A stretch of DNA of 64,000 nt from Polymyxa betae A26-41. Its lineage: Eukaryota; Protista; Endomyxa: Phytomyxea. Position numbers and translations under genes: made by a program. The notes beneath the pieces were generated by a model, which was not told where the DNA came from, made no database searches, and was given only the letters and a program-made list of their open reading frames with translations. Position 1 is the first letter of the stretch, and each line of letters starts with the position of its first letter. The stretch lies in contig RBZT01000846.1 in assembly GCA_003693705.1 (NCBI GenBank), positions 1 to 64,000 on the forward strand. The letters run 5' to 3'. This document shows, piece by piece, positions 1-64,000 of the stretch.

Positions 1-543
1 ATGCCCATTTGATATAAATATTTGCTTTGTTTACATAATCGGCCCTTTGCTTAGGAAAGCGCAGCCTTTGCCAGTCGCTCCTTGGGGTCGTTCGTCTGTC
101 CTATAATAAGCCTAGCAACCCTGGAGCTCAAATTCAAGGGCATCAGGGACGCTACCGCGAGCATGTGGCGAGCAAAGCTTTCCACAGGCAGGCATCTGGT
201 CCAGTCGTGGGTTCTGGTTGTCGTGGCCGGCTTCATTGTTCTCGATTTACTGATTGTGGCGTTCTGTGAAGAAATATTCATGTTTGTTATCTGTCGATAT
301 AATAAACAAACGGGATGTCTTCCTGCTCGTAACCGGTGACTATCATATGCTCATCAGCTGCTCTAATCAGTCAGCGATTGTAACTGCTTATCACGAGAGC
401 AGCATCATCGACACGCCTCTGAAAAGCATTTTCAGTCTGTGAGGTTTTGCGCGCGCTGTTTGAAATGTATCGTGAGGGACTCCGGCAGGCTGCTCCGCAG
501 TGGTTCTATCTGTCGTTTGAGGCGAGCTCTGCCTTCCACCGTG

Positions 544-3500
544 ATGGTGGATCATCAGCATCTAGCTCTAGAGCATTTCGCTCAGGTCCCTCATATTGAT
601 TTCGGCAAAATCCACGTCGGTGCCGAGTTCGCGTTGTCATATCTTCTCCGAGCTAATCTTATGGATACAGCCTGGAACGACCGCCACCGCGATCCTAACG
701 CTGCATAATCCCACGAATCAAGTCCAGCATGTGGATATTGATCCTGTCTTAGAACCGACATTGACTTTAAGTCCTATGCAGGTACCGAATTATTTTTCTG
801 ATCTGATTCTTTTTGTCAAACTTGGTTAGCTGGAGCTGTCGCCAGAATCGAAGCAGGATGTTTGTTTAACATGGACTCCAGTAGAAGGCTCACCAACCGG
901 TAAAAATCATCGTGTTGCCATTACCATTCGTATGGAAGGGCGAAAACGATTTAAAGCAGTTATGACCGGGGTCTCTGTAATTAAATCTGGTCGATCCAAC
1001 AGAAAAAAACCTAATAGATCAGAATCGACCTTCGAATTTACCGAAATCGATGAAAATATCATCAGGAATGGACCGACATCGATCGCCTGGAAGGCCGAAT
1101 TTAAGAAATCTTCTTTTGCGGCAAAGATCCCTGCAGAAGGCTCTTCGAAAAAGCGATCTGAGAATACTATGCCAATTATCTCTCCCTCAAAAATCGCCCC
1201 ATATTTTGCCAAAATTAAAGCGGATTCTCAAAATGGCATCGAAATTGACATCGATGAGAAAGTTATCGAAAAGAATCAGGACATTGATGTTATTATTGAT
1301 GACGTTAAAACCAAAAAAGGCGGCGTTGCTTTTGATGCTGATTTCACAATCAAGCTGCCGAAAGCGAAACCAAATAAATCAAAGCTGCTTCGTGCTGAAG
1401 CAAATCCATTAAAGTCTGTCGATATCAAGCCGATTGTTCGCAAAGGGTCTTTGGTCTCTTTGGCCGACCATGCAGCTAAAAGAAAGGCGTTGATTGATAT
1501 CTCCCGCTGTGTGCTTACGCCTGCGAAGAAAAAGGTACAATATTGCATGATTGATGATTCTGGTCTGAATATGGTACCAGCTCAAGGCGCCCGCATATTC
1601 TTATCGAGAAGGACAGTTTTATGATGAGAATTGGGCTTCGAAACGGGAATTTGCGTTTAAGATCTGGTTAAACCTTCTCTTCAAAGAAAAGGAAACTCCT
1701 CAAGCGTTCATCATCGGTACTTTCTTCATGTAATTCGCGTGATCTTTGTGAGAGCTGACTTCATCTGAAGATCGCAATGTTTCTTCTTTTCAAAGCATCG
1801 AAGAGCTGCGGGCCCATACTCAAATTCTCCAGAAAGCGTTTTCCTGTTATCATTCGAAACCGGTTCAGAGCATCGTGTGCGCTATTGAGCAGGTAAAGAA
1901 GAAATCTCGGCATCGCTCTCCACATCTGAATCTGTGATAGGCCATATGTTCAGGTCAAATGCGAATTCGGGATGATATCAATATGTTGAATGATGTCGGG
2001 CTGCGTGACCGATTTGTTGATCTGATGCACTCGTTCAATAGCGCTTGGCTTAAGTTAGGTTTAGAAACTGGTGCGATTGATGGTTGCAATTTGGGCCTTG
2101 TTCTGACAGTTGACTTCAGTGTTCGGTGAAATGCTACCCGCCTCCGCATGTCTTCGAAATTTCATCCAATCTCGATTGCTTTCCAATGACGAATTAGATA
2201 ATGAGCACACGTATAGAAATACTTCTTCATCTTGATCTTCGAGGATAATGATGTTCTTGTTAGGTATCTAAAAACCCCTCAAGGGCAAGCATTCTTTGAC
2301 GATAAACACAAATCTGCCATGCAATGTTTTGTGCTGAAGAAGGTTATGCAGCTTGTTATATTTTTGGACATCGCAAAATCACAAAGTACAGTATTGAAGT
2401 TATTGGGCCAATCATAACCGTGATCGCAACAGGCTTGTTTCCTCTCAGTCCTTGCTTATTTTCTGTTGGGGAATCCATCAAGTCGACAAGATCCTTGTTA
2501 ATCGAGTTTGCATCCAGCTTTATGGCAGCCCAGGGCGATGTTGTCAAGTTGATTTCTCAAATCTCGGATTACGAGTGTGCCGCTGTCCAGGTTGAGAACT
2601 TCCTGCTCACTGCTGCTTTGAGTTGTTTTAACCGTGCTGTAGACGCCTCTGGATGAGTTCAATTATCAAATAACAGATCTGGTTGGTGACCTGAAAGATG
2701 GAGTTCGCTTATGTGCGTTATCTGAAGAACCTGGACTAGAAAGACAGGTATTTCGCATTTTTGAATCTGCATTGAGCCATAACCTGTGTTCGTATCAGAT
2801 ATTACTGCCAGCTATTAACAAATCTCGCAAGAAGCATAATGTTTCTTTGGCATTGCAAGCGTTTGCTAGGCTCGGTGTTCCGATTGCTCAGGTATGCTGT
2901 TTTCTGAGCTGATCTCAGCTAACATTTTCCGATTTAGAGTTCTGCCGACGAAATCATTGACGGTAACCATAAGCGTGTGCTGATGCTGTTGTGGAATATT
3001 GTATCGCACTTAACGATTCCATCTTTAATCGACAATGCTACTGTATTCAATGAAATTCGTCTGATTCGTCGACAAACCAAGTTTTTGAACAAAGACCATT
3101 TGACCTGCAATTTGTATGCAGACAATATTCGCCTTCAGGTTGATGGCCGATGTATCGCTCTTCAGACTACTCTCAGCTTAACCCTTTTTCAGCTTTTGCT
3201 GAGATGGTGTCAAGAAATTTGCCTTACTTATGAGATCGTCATCATAAATTTCACGTCATCATTTTCCGATGGGCGTGGGTTTGCTGCTATCATCAACTAT
3301 TACTATCCACAGCTGATCAAGGAATCGGATATTAGAAAGACCACCAGAACTCTTCAAGACCAATTGAAAAAGGTGAGCACATTTTATTGTCGAATCGGTG
3401 ATCTGACTCACGATTTAGAAGAAGGGCGATATCTGTGGTATGGATGAGATGTCTGGAGCTGCCTGGATCCAATTTTTGCATCTTCAGGCTTCTCACGATG

Positions 3501-6500
3501 AAGTTTGCATGATGTCGCTTTTTAAATGTCATATCGGCTGACGGTCTGCAGGTGAATGAGGCTTTGGAAGGCGAGAGGCACAATTGGAGGCTAATTGCCC
3601 ATGCTGTTCGGAAATTGGGAGCTGTCCCGTTTGTATTTTCTGATCCAGGTTGGTCTATGGTTTCTTTTCGTTACAATTTATACTGGACATCTGTTGATGT
3701 CTTATATAGGTCGGAACATAAAGCAATCGATTGTCTTGGACGAAAATACGGTCATACTGTTCATGTCGTATCTGTGTTCCAGACTCCTCACTCTAAGCAA
3801 AGAGTCGCATGCGGCACGTACTGTTCAGAAACAATGGCGCGAAATTCAATACCGTAAAAGGTCGGATTGGCGAATTCACGATCATTATCAACGTGCTTAA
3901 TTTTGCTAGAGTACTTTTGATTCCGACGACAGTTCAGAAGCTTTCTGATCCGCTGTTGTCGTGCTATCATGTTAGTATTCCCAAATTGCATATTTTTCTC
4001 CACTTAAATGTGTGGTAGTATCTTCGCTCTCAGAGATTTCTTTCAAGGATCCGCGCTGCTCAGTGTGTGATTGCTGCCTATCTTCATCAGAAGGAAATCA
4101 AAAAACAATGGCATGCATCCTGGACTATACAACGTTGTTGGCGAGAAACCCTTTCGCGCAGGAGGTTAGAGTCGATGATTCCTTTTTCGATTCAACTGAC
4201 TGTTCTCAGGCTTGCATTAATTCGAGCCTCTGTAGACGTAATTTACGGTCCACTGTTAATGTGTGTCTACGTTAGTGAGCCATTCTTTCCTGTATCTCCT
4301 CTCATTCCGATTTAGCATCGCGCCGCTGCAAGTTATTTTTCGCGGGTTTCTGTCTTGCAAGGCACCTTTAGGACGTTTCTGATGAAGCAGAAAATCCAGA
4401 GGATTCAATCTGCAGCTGTCGTTATTGCCGTGAATTTCAGTATGCCGATGATTTTCTCGCATGCTTCTCCTTAAATCGGTTCAGAGCGTTACCAACAATG
4501 TCGTGCTGCTTGCAAACTACAAAGACAATGGCTTAAATACAGGCAACAGAAACTGTGTGGTCTCAATTTTTTTGAATTCGCTTGCTGAGATATTCCAGGC
4601 GACGGCAAATTCGGTCAGCAATTGATGTACTCTCTGGTCCCTTACTGTCGGTCTACCAGGTACAACAAACTGTCGAAGAGCTTTCTTGACTCAGCGCCTC
4701 TACAGTTTCGAAAGTGTGTCGATTTTCTCTCAAGGTTGCAAATGATTCAAGGAACCTGTCTGGCTTATCAGGAGTCAGAAAAGATGTTGCGGCTTCGACG
4801 GTCAACCAATATTATCGCTCCGCAACTTCGTATGTCATTGCACCTGTCCAAACCGTTCCTAAAGTTTGTCAGGTTGGTACTTGCAGTGGCATGCTGCTTC
4901 TGCTTTGCAGAGGCTTTGGCGTGAGATGAAACGACGCCAGAGGTTCGTTAGTTGAATCTCTCTGTTGTCACTTGCTGAGCTTTTCCGTAGATCACGAATG
5001 ACGCGTGAATCTGTTGCCGCTCTGTCAGGCCCAATAGAGTCTTGCTTCCTTGTGAGCCGGCACCATGCTTGGTCTTGTCCGTTCTTTGTTAAGCTCCACC
5101 ATAGTATTACAAGACTCAGCGCTACCTGTTGGCAATATCCTCCATACAAAATGCTGCCAGAGCCTTCCTGGAACGGCAAAGTTTTGAGCAAACCAAATTT
5201 GCGGCATCTGTTTTAGAACTGCACCTCCGTATGATTCTCTGCTGAAATCATCCAAAACGCTCATTAGTCCCACATAGATCGGTACAAGAGGTTTTGTGCA
5301 GCTGTTACTATCCAGAAGTATTGGCGTTCTGTTACACGCCGAAAATGGTCAGCGCTAATGTTAGCGTGCGTCATGAAATCTCTAAACATCGTATAGGTTT
5401 GTTTCAATTCGCGCTTCGGTAACCATACTTTCTGCATCTCTATCATCCTATTATCATGTCTGTTGTTTTTGATTTTCTAACATTTTTGTTGAACGTAATT
5501 TAGGATGCCGCTTCCAGCAAATACCTCGTCATGGTATATGGTGCTCAATGTGCCACTCACACGTACGTTCAGAAGCAGAGGCATCTTCAATTGCGTCTTG
5601 CTTCTAAAGTCATTTCAACCCATCTCCGTATTCATTGGCACTCCTTTTTGTCTGCTTATCATTGATGTGTCAATTATAGGCCTATATCAAGAATGGAAGG
5701 CAGCGTGCTTTCTGCAAAGACGTTGGCGCCTATTCTGGCAGCGTAAAAGGTCAATTCGCTGTAATTAAAACCTTGCTTGTCTCAAACTATGTAGGGAGTT
5801 GGCCGTCAGTGCAGCAAACACTGTCCTATCAAGTGCTTTGCTCTCATATCACACTGTTTGTTAATCCTGCTTAATGTGTTTGTCATTGCTGAGTTCAGCT
5901 TAGCATACTGTTGTTTCTCGGCGTCTTTTCAAGATTTCTGTTCTGCAAGGAGCTGTCGCTGCATTTTGCAAGCATGATGATTTCTTGAGACTACAGCACG
6001 CAACGGACATCGTTGGGACTCATCTTCGTATATCACAGGAATCACTTTTGATGTTTGCCACTTGCTGAATGTATTTCTTAGGAGTTTGTATCGAATGGCG
6101 TTCGGCTGTAAATTTACAAAAACATTGGCGTGGGTTTAGGGCTCGCCGAAGGTGGCATACCGAATTGTCTCTTGCTCGCTGTCTAAGTTGTTTTCAGAAT
6201 GAGACTTGTTCGTTCAGCGGTATCCACGCTTGCTGACCCGCTGCTATCGCTCTCTCATGTCTCTGTGAATCTTGTAATGTTTTTCAATTTCTGATATGGC
6301 TTGCAGTACTATCAAGCTTCGAAGTATGTTGCCATGGTTAATACCCTTCAGGCTGCTATCGAAACTTTTTCGCTGCATCAAAGATTCCATCAGTGTCAAT
6401 ACGCTGCCAGAGTTATCATTAACCATTTTCGTACGTCTTGCTGGATTGTTTCTTCCGTTGATTCTTATCGTGACTTAAGACCATTATCAAGCATGGAAGG

Positions 6501-8775
6501 CTGCCTGCTGTTTACAACGACATTGGCGCGAATCTAAGCATCGCAAGAGGTTCATGCTGTCAGTGATTTCTGTTGGAATGCTAAGTTCTGATAATAGGCA
6601 ACGACTGGTCTTGTTGACAACTGCTGTGCTGTATGGCCCTATGCTTTCGTGTTATTCTGTCAGTAATGCAATACTTTATATTCTCTATGCTGAGCCTGCT
6701 TAGCATTCTGTTTATAAGAAACGTATGTTCAACGTGCACGTTCTTCAAACTGCTGCGAAGACTTGCCTATCGCAAACAAACATGCAAAGCCTTCAGCATG
6801 CAGCAGGTTTGCTCGGAACCCAGATCCGTAAGTTAGTTTGTGTTGATGCATTGTTTTTGTTCAACTCGTGAAGGCCTATATATTGACCACCGTGCGGCCG
6901 TATGTTTGCAGAAGCACTGGCGTAGCTTCACAGTTCGCAGAAGGTAAGGCTGTTGACAGTATCGTGGATTCGTTGTCTCAACTTCATTAGGATGCGTCTG
7001 ACCCGTGAAGCCTTTGTAACCCTTTATAATCCACTTTTATCACTTTCTTATGTATGCATCTTGAAATATGATTTCATTCTGCCTAACATGGGTTCAGTAT
7101 CGCAACTTCAACAATTATATGCGAAGTGTCAATACGATTCAAACTGCTGCCAAAACCTATATGCACAGCGAACGGGCGGAGCAGGTCCGATACGCATCGG
7201 CTGTAATTATTTTGCATTTTGGTATATGCAGCAAGATGTTTCTCTTCGTTGATTAATCACATTACAGGCCGTTATATGGCGTGGAAAGCGGCATGTACCT
7301 TACAAAAGCACTGGCGAGAGAACCGAAGACGAAGGCGGTAAGTATCCCGAGCCCCTCCCTCTGACTATCTCAGTTTTGACAATCAGGCTACGATTACTTC
7401 AAGCAGCGTCCAGTACGCTTTCTGGTGCATTGCTTTCTGTTCATCATGTATGTACAATACTTTGCCTATATTTTACTTACGATTACAATTAGTACGCTAT
7501 CTGTGAAACACGTTTGCTGAGGATTCGCACCCTTCAATCTGCCCTGATGACGTCTCTACAACTGCAAGATATCCAACGGCATCGTGAAGCCCAGCTGCGG
7601 AATGCAATTACTTGCATTCAAAGTGCTGTCTCCGTTGCTACGTCTTTTAAAATGTCATCTCGGTTACTACAGTCGCGTCAGTTCCATTCCTGTATCAAGA
7701 TCCAACGCTCTGTCCGTCATTTCCTTAATTACCGTCGTTACTCTCGAGAGCAACTGAGAATTCGCTCGATCCATACTGCGTCAGCTGCACTACACTGTAC
7801 GCGTTCCGAGCGAATGTTTTGTTCGGTTAACTGAGGCTGTTTCTAGACATCATAGCTGTACGATCTGCTTGTCGCTTTAGATATTTGGTCCTCAGAATCC
7901 AGTCTCTATGGCGCGGTCGTAGACAACGCTTGAAAGCTTCTACGAAAGTTCGCCGTGCTAGGGAAAGGATTGTCGACGCTTCTTCGCGTTGGGCGCCAGA
8001 ATTAACAATAGGATATCGGTTGAAGCAAGCCCTTGATGTGCTTTTAAGGTTTGTTGATGCTCCTACAGCTCGGACTTATCTGACATTATGACTTAGTGGA
8101 AGTAAACTGTCCGAATTAACGCAAGCCTGTCGAATGCTAGATCACGTAACCAGGACGCTGCCTGGATGTTCTGTTGATGCTGTGGAACATAACGCGTAAT
8201 AATTTGTCACTAATTTCCCTTACTGAATTCTAATATCGCGCTTCCAGGGTTCCCGTTCTTTATGCTCTCATGAGGTAGTTGGTTTAGCCACTTCTCATCG
8301 CGTACTTTGCGCTGATTGTTGATTCACAGGGGTCTGAACAGAAGCAAGCCGCACATCGAGTTGCTGGGATACGCTGTTAGTATTCTAGGTATAATGATTT
8401 TGTGTTTCGTTTCATTCCATTCAACTAAGGGTCTATGCAGCGACGTTGTCTCAAAACCAAATGGTCTCTCAGCATGTATTCGATGATGAATCCTGTCTCG
8501 ATGTTATGCTCGAGTTTCTTCAAACTCAGCGAGAAAATCCAGATCTGTTCATTAAGGTTGCCACGCTTCTTACTAGCGGCTGTCAGAATCTGGCATTTGC
8601 GACTGAACTGCGAGCGTCTGCCAAGCGAATATCGTCAATTCATGCGCTGCTTTCTCGAAAACTAGATATGAACGTTCGTTATCAGCAACCAGGATCTGCA
8701 GCTCACTCCAAGCAAACTGCTTTACTAACACGCTCTGTTAAAGCTTTAGAGGTGTTGCAGCAGCGAATTCGTTAA
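544..8775 (+). CDS. ASPM: Abnormal spindle (ASPM/Asp) homolog, multi-exon: ASH domain, CH domains, IQ repeat array, C-terminal ARM-like domain
   Basis: N-terminal ASH-like exons (IDFGKIHV..ILTLHNPT..VCLTWTP); CH motifs DLKDGVRLC, IIDGNHKRVLMLLWNI and NFTSSFSDGRGFAAIINYYYP; many LQxxWR IQ motifs; RGLNRSKPHIELL C-terminal motif; stop TAA at 8773-8775. Confidence 0.9.
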
Positions 8776-9399
8776 CAGGTATTGTTTAATAGATACAGAA
8801 TAAATTTCTCATTTGCTGTGCAAATGTACCAACTGCATAATTTCATTGCTAAAACAAGAATAACAGTCAGGAAGAGCCAGCTGTGAGCCAGTTGTCTTCC
8901 AAATAGCTCACAATATGCAACGATGTCCAGATGGGAAATGTGTCCTTGCCAAGAGTCGTGCATGAAGACTGGCGAAGCGTCAATCTGTAAACTGTACAGC
9001 AGTAGAAACAGGACTGCGGATACTGCAATAAACAACAAACGTAGACTGTTATGCATTGGCTACACAGGTAAAGTCTCGCTTAAACTTTAAAAACGGTTCA
9101 AGCCATCAGAAACAAGCAGAGTTAATAGAAGGTTGCCGGAAACAGAGTAAAGCTGTTTTAAACATAGCCGGGCGCGTAACCGTATAACATCCAATTCTTG
9201 AAGGCAGAGATACCTGCGGCACGAAAAAATATCACAGCGAACTTCACCAAGAGCACCCGTAGAGAACCGAAAAAAAGGACGTCACTCGGCAAACAACAAC
9301 AACAAAACCCAGAACATTTTCAGAGCGCTTGCAGGACTCCCAATCCGGATCTGTGGTTCAAATTCATCCGTTCGAGACGGATGGACATCGCGGTTCATG
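8772..9399 (-). CDS. Hypothetical small multi-exon membrane protein (gene structure uncertain)
   Basis: Hydrophobic minus-strand ORF pieces (VLLVKFAVIFF; LLFIAVSAVLFLLLY) can be joined through GT-AG introns; no family recognised. Confidence 0.3.
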
Positions 9400-9434
9400 A
9401 GTTTGTCCCAGCGCTGATCTGGCCGTTCTGAACC

Positions 9435-12134
9435 ATGATGTATCAGAGACTGGTGGATGAGGCCGGCGAGTTCGAGACCGGGCGACGGCCAACCCCATCG
9501 GCACAAGCCATCGACGTCAAAGATTCGCCCGGCTACCAGACGACGTTCCTGCGCTTGATTCGCGACAATCAGCCCCAGAAGGTGACCGACCTAATCAGCA
9601 AGGTGCCGGGCGCCGATTGGAATTTCGTCTATGAGAACATCGGCCTATCGCCGTTCAGCTGCTTGGTCAGCCCCGATCATTCCAATCTCGATCAGGAATC
9701 GATCGTCTCTATCATCGATGCTCGTAAGATTGAGCTGTGTCATTTGGACTTACAGTAGAGAAGGATTAGTGCGCAATTACGCACTTATGTTGGCAAATTA
9801 TCTTTTTTTAAACCCTTTTAATGAAGTGCGATTGCGCGCCATCACGCACCTTTTGTTAACCAATTTTTTTTCACTGTCACGCACTTTCAGAATCTATTGG
9901 CAATCCCACGCTTTTTTCAAATCTCATTTGCTTATGCAGTCGTCATTAACAATGATTGATAGTGGTGAACGTCGGCGCATCGATATCGTTCGGTAATAGA
10001 GAATCGCTTCCGGCCTGCCAGCATCACGCCGCGTTCATCGCGGCCTCGTTCGGCCAGGACCTGGTCATCCGGCATCTGCTCGACCTGGGTTATCCGATCG
10101 ATCAGGAGTCATCTCCCACCGATAATTCCAGCAGCTATTTCGCCACCCTGCTGCATGCTGCAGCTAGCTGCCATTCAATCGCTACTATGGGTACTAATTT
10201 TTGAATAACAATATGTCTTTTGTTAAAAATTTCCCTACAAAAATTTGTAAACTTTTTTCATTTTATTTCTTGGTGCAAAATCATCTGATAAACCGATTCG
10301 TTGCAGATCTTCTTATTCGAAACGGCATCCGATGCAGCACGACCGACCAATTGGGTCGTACTGCCCTGCATCTTACGCTAGATGTGGCACCCGACCTGGA
10401 CACCTGTATGTTCTTGCAGCACCGCGCTCGTCTCGATCCGTTCCAGCCCGACCTGTCTGGCAACACGCCGTTCGCGATGTCGATCACGGTCCTGCCCGAT
10501 TACACGGCCTCGATCCTGCAAGAACGCAGCCGCAAGCACAAACAGCTGCGTGATGGTGCCATCTGGAAGTACGACTTCCGCAAGGTCATCATTGACGAGC
10601 GCGGTCAGGCTGTCGAGTTCGCCGATTATCAGCCAAGCAGTGGCGGCGACGACCTCAGCGAGCCCTCGACGCCGCTCTATCAATACCATCCGCAGCCAAT
10701 CCGCTACTCGGCCGTTGAGCTGATGATTGAACACGGACAGAAACAGCTTCTCGTCCTTCCCATCATGAAGGTCGGCGTCCGATAGCCCGGACGTGACCCC
10801 AATCTGAATACGGTTTAGATGGTGCTGAACGAGGCCTGGGTTCAGTTTGCCCGCACTCTCTGGCGCCGCCAACTGCTCGAATACATCCTGTTCTTGACGC
10901 TGTTTATGACGTTATCGCATCTCTGGCCGAACGTCGATTATGTTCATTCCGAGATGCGGATGCCGAGCTACCTCTATCCGCTTGCGGCCATCGGTTCGTC
11001 GCGAAGTTCTCGTGGACGTCGTCGCTGATTATGCGGTGTAGTAACGGTGTTGGCGCTGCGGTTGATGATCAAACAATTTCGAAAGGTCTGGTACGGCGGA
11101 TGGAGACTCTGGGCCGCCTCCGGATGGAACGTCGTCGATCTCGTCATTGACATGGTCGCGGTCGGCATCGTTGGCTGTCAGATGGTGGCCCTGTTCGGAT
11201 ACCGGTCGTTCTGGTATGCGAGAAGGCGTTAAAACCCTGATTGATGAGTTGAGTGGTGCCTGCAGGGGTCCGAATTGGGTCAACCTGACCGCCGTCTGGC
11301 ATATCGTTCTGGGACTGAAACTGCTCCGGTTCGCTTGCATTCCCAAGGAGACCGGCGCCATGGTCGCCATGATGTCGAGTCTGCTCAAAGAGATTCTGTA
11401 AACCCCCATTGGTTCTCTGTTTTCAACTTGTTTGAAATTCTGTCAGGCGGTTCATGGTGTTCTTCCTGACCTTCTTCCTACCGTTTGCCAGCGCCTATTA
11501 TCTACTGTTCAAGGAAGGTTATAAGATCGGGTTCCGCATGGTCATGGTGACTCTGGCCAGATGGCTCTTCGGAGGTCGGTCTCGTATTCGATGTTGCTAC
11601 CGTCTTACCCATTGCCGTCTAGATATCGAGTTCGGGATTTTCAGCGACCATCTTCCCAGCGGTAATGTTTCGACCGGCCAGATCCTGCATATCTTCTACA
11701 TGGTTATTGTCGGGATCGCATTGCTCAACATCCTCGTAAAGTCTCATTGGCTCTCCGCATCCAGCTAGTCTAAATCAAATTGTCAGATCGCCTTGATTTC
11801 CAATACGTTCAACGCGGTCATTGAGAACGCCGAAGGCGAATGGATTCTGGTCTTCGCCAAAGAGGTCGTTGAGATCATGGAGACGTCGTGTACGCGACGT
11901 CAGATCGACTCGTACCATCAGGCTCTGCTGGACAAGAGCGGCCATCCGCTGTTCTATGAGATAACTGGCACAGCTGAGGCGAACTGGGTCAGCATCCTTC
12001 GAGAACGCATGTTGCATCTGAACAAGCAGCAACGCTCTTTGGCTCACAAGATGAGCGATATTCACGAGACGTTGCACCGCCTGAAATCTGAAACCAGCAG
12101 CGTCGATTCAAAACGCGCGTCAAGCGATCTTTAA
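9435..12134 (+). CDS. Ankyrin-repeat TRP-family cation channel (TRPA/TRPV-like), multi-exon
   Basis: Ankyrin motifs (HAAFIAASFGQ, TLLHAAAS, GRTALHLT, GNTPF); TM region with GWNVVDL, LLRFACIPKETGAMVAMM, FMVFFLTF and LLNILIALISNTFNAV; TRP-box-like EGEWILVFAK; C-terminal coiled coil. Confidence 0.85.
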
Positions 12135-12273
12135 ATAGATCGTAATCGTTTTCATGCTATGCCGAATCAACTAAAGATTTTACAGCATTATGATCCACCT
12201 CGGCTGCTATTTCTACTCAGAATAGTTTTACGACAAACAGTGAGTCTCAAGGGTGCCAAATTATAGCCGTCTG

Positions 12274-12311
12274 GTAATTTTTCAATGTCAAAGTAATTTT
12301 TTAATGTCAAA
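12274..12311. repeat. Two tandem 19-nt units, GTAATTTTTYAATGTCAAA
   Basis: 12274-12292 and 12293-12311 differ at one base. Confidence 0.85.
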
Positions 12312-12453
12312 GATCAGCCAAAATAGCCGCCGGCTTAAATCTTAAACGGATTTTTTCGCAGAAAAATAGCAGCATTTTGGCTTTCGAGTGAATCAAATTT
12401 GTTGTTTTGATAGAAATTTCATTTATGTCACGATGAAATGATATACGCGGCTG

Positions 12454-12621
12454 TTAGTGCAATATTGGATCTTTGATACATTTCTGAGCGCGAATCGAAT
12501 ACGAATAGCCATCGGGACAGGGCTGATCGCCCGGCATTGATGCGGAAATCGAGTTCGGCAACCATACGACCGCGAACAGCAACATCACGAGCATAAGCAA
12601 ACCCCTTCCAGACGAGAGCAT
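12454..12621 (-). CDS. 55-aa secreted cysteine-containing peptide, below the ORF-track size cutoff
   Basis: Intronless ATG-to-TAA ORF MLSSGRGLLMLVMLLFAVVWLPNSISA-SMPGDQPCPDGYSYSIRAQKCIKDPILH, with a clear signal peptide and a CPxG-x9-C motif. Confidence 0.7.
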   Translation of the reverse strand: MLSSGRGLLMLVMLLFAVVWLPNSISASMPGDQPCPDGYSYSIRAQKCIKDPILH

Positions 12622-12844
12622 TGCTGCCGATCAGACGTTCGGCGAATCAGATATTTTCTCAATGCATTGCTCCATGCTGCAAAGATCTTTTTCGAATTTG
12701 GCTGGAACAAATTACGCACTTATATTTCGTTGAGTTTTGTCGTAAAACCGATCGCACCTTTTGTTCAATATTCGCACTTTTTTAAATTGAGGAGATTTCG
12801 CTCTCGCCCAAACTGTGTTCGAATCTCACTTTCGAAATTTCGAA

Positions 12845-14100
12845 ATGGAATTGCAATCGGTGACCTTAAGCCACAATGGGCGACCCATCGTGATCGACGT
12901 CCTTGAGCGCCCAGCCAAATCGGCTGCCCCTGTCTGCCATGTCGTCGTTCTTCCAGGTTTCGAGCGTTGCCTACCCGTCGTTTCGAGCCCCTTCTGAGGT
13001 CACCGTCGATTAGGGAACCCATCCGTTCTGCCCTTCTACGAGGAGTTCACGAACAGGCTCGCTGATGGTCTTCATGGCGTTTCTGTCCATGCAGGTTGTA
13101 TTTTCCTGCTTTCGATTTTCACCAATTTGACAGAGCTGTGTAGTGGGCCATGCTGGGTTTAGTTTCGAGGATCATAACAACGGCGAGGCGTTCGATGTAG
13201 GTTGGCGAAGGTCGGTGATCTGCCTCGTCGAGCTGATAGCGGTGTTCAGCTCGACGACCAGATCGAGCTCAAGATTCTCTACCTCGAGCGGCTGCTGGCG
13301 AAATCGCCGACCCGACTCATCCTGATCGGGCATTCAGTCGGCGCCTTCATGGTCACTTTGAAATACGTTCTTCGTCTTCTTCGCTGACAGCTCAATCAGG
13401 TGATGGAGATTATGAAACGACGCCCTGATTTCCCCATCGATAACGCCGCCTTTCTATTCCCGGCGCTCTGCGATTTCGATGTGTAACTGCGTTTCTTCCA
13501 ATTTCAGTGCAGTTTTTGAAGTTCGCTTTAGAGCGTGGCCGATTCACATCATGAAATATCCGAGCGTGTATGAGCCGCTCGCCTTCCTGGTCTCCTATCT
13601 ACCGGATAGATGGAAGTCGCTGCTGGTGTCGGCGATCCCGAAAGTCCAGCACGAGGCGTCCATGATCGCCCGTCATTGCAATGCCCATACTGGTACGAAT
13701 GGCGCTTTCGGAGTTCGCCGCCTTGATTTCCGCTGCCAGTTCGCAACGGATTCGCCCTGGTCCGCCACGAGCTGCAGCTCATTCGTGAACTGCAACAAAC
13801 CAGCATTGATCTGCTAAACGGGTTCGGCCATAACCTGCTATTCTTGTTCACGCGATTCGATCAATACGTACGGATGGCGTCCGTCGGCATTGTGTTTCTG
13901 AACGTTTTCAGGTACCGCTGCCGCTAGCGAGGCGTATCCAGGCCATTATCCCCAAAGCTGTTCATGTTTTGTTTGACGATCATCTCGAGGTACAGCACGC
14001 ATTCGTGCTGAAAGATAGCGCTCGCGTCGCCGATACGGCTCTGGAATACCTGATCGGGCGTGCGCCGCATTTGTCGCCTCCAAGTCATCCGAATTGTTGA
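12845..14100 (+). CDS. LDAH: Lipid droplet-associated serine hydrolase (LDAH/C2orf43 family), multi-exon
   Basis: Spliced motifs VVLPGNPS..FYEEF, GHAG, LDDQIELK, the nucleophile elbow GHSVG, and D..VP and HAFV. Confidence 0.85.
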
Positions 14101-14260
14101 TTTAGTGTTAAAACGGTTTATTACATGCTGGAAGATCAGATGTAGTGTTTTCTTCAGGTCTCGCATTCAGTTATGTCGTCATGGTTTCTGCCCTCATCGT
14201 GTATACAGCCATGCTTGTAATCTCTGACGAGGAATAAAACTGTTAATAGTTAAATCATAA

Positions 14261-15791
14261 TTAAATTTTATTGACTAATTTGTTGGGCTCTCTGTTGAGA
14301 GATCGCTGGTCCGCCTTCAATGACTCGACATAGTCTTTGGCATCTTGCGATTCTGCGACCGCGACGTCGACGCCATCCCATGAGTTCGTTGTCACAGCAG
14401 CAGTCATGAGATCAGAAAACGATTTGACCTGATTTAGGCAGATCTTCTCACTTCGTCGCGCCTGGACGGCGTTATGCAGCACTGGAGCCAACTCCGTCTG
14501 CAGCAGAGCGTCATCCTCGGAGAGCGTGTTCGGGAATTCGCTCAATGCGGCCGTTGCAAATTCCGACACCTTCACCCAAAGGTCTTTGACAGTAGAACCA
14601 TCATCGAGTGCTTTGACGCATTTAACAAGCGTGTCTGATACTGATGTTCTCATGTTGGAATCAACGGGGCAGCGGCTTTCGCCAAGTTCGATTTCGCATG
14701 CCAGATGGTCGTCATTCTCTTCGATCGTGAACCCTTGGAACAAGAGATGATGAATATTGCTATGAAAACCATTTCAGTTCCATCTGTTGGATGATTCAAG
14801 GAAATCGAACCTTGTGTTGTAGTAGAAATTATGGAGAGATTCCGACGGGTTGAGTTTTACGGTTGATGTCATAACAACAGCATCGAGTTCGGGCTCATAG
14901 CCGATCTCAACATTCGCCTCTGTGGAATGCGTAGCGAAATCGAAGACCGGCATCAGTGCGTTGATGCTCTCCGTCTCGCTCTTCTGCAGCTGCCACATAC
15001 GACCTGAGCGGCATCGTTAAAAACGAGCCACATAAACTCTAATACACAGTACTGTTGACATTCACCCAAAGACGAGAATATTCTTCGAACGTCAATCCGG
15101 TGAAAAACTGCTCAATCGTTGCATATTGCTCCGACAGGATCGACGTCAGCTCGCCGATCATGTTATTGATCATGGAGCTTTTCAGTAATTCGATGTCGTC
15201 CTCCGACCAGAACATTGGCGATGGAACATCCAGCTGTTGTATCATATCAAGATAGACGCCCCATTTGTCTTGATTGGCTAATAAGAACACCACAGCAGCC
15301 CCTAATACAATTTCAGAAATTTTGCTGACGAGAATTGAAAGCTGCATACCGCTCTCGTCTAAGGAATCTGTAAGTTCTGATACAGATTGCACAATATCAT
15401 CAGCGAGGATCATATTCTCATCCAGGATCTGACTTATAGGGACAGTAAGAAGGCGCTCGCCTTCCTCGATGTGTTTCGAAGCGACTAGCTCGTAATATCC
15501 ATCGAAGCCGATCACGTTGATATTGCCGATCTCGGCGCCGTTCTTCAACACCCAATCGAATACGTTCTGGAACGGATTCGTGACGACGGCCGTCTCCTGA
15601 GGCGGCGGCAGCCAACCAGGACGAAGCCAGACCGCCAGAACAGCAACGATGACGACCGTCAACGACACATTCAGCAGCGACAGCAGCGGTCGCTTGGTAG
15701 GAGGCGCTGAAACCGCTTCCGGCTTCTTCAGCGTGGCATGGTCGAAGACGGCGTCGTATTTGGATCCCAGCGATGGGTCGGGTCGAACCAT
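14261..15791 (-). CDS. SET-domain protein of the Rubisco-LSMT/SETD3-like class with an N-terminal transmembrane segment, 3 exons
   Basis: FDWVLKNGAEI, LVASKHIEEGERLLTVP, SPMFWSEDDIELLK, VNSR, LMPVFDFATHS and the LSMT substrate-binding tail FPNTLSEDDALL..AVQARRSEK. Confidence 0.85.
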
Positions 15792-16786
15792 TCTCGTTTA
15801 GATTGTGAATACAACAGGAGCAGCTATGGGGTGAAGGGGGCACAGCCCCAGCAGCCCACTGTCGCCCAGCCCATTATCAACTGCAGCTACAAGTACAAAG
15901 GCCACGCTGTGACAGATCGAATAACAGAAGCACTGAGTCTAGGGTTTTCTATTCGCCTTTGACGCCGATTGCTTAAATCGGGGTCACAGACTGTACAAGC
16001 TGTTAGTCAACAGCGACGGGAACTGCACCAGCTGCATAAGAATCATGCGGGTCCAGCGGTATCGATAGACAACGTGGAGAAGCTACTACCGATTTGGAGC
16101 CATGCGTGATAGGCAGGATTTGGGCTTGCGACAGGGATAACATCTAGGAGGCAGTTAGGCTGATAAGGCTGCTGCGAATCTTTCTTGTCAGGTTATGTTA
16201 ACAAGCCTTACGGGTCACTGGTAGTCCTCCAGGTCATCAAACCCTAATTCAGCAAGATTCTTGCCCGTTCTGCTACCCGTCTGCATCGCGCGATATTGAA
16301 TGAAACGACGTCGAAAAGCGCCTGATAGCAGCCTGGTGTTTACTCAGACGATTGCCTTTAAAGCATCCTCCAAACTGCCTGAATCGCGGGGTGTCTGCTT
16401 GTTCTGGTCTGTCAAATACGGGTACAATAAAATGTGACGAAGAATGTGACAATGAATCAACGCTTCCAAATGGCGCTAGTTCTATAAATCTTTATTCTTG
16501 GGCATTCGAAATCGTGTGTTGGGATGCGCCCGCAACCATGAATCTTGTAATGGCTCCCATCAATTCGGATCAAGCGTTTGCGGCAGCCAATGGTATCTGC
16601 ATTCGATGATGAATACCGATTCGTATCATGACAACGTCTGCCAGAAAGCCGACATCTTGCTGCTTTGTGATTCGAAATCAACGAAGGTGATTCCCATCCA
16701 TCGTCACAGAGCTCGGACGAGGGTGACTGCTAACGCGTGCCTATCAGGCCTAGACCAAAAAAATCTCAGCATATTTATATGGGATT

Positions 16787-17699
16787 ATGTCATCGGTAAT
16801 CAGATGGGCGATCTTGTCGCTGTTGCTAGCGGCCCCGGTCCATCCCGAACCCGGGCGTCTTCGTGAGTTCGAGGCGCTGTCGCTGTTCGGGTCGGGTCAG
16901 AGCGAGTTCTTCACGCTGACCAATGCCCATGCTGGGCCATCGTCCTATCAGCTCTATGCATTCAATGGGAATACGTATGGGAGAGCTATCTCATATGGAG
17001 ACTATACCAAGGGATCGTTCAGTCTATCAGGAGGGGTACGGAAGCGGTTTTCAAACATAACCTTCTCTGAGAATGGCGTTTAGGTGGATTTGAAATTCGA
17101 ATCGGATTTGGGCGAGATGACGGTAGCGGCGAATATCGCGGCTGGATCGTTCTACATGATGTATTTGTATTCGAACGAAGGGCAATCGACGCCCCTGCTG
17201 GGTATCTATGAGTTTACCAAAGACTCGTTCCAGACCGCCATCGAAGCTGGCCTGGCCACCATCTTCTTCATGAACCTGGTTCGTTTAAGGGATGTTCAGA
17301 TCTTCATCAATGGGGTGCTGTTCATGGATCTGCCGGCGCCTCAAGAGGGTAAAGACCCCATCATACCGCAGCCGTTAACAATAGGACCCGACGACTTCAA
17401 TGCTATTATGGAGCTGTATGACACCAGCAATCCAGAGGAAAAGGTTCTGGTTGTCAGAGGGCAGATGCAGCTGCAAGCTAAGAGGGTTGGTTGATTGAAT
17501 GATGTTGAGGCGTTGGTGGCTGAATGCTGTCTATTAGGTGTATGTATGCCATGTGATGGGTGATCCAAGAGCTCAAGAAGAGTATCCCTATACAATCTCT
17601 ATGTATAAGCATTCGTTATCAGCTGCCGTTCGCTTATCAGGGCCATCGGTTCTGATGCATCTGGGCCTAGCGATGCTGGTGGCGTTAGCTGTTCTATAG
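16787..17699 (+). CDS. Secreted, probably GPI-anchored beta-rich surface protein (DUF4397-like), 3 exons
   Basis: Signal peptide MSSVIRWAILSLLLA; two similar beta-rich units (..NG..GRAISYGDYT; TIFFMNLV..VQIFING); C-terminal SAA followed by the hydrophobic tail LMHLGLAMLVALAVL. Confidence 0.6.
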
Positions 17700-17894
17700 T
17701 CGACAGTTTTAGAATACATCACATATTGGCTGGTTTCAGGCAACCTGCAATCCGTTATCGTCGTATCAGATTCATGTTGGTGAATTGTGACTGAAGTTTA
17801 GAAGACACGTTGGCAAAAGATATGAAAAATCTATGGAAGTCGTTGTCGTTTGCAGACAGACACAGAGATCATCGGATACGCCCGATCTCGGGTC

Positions 17895-18349
17895 ATGATG
17901 AAGAAACTGTGGTTTGGCAAAACCCGGTTTAGCCGTTCTGATCCGATTAAGGCCGGGGGTGGTGCTGGTGATGTAAACGATGCACCGTTTATCAGCGAAA
18001 TGCATTTGGGAAACTATCATCTGCAAATGATCGATGGCAGTTGGCAGTTGATGAATGGCGCGACTCCGCCGCCGACGCCGACAGTTGCTGATGCGAATAT
18101 CGACGAAATGAAGGCCGAGATTAGGAGACTTACCCAGCTGGCAAATGATCTTCAGAAACAAAATCATCGTTTGCAGTTCAAGAACCAGGTCCTGGTCGCC
18201 ATGTGCACAATCTCAGGTATGGGGATCGAAATCCGCACTGTTAAACTGGGGGCATTGAGCTGGATTCAGAAGGGGATAGACAGATTGCCGAACTTGAGAA
18301 CGAGCAGTTACTGAAGTCAAATGCGATAACGAAACCACAGCCAGTTTGA
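17895..18349 (+). CDS. CBY1: Chibby-family basal body/ciliary coiled-coil protein, 2 exons
   Basis: MHLGNYHLQMIDGSW resembles Chibby MNLAGQSLKFENGQW, and LQKQNHRLQFKNQVLVAMCT resembles LEEENNLLRLKVDILLDML. Confidence 0.7.
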
Positions 18350-18507
18350 CCTGGTAGGACAACTTCAACATGATGAAACTACATAGAATATACGAGCTCG
18401 GATGGAGCTAACTGCTAACAGCATGATAGAATTGCACAGCACAATTCCTAATAAAGACAAACGTCCGAACAATGGACGTTAAACAACGATGTGGGTCTGT
18501 TTACTTT

Positions 18508-20659
18508 TCATTTCCGTCGTCGTCTGGGTGCGACGCTCTTCCGTATTGTGACGATGGCTTCCATCAGTTTACGGTTGTTGACCGCACGCTTCCTGCTTTG
18601 TTCATCATCGGATAGCTCACAACGTTGCAATAGCGCGGAAGCTTCGCGAACTAGATCGTCTTCACTATTATCGTCGTAAACATCATGTAACGGGGGCTTC
18701 TTCGTGCGTCGAGTGGGTCGCTTTTCGCTCATTTCTGTCAAAGGGCTGCTTTTGGCAGAAGACCTCTTAACCACCGACTTCTTTTTGTGATTAATTCTCG
18801 TTGCTGGTCGATTCTCCTTATCATCGGGGACGGAAACATCAGCGTTTTTCTTTGATCTGCTCCTAGGGTCCTTTTTCGGGCTTTCTTCGGACTCGATGTC
18901 ACCGGTCTTATCGGCAGCTGTAAAGACAGAAACTCGATAATTTGAAAATGAAAGAGAACGCATTTCTATATGGTTGTACCTTTTTGGGCGAGGATAAGTT
19001 TTCTGATCGTACGCAGTGGAAGATTATCGTCATTATCCGTAATAAGGAAGCGCTTATACAATGACGGTAATTGAACCAACTTGTCAATACGACCTGAAGA
19101 AGAGTTGGCTTGGGAGGTAACTCCATGTGAATCGTTCTGACCGAGTCCTTTCTCCGGCCTTTTTCTTGAAGGTTTGGACAACGGTTCTGGCGTCCTTGCA
19201 ATTTTAGCTGAAATGGAAAGTAAGGGAATCCCAGAAGGAGTTCCAGCTGTGTGTCATTACGTTTGGTTTTAAAGGCTTCGGAATCATTTTCGATCAACTT
19301 CAATGGCAGCACTGTCGGCTTCTCTTTTACATTGAGAGTTGCACGCGACGCGACAGGAGTGCTCTTCAGTTTTGCTGTTGCAAAACATTAATGGTAACAA
19401 TGTTAACGAAGCATCGGTCGACAACAACCTTTTGTTTTAAAAGGATTTTCGATCTGTTCGAACCCTTCGGGAAGTTCTGCGGGGGCGATAACTGGCGCGA
19501 CGCTTGGCCGAGGCTTTCTTGGCTGACGCAGCGAAGGGATGTTCGATGTGGGCGTGTTCTTCGGCAGCAGCGACAATCGGGCTTTGATGGTTCTCGGAGT
19601 GACCTGTGGTGGTGTATGTTGAATGGCAGGTGCCGATATCCTCATCCTAGGCGTGGCCAGACCCGTCTCCCGAATGCTCTTTACAGGAGTGTTGTATTGA
19701 TGAGGTAATCCATTCACGGATCGCGACAACGGCGCCGTCAGAGTCGACGAGGACAGAGATTTACGTAAAGGAGTGGAGATATTCGATCTACGTTGAGGCG
19801 CTGTAAGGGTTGCTGGTCGTCGTGGAGTTAGTAATGATGATGGCGATTCTAAGACCGATTGCAATGATGAACCAGTGACCATTGACATGCGTTTGGATCG
19901 AGGCTTCGGCAGTCCTGCTAGGGCTGGCCGTAACGATGGGTTAGCAAGCGACATACGCTTCGATCGAGGCCTGGGTAAGGCGGCAGACATCTCAGAATGA
20001 TTCGGTTCTGAGGCGGCAGGTACGTCTTCCTCCTAGGCACTGATAAGCTCACAACGAGATGTATCGTCATAATAAATGTTTACTGGAACCAGCCGAGTAT
20101 ATCGTAATTCGATTAGGTCAATGAGAGCATTGAAAGCTCGAATTAGGACAGACTTATCTAACCTCGTGATCGATGTCAATGAAGGCGTGCATGGTTCCAG
20201 CCCAAGCACGGCCATCGACCTGAGATAATTCAATACATAAAGAAGTTATTCTGGACTTCTATACTTGGCGAAACGCTGATGGGTGCGAGCATTGACAGTG
20301 GAGAAATTAAAGCCAAGGTCGGCATGGATCTTCAGGATCAGGTGATGGAAAGCGGTCAGAACCTGGACAGGCGTGGCTTCGCGAAACACCCGAAACGGCA
20401 GCTCGTTGTAATGTCGAAGAATACGATGAATGGTGACCTCATCGTCGCTTGACATGAGAATGACACGACAGGACTGTCTCCCTGCTGGGGCGATGGTGTC
20501 GTGGGGCGTATGAAGGCGGCCACCGCCGATCCGATCGCCGTCAAAAAGGAGCTCACTCAGCGACTGTTGAAAAGCCCGCGCCGCCTTGTTGATGAGCGAG
20601 GCTGAAATCGCGTAACGTTAACCCCTGCTGCTGCTCTGTTTTGGACGAGAGCGGGTCAT
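18508..20659 (-). CDS. Hypothetical multi-exon basic Ser/Pro/Arg-rich protein with a degenerate J-like N-terminal segment (5' end uncertain)
   Basis: Consecutive minus-strand ORFs at 20246, 20033, 19403, 18966 and 18508, separated by short GT-AG introns. Confidence 0.55.
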
Positions 20660-20704
20660 CTCTCTCTCTCTCGTCATTACGATGTGGCATTGGATCCGTT
20701 ATAA

Positions 20705-21732
20705 TTACTTAGATTTATTCGACGTCTGCTGCTGGGCACGACGTGCCTTGCCGGGCCGTTTGCCACCCTTCTTCAAATTCCATTTCTTGCCTCGTGCCGC
20801 GTCGTCCTTGGCCAGGTCGTTGCGCTTGCCTGTACGTGGCTTGCCCGAACCGAACTTCTCGTTCTTAAACTGACGCTTTTTGGAAATGGTCTTGGCGGGG
20901 ACATTTTTTTTCTGCTTTTTCACGAGTTTTTCGGCTTTGGCCATTGCCGCATCGAAACTCTCGGCTGTCAGCTGGTTCTTACCGCTGTCTGCAGTCGCAT
21001 TAACTTCGAACCGATATAAACAATGAGCGAACTGAACCTTTTTTCCAGTCATTGATAGCTTTAACGCTGGCCTTCTTCAGATGGGCCCTTTCTAATTTCT
21101 TCTCAGCAGCGGCTTGTTTAGCATGAGCCTTTTGCTCTTTGACTCGCTTGTTTTCGGAAACCTTTTCTATAGCGGCAGCCTCATGCAACAATTTACGCTT
21201 GATACGTGCCATATGGTCATCTGATTTGACCATCTCGGCAAAATAATCGGCTGGGCGTTTGTATAGGATTCCAGCCTGAGTTCACTTAAAACCCAAATGT
21301 TGCAGCAAACTATTATCATTCTAACCTGGTCAAGGCGATTCAACGCCTGCTTAACCGAATTTAAAGTAAAATCGTAACTGATAGAGGTATCAACAAAACA
21401 GAATTCAGAACCAGTCCCGAAAACATACAATTTGACTTCACGGGCCAGATCGTCATCGGGATTAACAGAGATTGACTGATTGTGAGTGATGACGAGAGTC
21501 TCAGCCCAAGGGTAATCTTCTGGAAGCCGAATCTATTACAAAGTTTAATACTCAATATATGGATCAGATGGGACGATGGAACCTGATTCAAGCAATGATT
21601 CAAAGCAAGCTCATTGCGAATCCCATTCAATACGACAGGCTCCTCAGCATCAGAGAGCTGTTCGATAGATTCCGAATCGGATCCTCCCTCTACTTCGTTA
21701 ATGGCGGCAGCCAGTGCCGAATTGTAATCCAT
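20705..21732 (-). CDS. EBP2: rRNA-processing protein EBP2, multi-exon
   Basis: PWAETL, DDDLAREVKFY, KRPADYFAEMVKSDDHMARIKRKL, KNEKFGSG and KRPGKARR. Confidence 0.93.
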
Positions 21733-21900
21733 ATCTTCCAGAAGAAAATCTGTTCAGGAGATAGAAATCTCAATCTGTGGTCAGTTCCGCCTACCGGACT
21801 CCGTGACGGATCCTGAAATTTCTTCGGGTTTCGCATAATTTTTTGTTGGAGAATGGAGACTGATAAAAATTTCCCATTATTTTCACTTTCTTGTGATGTT

Positions 21901-24900
21901 TCATCCAGGTAGATTTGCGATTCGGTTAAATCGCTTCTGGTAGTTTGAAGATTTGGCTGTTTTTCCAGCCTGAAATTTATTTTTTTGTAAGCTTTATTTT
22001 ATCATATTATATTTCTGAATGTGTTTTGCACTGTAGACTCCACATCTAAGACAATTGAGTCAAGTGAAATGGCGTCATTCATGCTGGATGAAGTCGATGG
22101 TGGCGCAGCATACAGTGAATGCACCATTGACTTAATAAACACCTTATCGCGATTTGCTTGTGAGCAGATCGCTGTAACAACACTCGGCAGTGGCGTTGCA
22201 GTGAACAAAGCGATTAAGCTCGATATCGCAATAATATAGACAGATCTCTGACCCAGAGGATTGGGAGTCGCTGGTTTCTGAAGGGATGCCCAGGTTCGCA
22301 ATGAAGATGAATTCGACCCCGACCCGATCCCAGATCGTTTGTCCATCAGAGACTTCAGCCGGCGAATGTAACCTTTGTTTTTCTCATGAACTTCGTTTTG
22401 TAGGAGTTTGTTAGCAGCAAACAAAAGGCAATTCCGGTGTATGTGGACGAGAAGCATTGAGCAGTCGGGTTCCGTTGAGGTGAATTTTGGGCTTGAGGGT
22501 GCAATCTCGGTGTCGGAATCAGTCCGGTTGCTATTCTGCGATTGTTGTGGCGTCAGCGTGCGATTACGGGACCGGTTGCGTCGAAGTGCAAGAGTAAACC
22601 GTTTGCCTGCTCTGACTATACGACTTGATCGGGTCTCTAGTTTGGTGGGTAATGGCCCAGTTGTAGGCGACTCCAGAGGAGTAGAATTAGACGTTCGGGG
22701 ACGTTCAGAGTTAAAATGTTTTTGATGTACAAGGAAGACGTCCATAACGTAGGTGTTTGCAGCGACAAAATCGGCATCAAATGTCAGCAGAAGGCGAACC
22801 ATGCGAGATATTAAGCGGGTAATTCGATTCCGGAAACCGGGGGACGCTTCAGATAAGGACGGAATGTCATATTCGTAAACAAGCAATGCAAAAAAAGCAT
22901 CTCTGACTTCTTTCCAATAGCTCATTGACACCAGGATTAGCTCGGGATCACTTTGACAATGAGCCTAGAGAGAAATCGACTTCAGAGAATCATAATCGAA
23001 TAAGCAAATAAGTCTACCTGCACAGCACGGATTTCAGCAATTGAGAGTAAAGCTGAAGCTAAGTGCAGCAAATCGAAACAATCCGCAAATGTATCGAGAG
23101 CGTGCGTCGCCGGTATTTCAACGCGACTAAGGAAGTCAGCTGATTTCATATCAAAGCCGTTCGATTCCAGCCACGGGCGTAAGCAGTCAACGGGCCAGCG
23201 TAAGATAACGAATACAACAACAAGAACGTCGAGATACGATTGCGCGATTCCCGATAACATTTTCGCGGCATGATAGACGTCGTTGACTTTGGAATAATAC
23301 TCGAATGCTACTGAAAATGCTTGTATACAACCGTTCAAATCAGGTAAGCCCCACTGCAGCAGATGTAGATCGATTCGAGACGGCGATTCTCGAGGCAGCG
23401 TTAGATCATGTAGTTTCCTCGAATCGATTGCAAACAAGGTTCGTGCACGCAAGGAGTGCAAACGGGCGAGCTGCATTAAGTTGGAGGGCGGGCACGAAGC
23501 TATCGCGCTCATAGCTGTAGACAGTGCCGGTTCGTACCGGTCCTGATGCATCAGGGACAGGATGCGGACTTCGAGGAATTCCGGCGTTGAAGCCACGTCT
23601 TCGGGGGCCGAAAACGGCACCATTTGGGGCACATTCAGATGAGCACGCAGAGGGGTGGGAGCTGCCGGCAACTGCATCGACGATGACAATTGAAGCTCGT
23701 CCAGCATTGCATTAACCTGTGCATAGGCGCCTCGTTTCAGGGCGGCACGGGCTAGGAGCAGTTTTACGAACGCTGTCCTTGACCTCGCGAGGTCGTGATC
23801 GAGAATCGTTTGAAACGCCGAAACACTATCGGAGAATCTGCCGGCTGATCGATAGAGTTGCCCGAGTCGTAAATACAACCCGAGACGAGCAGCACGGTTT
23901 CGCCCTAAAGACGGCACCGGAACAGGGGGCGTACAAATTGCCGTTGTATTCGCCATCGACGCAGCCGGGTCAGAGTTCGAGGATCCCGCCGAAGCAATCT
24001 CCTCAAATGGAGCGGATTGAGAGAATGTCAACAGGTTGATCTTAGAGCGGCGTCCGACCGTTCGCGAGCCTGATCGATGCAGACTTGAGTTTTCGTGCGC
24101 CGAACGGGCCATGTAGCGTCCGATGGTGCCGAATTCGCGCCGAATATCGGTCTCGTCGGATATTATATTACGATCTGGAGGGATGGGTCCCAGAGAGGAA
24201 TTGGGGGAAGGAGCGCTCGTTGATCGATGTGATATTTGAGTCAGAAACGATAGTGCGTCGAGCAGGTTCTTTTCGGCATTGACAAAATCGCCGAGCTCGG
24301 CATAAATTTTCGATATTTGTTGCGATAAATAAACGAATTCGGCGACGTTTTCCTGCGTCTTCGATACCGAAAGAATCCGCTGATGAAAGCGCAGAGAGCG
24401 CTCCCAATCGCGATTGTCACCGCAGACATCACAGAGTCGCCGATCCATGGCGCTGAAATCGACACCCTTGCGAAGTTTGTAGATCGAGCTGGCCGCCTCC
24501 ATCGCCAGGACTGCATACTTATATTTGCCATTGTACAACAAGATATCACCGTAAGCTATCAAAGCGTTGGTCCCAAGCTCGGAGACTAAAGGCACCAGGG
24601 ACTGCAATACAGGCTTGGCACGGTCTAATAGATAGATACACTCGAACAGCAACCGCTCAGCGAGAGCAGTATCGTGATGTTCGTGTAAGGCAAAATGACC
24701 TATCACAAAGGCGCACTTCGCGCGAAGCATTGTAGCGCCTTCCAGTTTTTGGTATAAAGCCTCTAGGCGTTCCATTCGAACAGCGGCCGAACCGCAATAT
24801 TTCCAAAGACGAGCTTCCTGCTTCAGCTGTGCAGGCGACATGGCAGGCACGTTCAGCAGATCTGGAGTGATCTCGCAGTCGTTCAATGCAAATTCCAGCC

Positions 24901-26371
24901 ATTGCACATTTGGGTCATCAGCAATATCCCAGGTCGCTGTCAATACCGAAGTATTCAGCGGTGAGTACTGATTGAGGTAGAGGTGTAATGAAGCCAACGC
25001 ATCGGCTGCGACCTCAACTTCTAATGGAGTCTCGGCGGAGTCGTGCGCGTTAAACACAACCATATAGTTGCGAAGCACACGGTTTAACCGTGAAGCGTCA
25101 GTGTGAGCTATCGAAGCCAGCAGCAGAAGTTCTAGGTGGCCTTTGTAGCGAGGAAACGCAGCGACTGATGTCGCTATCATTGTGGAGAACGTATCTATAT
25201 GATGTCGAGGAAACGTCTTCGCAGCAGCATACAGGAGCAAATAGAGCTTATCGAAGACGGGTCGCGATGCGGATTCCGGAACCGAATCCGAGAGGACGAA
25301 TTTGGACCTGTTCAGTGCGCTGATGGCCGCTGTACAGACTTCCCAGCATCGTTCAACGGCCCATGATGACAAATGGTGCCTATAGAACGAATGCATGTGT
25401 TGGAGAGTTCTCGTGAGCCAATCGTTCAAGGTCGACAGAGTGCTAGGAACCGAGGGCTCACCGATCGACTCCGTCTGTGGCGGTGGCAGACTTAGGTACG
25501 CAGGTGCTGGTTTTAATCTGGACTGAGATTGGCATTTAGACAAACAGAAAAAAAAACATCAATGAAGAAACGATTAATAAACTGGATAGCGTTTGATAAA
25601 CAAACACATAAATAGCAGAGCACTAGAACAAAGAAGGCTGCCTTGAGAAAGTCACATTCAGATAAGGCATAGCAGAGCGAAAAGCGAAACAATGAAATCG
25701 TTTGATACGCACCCGAGCATGGAGAGCCATTCTTCGAGGACAGATTCGCGAAATGAAGCCCGCCCTTCGTCAGTATGCTCTGAATACAAAATCGAGGGCT
25801 TAGGATAGACGACGATTTTGACTCCCGGAGACCCATCCTCCGCCTGAAGCTGCCGCAGCAACTGGTGGCGCTTCGGTACGTTATGAGCAAAATGGGGAGT
25901 CCTCGGCTGCTTTGAATGCGGCGCTAAAGGATCCGATGCGGCCAAATACGAACGAAGCAACGTCGACACTTGTTTCTGCATTGTCGTCGACATCGCGTCG
26001 CTATCCATAGCCGAGCTGGCAGCGCCGTCGTCGTCATCGTCCTGTAAAGCTGTATCCCAATCGCCTTCTGACGACGACGACCCTGAAGGCGACAAGACGC
26101 CGTTATCCGAGTCGCTTTTTGTATCATGTTCCGGGGTGATGTTCACAGCTGGGACGAGGTTCGTCACGCTCGGTCGCCAAGGCGCAAACCGACCAGAAAC
26201 TGGGTCGGATAACTCATCTAGACCCCCGAAATCACTCTCCCAGTTCTCCTTTTGGGTCGGGTCGGCCGAATATCCGACGATAGTCGTAGCCGCGACAGGG
26301 GCCAGGTTCCCCGAGCGCTTGTTCGGTCGTCGCGAGTGGCTGCCGGGGCGCTTGCCGCCCTCGTGCTGCAT
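21901..26371 (-). CDS. Large (about 1400 aa) TPR/helical-repeat protein, multi-exon
   Basis: Long exons 25658-26425, 22982-25543 and 22002-22931; TPR-like motifs (ALIAYGDILLYNGKYKYA, ISKIYAELGDFVNAEK, YLRLGQLYRSAGRFSDS). Confidence 0.7.
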
Positions 26372-26941
26372 GGGCGGCAGTCGACGAGGACGGCGATGGT
26401 GAAAGCGAGCGCCCTGCTGGATCAAGCCAGCCTTATGGCTTTAAACTCGACAACAACAGTTCGACTTCACGTTTCCCGCTCCGACAACAGCTAACAGGCC
26501 GCGCCCCCAAGTCACGACTCACCCATCTCTTATAATCTGTCTTCTCACTCATGATTCACTCTCGCTCTCTCCTTCTCTAAAATGTCGTTGGCTCCGGCGT
26601 CGTCAGCTGCTCTGGCAAGCTTCCGTACGGGGGTCGTGACCACGTTCACCGGAGTTGCATTCGCTTCTTGTCGGTTATGGTTCAGGGCTCTAATCGCTCT
26701 GAACCCATTGAGCACCGAACTGTCATCTCGATTCACAGGCGGCTGTTAGCAAGCCTCCATGAAAGGACTTTATAGATATTTAGGCCGCGTTTAGTCATCG
26801 CAAAACTATAGTCACTTTTCTGCATTCCTGCAAACACTACCGGAACTGCAATATTCCAATCTACATTCAATATCTTAGCAATAAAAAGTATACACCTCTG
26901 GACGTGTTTCCAAGCTGCGCTCATTTTCCAATGTTTATCGA

Positions 26942-28379
26942 ATGACAACAAATCCCTGGAGCAGCTTCTTAGACGATGTCGGCGTCGAGTTCCACAGTCC
27001 GTCTATATTCGACAGCAGTGCACTTACTGACCAGCTCGATCCTTTCCATGACAATACTGACGACATGATATTCGATAACTACTCTGATGCTTACATTCGT
27101 CTGGACGACGTTTCCCATGTCGCTGAGCGGATACGTGCCATTCATGAGGCTGCAATTTTCATTACTGTCGGCTGTTGTGAAATTTGATCTGTAACGTGGC
27201 AGTACATTTCTAAACTTCTGAGCCAGATTCAAAACAGGATTATATTCCGCAATTCATTCGCCATTCATGCAACTAGATCTGCCAGCCAGCTCACGACGAA
27301 ATTGTAAGGACCAGTACCGAATGCGAATAAGAAACTTCGACAGATGATGACAGATTTGGGGCTTCAGTCTCTAACCAGCATACCGGCAAGGCTTGGTATT
27401 GAACCTAATTTGAATTTGGATGAGATAAGGGAGGGATCAGCCTCAGATGCACGAGATTGGTATTGCTCCAAACTGAGATGGATGATAGACGATGGTAATT
27501 GGCTACTGATGAATCGTGGTTACGGTCTCGTTCCGTTCCTCATGGACTTGTCCCATATTGAGACAAACGCTATCACGTTTGTGAGTGGGCATCTACAGCG
27601 AGGAGCCAGCAGCAAGATGCTGCAGAACTATTTAACCACAGGTATGGTCGTATGGGTTTGTAATGTGCTCAGAATCTTGTTCCGTAACAGGCATTCAAAA
27701 TGCTGAACAATCGTTGAACAAGCTTTCAGGTGTGCTGAAGATCAGCATGGAAGTTTTAAGCAGCAGCTTCAGTGTAACAGGGAAACAAATAACCGCTTGA
27801 TCATTCTGGGTCCTCCATTGACATTCGGGGACTCTTCGTGAGTGGGCCTTACTGGTCTTAACATCATTGCCAGTTTTGCTTACGAATTCGCCTCGAAGCG
27901 ATACTCCTTATTACCAAGCTGAATCCAGCATTGGCTCGATTTTTACGGCCAAACGACAGTCGAACAAGCATGTGATGAAATCGCCACATGGATGGCCAAT
28001 GGTGGTTGTCGAGATGCAGCCGGTCGTCGCTGGATTCTCCATTTCGACTCATCTCAAGAGATCGGTTCGTGTAAGGCTTCAATCATGGCTACAAATCCTG
28101 ATGCATTTGCATTCTCACCTTCTGCCTCCCAGTTGGCTGCTGCTAACGCCCTCAGCCGTAATTTGTACAATCGGTCTACTTCAAGACAACATCAAGCCTT
28201 TGAAACTATTCAATTCGCATCGTTTTGGAACTGTAGGTCTATCCGTTTACAATAGACTGCTAGCTTGTATCAGCAAGGTGGCAAGTCGAGAGATGGGAAT
28301 TGCGTTGTGGAATCGGACACGAAGATATACAAGCTACTTTTGGATACCAAATGCCAAAAGAGTTATCTATTGTAGATAG
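26942..28379 (+). CDS. Hypothetical multi-exon protein (5' end unresolved, may extend to about 26582)
   Basis: Plus-strand ORFs at 26942, 27344 and 27867 linked by plausible GT-AG introns; no family recognised. Confidence 0.45.
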
Positions 28380-29366
28380 ATTTTGGGGTCGAACTTGCCC
28401 CCGAAAACAAACTGCCATTCTAGAGGAACCTTCCAATGAACGGATTCGGGAGATCGTTCCTTATTGGCGGTATCGCTCAAAATACGGTAGAGCAGATCAG
28501 CCTGCATAATTCCGTCAAACGAATTATCGCCTTCATTGACGAACGAGTAGATGATAGCGGTGTCGATTTGGCGCCTTTGACAGGCTAGAAACAATGGCCG
28601 CGAGAACCCGGTGCCAATAGTAGGTAGCAAAATGTCATCGACCTAAGAACCATTCTAGCCAAATAATTTACAAAAATCACAAAAAAGGAACCTTTTCCTG
28701 CTCGCGCTCATTGAAGAACTGGGTCAGATGTGAAAACAGAGATGGTTCAATCCGACCAACATCCAATTTCTGAATGGCTTTGGCCAGCGACGAACTCAGA
28801 GGCGACGCTTGAAAACCGAAAATTGCATCGGGCGAGTCGCCTTGCAGCTGACGATCTGAGCGCCTATAAGCTGGCGAGCTGGCCAGAACCAAAACCGATG
28901 CGAATCCAATCGACTCAATCCATTGGGAAACTTCTTCGCAGAACTCGTCGTGCTTTCCCTGAATTAGGAATCAGCAATCTAGGTCAGTAACAGATGAGCC
29001 TTTTATCACAATAATAACGGGTGTACGCTGCTGTACAACAGTGATACCCCATTCAGACGAATGATACACTTCCAAGGCGAGTGTCAGCTGGTTGCTGTTG
29101 GCCCCGAGATAGCCGACAAGAGGCAGTACGAATTTACTAGTTAAAATACCAATCTGCATGGAGCAGTGAGTTTTTGCAGCAAAACGCCCGAACTAATGTT
29201 CTACTTTCTTCAAATGGAACGTCTTCTCTGTGTTTATCAACAGGTCGACGCAGAGCTGCCCGACGTTCCCGATACTGACAGCAGGCTAAACAGAAGAGTG
29301 ATATTCAGAACATAGAGAGCAGAGAAAATGAAACTGGAAAACATCTAAAGCTAGAATCGTCTTCAT
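28367..29366 (-). CDS. PSMG2: Proteasome assembly chaperone 2 (PAC2), multi-exon
   Basis: PAVSIGNVGQLCVDLLI, VVQQRTP, VLASSPAYRRSDRQL, FVNEGDNSFDG and WKVPLEWQFVFG. Confidence 0.9.
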
Positions 29367-29689
29367 CAACGATGGCGAAACCAAGCGATTACCCAGATCA
29401 AAGCGGAGTTCTTCAGCAGCGACTCGGCAGCCGAACGAGATTGACCCCCTTGCGGTACAAGCTCCATCTGGAGGGCAGGCAGCAGATTGAAAGAGAAGCG
29501 ACGCCGCCAGACCACCCTCTTCCGGCAATGTAAGACAAAGGCCGGGGAACATCTCTACCTAATAGGACCCCATCACCCTAAAGCAGATCCCAAGGTGCCT
29601 TGGCTGTCTAGTAGAGCCCCATGACCCCAAACATGACCCCAGACAGTTCACATTAGTGCCTCTCTACAGACAACTGGTTGTATTATTGG

Positions 29690-30048
29690 CTAAGCAGCAG
29701 GATGTACAGGGCGTAGGCGGACGTTCTGCTGCAGCATGCGACGGCTCCAATAATTATAGAAGATAATCACAGCCGACAAGATGCAGAGGTGCCCGATGAA
29801 GACGATAGGATAGGAACGCGACCGACCGGCGAACAGAAGCGTCAGGCCCATGATGATCAACGTGATTATTCGCGCCTGATTCGTTCGGAAATCGACTCGA
29901 GGGAACCTTAACCAGCGTGAGATAGGCTTCATTTCAAAATGATTTTTATGGAGCTCGGCGTTTAGTCCGAAATTGTAAAAATCAGCCATAATCCAAGTTC
30001 GGCATCAATCATATCGTATTTCCAATTCATATCGAAGCTCCATTCCAT
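29690..30048 (-). CDS. Small hypothetical protein with two TM segments
   Basis: ORF 29690-29989 has two hydrophobic helices; a possible short first exon starts at 30048. Confidence 0.45.
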
Positions 30049-30198
30049 GAGAACAGCGTTGAGCTCTTAGCTAGCAGAAGCGATTGCAGCTGCAGCGTTT
30101 TTACACTGGGGCGATTAGGGTTTTACTAAGTGTCTATGTTACGGAGTCAGTCATGAGAGAAGGGGGCTGCGGTTCCCCTCATCTCCTCATTCGTCATC

Positions 30199-32255
30199 AT
30201 GGCATTGCTGAATCGTGTCCTGCCATGCTATTCGTCACGGTTGATGTCCAGGCGGTTTCTGTCTACGTCTGTCTCGAACCGCGACCTTGACAACATTATG
30301 AAAATGCTGGGGTTTGGAGCGACGGCTCCCGCTTTGGGCAATTCCGCCAATTATTTGACTACCAGACAAGCTGTCTCTGAGTATCTGGAAAGTGTCGCAG
30401 ATCCTTCTAAAAAAGCAGTGTATACCATGCAATTTGTTGATTCTGTTTTTTGGGATTGAGTACCGTTTTAGAGTCAGCGATTTGCAGCCGTTGACGCATG
30501 CTCAACAAGAGGAACTCAGCAAAAAGATTAAGCAATGGACAGCTAAATATCAGGAAGAATGGGAGATGAATAAACAGCTGGAAGCATCCAAAAATAAACG
30601 TCGTCAAGCTCTAGCTGATAAAGGCGACGTTATCGAATCTCAAGCTGAAAGCGATATTCGATCGGCTTTACAGCAACAAGTACCCAGCGATAATATTTTT
30701 ATACCAGTATATGAATTGCAGTTAGGAGGCTGAAAACAGACAACAACAACAGGAAGAAATTTTTGGTTTATTGCCAAGCATCGCTGAGGAATATGTTCGC
30801 AACAAAATCAACTGGGAACCAGAATATGTAAGGAATCGCTATCAAGTAACAGGAGCTTTTCTGACAATGATACAGGTGCGGTTGGAGCAAGAAGTGCAAC
30901 GCTCATTAATGAAGAAGAAAGCCCAAGAATTTGCCAAGAATTATCTGGAGAGTGACCCTTTGAGGGAATATGCAGATGCAGTCCAGAGTATATATTCTCT
31001 GCATTCTGCTGCGTTGTTGGCTAATTGCTTATTGCTTAGAAGACGAACACCCAGAACCTGTTATGATTCAACTTTCGACTCTTTTGGAGCATATCGACCC
31101 GCGGTTTGCTGTAGGCTTTTTCACAGTGAATGCAAGTCGAGTCGATTCGTTAAAATTCGTGCTTAGACCAAACTGAGGGAAACCGGGATGACCCTTGAGG
31201 ATCGTCATGTCGATATGTCCCGACCGCATGAAATCGTTAAAACTTTAACTAGTCTCGGGTATTCGGTTAACAAAGACGGCGATTTGAACGACATCAATCA
31301 CCTGACGTTTCCCTATGATGGTCTGCACTCGATTCTGTTTCCACTCTCATATGACCTTACTGGTTATAGTCAATCAAAGAGAGAATCTGATGCGTGGCTT
31401 GAGACCGAATGGGTCGCCGATGACGGATAGCGAAAAATGGCAGAAAATTCTGGAAACGCCAGAAATCTCGTCTCCGGCTTTAGACCATAAACGCAAACAG
31501 GTATACCACTGCATCAATGTGTTTTGCTCTTTGTAAACCGATGCGCTAGATTGAATATTACGTCCGCCAGCAAAGGCAAAGCAACCAGATCCCTCCATTG
31601 TCCCCTCAGCTCAATCCCGAGCTGCTGCCTGAGAATCTTCGTCCTACGATTGAAGACCTTGATCCAGATGCTAAACCCATCTTTGTCAACAAGTTTGGAC
31701 TGATGACCGTCTTCAAAGCCTGAAGTAATTGGAATTCAGGGACGTCATTCAACATACCGCATGTCCAGTTTGTCAAAAACCGAAGACCGGTTCTGGTTCT
31801 CGTAAGAAATGTGGTCTCGCGAAAGACGCTCAGGCCAACGTCACTCATACGAATGTGGAATTGCTTACCGAATTCGTTAACGAACTCGGAATGATTCTGC
31901 CAAAAAAAAAAACGCAAGTGCCGTTTTATGATGTTATCGTGTTTTTAATGGTCTTTTCAGAGGGGTTTGCTCAAAACAGCAACGGCAAGTGGCAAGATCC
32001 ATCAAGCGATCTCGGCAGGTAGATTGTTGATGAACAAGTTGGTTTTCACCATGACTAATTGGGTTTTAAGATGGGTCTAATGCCATATACAAGTAGACTT
32101 AAATTTGGTAAATCCTATGAGGTGAAAAGTTTTGCCTTGCCATCCATCTATGTCTTAACTCACTGCAGGGCCGCAATTTCGAGCTTTACAATCTGCTTCG
32201 TCGCAACAATTTATTGGACAGTCGCGTGACGAACAGTTTCTCCCCTCCGCTATGA
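30199..32255 (+). CDS. MRPS18: Mitochondrial ribosomal protein bS18m with a long N-terminal extension, multi-exon
   Basis: Arg/Ser-rich presequence; C-terminal S18 domain HTNVELLTEFVNELGMILPKKKTGVCSKQQRQVARSIKRSRQMGLMPY; exons join in frame from 30199. Confidence 0.8.
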
Positions 32256-32361
32256 TTCAATACAAGTAACAAATGGTTCAACAAATATGTTTGTGATTTC
32301 AACCAGCCCTTTTGATTGGTTTGAAGTTCCAAACATTTCCATGTTTTATATACTGTTTTAG

Positions 32362-33618
32362 TTAGCTCCAATGCGCCAAAACAGCCATCGATGCAGCTCC
32401 CATATACAGGGCGATCATGTTGTAGATCTTAAACGATTGTTTGAAGTTTCTGAACGTTTCATTATTGGTAATCTATAAGAGGTCATCATTTCGATTTGCA
32501 TTCAATGACCAATAGCATACCTCATTAGCAAGTAATTCTGCATAAGTGGTATACATTAAGATTCCAGCCCTGGCAACTCAATAAGCCCTAATATAGCATC
32601 TGACCTGATTCTTACGATAGCGAATTGAAGATTCCTTCTGCTAAAATGGCGTTTTTCGCATTCTTATTGAAGTTCTGCCGAAGGAGAATGCCCACGATCA
32701 TCCCGATGGGAGTCGTCATGGGATACATAAGTCCCATGACCAAGAATTTGTAGACCGTGCTGTGATTCAGCTTTGCGATCAAAGCTCCAAGAGCCAACCC
32801 CTCAAAAAACTGATGGAAACAAACTGCAACCATGAGGACTTTGAACGTTTCGAAATCGCCGGTCACGCCCAGCGACAGCCCGATGATTAACGAATGGAAC
32901 AAGATGCCCACTTCCAAGATGATCGTTGACAATCCCCTCGATTCCTCAGGGCGCTCGTGGTGCTCGAAATGCATTGAATCGTGCCTGAGCAAGATATCTG
33001 AAAGATTACCGCTCAGGTTGTGGTCGGGAATGCGATCATCGGTTGGAGATGCAGGAGGAACACCATGCGAATGTCCATGGCCGCAGCTTAATTCGATCAG
33101 CTGGACGATGAACGACGAAGTTAAGGCGAACACGCCGACGAAAGCCGGCCCATATTCGGACCAGCCTTCCGGCAGGCATTCCGATGCGAATGATTCGAAG
33201 GCGTCTGGAATCAAATGGCACCAGCCGGTCGCAGCTATCACGCCAATTCCGAACATTTTGAGGATCTAAACAGGAGGTTCGCAGGGTTTCATTTGCTGGA
33301 CATGATTTAGACGAACCTGTAGGATTCTGGCGATGGACGGCTTGCGAGCTCGGGTTCCAAGGCTGAGCGTTGTAAAGACGCCAATGCCGGATGACACCAT
33401 CACAATGAAGATGCCAGCAACATGCCAGGCGATGGAATATTCCTCAATTTGAGCTGCTTCACATCTGTCGGATTCTGACCGACAACATCAGATCGTTAAC
33501 GGTGAGATGATGATTATCGACCTGGTGTAATCTGTATCCGATCGAGAGTATCCTGAGCTTGGGCGTAGATGCTGAACAAGGACAGACTCGCCACGGCGCC
33601 ATTCAGAAAGCTTTTCAT
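32362..33618 (-). CDS. ZIP-family Zn/Fe transporter, paralog A, 5 exons
   Basis: Signal peptide; KMFGIGVIAATGWCHLIPDAF, His-rich loop, LEVGILFHSLIIG, FHQFFEG, TTPIG and MAVLAHWS. Confidence 0.93.
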
Positions 33619-33973
33619 CAAGAGCGTTCGCGCGTAATGGGAATTAGGGCTGCTATCGAGCGATTTCCCAACCACAATGGCTTGTGCCTGTGGTCAGGAG
33701 TCATGGTCAGTAATATCATCACGCTCACGCCGGAATCGGCTATGATCGCAAGAGAAGCTTCTCTGAGGTGATCTACCCGAAGCCATTCACTTTTTTCTTA
33801 TTTTCAGATAGAACTGGTATCAATGCACCTGGCCGAAACGCACGTTTGTTTTGTACATGTTCTAAATGGTTTAATGATATCTTTAGATTTGAATAGAGAG
33901 GGGCAAAACTCGAATCCATCGTCGCGAATGTCTTCGTGGGAATCCCCGGGTCGCTGGAACTGCTGATTGAACG

Positions 33974-34450
33974 TTGAATGCAGCCGTTTCTAAAACTGAA
34001 TCCATAACCTGCTCAGAGCCTGGCAATACAAAAAGCGGTTTGCAACCTACTCTAACCTATCAAGTGAATATTGCAGTTCGATCTTCGCTAGAATGGCTTG
34101 GTATGGAAGATGACTCTGTGACGGCGTCGAATGGGAGTTGGTACGATCGGGAAGCTGCAGAAGCAGCGACTTCTACTGACAACTATAAGCTTCTACATCA
34201 ACTAAGAGTTGATAATCGAAGCTATAGCGACGGCGATACAATGACATCGTTCACCTGCTGGCAACGATGAACTATGCATACGCATTGGCAAACATCAAGC
34301 GAATTGTGATGAAAGCAGAAGCCGCCCGAACCGCTTCTTGGCTCGACTTTCCATTGTTGAAATTCGACCAGCTCAACTCGAATCAGAGCTCTGCCTGCGA
34401 CCTCTACAGTCTTATCAGATATTCAACGTTCAGATTCGCACACAGTTCAG
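33974..34450 (+). pseudogene. Degraded, frameshifted coding-like relic between the ZIP paralogs
   Basis: Two abutting ORF fragments in different frames, on the strand opposite the ZIP genes; no recognisable family. Confidence 0.25.
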
Positions 34451-34507
34451 GCAAGTTGGTTAAAAATCAACGATTTGGATGTATTTACGGATATAATAAG
34501 GTGCCCT

Positions 34508-35755
34508 CTAGGCCCAATACGCCAAGACAGCCATCGATGCAGCGCCACAATACAGAGCCAGCATGTTCATCATCTTGTATTTTGGGCGAAAGTTTTTGAA
34601 TGTCTCATTATGGTTGACCTAACCAGGAGCATTAGCGAGCGCTAAGACAAAGTACGTTGGTCGAATGCAGACCTCGGTAGACAATAACTCAGCATAAGTA
34701 TTGTATAGCAGAATACCAGCTCTACCAGAGGATGAACAAACGATAGAGGAAAGTGAACGAGACTTACGATAACGAGTTCAAGATGCCTTCCGCTAAAATC
34801 GCACCACTTGCATTTTCATTATAAGAGGTCCGAATACCGATGCCGATCATCATCCCGATCGGCGTGGTTAATGGGTAGATCAGACCCATCACGAAGAACT
34901 TGAATATGGCACCACTCTCAAGTTTTGCAATCAGGGCACCGAGAGCGAGCCCCTCGAAGAATTGATGGAAGCAGATAGCGGTCAAGAGGGTCTTGAACGT
35001 ATTGAGATCGCCGGTCACGCCTAACGATAACCCGATGATAATGGAATGAAAGATGATGCCAGCCTCTAATATCATGGTCGATATTCCTTGCGAGCGTCGA
35101 TGCGATTCGGTTTCCAATTGTAGCACTTCGCTGCCATGAGGGTGCGGGACATCGGGCTTGATAACAACCGGCGACGGCGGTGGAATGCCATGCGAATGCG
35201 TCACGCCTGCTGCTAATTCTATCGATTGCGCAATGAACGATGATGCTAATGCAAACACGCCGACAAAGGCGCCTCCGTAAGTGGCCCAGCCTTCAGGAAG
35301 GCATTCCGACGTGAACGATTCGAATGCGTCGGGAATTAAATGGCACCATCCGGTCGCAGCTATCACTCCAATTCCGAACATTTTTATGATCTAGAAGTAT
35401 GATGTTTTATTCGTGCTGCTGAATGCAATGTTGGGTTGCGCATACCTGAAGGATTCTGGCAAAGAACGGCTCATGGGCTTTTGTCCCCAGAGCGAGTGTC
35501 GAAAAGATTCCTGCTCCAGAACAGCCCAAGACGATGAAGATTCCGGCGATGTGCCAGGGCATGGAATATTCGTCAATCTGTGAGGCCTCACAAGAAGCGT
35601 CTAAAGATGCCATCAGCAGGTAACTCCCAACACTATAGATAGATCAGACCTGACGTAGCTTCGGGCAGCACCTCCGTTGAGTTAGTTTGGGCATCGCTAA
35701 AGCCACCAGCCAGCAACACTATTAACGCTATCTGATAAACCAGTTGACGTTCCAT
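34508..35755 (-). CDS. ZIP-family Zn/Fe transporter, paralog B, 5 exons
   Basis: Same motifs and the same four intron positions as paralog A; signal peptide MERQLVYQIALIVLLAGGFSDA. Confidence 0.93.
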
Positions 35756-35898
35756 TCGTATTTCGCAAAAGAACGTCCACTGGAACAAGATAAAGTTAAA
35801 AGCAGAGTAGTGCTAGCCCTTCCGGCCGCCGGCGTACTGCATTCGATCGGATCCAGGCGTACCCAAGAATCAACAGACGGATGCTGTACGATAGATGC

Positions 35899-36036
35899 AG
35901 CTCATAACTACTTGACGCGTTGTTAGATGGGCTGGATAAGCGGGGCCTCTCCCTATCTCTCTCTGTCTCTTGATTCAGCTCATGACTACGTACTTGAGGA
36001 TTGAGATAGGCGGGGCCTTTCTCTGTCTCTGGATTC
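35899..36036. repeat. Imperfect tandem duplication (AGCTCAT..ACTA..GATARGCGGGGCCT..TCTCTGTCTCT.GATTC)
   Basis: Units begin at 35899 and 35977. Confidence 0.7.
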
Positions 36037-36495
36037 GTTACAGGTTTAGGTAGGCAGACGCTTCGCCTCTCTAGGTAGTCTCTACATCGACAGGATAACG
36101 AGCTGGATAGGCCTGTTGCTTTGCCTGTTTAGTGGCGATGGCGAGGAGCCCCATTGGGTCGTGTCAGCGCGAATGAATGCACCCGCGCTTTGAATCCGAA
36201 CCGACAACTCGAGCGCAACTGGAACCGCCTTTATTAGACACCAATCTCGCTGTCTGATAAAAATTCAAACTTCCGATTTACAAAAATCAGCACTTTTAAT
36301 GCTGTGAACAGTTTTCAACAGGCCACATTTAAAAAGGCATACGATTTAATTTGACAATATATTTGCGATTCGGCCACTTTTTTGTCATAAAAACAGAATT
36401 ATCAGGAATCCTCTATTCATGCAGATGAGCACCAGTTCGAAAACTGGAATGCCTTCAAAGTTTATGATGGAAATGACCGTATAGGAGTATTACCT

Positions 36496-36584
36496 GCACG
36501 CAATGTGGAAGCAAAACTAACGTGCTAAAAAGCTACTCCTACCGTAGGCTGGATGGCACGCAATCTGGAAGCAAAACTAATGTG
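36496..36584. repeat. 29-nt direct repeat with a 60-nt period
   Basis: GCACGCAATGTGGAAGCAAAACTAACGTG at 36496 versus GCACGCAATCTGGAAGCAAAACTAATGTG at 36556. Confidence 0.9.
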
Positions 36585-37107
36585 AAAATTAGATCAAGAT
36601 CTGTGGGCTTTGTCGGATTCCGTCACAGCCTTCGGGTCCTGGAGCCCAGAATTCTATTGAATTGAAGCATTCTGGTTACAGCTTGCAACGGCTACGCGTG
36701 ATTCGTAGAATCGAGACGAGTGCTACAGCGATACTGAAGTTACTTCAATTACGGCATTCGTCGCTGGAGGCAACAGCAGCACGTACTGAGATCATCTTGA
36801 GTCCTTTGTTCTTCCGGGTTGGATGCTTCTCAACCACAACGCCTTAGCTGTTTCTCAACTTGATATATTCAGCCGTCTGGAACAGTGACTTAATTCATAG
36901 AATCAGGTCAGGAGACTCTGCTTTCAGGCGAACGTTGTCTTGAAGAAACACGAATTTGAAAAAATTCCATAGTTGTTAAGACGCTGTCTGTTATGAACCA
37001 ACTCTTACAGTATAAAAGATACAACTATGGGGATGGAATTGAATGGATTGGATTTTCTAGTTTGTTGATTTTGTCAACGGGCGGCGCGGTGACCCTCGCG
37101 CAAGGCA

Positions 37108-37140
37108 GGTAGATATTGAGGCGAAGCCTCAATATCTACC
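37108..37140. repeat. Perfect 15-bp inverted repeat with a GAA loop
   Basis: GGTAGATATTGAGGC-GAA-GCCTCAATATCTACC. Confidence 0.97.
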
Positions 37141-37344
37141 AGGGGACTCTTACTACCAGTTTCATACAACTATGGGCGATGTATATGGAGAAGAAGGAAC
37201 TTATAATGCAGAAAACCAATGCAAGACAAAGGACACGAACAAAGGAGACAAGAGCTATTCAACGAGAGCAGAGTTGTTGATCAAGAAACGGCGTTGATGG
37301 AATTGAGCTACCCTCAGTCGACCATGTAACGAGATTTTATTCGG

Positions 37345-37868
37345 ATGCAGAATAATGACACGTCTGTTCTAAGATGCACCTTATTACAGCGTATTAGTGG
37401 GTTTCCAGATTATTTTATCGACTTCAATGGAAATGTTTATAGTAGAAGAGGGGAGTTAAAACTCACTTGGACATTAATGGTTATAACATTGTGGTTGTAT
37501 ACAAGAACAAAATACGATACACTCGGAAAGTTCATAGATTAGTCGCCCAGACTTTTATTGATAATCCTTATAATCGACCAGCGGTTGATCATATTGACCG
37601 AAATAAAGTGAACAATAACGTGGATAATTTAAGATGGGTAACAATTCAGAAAAATGGTCATAACAGAGTCGATAATAACGAGCACCTAAATATCATGAAA
37701 AGGAATGATAGAGGTTATAGGGTTCAGTTTTCGTTCCATTGAGTTTCGAGATGCTATACAGGAAATGATTGACAGCAACGAAGAAATATGTCAAGTTTTC
37801 GTGGATCTTTATGGAAACGATATGAAACGCATAGCACGAACTCAATATTGGAAATATCAGTTGATCAT
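37345..37868 (+). pseudogene. Frameshifted NUMOD4-HNH homing-endonuclease-like gene of viral/phage type
   Basis: ISGFPDYFIDFNGNVYS (NUMOD4-like), a frame change near 37465, then KVHRLVAQTFIDNP..VDHIDRNKVNNNVDNLRWVT (HNH_3); intronless and AT-rich. Confidence 0.85.
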
Positions 37869-37894
37869 NNNNNNNNNNNNNNNNNNNNNNNNNN
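37869..37894. other. Assembly gap (26 N)
   Basis: Run of N characters. Confidence 1.
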
Positions 37895-38174
37895 AAACCC
37901 GAAACGAGCTTCTACACCTCCTATCAATGCTCAAAGGGACATTGTAGCATATTCCTACAATCATGAGAACAGGAAGACCGAGCGCCTTATCATTCATAAA
38001 GTTCGGGAGGTTATGGACGATCTGACGAGGAGGAAGGTCATGTCCATGAGTGATTACCCTTATATCAGAGAATTATTTGCCGACTATAACATCAACGAGG
38101 TTCAAATTCGGCGCAATCTTCGTCGTGGCGTTGTTGTTGTCTCTGAACAAACTACGAAGGCTGTGTCTCCGTAG
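37895..38174 (+). CDS. Intronless ORF fragment after the gap, probably part of the same foreign element
   Basis: An open frame of about 92 codons ending in TAG at 38174; no family recognised. Confidence 0.35.
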
Positions 38175-38301
38175 ATTGTAACATTACAATAAGGTGGAAG
38201 AGGACACCTTCGTCGTGACTGGGAGGCGTCGCGGGTTTTCTGTCGCTCTCTTTCTACACATTTCACATCTGGCGCCCTATCTTGCTGAGTCTGATTTTCA
38301 A

Positions 38302-38539
38302 ATGTCGGGCGTCTCGGGGTTCTTGAAGTTCGCTGTCAAAGAGCTGTCCAAGCCGCATATGTGGCCATTCGTGGTGGGTGCCGTCGTCACCGTGACCGGA
38401 GCTGCCATGATTCCCATTTCTGACGAAGACGTCAAGAAGAGCAGTGAGTAGAAGTTCGTGAATGCATTCAAACATCGAATACTCATGAATTTCAGAGTTA
38501 ATTCACCCTAACCTTGGCCATGAACATGGCAAACACTAA
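38302..38539 (+). CDS. Mitochondrial ATP synthase small subunit i/j-like (plant 6-kDa subunit type), 2 exons
   Basis: MSGVSGFLKFAVKELSKPHMWPFVVGAVVTVTGAAMIPISDEDVKKSKLIHP resembles plant WPFLTGFAVTG..TEEDAKNSKF; intron 38444-38495. Confidence 0.7.
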
Positions 38540-38619
38540 ACCAATACAATTTTGCGATAATCGCCAATATGTTTGGGCAAGTTACTACATTCGGTTTGCA
38601 CAATTTTTTCATGATCATT

Positions 38620-41600
38620 TTAGTCAGCACTCTTAAATCCAGAAACTTCTTTCATAAGTTCGGCTAACTGAGAAGTTCTTTCTACACGGACGATGAATTC
38701 TTGGAATTCCTTACATAGCATGGCCTTTGGAATATGAGACCGGATCGTTATGAACAACCGAACAGCAGTTCGAAGGATAGTCACAGAAGCGTCCTGCGTC
38801 GCCTCCGTTTTCGCTAACCGAAGCTGATCTTTAATGCTCTGCAATAAGGTTTAGTGATTTCGAAATGTGAATTTCAAGAGAATTTACATCCAGGAATCCA
38901 GAGATCAGCTGTGGCAACAATGACAGCAAACAATCTGGAACTTTGGAGCACAACGCGAGCAATATGTGATATACGGTCAACTGAACATCTTGTTCATCCG
39001 ATAATCCCCGGCCTACAGATGGGTGGTTCACAAGTGAAACAGATTAGACAAAAACACACGAACATAGCACCGCGTCCAGCTCTGAATACTGCTGAATATA
39101 TTCTGTATGATGTAAAGCAAGCGATTCGAGACATGAGAATGCAGCCCTTCTTAACGGAATGCCATCGTCGATCTTCTGTTTGAAAGGACCGAAATCCAGC
39201 TAGAGTTGAGTTAAAACGATGAAACAATTTGTCTTTTTTTGACTTGCCATTCGTATCAGCGAAGGATCTATTTGAGTTTGTAGGATAACATGAGGAAGAA
39301 TGAAATCAGGAATCTTTGCCAGCAGTGTTCTCCGGTTCGGGTCCTTCAATAAAGCGTTCATAATTATCAGTGCATGCCGACGAGTAGAAAGATCATCGTC
39401 TGACAGCAGCTCGATGAAATCGTCGAGGCAATTGGAGAGGTCTACATAGGAACAATATGTCTGAAAATGGAATTGAGGATGGGATGAGGCACATACCAAT
39501 AGTAGGTGAAATATATCGAAGAGTTCCCATCATGACCGAACGAACGTTTGCCGATGGCGATTTAAGACTCGAAAGGACCAATTTGTTTACCTCTGGATTG
39601 GCAAACAGTAGCCCCAAACATTGGCTAAGAATGTTGCGAACGCCCTAAGTATTGAATAAATATCAGAACAGAATGCAAGAAGGGTCTCAACTTCATCATC
39701 TGAGTACGAAAACGTTATCAGCATCGGGACCAGATCGTCCGGAAGATCTACAGTGGTTTGTCCAAGGGATACAAGCATCTGTGAAGAGATCATCAGTACC
39801 GAGAAACAAGGCATCGTCAAGTCAGCAACTTGTTTAAAGCTGTTGAGTATAAGGTAACGATGACGATCGTTGGTGCTCATTTGCTTCACAATTAGCGGCA
39901 TTGTAGCGCCATGACTGCCAATGCTGAGTTTGCCTAAGTTCAACGGTTATGGCAGGAAAGGATATCGCTACAGACAAACCTAAAGCGACGGAGGCGGCAA
40001 TCTTGCACTCGTCTGAAGTGTCATCAAAACTCTGAAGAAGCTGACTCGGAAGCTGTTCAATTTCTGCAATGATTCAGGGTACGCCTTCTTGGACCCAAAT
40101 CGTGCTTACTCTGAAGATTAACGCGTTCGCCCACAAGACCAACAGCGTGCAAGCTCCTAAGCCTCTCTTCTGGTGATTTTGAGCGTATGCCAGGTAGTAA
40201 AACATCGACAACAGCTGTGATCATTAAGTGATTTTAAACGTAGAAAACTCGAAACTACCGCTTAAAGCAGGAGCTTGATCGGAAGGTTGACAGCAAATGA
40301 TCGCAGCAAGAAGGAAGCTTTGATTCTTAACTGTAGAAACAGAACATGACGAGCAATTGGTGTCAAGAACGCTTTGGAACAATGAATCTTTAGAAAACTT
40401 CGACGACTGGGGCGATTTGGTGGCTAAGCATTGCATTAACAGCGACAATGCGTTCAAGGTCATGTTCTAAGAGCAAAAACAACTCAGAGATATTTTAAAT
40501 CCACAAACAAACCTTACAGGCAACGAGCTATTTTTGAGTAGTGCGGAGCATCGGGATATGAAGTCATTATAATCGATGAATGAATCCAGAACGAGTCCAG
40601 AATTCAGAATACTTTGAACAAATTCCAGCATATTATAAAGGATTAGATCACACAATTGCAGATCTCCGCAGTCAATGTCTAGAAGCAAAGTGAGCGAAAT
40701 CGGGCGTGACCGTAACAGACGATTTACAATTTAAGAGCGTTCCAATGCATAATTTAGCGTTCTCTAAGCCAACTGTATTCAATCGACCGTTGATACACAG
40801 CATTATCGCTTGAGCCGATTGATATCGGAGGGAGCTTGAGTTCTTTCTTAGGAAAGAGCACAAGCGATTCAAAGAAGCCGAGCTAGTTAGCACCCCGAGG
40901 TCTACAATCGATATCAAACGTTTGAAATGTCATCGTAACTAAGAAATACCAAGAGGGGGTGTTCGTTTGGCGATTCGGATTACTGCATCAAGAGCTGACA
41001 GTTGAGTTACCTGTTGCACTTTATAAGCAAAGGAGGTTAGGACGGAGTTCAAAATCACCTCATTATTCAGCCTGGAGTCTATAATCTGGAATACAGCGGC
41101 AACGGATGCAGGATCAAGGTCGCCGGATTTAAAGATGATAATGGATATGGCCTTCATTGATGCTTCTTTGATCCGCTGATCTACATCCTTACAAAAGATT
41201 TCATTATAAAAAAAATGCTGTTTCAAAACAAAAATACCTGCAGCATAAATTCTTCTAAAATCCTCTTATAGAGCTGAAGAATGATCTGGCTATCTGGAGG
41301 AATAAATTGATGAACAACTTGATTTGCTGAATAGAGATTACCTTTAGCCGTCAATATTTCAACTAATAAACCGCAAAGTCCAATGGCATCGGACCGCATT
41401 CTTGCAGAATCATTTGCAAGCTGGCTGATTCCAGCTTGTGCAATGTTCGGAAGATCTAAGCCAAGTTTTAGATTCATATCACGGAATGAATAAAATGAAA
41501 CATCACGCGAGGCCAAGTCAGGAGAGTCATGTAAACGTCGTTCGGTATCCCCCGAGACCCGAGACAAAAGACCAGAGAAGCAGCAAATTATGCCATGGCG

Positions 41601-43908
41601 AATACAGGGGGATGCAGTTGTACTCTCGAACAAGTTGAGCAGCATTGGAATGGTTCTAAGCGATCCATTACGTTGAACATAACTAAGGGGCTGTTCTTAC
41701 AGGAATAGCTGAGATTCTTCAATCTGTTTGATGCGGGCAAACTCTCGAATGATTTCAAACACCTGCAGTAGAATCTGAGTAGAATAAGATTTTTGCGATC
41801 CTAATTAATCATTGATTAATTGCCTGTTCGTCTTTCTCGCGAGTTAGAGCATTAGATAGCATCGGCAATGTTGACATAAATGTGACGGAATTAATTTCTG
41901 CATGGCATGTTTTCAGAAGCTGACTGAAAGTCAGGAAAGCCTGGTAAATTCAGGATGATGAAACTATATCAGCAATCAATGTTACTTGTGTTTTCACAGT
42001 GATGTCTCGATCACGAATGCAACGGTATATGGTATCCAGAAGTTCAGCAAAGAAACCATCAACATACTCTGACGTCACATGAGTGCCCGAAAACAATACA
42101 ATTCCAGGAAAGGTTACCATTTCTGGCGTTGGCGATGAAAGCGCTGAGAGCCATAAAGGCGCTCTTTCGAACTTTAAAGGACTGATCGTTGACATCATTA
42201 AATTCGTCACCAATCACTTCATCGCCCCAGTCGCCATCCTGTATAAAAGAGCCCTTGAGAGCCAGGACCACCAGAGCACTGAACTTACGTCAAATCCATC
42301 ATCAGTGACCATTTCTCCACCGTCATCAGTTCTCTCAGTATCCTTCCATTCACTGTCAGAGACTAAAAAACTCGGATTTTGCAAAAAACCATTTGTGCGA
42401 TAAAGTTCGGATCATATTTGGCGAAAGCGCAACAAGCAGATAGCATTTCGGAATAGAACGGAGATGAATCATTTGGGCAGGATTTAAAAATAGCCTCCAT
42501 TGCCTAAACACAGTCATGAACAGAGCATCATTTGTAAGGCTCTATAACCTGAATACAGGTTTCTCGTAAATCATCAGCGAGGCCCTGTTGTGAAGCAATT
42601 TGCAACGGTTTCGAGTCCGTTGACGAAACCTGTACTAATAAAGGAACAACACGGGGAATCCATGGAGATACGGAAAGTGCAGCAACACGGCAAATCACTT
42701 TGTTGAATCATTAGAACATGTTTGTTCAAAACCAATGCAATTCCGACCTCCAATACACTGGATGTAATTGTATAATGAATTGCCGGATAACGAATTCGAA
42801 CCTGGCACCAGAATTCAGTACAAAACGAAAAGATATATCGCAAAGCCAAATACCGAAATGTTCTATCTGATCAATGATGACAGAAAACATTTTCTCGAAT
42901 CGCTCAGGTGGAAGAATGGGAGCCAATGCGCCGAATGTATTCAAAACTCGCTTTTGCAGAGCAAATCGGCCATTTGAGTTAAGCAGGTTGAGAAGCTGCC
43001 AATGCGATAAGCTTATAGCCATAGCCTAAGAATTGGTTCTACCTGCTTCGATATAGTGTCGTGATATTCAGGCAACGCATCGCCGAACCGCTTCAGGACA
43101 TCGCGTAATAGATCAATGCAGACTAGCTGAATATCTACAGTACACAGGGTACTCAGCAACAGCATGACAAGATAGTATACGGCGACCTAGGGATAAAGGA
43201 GCATTGACAACACTGGATGGAAGCGTTGTCGAGCTGAAGGTGGGCGAATTCGCATCGCTACGAATACCGGCGAGTATGAGAGGTACTAAAGTGCTAGAGA
43301 ATTTTTGATCTACAGATCTGAGAAAATTCTCAAGCAACTTAAAGAGCAAGACTGACTCGAGTGCGGCGGCAACGAATTGACAATGGTTCGAATTCCGATC
43401 GAATAGATGTCACGAAGTTCGGGATTTCCGATGAAAACAAGTTCGCCTAAAAAACTCAATTAACTCGGGTGCGCACGTGCTGAATACAGGACACAACTTA
43501 GTCTCTGCGATATAGTAATAATCTGATCCAGTGAGAACTTGGGGACGATAATCGACAGACTATCATTCAAGTTAGCGCGATGTTGACCGTTTTGTATCAT
43601 CACACCATTTAACAGCAACCGATTGCACATCAGATGACTGTATTACGAGTCAATAATGAGTATTTAGTCAATATAAAAAAAGGAATACTTGATCATTGAA
43701 TTGGCAAAGGATTGCATCAGTGATCCTAGCCTGAAGAGCTCTATCGATATTATCCAGGCCATCCAAAGCCATAATCATATCGTTCGTTGCCATGAACCTC
43801 TCATCTTTATCATGGTGTTTGCTCTAACAGAAACCGATCAGACCCAGATGAGGCCATCCCCGATTTCCTTACGAGCTGTAGCAAACGATCGATCTCTGCC
43901 AACGACAT
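38620..43908 (-). CDS. CAND1: Cullin-associated NEDD8-dissociated protein 1 (HEAT repeats), many short introns
   Basis: DKDERFMATND, DVQSVAVK, DDLRETCIQ, KYDPN, DQSFKVRKSA, QDVDQRIKEASM, GPFKQKIDDGIPLRRAAF and DVQLTVYHIL. Confidence 0.92.
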
Positions 43909-44204
43909 GGCTTTAAACCAAATGCTGAGAAAATGCCGTAATTCAACATCATTTCAAAATGGTGACGAAACTGTATTTATTTCACAGAGACCATCACGCG
44001 ATGCTCCTCACTAACAGACAACAAGCTGATGGCATGATCGTCGTAACGCAATGCAGTCAGCGGGCTCCTTTTAGAAAGATACAAGAAAGTTGAATTGAAC
44101 TCGCGACTTTCTCCACTTTAGAAAAAAGCGCGCAGTTGTTTTTCTTCAATTTCTGTAAAAGTTGCGCTCTTTTGTAAATCGTCGTGTCGAAGGGTTCGAA
44201 GTCG

Positions 44205-44811
44205 ATGGCATCGTCGTCCCAGAGATACAAGCCATTGGCTGCCTCGCGACCCGAACGTCGCGTATACCAACATAATGGCCATGTTGTATTTGAATGGAAG
44301 CAATCGCTAGATGGAGTGGAAGTTTTCATTCGGCCTCCCGAAGGTCAATCCTTGCGATTGGTGAGAATCTCGTAGTGAACGGAAAGGCAGGTGTTCGCGC
44401 TCGCGATCTCGATATCGAAATCAAGCCGAACCACCTGCGAGTTGGTCTCAAAGGAAACCCGCCTTTCATGAATGAAGACCTGTTTAGTACTGTCGTCGTT
44501 AAAGACAGTCTCTGGACCATGGATAACGGAGAAGTTTGCATCGATTTAAAGAAGGCTTTGATCGGCGAAACCTGGAATTCTGTCTTGAAAGGCAAAGGCG
44601 CATTAGCTGTTGCCGATGCTGATATTGAGAAGAAGCAGATGATGCTGGAACGATTTCAATCCGAGGTACGAAAATACTTGAGCACAGATTCTCGTCTGAT
44701 GAAGTATTATAGCATCCAGGTTTTGATTTTTCCAATGCAGATTTTGCAGGTGTCGCTCCAGATGCAAGACAATTTATGGGCGGAATGGATTATAACCGTA
44801 TCGATAAATGA
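44205..44811 (+). CDS. NUDCD2: NudC domain-containing protein 2 (CS/p23 domain), 3 exons
   Basis: FEWKQSLDGVEVFI, DSLWTMD and KKQMMLERFQSEHPGFDFSNADF. Confidence 0.9.
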
Positions 44812-44874
44812 AAGGAGAAGATGTATTACCAAACTACAGAACAACAATGACAATGCTGCAGATTTAGTCCCCCA

Positions 44875-45618
44875 TTAGAGCTTGTTTGTGGTTGCCTTCT
44901 CTTCTGATTTTGAGCCAGATAGCTCGAGTGCCAGCTTTCTTTGCACTTCGCCATGCAATTCCATGGCAAATTCATAAACGCTGCGTATTGGGATGTGGAC
45001 GATGGTAAACCGAATCCCAGCAGGCATCATATTCGAAGTGTAACTCCCGATCATATCGGCTTCAGGTTTCAGCAACTCATATTGGCCGACATCGACATTG
45101 GAAAGTCCTTCAAACACGACCAAGATTACCACAATTTTCGTATCCCCTGCAGGGCTCTAAGCAATTAAGTAAGGCTGTTGAAGCCAGATACAGATAATGA
45201 TGTAGATTACCTGGTCCTTAAGGTGCAGACTCTTTCTTGTAATCCCTTGTAGAGGACCTTCGTTGACATCGAAGTAAACATTATGTTCCAGGATCTGCTT
45301 AAATGCTGCTATCTTTGTGTCAGCGTTTTCACTAAACACGCGAAGTGAAGGGGCGAACTCTTCGACGATTATCATATTTTCGTCCACTTTTAAATCAGCT
45401 AGATCGGAGCCGCCCTGTGAATCGAACAGAATCCGAGCAGAAGGCGGGAAGCAGCGTTTTATATCTTTAGTTCGGAAAGCCAAATCGATTTTCGACGGCG
45501 CTGGGCGAGATTCGTCGTCCTCATCACGCAGCTGCAGACTCATTCCAATATTCGACACTTGCTGAAGCAGCTCCAGGGAGCCGACGATGTCCCTGCTCAT
45601 TCCACAGATTAGATCCAT
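44875..45618 (-). CDS. Hypothetical protein, 2 exons
   Basis: ORFs 45157-45618 and 44875-45132 are joined by a short GT-AG intron. Confidence 0.55.
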
Positions 45619-45641
45619 ATTGACTGCTATTAGTGCTTATA

Positions 45642-47283
45642 ATGATGTTCATCGCTTTCATAAGTCCGGTCAGTAGTTCGCCCTCAACCTATGGATCTGT
45701 AAAAAAATGATATTCAGATTAGGGCACGTGTCATTCCCTATATGTACAACGTTCAACCCCTAGGTGGATGGGAAAAGCATGAATTATCGTTTGAGCTCGA
45801 TTTACAGGCAGCGAGACGGGCCGTTACCCGTAACTATTACCACTTCGATGGTCACCATATTGAGCTACAACGACTTCTCGACAGGCTGGAGAAGAGGACG
45901 GCAGCGAAGCGAGAAACTAAATGGGATCCGGCACGACATACTGGATTTAAAAGACAGGCACTTGAGAGGAATGATCTATCTTTTTATGCCAACAAACTTA
46001 GGCAACCAGCGCCTGCAGCACCCAGCGATAAATTATTGTTCAACAGAAACGAGGTAGATACCATCACAGGGAAGAATGATGAACAGATGACCAATTCTGG
46101 GTTAAAGAATCCTGACGACACTTGCCAACCTAATGTTCTGACAAGAGGCGATACTGTTGATATAATTCTGATCGAGGCAACTGCAGACGGTGCAAAGAAT
46201 ATGAAGTTGGCTGAAGGCGATGGAATCTATGTCACTGATGAAAACACACTATTAAAATACCATAGTGATGATGAATCAAAAGAGCAGGAGATAACTACAG
46301 ACGAAACTGATTACGGTTCTGAGGATTTGGAGATTATCACTGATAACGAAATCGAAGAAGAGGATATGGAGGCAGTGGACAACGATGCTGCTTACGAATC
46401 CGGTACGGAGGCAGTTGAAGACGAAGCGGGTGCAGAAACCAACTATCCAGAAACAATTGGGGACGAAAGTGATGGATCGGGAGCTGCTGAAGAAGTCCGG
46501 AAGGGTGAAACAGGGGATGTGGAATCAGCAGACGAATTGTTGATCTCTCAAGAAAGCGAATCACAGAATGGTGACGGCGCTTCATCGACGGGTCAAATCG
46601 CAACAGAATATGCTGAAAAATTGAATGGTTTACAGAAACATGAAACTATTGAAGCTGAAAGCAGTCAAATCACCAAAGATGCAAATCCAACAACATCGTC
46701 AGACCGAGAATCAGAATTCTCCAAGATAGGAATTTCATACTCCCATAGCAAGATCTTGATGGAAGAAGATGAAATCCTGTTATCTGCGGTAACTGGATTA
46801 GTGGGCTTGAGAAAGATTCAATTCGAGAAAGAACTGTTCCATAATAACTGGGGAATCAACACAACAGCTACAGCAATCAATAATCATTCTGAAGAAATCG
46901 CCGATAATCTGCCATCGTTGAAGAAATTGAGCGACATCGGGGTAACATGTAATGCTGAGAACCAGTTTCAAACCAAGCAAATCCATGAAAAAGTTCAAAG
47001 CTTAGATTCCGTTTTAGTGCACAAAAACCTAGAAAAGCCACCGGTATTGGAAAACGTTCTGAATCAGGAACTGGAGTTCCACGGAAACTTGAAGCCAAGG
47101 GAAACAGAATTACGAAGCCTGTCGACTTCGCCTACATTCATAATCTCAGAAACAACAAACGAGGATCTAGGAATCCCAATTGAAGCTTCAACGGCATCCA
47201 GTCTCCATTACTTGCTCGTATTCATTGTGATAATGACCATATTAAGGAAAACGGTCATAGTCCTGAACCGCCTATCTGCATAA
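45642..47283 (+). CDS. Acidic, largely disordered putative surface protein with a C-terminal hydrophobic anchor
   Basis: 513-codon exon rich in E/D, ending in YLLVFIVIMTIL; a probable short first exon (ATG 45642, intron 45669-45717) would supply a hydrophobic N-terminus. Confidence 0.6.
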
Positions 47284-47858
47284 CAGAGCGCCTCCCAAGG
47301 AAACTCCACTGCAAGGTAAGACGGCTAAGAATGCCATTGCATCGATACGAGAGCCCCCATTCGTTAAACGGTCAGTAAACCAATCCTATCACCGAGCCAG
47401 TTAGGCAAACCTTACGACCTGACAACAAGACGAGCAAATGAAGGCGAAATATTGCGCAGTGGCGCAGTTTGTGTTTCGCGTTTGCTTTCGACGGTCAAGA
47501 GAGCGCGCTCCTATGATGCGCTCTATCTTACTTGCTCGCTCTGTTCCATGCATCAGTTAGTCTTGTCCGTCTACTTTACTATTTTATCCTTGACTATCGC
47601 CGCCGTCTAGCCCTGATACACCGCTTGACAGCCGCCCGCTGTCAGAAGATCGGTGGATCGGATTGCGATTCGTCACCAGTCTGCTCTGACACTGCTAGAT
47701 ATATAGCCACCACACCTTCACACAACCTTTCACTCTTTACACCTCGGGCCAGTCGCTGATCTCGAATCGCTTGCGTGCTGGCGCCGATACAAGTTCTTCA
47801 GGTTCAGTTCTGTTAGCTCGCGACCGAAGGCTTCTGATGATGGCAACAGTCCAGGCGA

Positions 47859-50040
47859 ATGTCGCTGGCTTCAGCTGCAGACAATATCGAGTCGCCAGCC
47901 TCGTCGGATGGAGAAGATGGCGCCGCTCATGTGGCAAGCTCTGATCAATGGGTGACGAGATGTATCTGTATCAATAACAGCCAAGTCGTATGGTCGAGGC
48001 CTTCAGCCTTGGCTGCAGCTCTGATTGGTTTCGGTTTAGGAAGGCTTTATGATTGAATGCGAGAGATGTCAAGTCTGGCAGCATGGGGACTGTGTTCAAG
48101 TATGAAGTCGGCGTAGAATATCTTCTCACTCTCTGATTAACTTCCATAGGTAGACAAAGGCAAAGTTCCTGACGAATATTTTTGCGAATTGTGTCGTCCA
48201 GAATTGCACGATGCTCGTGGTTTATGGACGGGTGGCGTTCGCAGCCAACCAATTGGCAAGGTTGCTGTCAGTCGAGGCAGCGCATCGAAAAAGAAGAAAA
48301 CCAAATCTCGGAAGCAGAATTCGCAGGTTGCATTTCACCACAAATTTTTAACTCGGCATTGCTCAGGCGATATTTTTAGGGCGGAACTCTTGCAGGAATA
48401 ACCGCTGCTAATGTTGCTGGAGAGGGTCCTAGTGATAACGCCATGATTGACGTCAGAGGCACTTCCAGTCAGCCGGATCCCATCACTCCTGGGGCGGTCC
48501 AGCCCGATTCGGCGTCGAACGGGGCAGAAGACGATCAGAAAAATCTGTCCCGCGAGGAACGGAAAATCGTGAAGATTATGCAGACGATACAGATGATGGA
48601 GGATCGTGATAAGAAACGAAGGCGGAGCGGTGGTACTAATGCCACCCCAGATCCGCAGGCATCTGCAAACAAAGGGCAGGCGGCCGATGAACAAACCAGC
48701 AAACGCAGGAAATCGAGGCCGAACTCAACATCGAAACGAACCGGTCTCGATATTCCCACTTTGACAATCGGAGGTTATGATGTCGAGCAATTGAAAACTT
48801 CGCCCGCTCTTCTAAGGAACTTGTTTCCTATCAGTCCCATGTATCTGGGCTCTAAAGTTCGTTTCTGTAACCTTTTTTTCGTGCAATTTTGTTGTTGACA
48901 TCAATGTTCAGATCTTTTTACTACAACACGTAACTCTGATGGAGAATCCATCCAATGGCATATCCTCTGCTCCTAGTACTCCCATTGCCCATCACCAATC
49001 TCTCATCAAAGAGAGCATATCGTTTGCTCGTGCTGCAAGCCTTCCTGAAGACGTTATGAAGTGATTTCTCCTTATCTGGTTATGGAACCTATCTCAACAT
49101 GGCTTCAGGTCAGTGAAAGACGAAAGGAGGACGTGTAGGAGTCCTTCTCCTGCATCTAGACCGGGTCCCTCAAATATGTCTGCGAACTCGTCCCCGTTTT
49201 CATCGCAGCCCATCTCTCCGGCTCAGCCGGTCCCCGAATCGCCTGTGAATGCGTCGACGGCTCCTCCGGCCGTTTCTGAGGATCCGTCTTCCGACAACAA
49301 GATGTCGGCCGAACCAGTCGCTGTCCGTAATGTTTGACAATGCTTGTTCCCGTTTTCAACCATATTGCTTCAGGATGAGATAACCCCATCCGAACTTGTT
49401 CGGGCTTCTTCGGACAGCTCCAATTGTAAACCGGGTTTAGCGACAATCCCCAGACTGTCGACCATTCCCAAGGTTTCTGTAACCTCAGCTCGTCCTCCGG
49501 GTATGAATTTTTTCATTTTTATCAGATTATCTAATTCTGTTCTTCATAGAAAACACCAGCTCTCATCCTGGACCTTCTATCGCTACTAAGACAAACCTGT
49601 TTAGCCCAGGCGGTAAGATGTTTTCTGAATTTCCGAATCGAGTGCTTATGATGTTTATGTAGTAGCAATCCCTCCGATTCCTGGCACAAATGCGGTGACT
49701 CCGTTATCGAGCCTCTCTGAGCTAATGCAGACTTACATGAATGCTCCTCCAACAGAGTTTGCTGTATCGGGCCATTTGGATTTGTCCAGGTTTAAGCCTA
49801 ACCCTGGGATGCTGGTCCCACCGCCAAGGTATACATTGCTTCGATGGCCAGAAGTTGCTCTTAGCGTTTTGCAGTGTCCCTCTTGTTCCTCCAAGATGGA
49901 ACTCTGATCAGAATGGCAACGCTCCGCATTTATTTATGCCCACGAGAGGTTATTTACCTGCTATGCCTTTTTCCAGAAGGCCAATGCCTCCACCGCCGTC
50001 TTCATTCCCTTCAAACAATCAACAATCTCATCCATCGTGA
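47859..50040 (+). CDS. PHD-finger chromatin protein (Set3/MLL5/Cti6-like), multi-exon
   Basis: Spliced PHD VTRCIC..EGFMIECERCQVWQHGDCV..VPDEYFCELCRP and the motif SREERKIVKIMQTIQMME. Confidence 0.8.
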
Positions 50041-50249
50041 TGCCACTATCCCTGATTGAGATGTTATTGTTGTGTTTCTATCTACAATAGTTTCATATAT
50101 TGCTTTTCTATTGAGATGTTCCAAAGGCTCATGGATAAGTTTAAAATTGAAATAATACAGATTCTATAGCTTAATATTGCCGGATATTGTGGTTGGTTCT
50201 ATTTTATATACACAGCTAAAAACATTTTTGACAAGAGATTGAAACGCTT

Positions 50250-52074
50250 CTATTGACCGCGCTTTCGCTTACCGCGACCGGCGGCTTTCTTCTTAGGCGG
50301 GGCTTTCTGTGAGTCCTCCTCCACAGCAGCAGTACTGGCAAATGGGTCTAATTCAGACGCTTCATACAATGCAAACGAAGAGATCTTCTTGCGATTGTTG
50401 CTCTCTGAATCATCCATCAAGAAAATGGTGAAACCGTTGCCGCAGGCAACCTGAAGAGTGATCTAGACGCTTTCATAAAACAATGAATCGATCACGACAA
50501 AGCGACAACAGACCATGCCTTCAACCGGCATGCACTTGGCCGGCCTGGCCGATGTTTTCTTCCCGTTTGCTCCTCCTGCCAATTCCCCATGGATGGCCTG
50601 GCCCCATAGAATCGCCGACGATTCCGCAGAGACGCCGAATGTCGTTTTGCTGGCCGACAACGAACGCACGTGCCATCCTCGGAGATCATCACACATCATG
50701 GGAGTCATCATAGCATCGCCACTGGTTTTGACTTTACCCCACCTACAAGACAACCGTACAAAACAATAACGCAGCGAATCGGATCAAACAGCAGTTAGTT
50801 ACCAGAACGTGCCATGTGGTCCAGAAAGCATTGTCGATGTTCCACCACAGGTCAGAAGACATTCAGTTGGAGCAGCACGAGGGCCAGAGAACCACTCCAA
50901 TCTTCTCGGACGCAACTCGTCTTTCTGAACGCCATGACCCAGTCGGCCATAATCGCCACTTCAATCACTTAGATTTAATTTGACAGTTCAGGATGAAATT
51001 CATTTTACCATCCCCAGGTGAACACAGATCCTGGAAAACGTCAGCATCGGAACACAAATTCATTTGAATAAAGCTCACCTGCTTCGGTAACACAAACCGA
51101 GTGGTTGACGCCAGCCGCCATGTTAGTGACATTGTCGAGTCCATGGATGAGTTTTGGCTTCGGCTGAGGCTCAACCTCCATCTTGATCGAGTGCGTCTTG
51201 GAGTTATACGTATGGGTGTTGCCATCACCAAGGCATCCATTCTCCCCACTACCACAAGCATACAGAGCTCCTAAGAAGCGACTCTTTAGAGGGTCATGAA
51301 ACAGAATGAGAATTGCAAAAACCTTCATCCGTAAGCAGCAAAGTGAAGTCGCTACCACATACCGCCTTTGTCACCTTCTTTGATAACGACACACTGCCAA
51401 ACCTTTCGAATTGGGTGGTATCGCCAGCATTGCCGAGTTGACCTGGTTTCGGCATTAGCAGATGACACGAGAAAAAGTCACAGCAGACCGAGTTTGTTAT
51501 CCCCTGAACTGAGCGCCTTTCCATCAGCTTGCACAAAAACGGTATGGGCTCTGCCACAAGAGCCCCATACAGCGTCGGTTATCTCAGGAACAAGCACAGG
51601 CTGATTACGTTGTACACGATCGCCCAATCCAAGCTAAATGACACGATTAGGGTTGCGAAACCCTCGGAGGGAAAAACCTGCATACTTGGCCTTCGACATT
51701 TCGCCCCCAAACATAAGCGTTGCCATTAACATCGATAACAAGAGCATGCAGTGCAGCACAGCCTGCAATAAGTTCGATATCTCTGGCAGAAAAGTATTAC
51801 AGGCCTTACCACTAGCAACGAAGCGAACTTTGATCGTTTCAAGCGACAGTAATCGGTGTGGCGCCAGCAAGTCCTGGTAGAAGTCGTTTCGCTCCACTTC
51901 GGCTTCGGTCGGCTGCTTCCCTTTAACTGGGAACTTCCTCATCATCTGCGATACACATCTCAGCTAGGCCGCGAGGCTAGAATCCAGATCAAGTCCAACA
52001 TTCTCGAAATCGGTGCCGCCAGCAAACAGAACAACGCCACTGGTCTCCGGCTGCGAATCATCTTGGTCGGACAT
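50250..52074 (-). CDS. RCC2: RCC2/TD-60 (RCC1-repeat protein), multi-exon
   Basis: GVVLFAGGTDF..QDLLAPHRL..VRFVASG, WGRNVEGQLG, CGSDFT, GSGENGCLGDG, YGRLGH and WGQAIHGEL..KKTSARP. Confidence 0.88.
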
Positions 52075-52284
52075 GGATGCTGGGAATGGGAATGTGGTTT
52101 ATAACAGCAGGCAGACCACCAATCGCGAATGAAAGAGCAGCGAATATAACTGCGTACGTTGTTTAGTGTCCATTGATCTAATAAGCTGCTGCTGTGGGAA
52201 TCTCAGAGGTTGATCCTGAGTGATGATGACGAAATGATCAAATGTATGATAACGGAGAGTAGCGAGATGTGACAACAATCGGTT

Positions 52285-53220
52285 TTATGAAGTTTTCAAT
52301 TCAGATCGGGGAGCCCGGACGGTGCAGATCAGCAAGGAGCCCAGGATTAGGATTGGGACTGAGAAAACGTTCTGTTCCGGGTTGAAATAATGGCTGACCA
52401 GCGTCGCGAGGACGAAGAAACTCCCCAAACTGGCTATCAGCAACAAATGCGACACGAACGCATGCTTGAAATTGTAGTTGATGAAAAAGTAAAAGAAGTA
52501 GCCTAATGATTACTTAAGCACGAAGAAACCACAACAAAGGACTTAAATCGAACCTAAACGGCTAGCCACAGCCCACGAGAAGATGATATAACCAACGCCG
52601 TACAGCAAGGCGAACGGCAGGTGAGCAAGCTTGACTTCGACTTGATTGAGAACAATCTCTGCGACCATGAAGAAGACATTGGCGTTATGCATCATCAAAG
52701 CCGGCAGCGTGAAGAATCCGCTGAGATCCGATTGGGTTCGAGCAACGGTCGGGATAAGAACGAACGAGACGACACTCGTGACGAGCAACGCGATCGATAA
52801 CGACACCTCGAACAGAACGACTGCAGCCCGAATGGGCAGATAGGATCTGTTGACCAGCTCGAAATGCAAAGCTAAGGTCAAGGTGTAGAACAGGAACTGT
52901 AGGCACCAGGACCAAACAGTGAATGTACAGAACCTGCTTAATCCGACGAGACGAATTTCAGTCGTCGTTAAGTCAACTTTATGTACAAGAATAGGCCGTC
53001 CGATCTTATCGCTGTGCATATAGATGATGGTCGCGAGAATCGACACCCAGATCGCCACACGAATAGCGATCAGAACTGGCTCGGAGACGACTGCCGACTG
53101 CAGCAGGTGCTGGCACAGCAGAGCATCGTCGGGGCGCCCGTCCGTCCATAGGAACAGGCTGGACAGGCTGGCGACGGTGACGACGATGACTAAGCTGCAG
53201 AGAGGCTTGAATCCTGACAT
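52285..53220 (-). CDS. Multi-pass membrane protein, FAR-17a/AIG1-like, 2 exons
   Basis: About 8 hydrophobic segments; FCTFTVWSW, LMMHNAN and FYFFINY motifs. Confidence 0.6.
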
Positions 53221-53492
53221 ATCAATGAGGAATGTTCAGGTCGTCGACAGCTCTGGTCCGTGAGGCTTTCGGCGGACGCGTCGCCCTTGCTGAACAGGCA
53301 ACTGATCTTATTGAAATCTAGTTGCAAGGTGCTATTTTCTCCGCCGGTTTGTTGGGAGCTGATCGTCTTCGCCTTCCAAACGATTCCACCAATGACAGAG
53401 CTGCATTGATAACTGATGGGGTGGTGGGGTGTATTGGGGTGTTGAATTAAGGGGCGGCTGCGCCCACACTGCTTTAATGTTCTGGAAGAAAC

Positions 53493-54621
53493 ATGACGAT
53501 GGGTGCCACTAAGCGGCTACTCACAGAAACTGAATCAGACTGTCAGAGCATGGAAGAGACAGTGAATGCTGAGCTAGGACCGCCTCGTCTATCGCCATGG
53601 GATCGAACCGTGCATCATTGGAAGGCCAGCATCCTGCCAGATATCGCCTCCGAAGTAGCCATGTACACAGTTCTGGCCTTGATTATCTGCATCATGCACA
53701 GGCAGGGGATCAATATCGCGCCGCCAGATTCGTTTTTCAGTGCTGTCTCGATCGTCGTCGCCTTTCTGCTCGTGTTCCGAACGAATACGGCATACGATCG
53801 GTTCTGGGAGGGTCGGAGGCTCTGGACATCGATCACCGTATCTGTTAGAAACTTTGCTCGAACTGTCTCTGTCAACATGAAAGACTCTGATAGCGAAGCG
53901 GGATGGGTTCTGAATGCTCTTATCGACACCATCATTGCGATCAAGGATTATCTACGAATTGAGTCCAGCTTTGGTAAGAAGAACGCTCACAATTCGTTGG
54001 GGCGATTTTATCGTAACCCATACAGCCGAAAGAACTTTGGCCAAGCCACGATTAGCCTGGACAGCGATAGCAAAATGAGATCGTTGCCAGAGCATACCTT
54101 GAGGCCACTGCAGTTACTGGCCGAGATCCAAACATGGGTCCATCAGCAATCGAAAGTTCATAGGATTGATACCGTGCAGCAGCAGATTCTATACAGTCAG
54201 ATAGCAAATTTGACTGATTGCTATGCTCAGTGCCAGAGAGTGTTAAAGACGCCGATTCCACCCGCCTACAGGATCCATTTAAAGCATATTACCGGCCTAT
54301 TCTGCATCATGTAAGTCGATTAAGCGTGATTTCAGTACATTCAGAAACTGGGTCAGATTTCCTTTCTCAACTGTTGCCAAGAGTGGCTTTTACACAGTCC
54401 CAATTTCGATGGCTGTATTCTTTGTTGTAATCGGTGTGAAAGCTATCGGAAGCGAAATCGAAAATCCGTTCGGGTAAGATGCTTTCTCCTAACTGTTTGC
54501 GACAGCAGGATAAACTGGGTTCAGATATGATTACAACGATTTACCGTTGGATATCTTCTGCGAAATCGCCCAGCTGGAACTTGAAATTTATCAAAATGTC
54601 AAACGACATGTTGCATCATAA
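53493..54621 (+). CDS. Bestrophin (RFP-TM/UPF0187-type) anion channel, 3 exons
   Basis: FLLVFRTNTAYDRFWEGRRLW, CQRVLKTPIPPAY and IGSEIENPFG.DYNDLPLD. Confidence 0.92.
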
Positions 54622-54649
54622 CGAAGCAATTTTTTTAAACAAAATTAGC

Positions 54650-55290
54650 CTACTGTGTATTAACAAGATGTTCCGCTTTTTGAGAAGTTGGGATATCCTC
54701 CCCACGAACTACGATCCCATGTTGGCTCTAACCAGAATTAAGTTCAAAATCACAAAACGAAAGGAAAGAAAACGTACTTTGAATTCATTGAGCTCGTCTT
54801 CCTTTTGCTTTAGTTTCGTGCTCAAGGTCGAAATTAGCTCCTGAATCTGGGCAGAAGTTTCAGCTCAGAACGTACAGAAATCGCGTGCTTGGTACCTTGG
54901 TGTTATTGTTGTCAACAGCTGGCAATACTTCACCGACCGTCCTCTGAACAAGGACGTTGTTGATAAGTCTGAAACATTCCCTTTCTGGTTCCAGTTTATG
55001 AAGAGTTTTCAACACCAATCTGCAACCACCAGAGAGTCAATAGGTTGATGCCGATAATATGAATGAAGTCGTGAAATAGCTCTAACCCGTATTTTAAGAA
55101 AAAACAAACCAAATGGAAAAAGTATTTCAGAAAATCCATTCGATTACTCATGCTCTACACGGTCACCGTCTAACTCCTGCATCTTCTCGAAGATGGCGGC
55201 AATTTCCTGGCGCCGCTGCTCGAACTCCTCTAGGATCGCTTCATGGTTGCTGGCGCCCGCTGTCGGTTTGGCGGCTACTTCGGACGACAT
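54650..55290 (-). CDS. PFDN2: Prefoldin subunit 2, 4 exons
   Basis: EHELVLKTLHKLEPERECFRLINNVLVQRTVGEVLPAV..ELNEFK. Confidence 0.92.
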
Positions 55291-55309
55291 GGCGCTAGAT
55301 CCTTGAGAA

Positions 55310-56828
55310 ATGACGACAATGACAAATGTGAGTTCTGGACTGCGCAGTAGTAATGTGCCGTTTTTCGAAGCAGCAGCTGAAGGGAGCGACCTCCTCCCTT
55401 ACGTAGGTAATGTGATGTCATTTCATTTTTGAAATCCCAATCACATCTTCACTATGACTCTGCCTCTGAGAGGGAATGTCTTCGTCTCTGGCACAACAGC
55501 GCTTCGGAGCTCAACGTCTGTTATCTTGCCTAGAACGAGGTTATTGAATGCTGATGTTGATTAGAGTCGGGACATGTCGGGTTATAATGTGTCAGGCACA
55601 GCAGAGGCTGTGGCAAGATTTATCTGTCTTGTCAGCTTCCGATCCAGGTATGCATTCTTTGGTTTGATCTTTATAGACTTCTTAGTTCTTGCAGAACCTT
55701 TCGGTGTGATCAATCAAATCAGAGACGCTACTGCTTTGAATTGCAGCGCTGTTCCTTCATCTGACATCTATGTATGCAACAAACTTGAGTACTTGTTTAT
55801 CAAGGTTGACGATCTTCATCAATCCGAGGTCAGCTTTGTGCGAACTTGTCTCCACCATGAACTCATTATATGATTAACAGATTATAAATGGTCTAAATCG
55901 GGCTCAAGGTTTCATTACTGACGGACAAGTAACATCTCTGGGTTTGCTGTCAGAGCGAGCATTCAAAAACGGAAGCGGTCAATCCTTTCTTCCTTCTTTA
56001 TTTCAAGTTTTACGGGAAGAACGTCTCGATACGCTCTGTACTGCTATTCGAGCGCCTTTTAATCTCTTCGAACCAGATTTGCTCCAGAACGGCTCCATTG
56101 AATTTGCCAAAGCTAACGGCTTGCTTGTTTTCGGGGAACGTGCCCTAATGATGCGATCCCGGACTGATACGAATTCGAAATCGTATACTTTGCTACGTTC
56201 AACATCATCTCATGGCGATCTTGATTTAGCTCGACCGCTGAAGTTGGCTTTGAATAACGTGATTCATCTCGAGAAGCGAGCAGAAGCAGCTGGAGCATGC
56301 CTTCCTTGGGGACGACGCATTGCCAGCAATCATAGTCAGCTGATGAACCTTTATGCTTGGAAGCGCGCGCTTGAATCCAAAATTGAGCCTGGAATAGAAA
56401 TCTGTTTAGAACAGCTTCGCAGCCAACCAGATCATAAGTTTTGGGCAGATCATTACGAAGAATCGTTTCGTGTAAGGCTTCATTGCGACCCTGATGTTTG
56501 CCACAGTTAACTTCATCAATAGACGCTAATTGAACGCATGACCCTAGCAGTTGAACATGCCGCTCATCATGAAAACGAGGCTGTTATGTCGGTATTACAT
56601 GATATTGGAGGATATGATCCAGCATTATCAATCGAACAAGCCGTCACTTCTGTTTTACAGCAAGCTGGTGCTGATGTCTTGTTTTCTCCTGGCGAGTCAT
56701 TGACCATTGATGGCGAGTTGCCCGCGCGAAAGCGCGAAGTCGAAAAGATATTCAATCACATCTCTAGCAATTTATTCTATTTTGAAAAAGCAGCACGATT
56801 GTTACCGTCTGCTAAGGTTGCCGCTTAA
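55310..56828 (+). CDS. Divergent aldo-keto-reductase-like protein, multi-exon
   Basis: GQVTSLGLLS, AIRAPFNLFE..IEFAKANGLLVFGERAL and QAGADVLFSPG resemble AKR barrel strands; the N-terminus is poorly conserved. Confidence 0.45.
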
Positions 56829-57120
56829 ATGTACTCAGCCTCATCGAACTCTTTCTCGAATTCAGGTATATATTGAATACAAATTTATTGATCATCGATA
56901 TTCGTTGCTCAGGTTTGTTCGTTCGTAATCTGGTTTATCAGTTTCGGACACTATCGTGTGGCTTTAACAGCAGATCGTGAAATGATTATTGTTGCCAGCA
57001 TTCTTCAATTGGTGCCTATAGCCATATACTTTGAGCAAATCGAAGATCGAGATAGTACGAATTCTCTGCCTGGGTCGTACTAGATATTAAGTTAAAGTAG
57101 TCTGAGCGCTGCTATAAGCA

Positions 57121-59301
57121 ATGTCATCAAAATCGTCATCGGCGTCGTCGTCGCTTCCATTCCTTCCCGGGTACTCGATTCCCGTGGACATCCCACAGGC
57201 CTTCCATAAGCAGCACCAGTTTGACCTGAGCTATGGCGTTCCTGTCACCGACGTCTACGAACATAGGCAGCTCGATCGGCCGATCCATACTGACGACAGA
57301 TTCCCAAAAGAACGTCCTGGCTACAGCGGCATTGAACCTGATAAATGGCACAAGAAGCTTCCAGCTCGTAATCCGAAAGAAATTCCTTTGTCGCGTCTAC
57401 CCCCATGGATCGTCTATAACAATCATGTCCTACGATTTAAGGCGTACTTCAAGGACACGCTCCAAGAACGACCGAACGAATTCGAACGTATTCGAGCGTG
57501 TACGATCTTTTATCACCTGGAGGACGATTCGATTCAAATCGAAGAAGTTAAAGACCAGAACAGTGGCATGAAGCAAGGCGTGCTTATCAAACGCCATCAA
57601 ATTCCCTTCGATGCCGATCGATACGTGAAAATCCAGGACCTTGCTCGCATCGGGGGAGAGATCACCTTCTACGCCAAGACTTTCCGCATCACAGAAGCAG
57701 ATCCGTTCACCCGACGGTTCCTAGAAGATGCTCTCGGCATCACTCTGGGGCAAACTGAGCCAGCTCCAGTCGACGCGTTCCACTCTCAGCTGGCCGCCAT
57801 GACCCGCCGGACCGAAAATCAGAGCATGAAGCAGGCTAGCGATATTACCAAATTTGTCGAAGCTCAGCAAGGCAAAGCGATGCGGCCGGCATTGCTTCGG
57901 ACGCGTCGGTTCCTGGCCCGCGATCGTCAAGTGTTGCGATTCTGGGCCGTCTGGAGCGATCCAGGCCTGTACGGCGAACTGCGTCCTTTCATCATCCATT
58001 TCTTTTGTGCTGATGGGACCCTGGAAGTTCTAGAAGTAAAACAGCCGAATTCGGGGCGCGATCCGTTCCCGGCCCTCGTTAAACGCGTGCATCTGCCAAA
58101 GCATGCTGTCCACGCCAATCAAGCTCAGATCGGCGCCGACGAATCCGTTCAGGTCGATGGCGGCGCCTTCTACAACGAGAAAGATTTTCGAATCGGCAGC
58201 AAGATCAACGTGTTCGGGCGCGAGTTGATCTTGACCGATACCGACCAATACACTCGCGATTTCTACAAGCGTCAGTACGGCCTGAGCGACGCCGAGCTGG
58301 CGCCAGCCCCTCAGGTCACCCCCGACGAACATGCCTATCACCAAGAACGATTACGTGCAACATCTGACGAGCCGAATGGGTATGAGTCACACCCGATTGC
58401 CTTCAATGCTCTTCCATTACGCTTCGAGGTTTGAGCGAAGTGAAACATGATTCGAAATTTGAAAGAATGTTTCTAGGCACTTTTGACCACCCGTAGACCA
58501 GAGGATCGTGACAGGCGCTTTGTCGTGACGTTCTTCAAAGACGATTCCACAATTGCTATATTCGAAACGAAGGTTGGCGAATTGTCGTTAGGCTAACTGG
58601 TGAGAGATAACCAACATCTGCTTAGGTTCGAAATTCAGGATTCGTTGGTGGAAAGTTCCTGTAATACCATTTTACTTTGTGTCCTTGACGTTTTGCTGAG
58701 TTCTGTATATAAAGCGAGCGAACATTCCTGCCTGACGTAACAAGCGAAAAGTTTTATATCGGTTCGGACATCAAGCTGAATGGATTCCCGTTCCAATTGA
58801 CAGGGGCAGATATGTTCACATTGCAGTTTATGGTGGGCTTGCAATATTCAAATAACTGTTATGGAAATTTGTGCTTAATCAAAAGTTAGGAGTCGCATGC
58901 GGATCTGTTCCCACCTGCAAACATCGATGTCGTTGAAGGAAAGCTTCGCGTGCAGCTACAGCAACTGGGAGAATTAACGTCTGCTTTACTCTCTGAAGCT
59001 AATGCTATTGCAGAAAAGAATACAATCGGTAGTGATGATGGAAGAATAATTCTCCAAATGTTTCTTATTTTTAACAGAAATCCATACATTGAAGCGCCTT
59101 TTCGATAAATTCGGCGTCAATTTATCCATACATGAATGCCTAACTTTATCGCGAAGCTTCAATCGGGAATCGTCTGGCACGATCAGGTTAGCAAACCACG
59201 AAGCATTGCAAACCCCGAATTGAATGATAACATAGTGTCGGCGACCTGGAGACCCTGCTAACGCACTAATCTGCGAGACGACAACGAGCGATGTTATATG
59301 A
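57121..59301 (+). CDS. EFHC1: EFHC1/RIB72 axonemal protein (three DM10 domains plus a degenerate EF-hand tail)
   Basis: LPFLPGYS; VLRFKAYF..YHLEDDSIQI..NSGMKQG; VLRFWAVW..NSGRDPFP; LRFEA..RRFVVTFF..RNSGFVGGKFLER. Confidence 0.92.
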
Positions 59302-59454
59302 ATAAAAGATACGAGATGTGTTAACATAGAGAGAGAGAGAGGGAGTTACATCACTAAATGTGATGGGGACAAAAGGGTGACCCTTGGGGTCTCCCACCAT
59401 TATGGTGGTGGCCTCCTGTATGGTGTGACACTTTATCATCTGGATTTCCAAGTC

Positions 59455-60060
59455 ATGGTGTATCCTGCTGCTGACCAGTTCAATGCCGACGCCGATCGGT
59501 TCGTTCGCATCCTGAACGTAATGGACGCCGATATTCGAAACCTGTGCGAGTCGGAGGATGCCCATGCAACTCCTATCGACAAGCGTCTGCATCGGCGACA
59601 ATCGCTTGGGTTGGATCTCGATCAAAAATCAGAACTGAAATCGGTTCTGGACCAATGTACTGAGTATAAGCTTGCAGCGCAGCGATCTAGAAAGGAATGT
59701 AAATTACTTCAAGAACAGAATGTGGCTCTGAATCGGGAGATGGAAGCCATGAGAGAGAAAAACGCCAGTATGGCTCGAATGCTGGCTTTATTGACAGGAA
59801 AAGAGGACGATCTAAGACTAACAACACCATTGAGCGATTTACGACAGGCAAGGTCTCAGTTAATGAAGTCTCTGCGCTCGATCAACGACACAATCGACAA
59901 GAAAGTGAAATCGTTGGATACCTGTGTTATCTGTCAGGAGGTTGTTGGCGACAATAATCTGAGATCGTGTCGCCAACAGCATCTCATAGTCTGTACACGA
60001 TGCAATATGTCGAAATGCCCAATCTGTCACGACCAGATCATCTATAAAACGACCATTTGA
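59455..60060 (+). CDS. Coiled-coil plus C-terminal C3HC4 RING-finger protein (putative E3 ligase), intronless
   Basis: CVICQE..CRQQHLIVCTRC..CPIC at the C-terminus, preceded by a heptad-rich helix. Confidence 0.8.
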   Translation: MVYPAADQFNADADRFVRILNVMDADIRNLCESEDAHATPIDKRLHRRQSLGLDLDQKSELKSVLDQCTEYKLAAQRSRKECKLLQEQNVALNREMEAMREKNASMARMLALLTGKEDDLRLTTPLSDLRQARSQLMKSLRSINDTIDKKVKSLDTCVICQEVVGDNNLRSCRQQHLIVCTRCNMSKCPICHDQIIYKTTI

Positions 60061-60835
60061 CTTATAGCGAGGATTGGATAAACATTTAGTGAGGATTGCT
60101 AAATATAAGGAATATAACCATAGATAGAGGGATTGGTGCTCCAAATATTAGGATGAGCGCTTGAACGATGGTACAAAACGGGACATAAACATCAAGAGAG
60201 CACGATGAAAACCTGGTCAGACTCTTGATCGTAACAGCTCCAGGCCCGTGCATATCGGTAGAGAAGACTTGGATGTCCTTCTGAGTTCAAGTTGGCTAAA
60301 TCTAAAGTCTCGTAGCGAAATCGACATGTGCTTCCACAGGCCGTTCGAGCTGGAAGAGTCACGTTCGTAGCGCTTGCATGCTGAGGCAGAGACTGCGGAA
60401 TCAGTCTGAGGGCGTTTGCGGCTTACAGAGTCCATGGTGACGATCGATTGGAGACAGTTTTTGTAGGCAGACGAGATAAGAGAATGGCTCAGAAGGCACT
60501 CCGGATGTGGCGGCTAAAGAACCTGAGAAGATTCGAAATGAGTGATCAGGAATGCCTGAAACGTAGACCAGAGTGGACAGATGGGGCGTCCAGTAACGTC
60601 ACTCCAGGGATCGGAAGAGCACAGGGGCCACCAGTCGGCGCAACTTCTAATAATAGCCGTGTGGATAGAAATTAATGATCGAGGGGCCGAGGGCACGTTG
60701 GTGTGTCCATACACTGGTGGCCAGTCGCACTCTGTCGCTTGTCCCCATAGGTAGACTGACGCGGAACCCAACGACCAACCCCTTTGGTCATCCATGACGG
60801 CCCCATGTCACACTGTCTCACCGGGCCGATGTTTC

Positions 60836-60846
60836 CCTATTTATAG
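60836..60846 (-). promoter_or_regulatory. TATA-box-like element (CTATAAATAGG on the minus strand)
   Basis: Consensus TATAAATA about 40 nt upstream of minus-strand ATGs near 60795-60807. Confidence 0.35.
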
Positions 60847-61428
60847 CCAAGTCCAGGCGATTCAGTGCGGTTTGTGGTCAATCTCACTCGTTGACAAAGT
60901 ATCGTGGCAGATTTGACCTTTCCATGAGCTCTTCGATGATGAGTGAATCGTCACATGCGTTGGGTTTTCGGCCATTCAAGCTTTTTCCATGCGTTTATTA
61001 ATTTGTTATGATCAGTAGATTTATTAATATAATTATTTTTTTTAATATGTAATACAGACCAGAGTGGCCAGATGTGGCGTCCAGTGCTGATAGTCATCCC
61101 AGGGACCCGAAAAGCACAGGGGCGGCGCCTGCTGACTGCAATGCTCCAATTTCAGTATAAACCGAATGAACAAGTATCAGATCCAAAGTCTAATTGTTCT
61201 CTTAAATTTGCACATCGATGTACAACATATCGATTCCCAGCTCATCAGATGATGAGATATTTGAGATAGGCGAATCTAGAACTGTGATCTATTTACATTC
61301 TACAGTAGTCGGAGGAGTAAGTAATGTTACCTTGCTGTAAGCAAGGCTGAAGGCAGAGCGCAATTGTTGCGCATATTCTCCTATCTATTTTAGAAAGCTT
61401 TTCATTTTCAGCTCGTAATTTGGGACCG

Positions 61429-63100
61429 ATGTGGCAGCCGCCGCCGCCACCGCCAGGACCAGGGCCTCGATCATCGGTGCCACCTCAGATGTATAATCCA
61501 GCTGCTGGCGTTGCCTATGGGCAGCCGCATCCATACGGGGCACCAATGGCGAATCCCGCCATGGCTGGTATGCCTATGGCTCCTGGCATGCCAGCTATAG
61601 ATCCGAACACTGGCGCCTGGATAGAACCATCCCAATATGTACCTGCAAATTTCGATGTAGGTTCCTGATTACTGATTTATTGACTTGTTGCTTGCAGCTA
61701 GATCTGTTTTTGATTTGTTCGACTTCGTTCTGATGAATTTTAGCGATCTTCACTGTTTCGCAATCTGTGCACGTAATATACCGCTCGTGATTCGATCTGT
61801 TAGTAACCAGTTTGATTTTGTAGATGAGTATGTATCAGGAATATCAAATGTACAATGGAATGTATGCATATCCTGAGACTACTGGGGACGATTATGATTC
61901 CGATGACGATGAACTCCCAGTCTCGCATCCAGCATTGAATCGTCTTAATCTGAATGAAAAGACTGCAAAGAAAACCGCTGTCGAGATGGTCTGCGATGCT
62001 CAGTTCAATGTCAATAATGTGCTTGCTACTAACATCCTCAATTCTGATTACTTCCGAGAACTCTTGTGAGCTGTTGAATCTGTCTTTGATGTTGATTCTA
62101 ACACGTAATTAGCGCTTTGAAAACCTTTCACGAAGTCATGCAAGAAGTTCTGAAGAAGGTGACCCATCTAGAAGCATTGACAATCGGTCAGACTCGTCTA
62201 CCCAGTACAGCATTTTGCCTTCTTTACAAATTATTTACATTGAAGTTAACGGTGAAACAGCTCTGCTCGATGCTGTCGGAGAAGAAACCTCCCTTTGTTA
62301 GAGGTCTTGGACTTCTCTATTTGCGATTCGTCCATCCCCCTAAACAGCTATGGCATTGGTTTGCACCGGTACTGAAGGACGCCACCGTTTTCTATCCGTC
62401 TGGTCAATCAGCCCCATCTATGACTTTAGGAGACTTTGCTAAAAAGCTGCTAACCGAGCTGCAATATCCCGGCATCCTTTTGCCCCGGATTCCTGTTCCC
62501 GTTCTGCGCGAATACAAAAAACTTATTCTTACGGGCGCCGACTCCCGTACGGAACCTGTATTCAACGACAACGACAATGAAGAAGAGCTCCCTGAATCGT
62601 CATCAATTGCTCCTGGTTCTTTAGTACGTGCCCAATATTATGACGACGGGAAATACTACGATGCTGTAATCAAGGAGATATTTCCAGGCGGCAAATATCG
62701 TGTGGCTTTTGTCGACTATGACGACGAGGAATCCGAGGTTCGCGGCTCAGCCATTAAACCTATAAGCGAAAGGAAACAAAAAGAAAAAGATCGTAAAAAC
62801 AAAGAGCGCGATATTGAGGAGCAGATTCGCCGGCAAGAAAGAGCGTCAGCGCTTGCGCACGGAAAAGATTATGCTTCGAGACCAGCGAGCTGTAAAGCCA
62901 CCATGTCCATCAACGAGCACAAACGTCGCCGGTCCAGGACCCCTCCACGTCGTGAACGCGAAGTCGTCAAGAAGATCATCAGGCCGCCTTCCCCGGTTCG
63001 TCCGGCCCCGTCTAGCCGTGCAAATCCCGAATTGTCAAAACGCCAGGCCGAACTGCTGGCCAGATACGGCGATGCGAGCGCCAATAAAAAGCCAGCTTGA
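61429..63100 (+). CDS. PRPF38B: Pre-mRNA splicing factor PRP38B-like with an added Tudor domain, 3 exons
   Basis: NILNSDYFRELL..KTFHEV, PSTAFCLLYKLFTLKLTVKQL and VRGLGLLYLRF; Tudor VRAQYYDDGKYYDAVI..YRVAFVDY; RS-like tail. Confidence 0.9.
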
Positions 63101-63400
63101 AACTTGGCTTGGTAAACCGCCTCTGTCGGGTAGTGCGAACCTGAGTCCGTGGTGTGTCTATGTTGGGATCTGTTGGGGTCCATATAGAGGCTATTGAATG
63201 AATGTGCTTTAGGGGTAGTGGGCTGCTCTTAATATTATCATCGGTGAAGTCGGAGCATCGGCCGCCAATCATCTCCTTCAGCAAACCCGTCATCGTTATC
63301 TGATCTTGACGAACCCCCAGCTGGTCACACAGCCGCCATCGCCGTATTCACAGCAGGTTGTTGCGCGGCCGATTTTTGATTGGCGCATCACGCGTCGCCA

Positions 63401-64000
63401 ATGATGAAGAGGCTCTGGGCCGAAGCTTTGGAATTGGTGCGCCAGGGCGGCGCTACGCACGTCCTTCTCAAATACACCGATAGAGCAGGACGCCATCACG
63501 AGGTCCCGGTCTCGATCGGGACCCTCAACGACGACAGTCTTGACACCGGCATCCGTCTCGACAATGGCGACCTGGTGTTCCCGAACCCGACCACGGCGGT
63601 CCTGAACCCGTTCTTGGCACATTGCCCTCTAATCTCCTTCTCCTGCGATCTGCAGCGACGATCGGACGATTTCATGAACTTCAGCCAGTTCGATGTGAAA
63701 GATATCGATGCGTTGACGACATCGGAAATGCTGTCGTTGTTCCCTGAACGTGAAGACGAATTCCGTCAGTCGAATGTCATGACGGGCGACCCTGAGCAGA
63801 AGCTGTCTGTATCGCCGGCGGTCATGATCCCACAGACGCCAGCCCCGGCGTCTCCTAAAGCGCCATCGGCACTCAAGCCGAAGCGAAGCGAATCGACAGC
63901 CTCGACTCCCGGCGAACATCGCGGCACCAGTTGCCATCAATGTAAAAACGCTCGCAGCCTCGAACATCTGGCGTACTGCTCGAAACTGTTTAGCAAGCGC
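63401..64000 (+). CDS. Partial ORF: glutamine synthetase I beta-grasp-like N-terminal domain, linker, start of a zf-4CXXC_R1 (CDCA7-like) zinc finger
   Basis: The frame is open from ATG 63401 to the window end and is absent from the ORF track: LKYTDRAGRHHEVPVS..PNPTTAVLNPF..SCDL, then GTSCHQCK..LAYC. Confidence 0.75.
   Translation, partial: MMKRLWAEALELVRQGGATHVLLKYTDRAGRHHEVPVSIGTLNDDSLDTGIRLDNGDLVFPNPTTAVLNPFLAHCPLISFSCDLQRRSDDFMNFSQFDVKDIDALTTSEMLSLFPEREDEFRQSNVMTGDPEQKLSVSPAVMIPQTPAPASPKAPSALKPKRSESTASTPGEHRGTSCHQCKNARSLEHLAYCSKLFSKR

Follow-up and report, generated by a model that had tools for sequence, protein, structure and literature searches.

At its zinc finger, the protein described here has its closest described relatives in CDCA7 and CDCA7L, which form class I of the zf-4CXXC_R1 proteins (the class is defined in PMC10538959) and act as sensors of hemimethylated CpG and as activators of HELLS. 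CDCA7 reads hemimethylated CpG through R274 and Q275 and touches the DNA backbone through R304 and S330 (PMC11343034); R274, G294 and R304 are its ICF residues, and it is by residues of this set that class I is defined (PMC10538959). Outside class I, architectures carrying this finger include plant DDR1-3 (DDT/WHIM1), IBM1/JMJ24 (JmjC), fungal CDCA7F and an Acanthamoeba CHROMO fusion, and in all of them the partner is a chromatin domain (PMC10538959). The survey by Funabiki et al. 2023 also lists 11 proteins of Plasmodiophora brassicae, including CEP03200 and CEO94768, under 'Other zf-4CXXC_R1' rather than class II, names no N-terminal domain for them, and reports P. brassicae to be without DNMT, UHRF1, HELLS and CDCA7 (PMC10538959).

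At its N-terminus, the closest described system is bacterial glutamine synthetase (GS). The N-terminal domain of GlnA (PF03951; PDB 1f1h, 2gls, 9n4x) consists of an N-terminal helix and a beta-grasp. Beta-grasp domains have been widely reused as adaptors, and the GS N-terminal domain shows little diversity in domain architecture (Burroughs et al. 2007, PMC1949818). Within the enzyme it packs against the catalytic domain of the neighbouring subunit, and its ligand interface is located in an insert (PMC1949818).

The locus reported here joins relatives of these two modules in a single polypeptide. Polymyxa betae is a plasmodiophorid (Rhizaria) that lives as a root endoparasite. The gene begins near the end of a 64,000-nt stretch of its DNA, hereafter the window, which comprises positions 1 to 64,000 of contig C32. 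The draft assembly is a bin of root-metagenome data (PMC6328671), and the genome as searched comprises 27,085,814 bases in 1,001 contigs. Like the non-class-I proteins listed above, the C32 protein joins a diverged zf-4CXXC_R1 finger to a second module, but its partner is a fragment of a metabolic enzyme.

Gene model and domain layout

The gene is an intronless ORF of 1,062 nt on the plus strand (C32:63401-64462) that opens with an ATG at 63401 and continues uninterrupted through 353 codons to a stop at 64460-64462. Positions 63401-64000 of the window contain its 5' part, and the rest of the ORF lies beyond the window. The first-pass annotation had quoted the frame from 63401 as open to the window edge; our translation is identical, and extension past the edge carries the frame to the stop given above. 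Upstream of the ATG the frame is open for only 7 codons, from a TTG, and no in-frame ATG was found there. Aligned homologues share a start at the same MMK/MK, and the family genes of P. brassicae consist of a single exon in two assemblies. A Logan contig of 1,317 nt (SRR18189690_438302) matches C32:63220-64536 colinearly at 100% identity, encloses just this gene and ends 74 nt beyond the stop codon. Its extent suggests a transcript of the C32 gene, with a putative 5' leader at 63220..63400 on the plus strand. Three short public contigs carrying P0001, P0002 and P0004, at most candidate transcripts, show no poly(A) tail, and both the start codon and the transcription of the gene are putative assignments drawn from family conservation and from the Logan contig. 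Eukaryotic neighbour genes lie on the same contig. The nearest upstream gene (window 62117-63100, plus strand) has an open frame of 327 codons, the end of which lies 300 nt short of the ATG.

The encoded protein begins with an N-terminal helix (residues 2-15) and a beta-grasp, which together form a domain of residues 1-89 (63401..63667, plus strand), identified by profile alignment, by the Pfam matches of homologues and by AF2/Foldseek comparison. It is followed by a disordered linker rich in Pro, Ser and Ala (residues 90-172; 63668..63916, plus strand), which has pLDDT values below 50 and no Pfam match, and then by the finger. The first part of the finger (PF10497; residues 173-200) occupies 63917..64000 on the plus strand, and the finger continues to C32:64171. 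C-terminal of the finger is a basic KRRK patch, from which nuclear localisation would be predicted; the tail is disordered. In the full-length model (pTM 0.31) the two domains are folded, and the linker and tail are of low confidence, so the domains are not expected to hold a fixed mutual arrangement.

Selection on the different parts of the gene was compared by counting synonymous-only and amino-acid differences between the C32 gene and its homologue P0002, which is 79% identical. These number 34 and 9, respectively, in the N-domain and 33 and 4 in the finger, as against 22 and 31 in the linker and 32 and 26 in the tail. The synonymous excess in the N-domain and the finger indicates that both are translated in frame and are under purifying selection. 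Within the otherwise disordered linker, one branch of the family (C690, P0004 and P0006) has kept a motif, I-F-P-[VL]-[TI]-V-A-G-R-P, in place of which the C32 branch has L-F-P-E-R. The conserved version is a candidate short linear interaction motif.

The N-terminal domain and glutamine synthetase

Residues 1-89 are homologous to the N-terminal beta-grasp of bacterial-type (type I) GS. From the single sequence this relationship is seen faintly. Residues 1-90 match Gln-synt_N (PF03951) with 19 bits (E 0.001), below the gathering threshold of 33.4 bits, the whole protein gives 13.8 bits, and the NCBIfam GlnA matches are similarly weak; Gln-synt_N is the sole Pfam match in the protein besides zf-4CXXC_R1. 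The family as a whole provides firmer evidence. First, when homologous N-domains are scanned singly, 9 of 10 match Gln-synt_N (best E 4.4e-6) and no other family is matched. Second, a profile built from 10 N-domains finds PDB chains of type I GS with a best E of 2e-10, its positions 7-83 aligning to GS residues 2-90. Third, a 12-sequence profile searched against 1.84 billion proteins ranks the family itself first and then canonical GS, from E 2e-10, and the best matches of the family N-domain profile are canonical bacterial-type GlnA. The giant Ig-repeat proteins P0018 and P0019, also returned by the profile search, are false positives. Fourth, the AF2 model of residues 1-90, built on the alignment of the ten N-domains (pLDDT 86, pTM 0.77), returns 83 Foldseek matches at E <= 0.001, and against the PDB every match listed is a GS N-domain (query-normalised TM 0.62-0.71, E to 1.5e-5); an independent model of the protein, from the ESM Atlas, also matches GS. 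The resemblance noticed in the first-pass annotation is therefore upheld by profile, structural and Pfam comparisons alike.

Among PDB chains, the 10-N-domain profile gives E-values of 2e-10 to 3e-8 for the enzymes of Azotobacter, Salmonella, E. coli, Pseudomonas and Synechocystis, and matches those of Bacillus, Staphylococcus, Mycobacterium and archaea more weakly. Grouped by type, E lies between 1e-10 and 1e-8 for Gram-negative-type GlnA and at 1e-3 or worse for Bacillus, Staphylococcus and archaeal GS. These values are a hint, and no more, that the donor of the N-domain may have been a Gram-negative-type GlnA. In a tree of 85 N-domain columns, the finger family stands apart from all sampled GS and falls inside no GS group.

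The draft genome contains two GS genes of its own. One is a type II GS (C233:13668-14595; GlnII model E 2.5e-56). The other, examined exon by exon, is a type I-family gene with several short introns on the minus strand (C839:383984-385800; L006), GlnT/PuuA-like and closest to the GlnT and gamma-glutamylputrescine-synthetase models. A genome scan with PF03951 recovers these two genes only and misses the C32 locus, which is detected in a genome scan only with the family N-domain profile. Conversely, the family profile has no match at E <= 1 to either GS gene, so the N-domain was not recently copied from a resident GS.

GlnA and the C32 protein share the helix and beta-grasp as well as a colinear series of motifs, namely L-[KR]-[FY]-x-D-x-x-G, a conserved Gly, P-[DN]-x-x-T-A-x-[LI]-[DN]-P-F and a terminal C-D. 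With the 10-N-domain profile, the alignment contains a single gap, of 12 residues, which falls after Asp50' and precisely at the hairpin GSSIxGWKGIxx. In the C32 gene the HMM alignment places this site at codons D54-N55 (63560..63565, plus strand). Of 153 profile-aligned sequences, 129 have 11 or 12 additional residues at this site, and nearly all of these are canonical GS, whereas the family core has 0 or 1. The spacing from the conserved Gly to the Pro is 10 residues in C32 and 22 in GlnA. It ranges from 10 to 26 in a divergent subgroup (P0010-P0012, P0016, P0017 and P0093), all members of which lack the GSSIxGW motif. The deletion of the active-site loop that had been reported from the sequence thus holds for C32 itself, but is not uniform across the family. 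D54 (window 63560-63562), the equivalent of the catalytic Asp50' of GlnA, is acidic (D or E) in most members.

A second difference from GlnA is that no catalytic domain accompanies the N-domain, as had been noted for the part inside the window; the complete 353-aa protein has no match to Gln-synt_C (PF00120) at E <= 10. Since the catalytic domain is absent and the hairpin with its active-site contacts is lost, the C32 protein is not an enzyme. Unlike GlnA, it carries the N-domain joined to a zinc finger, in a eukaryote.

The zf-4CXXC_R1 finger

The finger spans residues 173-257 and matches zf-4CXXC_R1 (PF10497) with E 7.6e-13 and 48.9 bits, above the gathering cut-off of 22.7; in the PF10497 scan of the genome it is complete at C32:63917-64171 on the plus strand. 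The first-pass annotation had recognised the opening of a CDCA7-type finger, and the remaining CxxC pairs are indeed present downstream in the same polypeptide. Of the two profile matches that it had proposed to check, the finger is therefore secure by itself, while Gln-synt_N is sub-threshold for the single sequence. Eleven Cys together with His179 form the zinc ligands of a finger of the three-zinc type. In 14 homologues, ten of the 11 Cys and H179 do not vary, and C235 is almost invariant. CDCA7 and CDCA7L share the 11 Cys and the His, and their fingers likewise open with G-[ST]-[ST]-C-H-Q-C. Human CDCA7 chains in the PDB are matched at E 1.3e-6, with the similarity confined to the finger. 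No match to the rest of CDCA7 was seen in the C32 protein, whose N-terminal partner domain is unrelated to it.

The residues with which class I proteins read CpG and contact DNA, and those affected in ICF, are replaced. In the alignment to human CDCA7 chains, R274 corresponds to K182, Q275 to N183, G294 to K210, R304 to F220 and S330 to A245. Across the family all five substitutions are invariant or nearly so, with no variation at K182, N183, K210 and A245. Between Cys3 and Cys4 there is an insertion of 7 residues, and C208 aligns 3 residues beyond human C289. Substitution of the ICF glycine (here K210) and a C-terminal shift of the fourth Cys, both seen in the C32 finger, are features of class II; the P. 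brassicae orthologues, however, are filed as 'Other'. A search of the P. betae draft genome for cytosine methyltransferase (PF00145) returned no match at E <= 0.1. With five CDCA7 residues replaced and no DNMT found, the C32 protein does not qualify as an orthologue of CDCA7 and would not be expected to read 5mC. The earlier claim of DNA binding in the manner of CDCA7 was too strong, and the loss of the DNA-contact residues would count against the putative nucleic-acid binding of the C32 finger more generally.

Distribution of the fusion

A word-based search retrieved 11 homologues, most of which extend from the N-terminal region through the linker into the finger. Named relatives of the C32 protein come from P. 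brassicae only. The architecture is present in all eukaryote-type full-length matches of the N-domain profile (P0002-P0012, P0016, P0017 and P0093). Overall it recurs in paralogues within P. betae, in P. brassicae and in about 20 environmental clusters from metagenomes and Logan assemblies. Several species encode it in one ORF, as seen for P. brassicae in two assemblies at chromosome scale. Of the P. brassicae members, P0006 (CEP03200, PBRA_002960) pairs with the P. betae paralogue C690, and P0009 (CEO94768, PBRA_003582) is the other.

The P. betae genome has at least 10 zf-4CXXC_R1 loci, three of which carry a GS-type N-domain (C32, C690 and C545). C690 (L019:808-1767, minus strand) encodes 319 aa in one exon. 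C545 (C545:2983-3675; L020:706-1824, minus strand) was viewed as two separate exon frames, with an apparent intron inside the finger just past the CHQCKNVK motif; among the N-domains of the three paralogues, that of C545 diverges most (39 bits to the 10-sequence N-domain profile). The genome scan places fingers without a GS N-domain at C1:222582-222821, C355:83672-83920, C455:166177-166467, C70:12772-12921, C620:26889-27110, C620:28072-28314 and C720:246435-246707, and no recognisable partner domain was found at these loci. The two C620 loci lie ~1 kb apart, and one of them has a duplicated half-finger. These loci, at least 7 in number, represent a lineage-specific expansion, in a genome with no detected cytosine-5 methyltransferase domain, of a finger type commonly associated with DNA methylation. 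In a tree of the fingers, those linked to a GS N-domain fall on one side of a branch, with five other P. betae fingers on the other (SH-aLRT 93). The pattern is consistent with one fusion event, after which the gene was duplicated and diversified.

In public records the P. brassicae members are named 'Zinc-finger domain-containing protein', and the precomputed Pfam annotation lists the finger alone. A protein-atlas feature search gave only low-scoring, generic zf-4CXXC_R1 clusters, and a literature search found no paper on the combination of GS-N with zf-4CXXC_R1 or on the P. brassicae accessions and locus tags. In agreement with the first-pass annotation, which knew of no such protein, the architecture is apparently undescribed.

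Proposed function

The reading that we favour, with moderate confidence, is that the finger of the C32 protein binds chromatin or nucleic acid and that its exapted GS beta-grasp works as an interaction module. As no cytosine methyltransferase was found in the lineage, the finger would act as a tether to nucleic acid or chromatin in some way that does not involve 5mC reading. The exapted beta-grasp would serve as a protein-binding or self-assembly module rather than as a metabolic sensor. A repurposed, enzyme-derived beta-grasp had been suggested from the window alone; its derivation from GS and its separation from a catalytic partner are borne out here, whereas its role as an interaction module is one that we infer.

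It is less plausible, and on balance unlikely, that the beta-grasp retains binding of a small molecule or soluble ligand and makes the protein a ligand-gated DNA-binding factor, or that the finger binds RNA or protein in place of DNA. The strong purifying selection on the N-domain and the failure of the finger to retain the DNA-contact residues of CDCA7 are both compatible with such readings, and the acidic residue that persists at the Asp50' equivalent would allow for a surviving contact with a ligand or of a GS-related kind. However, the ligand interface of the GS N-domain is the insert that is shortened in the C32 protein (PMC1949818), and it works only together with the catalytic domain of a neighbour. 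The insert also varies between 10 and 26 residues within the family, unlike a conserved pocket.

The first-pass annotation had proposed that the orphan N-domain docks on GS rings and couples nitrogen status to transcription, in the manner of Bacillus GS-TnrA/GlnR. Docking on GS oligomers of the parasite or of its host is distinctly improbable. The N-domain is truly GS-derived, its counterpart in the enzyme packs against a neighbour's catalytic domain (PMC1949818), the genome has a type I-family GS-like protein (C839) besides the type II GS, and most members are acidic at the Asp50' position. Yet the hairpin that reaches into the neighbour's active site is missing, the failure of the family profile to find either resident GS gene gives no sign of co-evolution, and a free N-domain would need to take the place of the one covalently attached in a stable oligomer. 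No nitrogen-related gene context was seen around any family locus, and the proposed coupling is not supported. Recognition of a GS-family catalytic domain, be it that of C839, of the type II GS or of a host GS, as a link from nitrogen assimilation to chromatin is a long shot too. If true, it would constitute a physical nitrogen-chromatin link in an obligate plant endoparasite without DNA methylation.

A CDCA7 orthologue that senses hemimethylated CpG and recruits a HELLS-type remodeller for maintenance methylation is highly improbable. Membership of the same Pfam family and the match to human CDCA7 chains speak for it; the five replaced residues, the shifted fourth Cys with the 7-residue insertion before it, and a genome in which no DNMT domain was found speak against it, as does P. 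brassicae, which has no DNMTs, UHRF1 or HELLS and whose fingers are filed as 'other'. An artefact, whether chance similarity, a contaminating bacterial glnA fragment or a non-coding ORF, is scarcely credible, for although the assembly is a metagenome bin (PMC6328671) and the single-sequence Pfam match is sub-threshold, the fusion is conserved in several species including the two chromosome-scale P. brassicae assemblies, the comparison with P0002 shows a codon-level signature of selection, the neighbours on the contig are eukaryotic, and profile E-values reach 2e-10.

In this family a GS domain that ranks among the most conservative in architecture has been separated from its enzyme, shortened, maintained by selection and amplified alongside a chromatin-type finger, providing a clean case of exaptation of an enzyme fragment. 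For the zf-4CXXC_R1 superfamily, this is a new architecture with an enzyme-derived partner domain. It also offers a well-defined family in which the finger must have a role different from the reading of hemimethylated CpG, since the lineage is without methylation machinery. Among plasmodiophorids, which parasitise crops and transmit viruses, the family has expanded, and its members, now annotated 'zinc-finger domain-containing' or 'hypothetical', are candidate lineage-specific regulators.

Bacterial GS-like proteins without the hairpin

Loss of the GSSIxGW hairpin also occurs in two bacterial GS-like proteins, P0022 and P0026 (429 and 421 aa), whose N-domains score ~53 bits against the family profile. 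Unlike the C32 protein, both retain Gln-synt_C in full (E 1e-55 to 1e-65). They cluster with canonical GS in the N-domain tree (SH-aLRT 93), apart from the finger family, and the loss of the loop therefore looks independent. The gene for P0022 (L025:4225-5514) directly follows FecCD and ABC-ATPase genes and adjoins a TonB-dependent receptor gene, a context that points to an uptake operon with a non-canonical GS-like enzyme.
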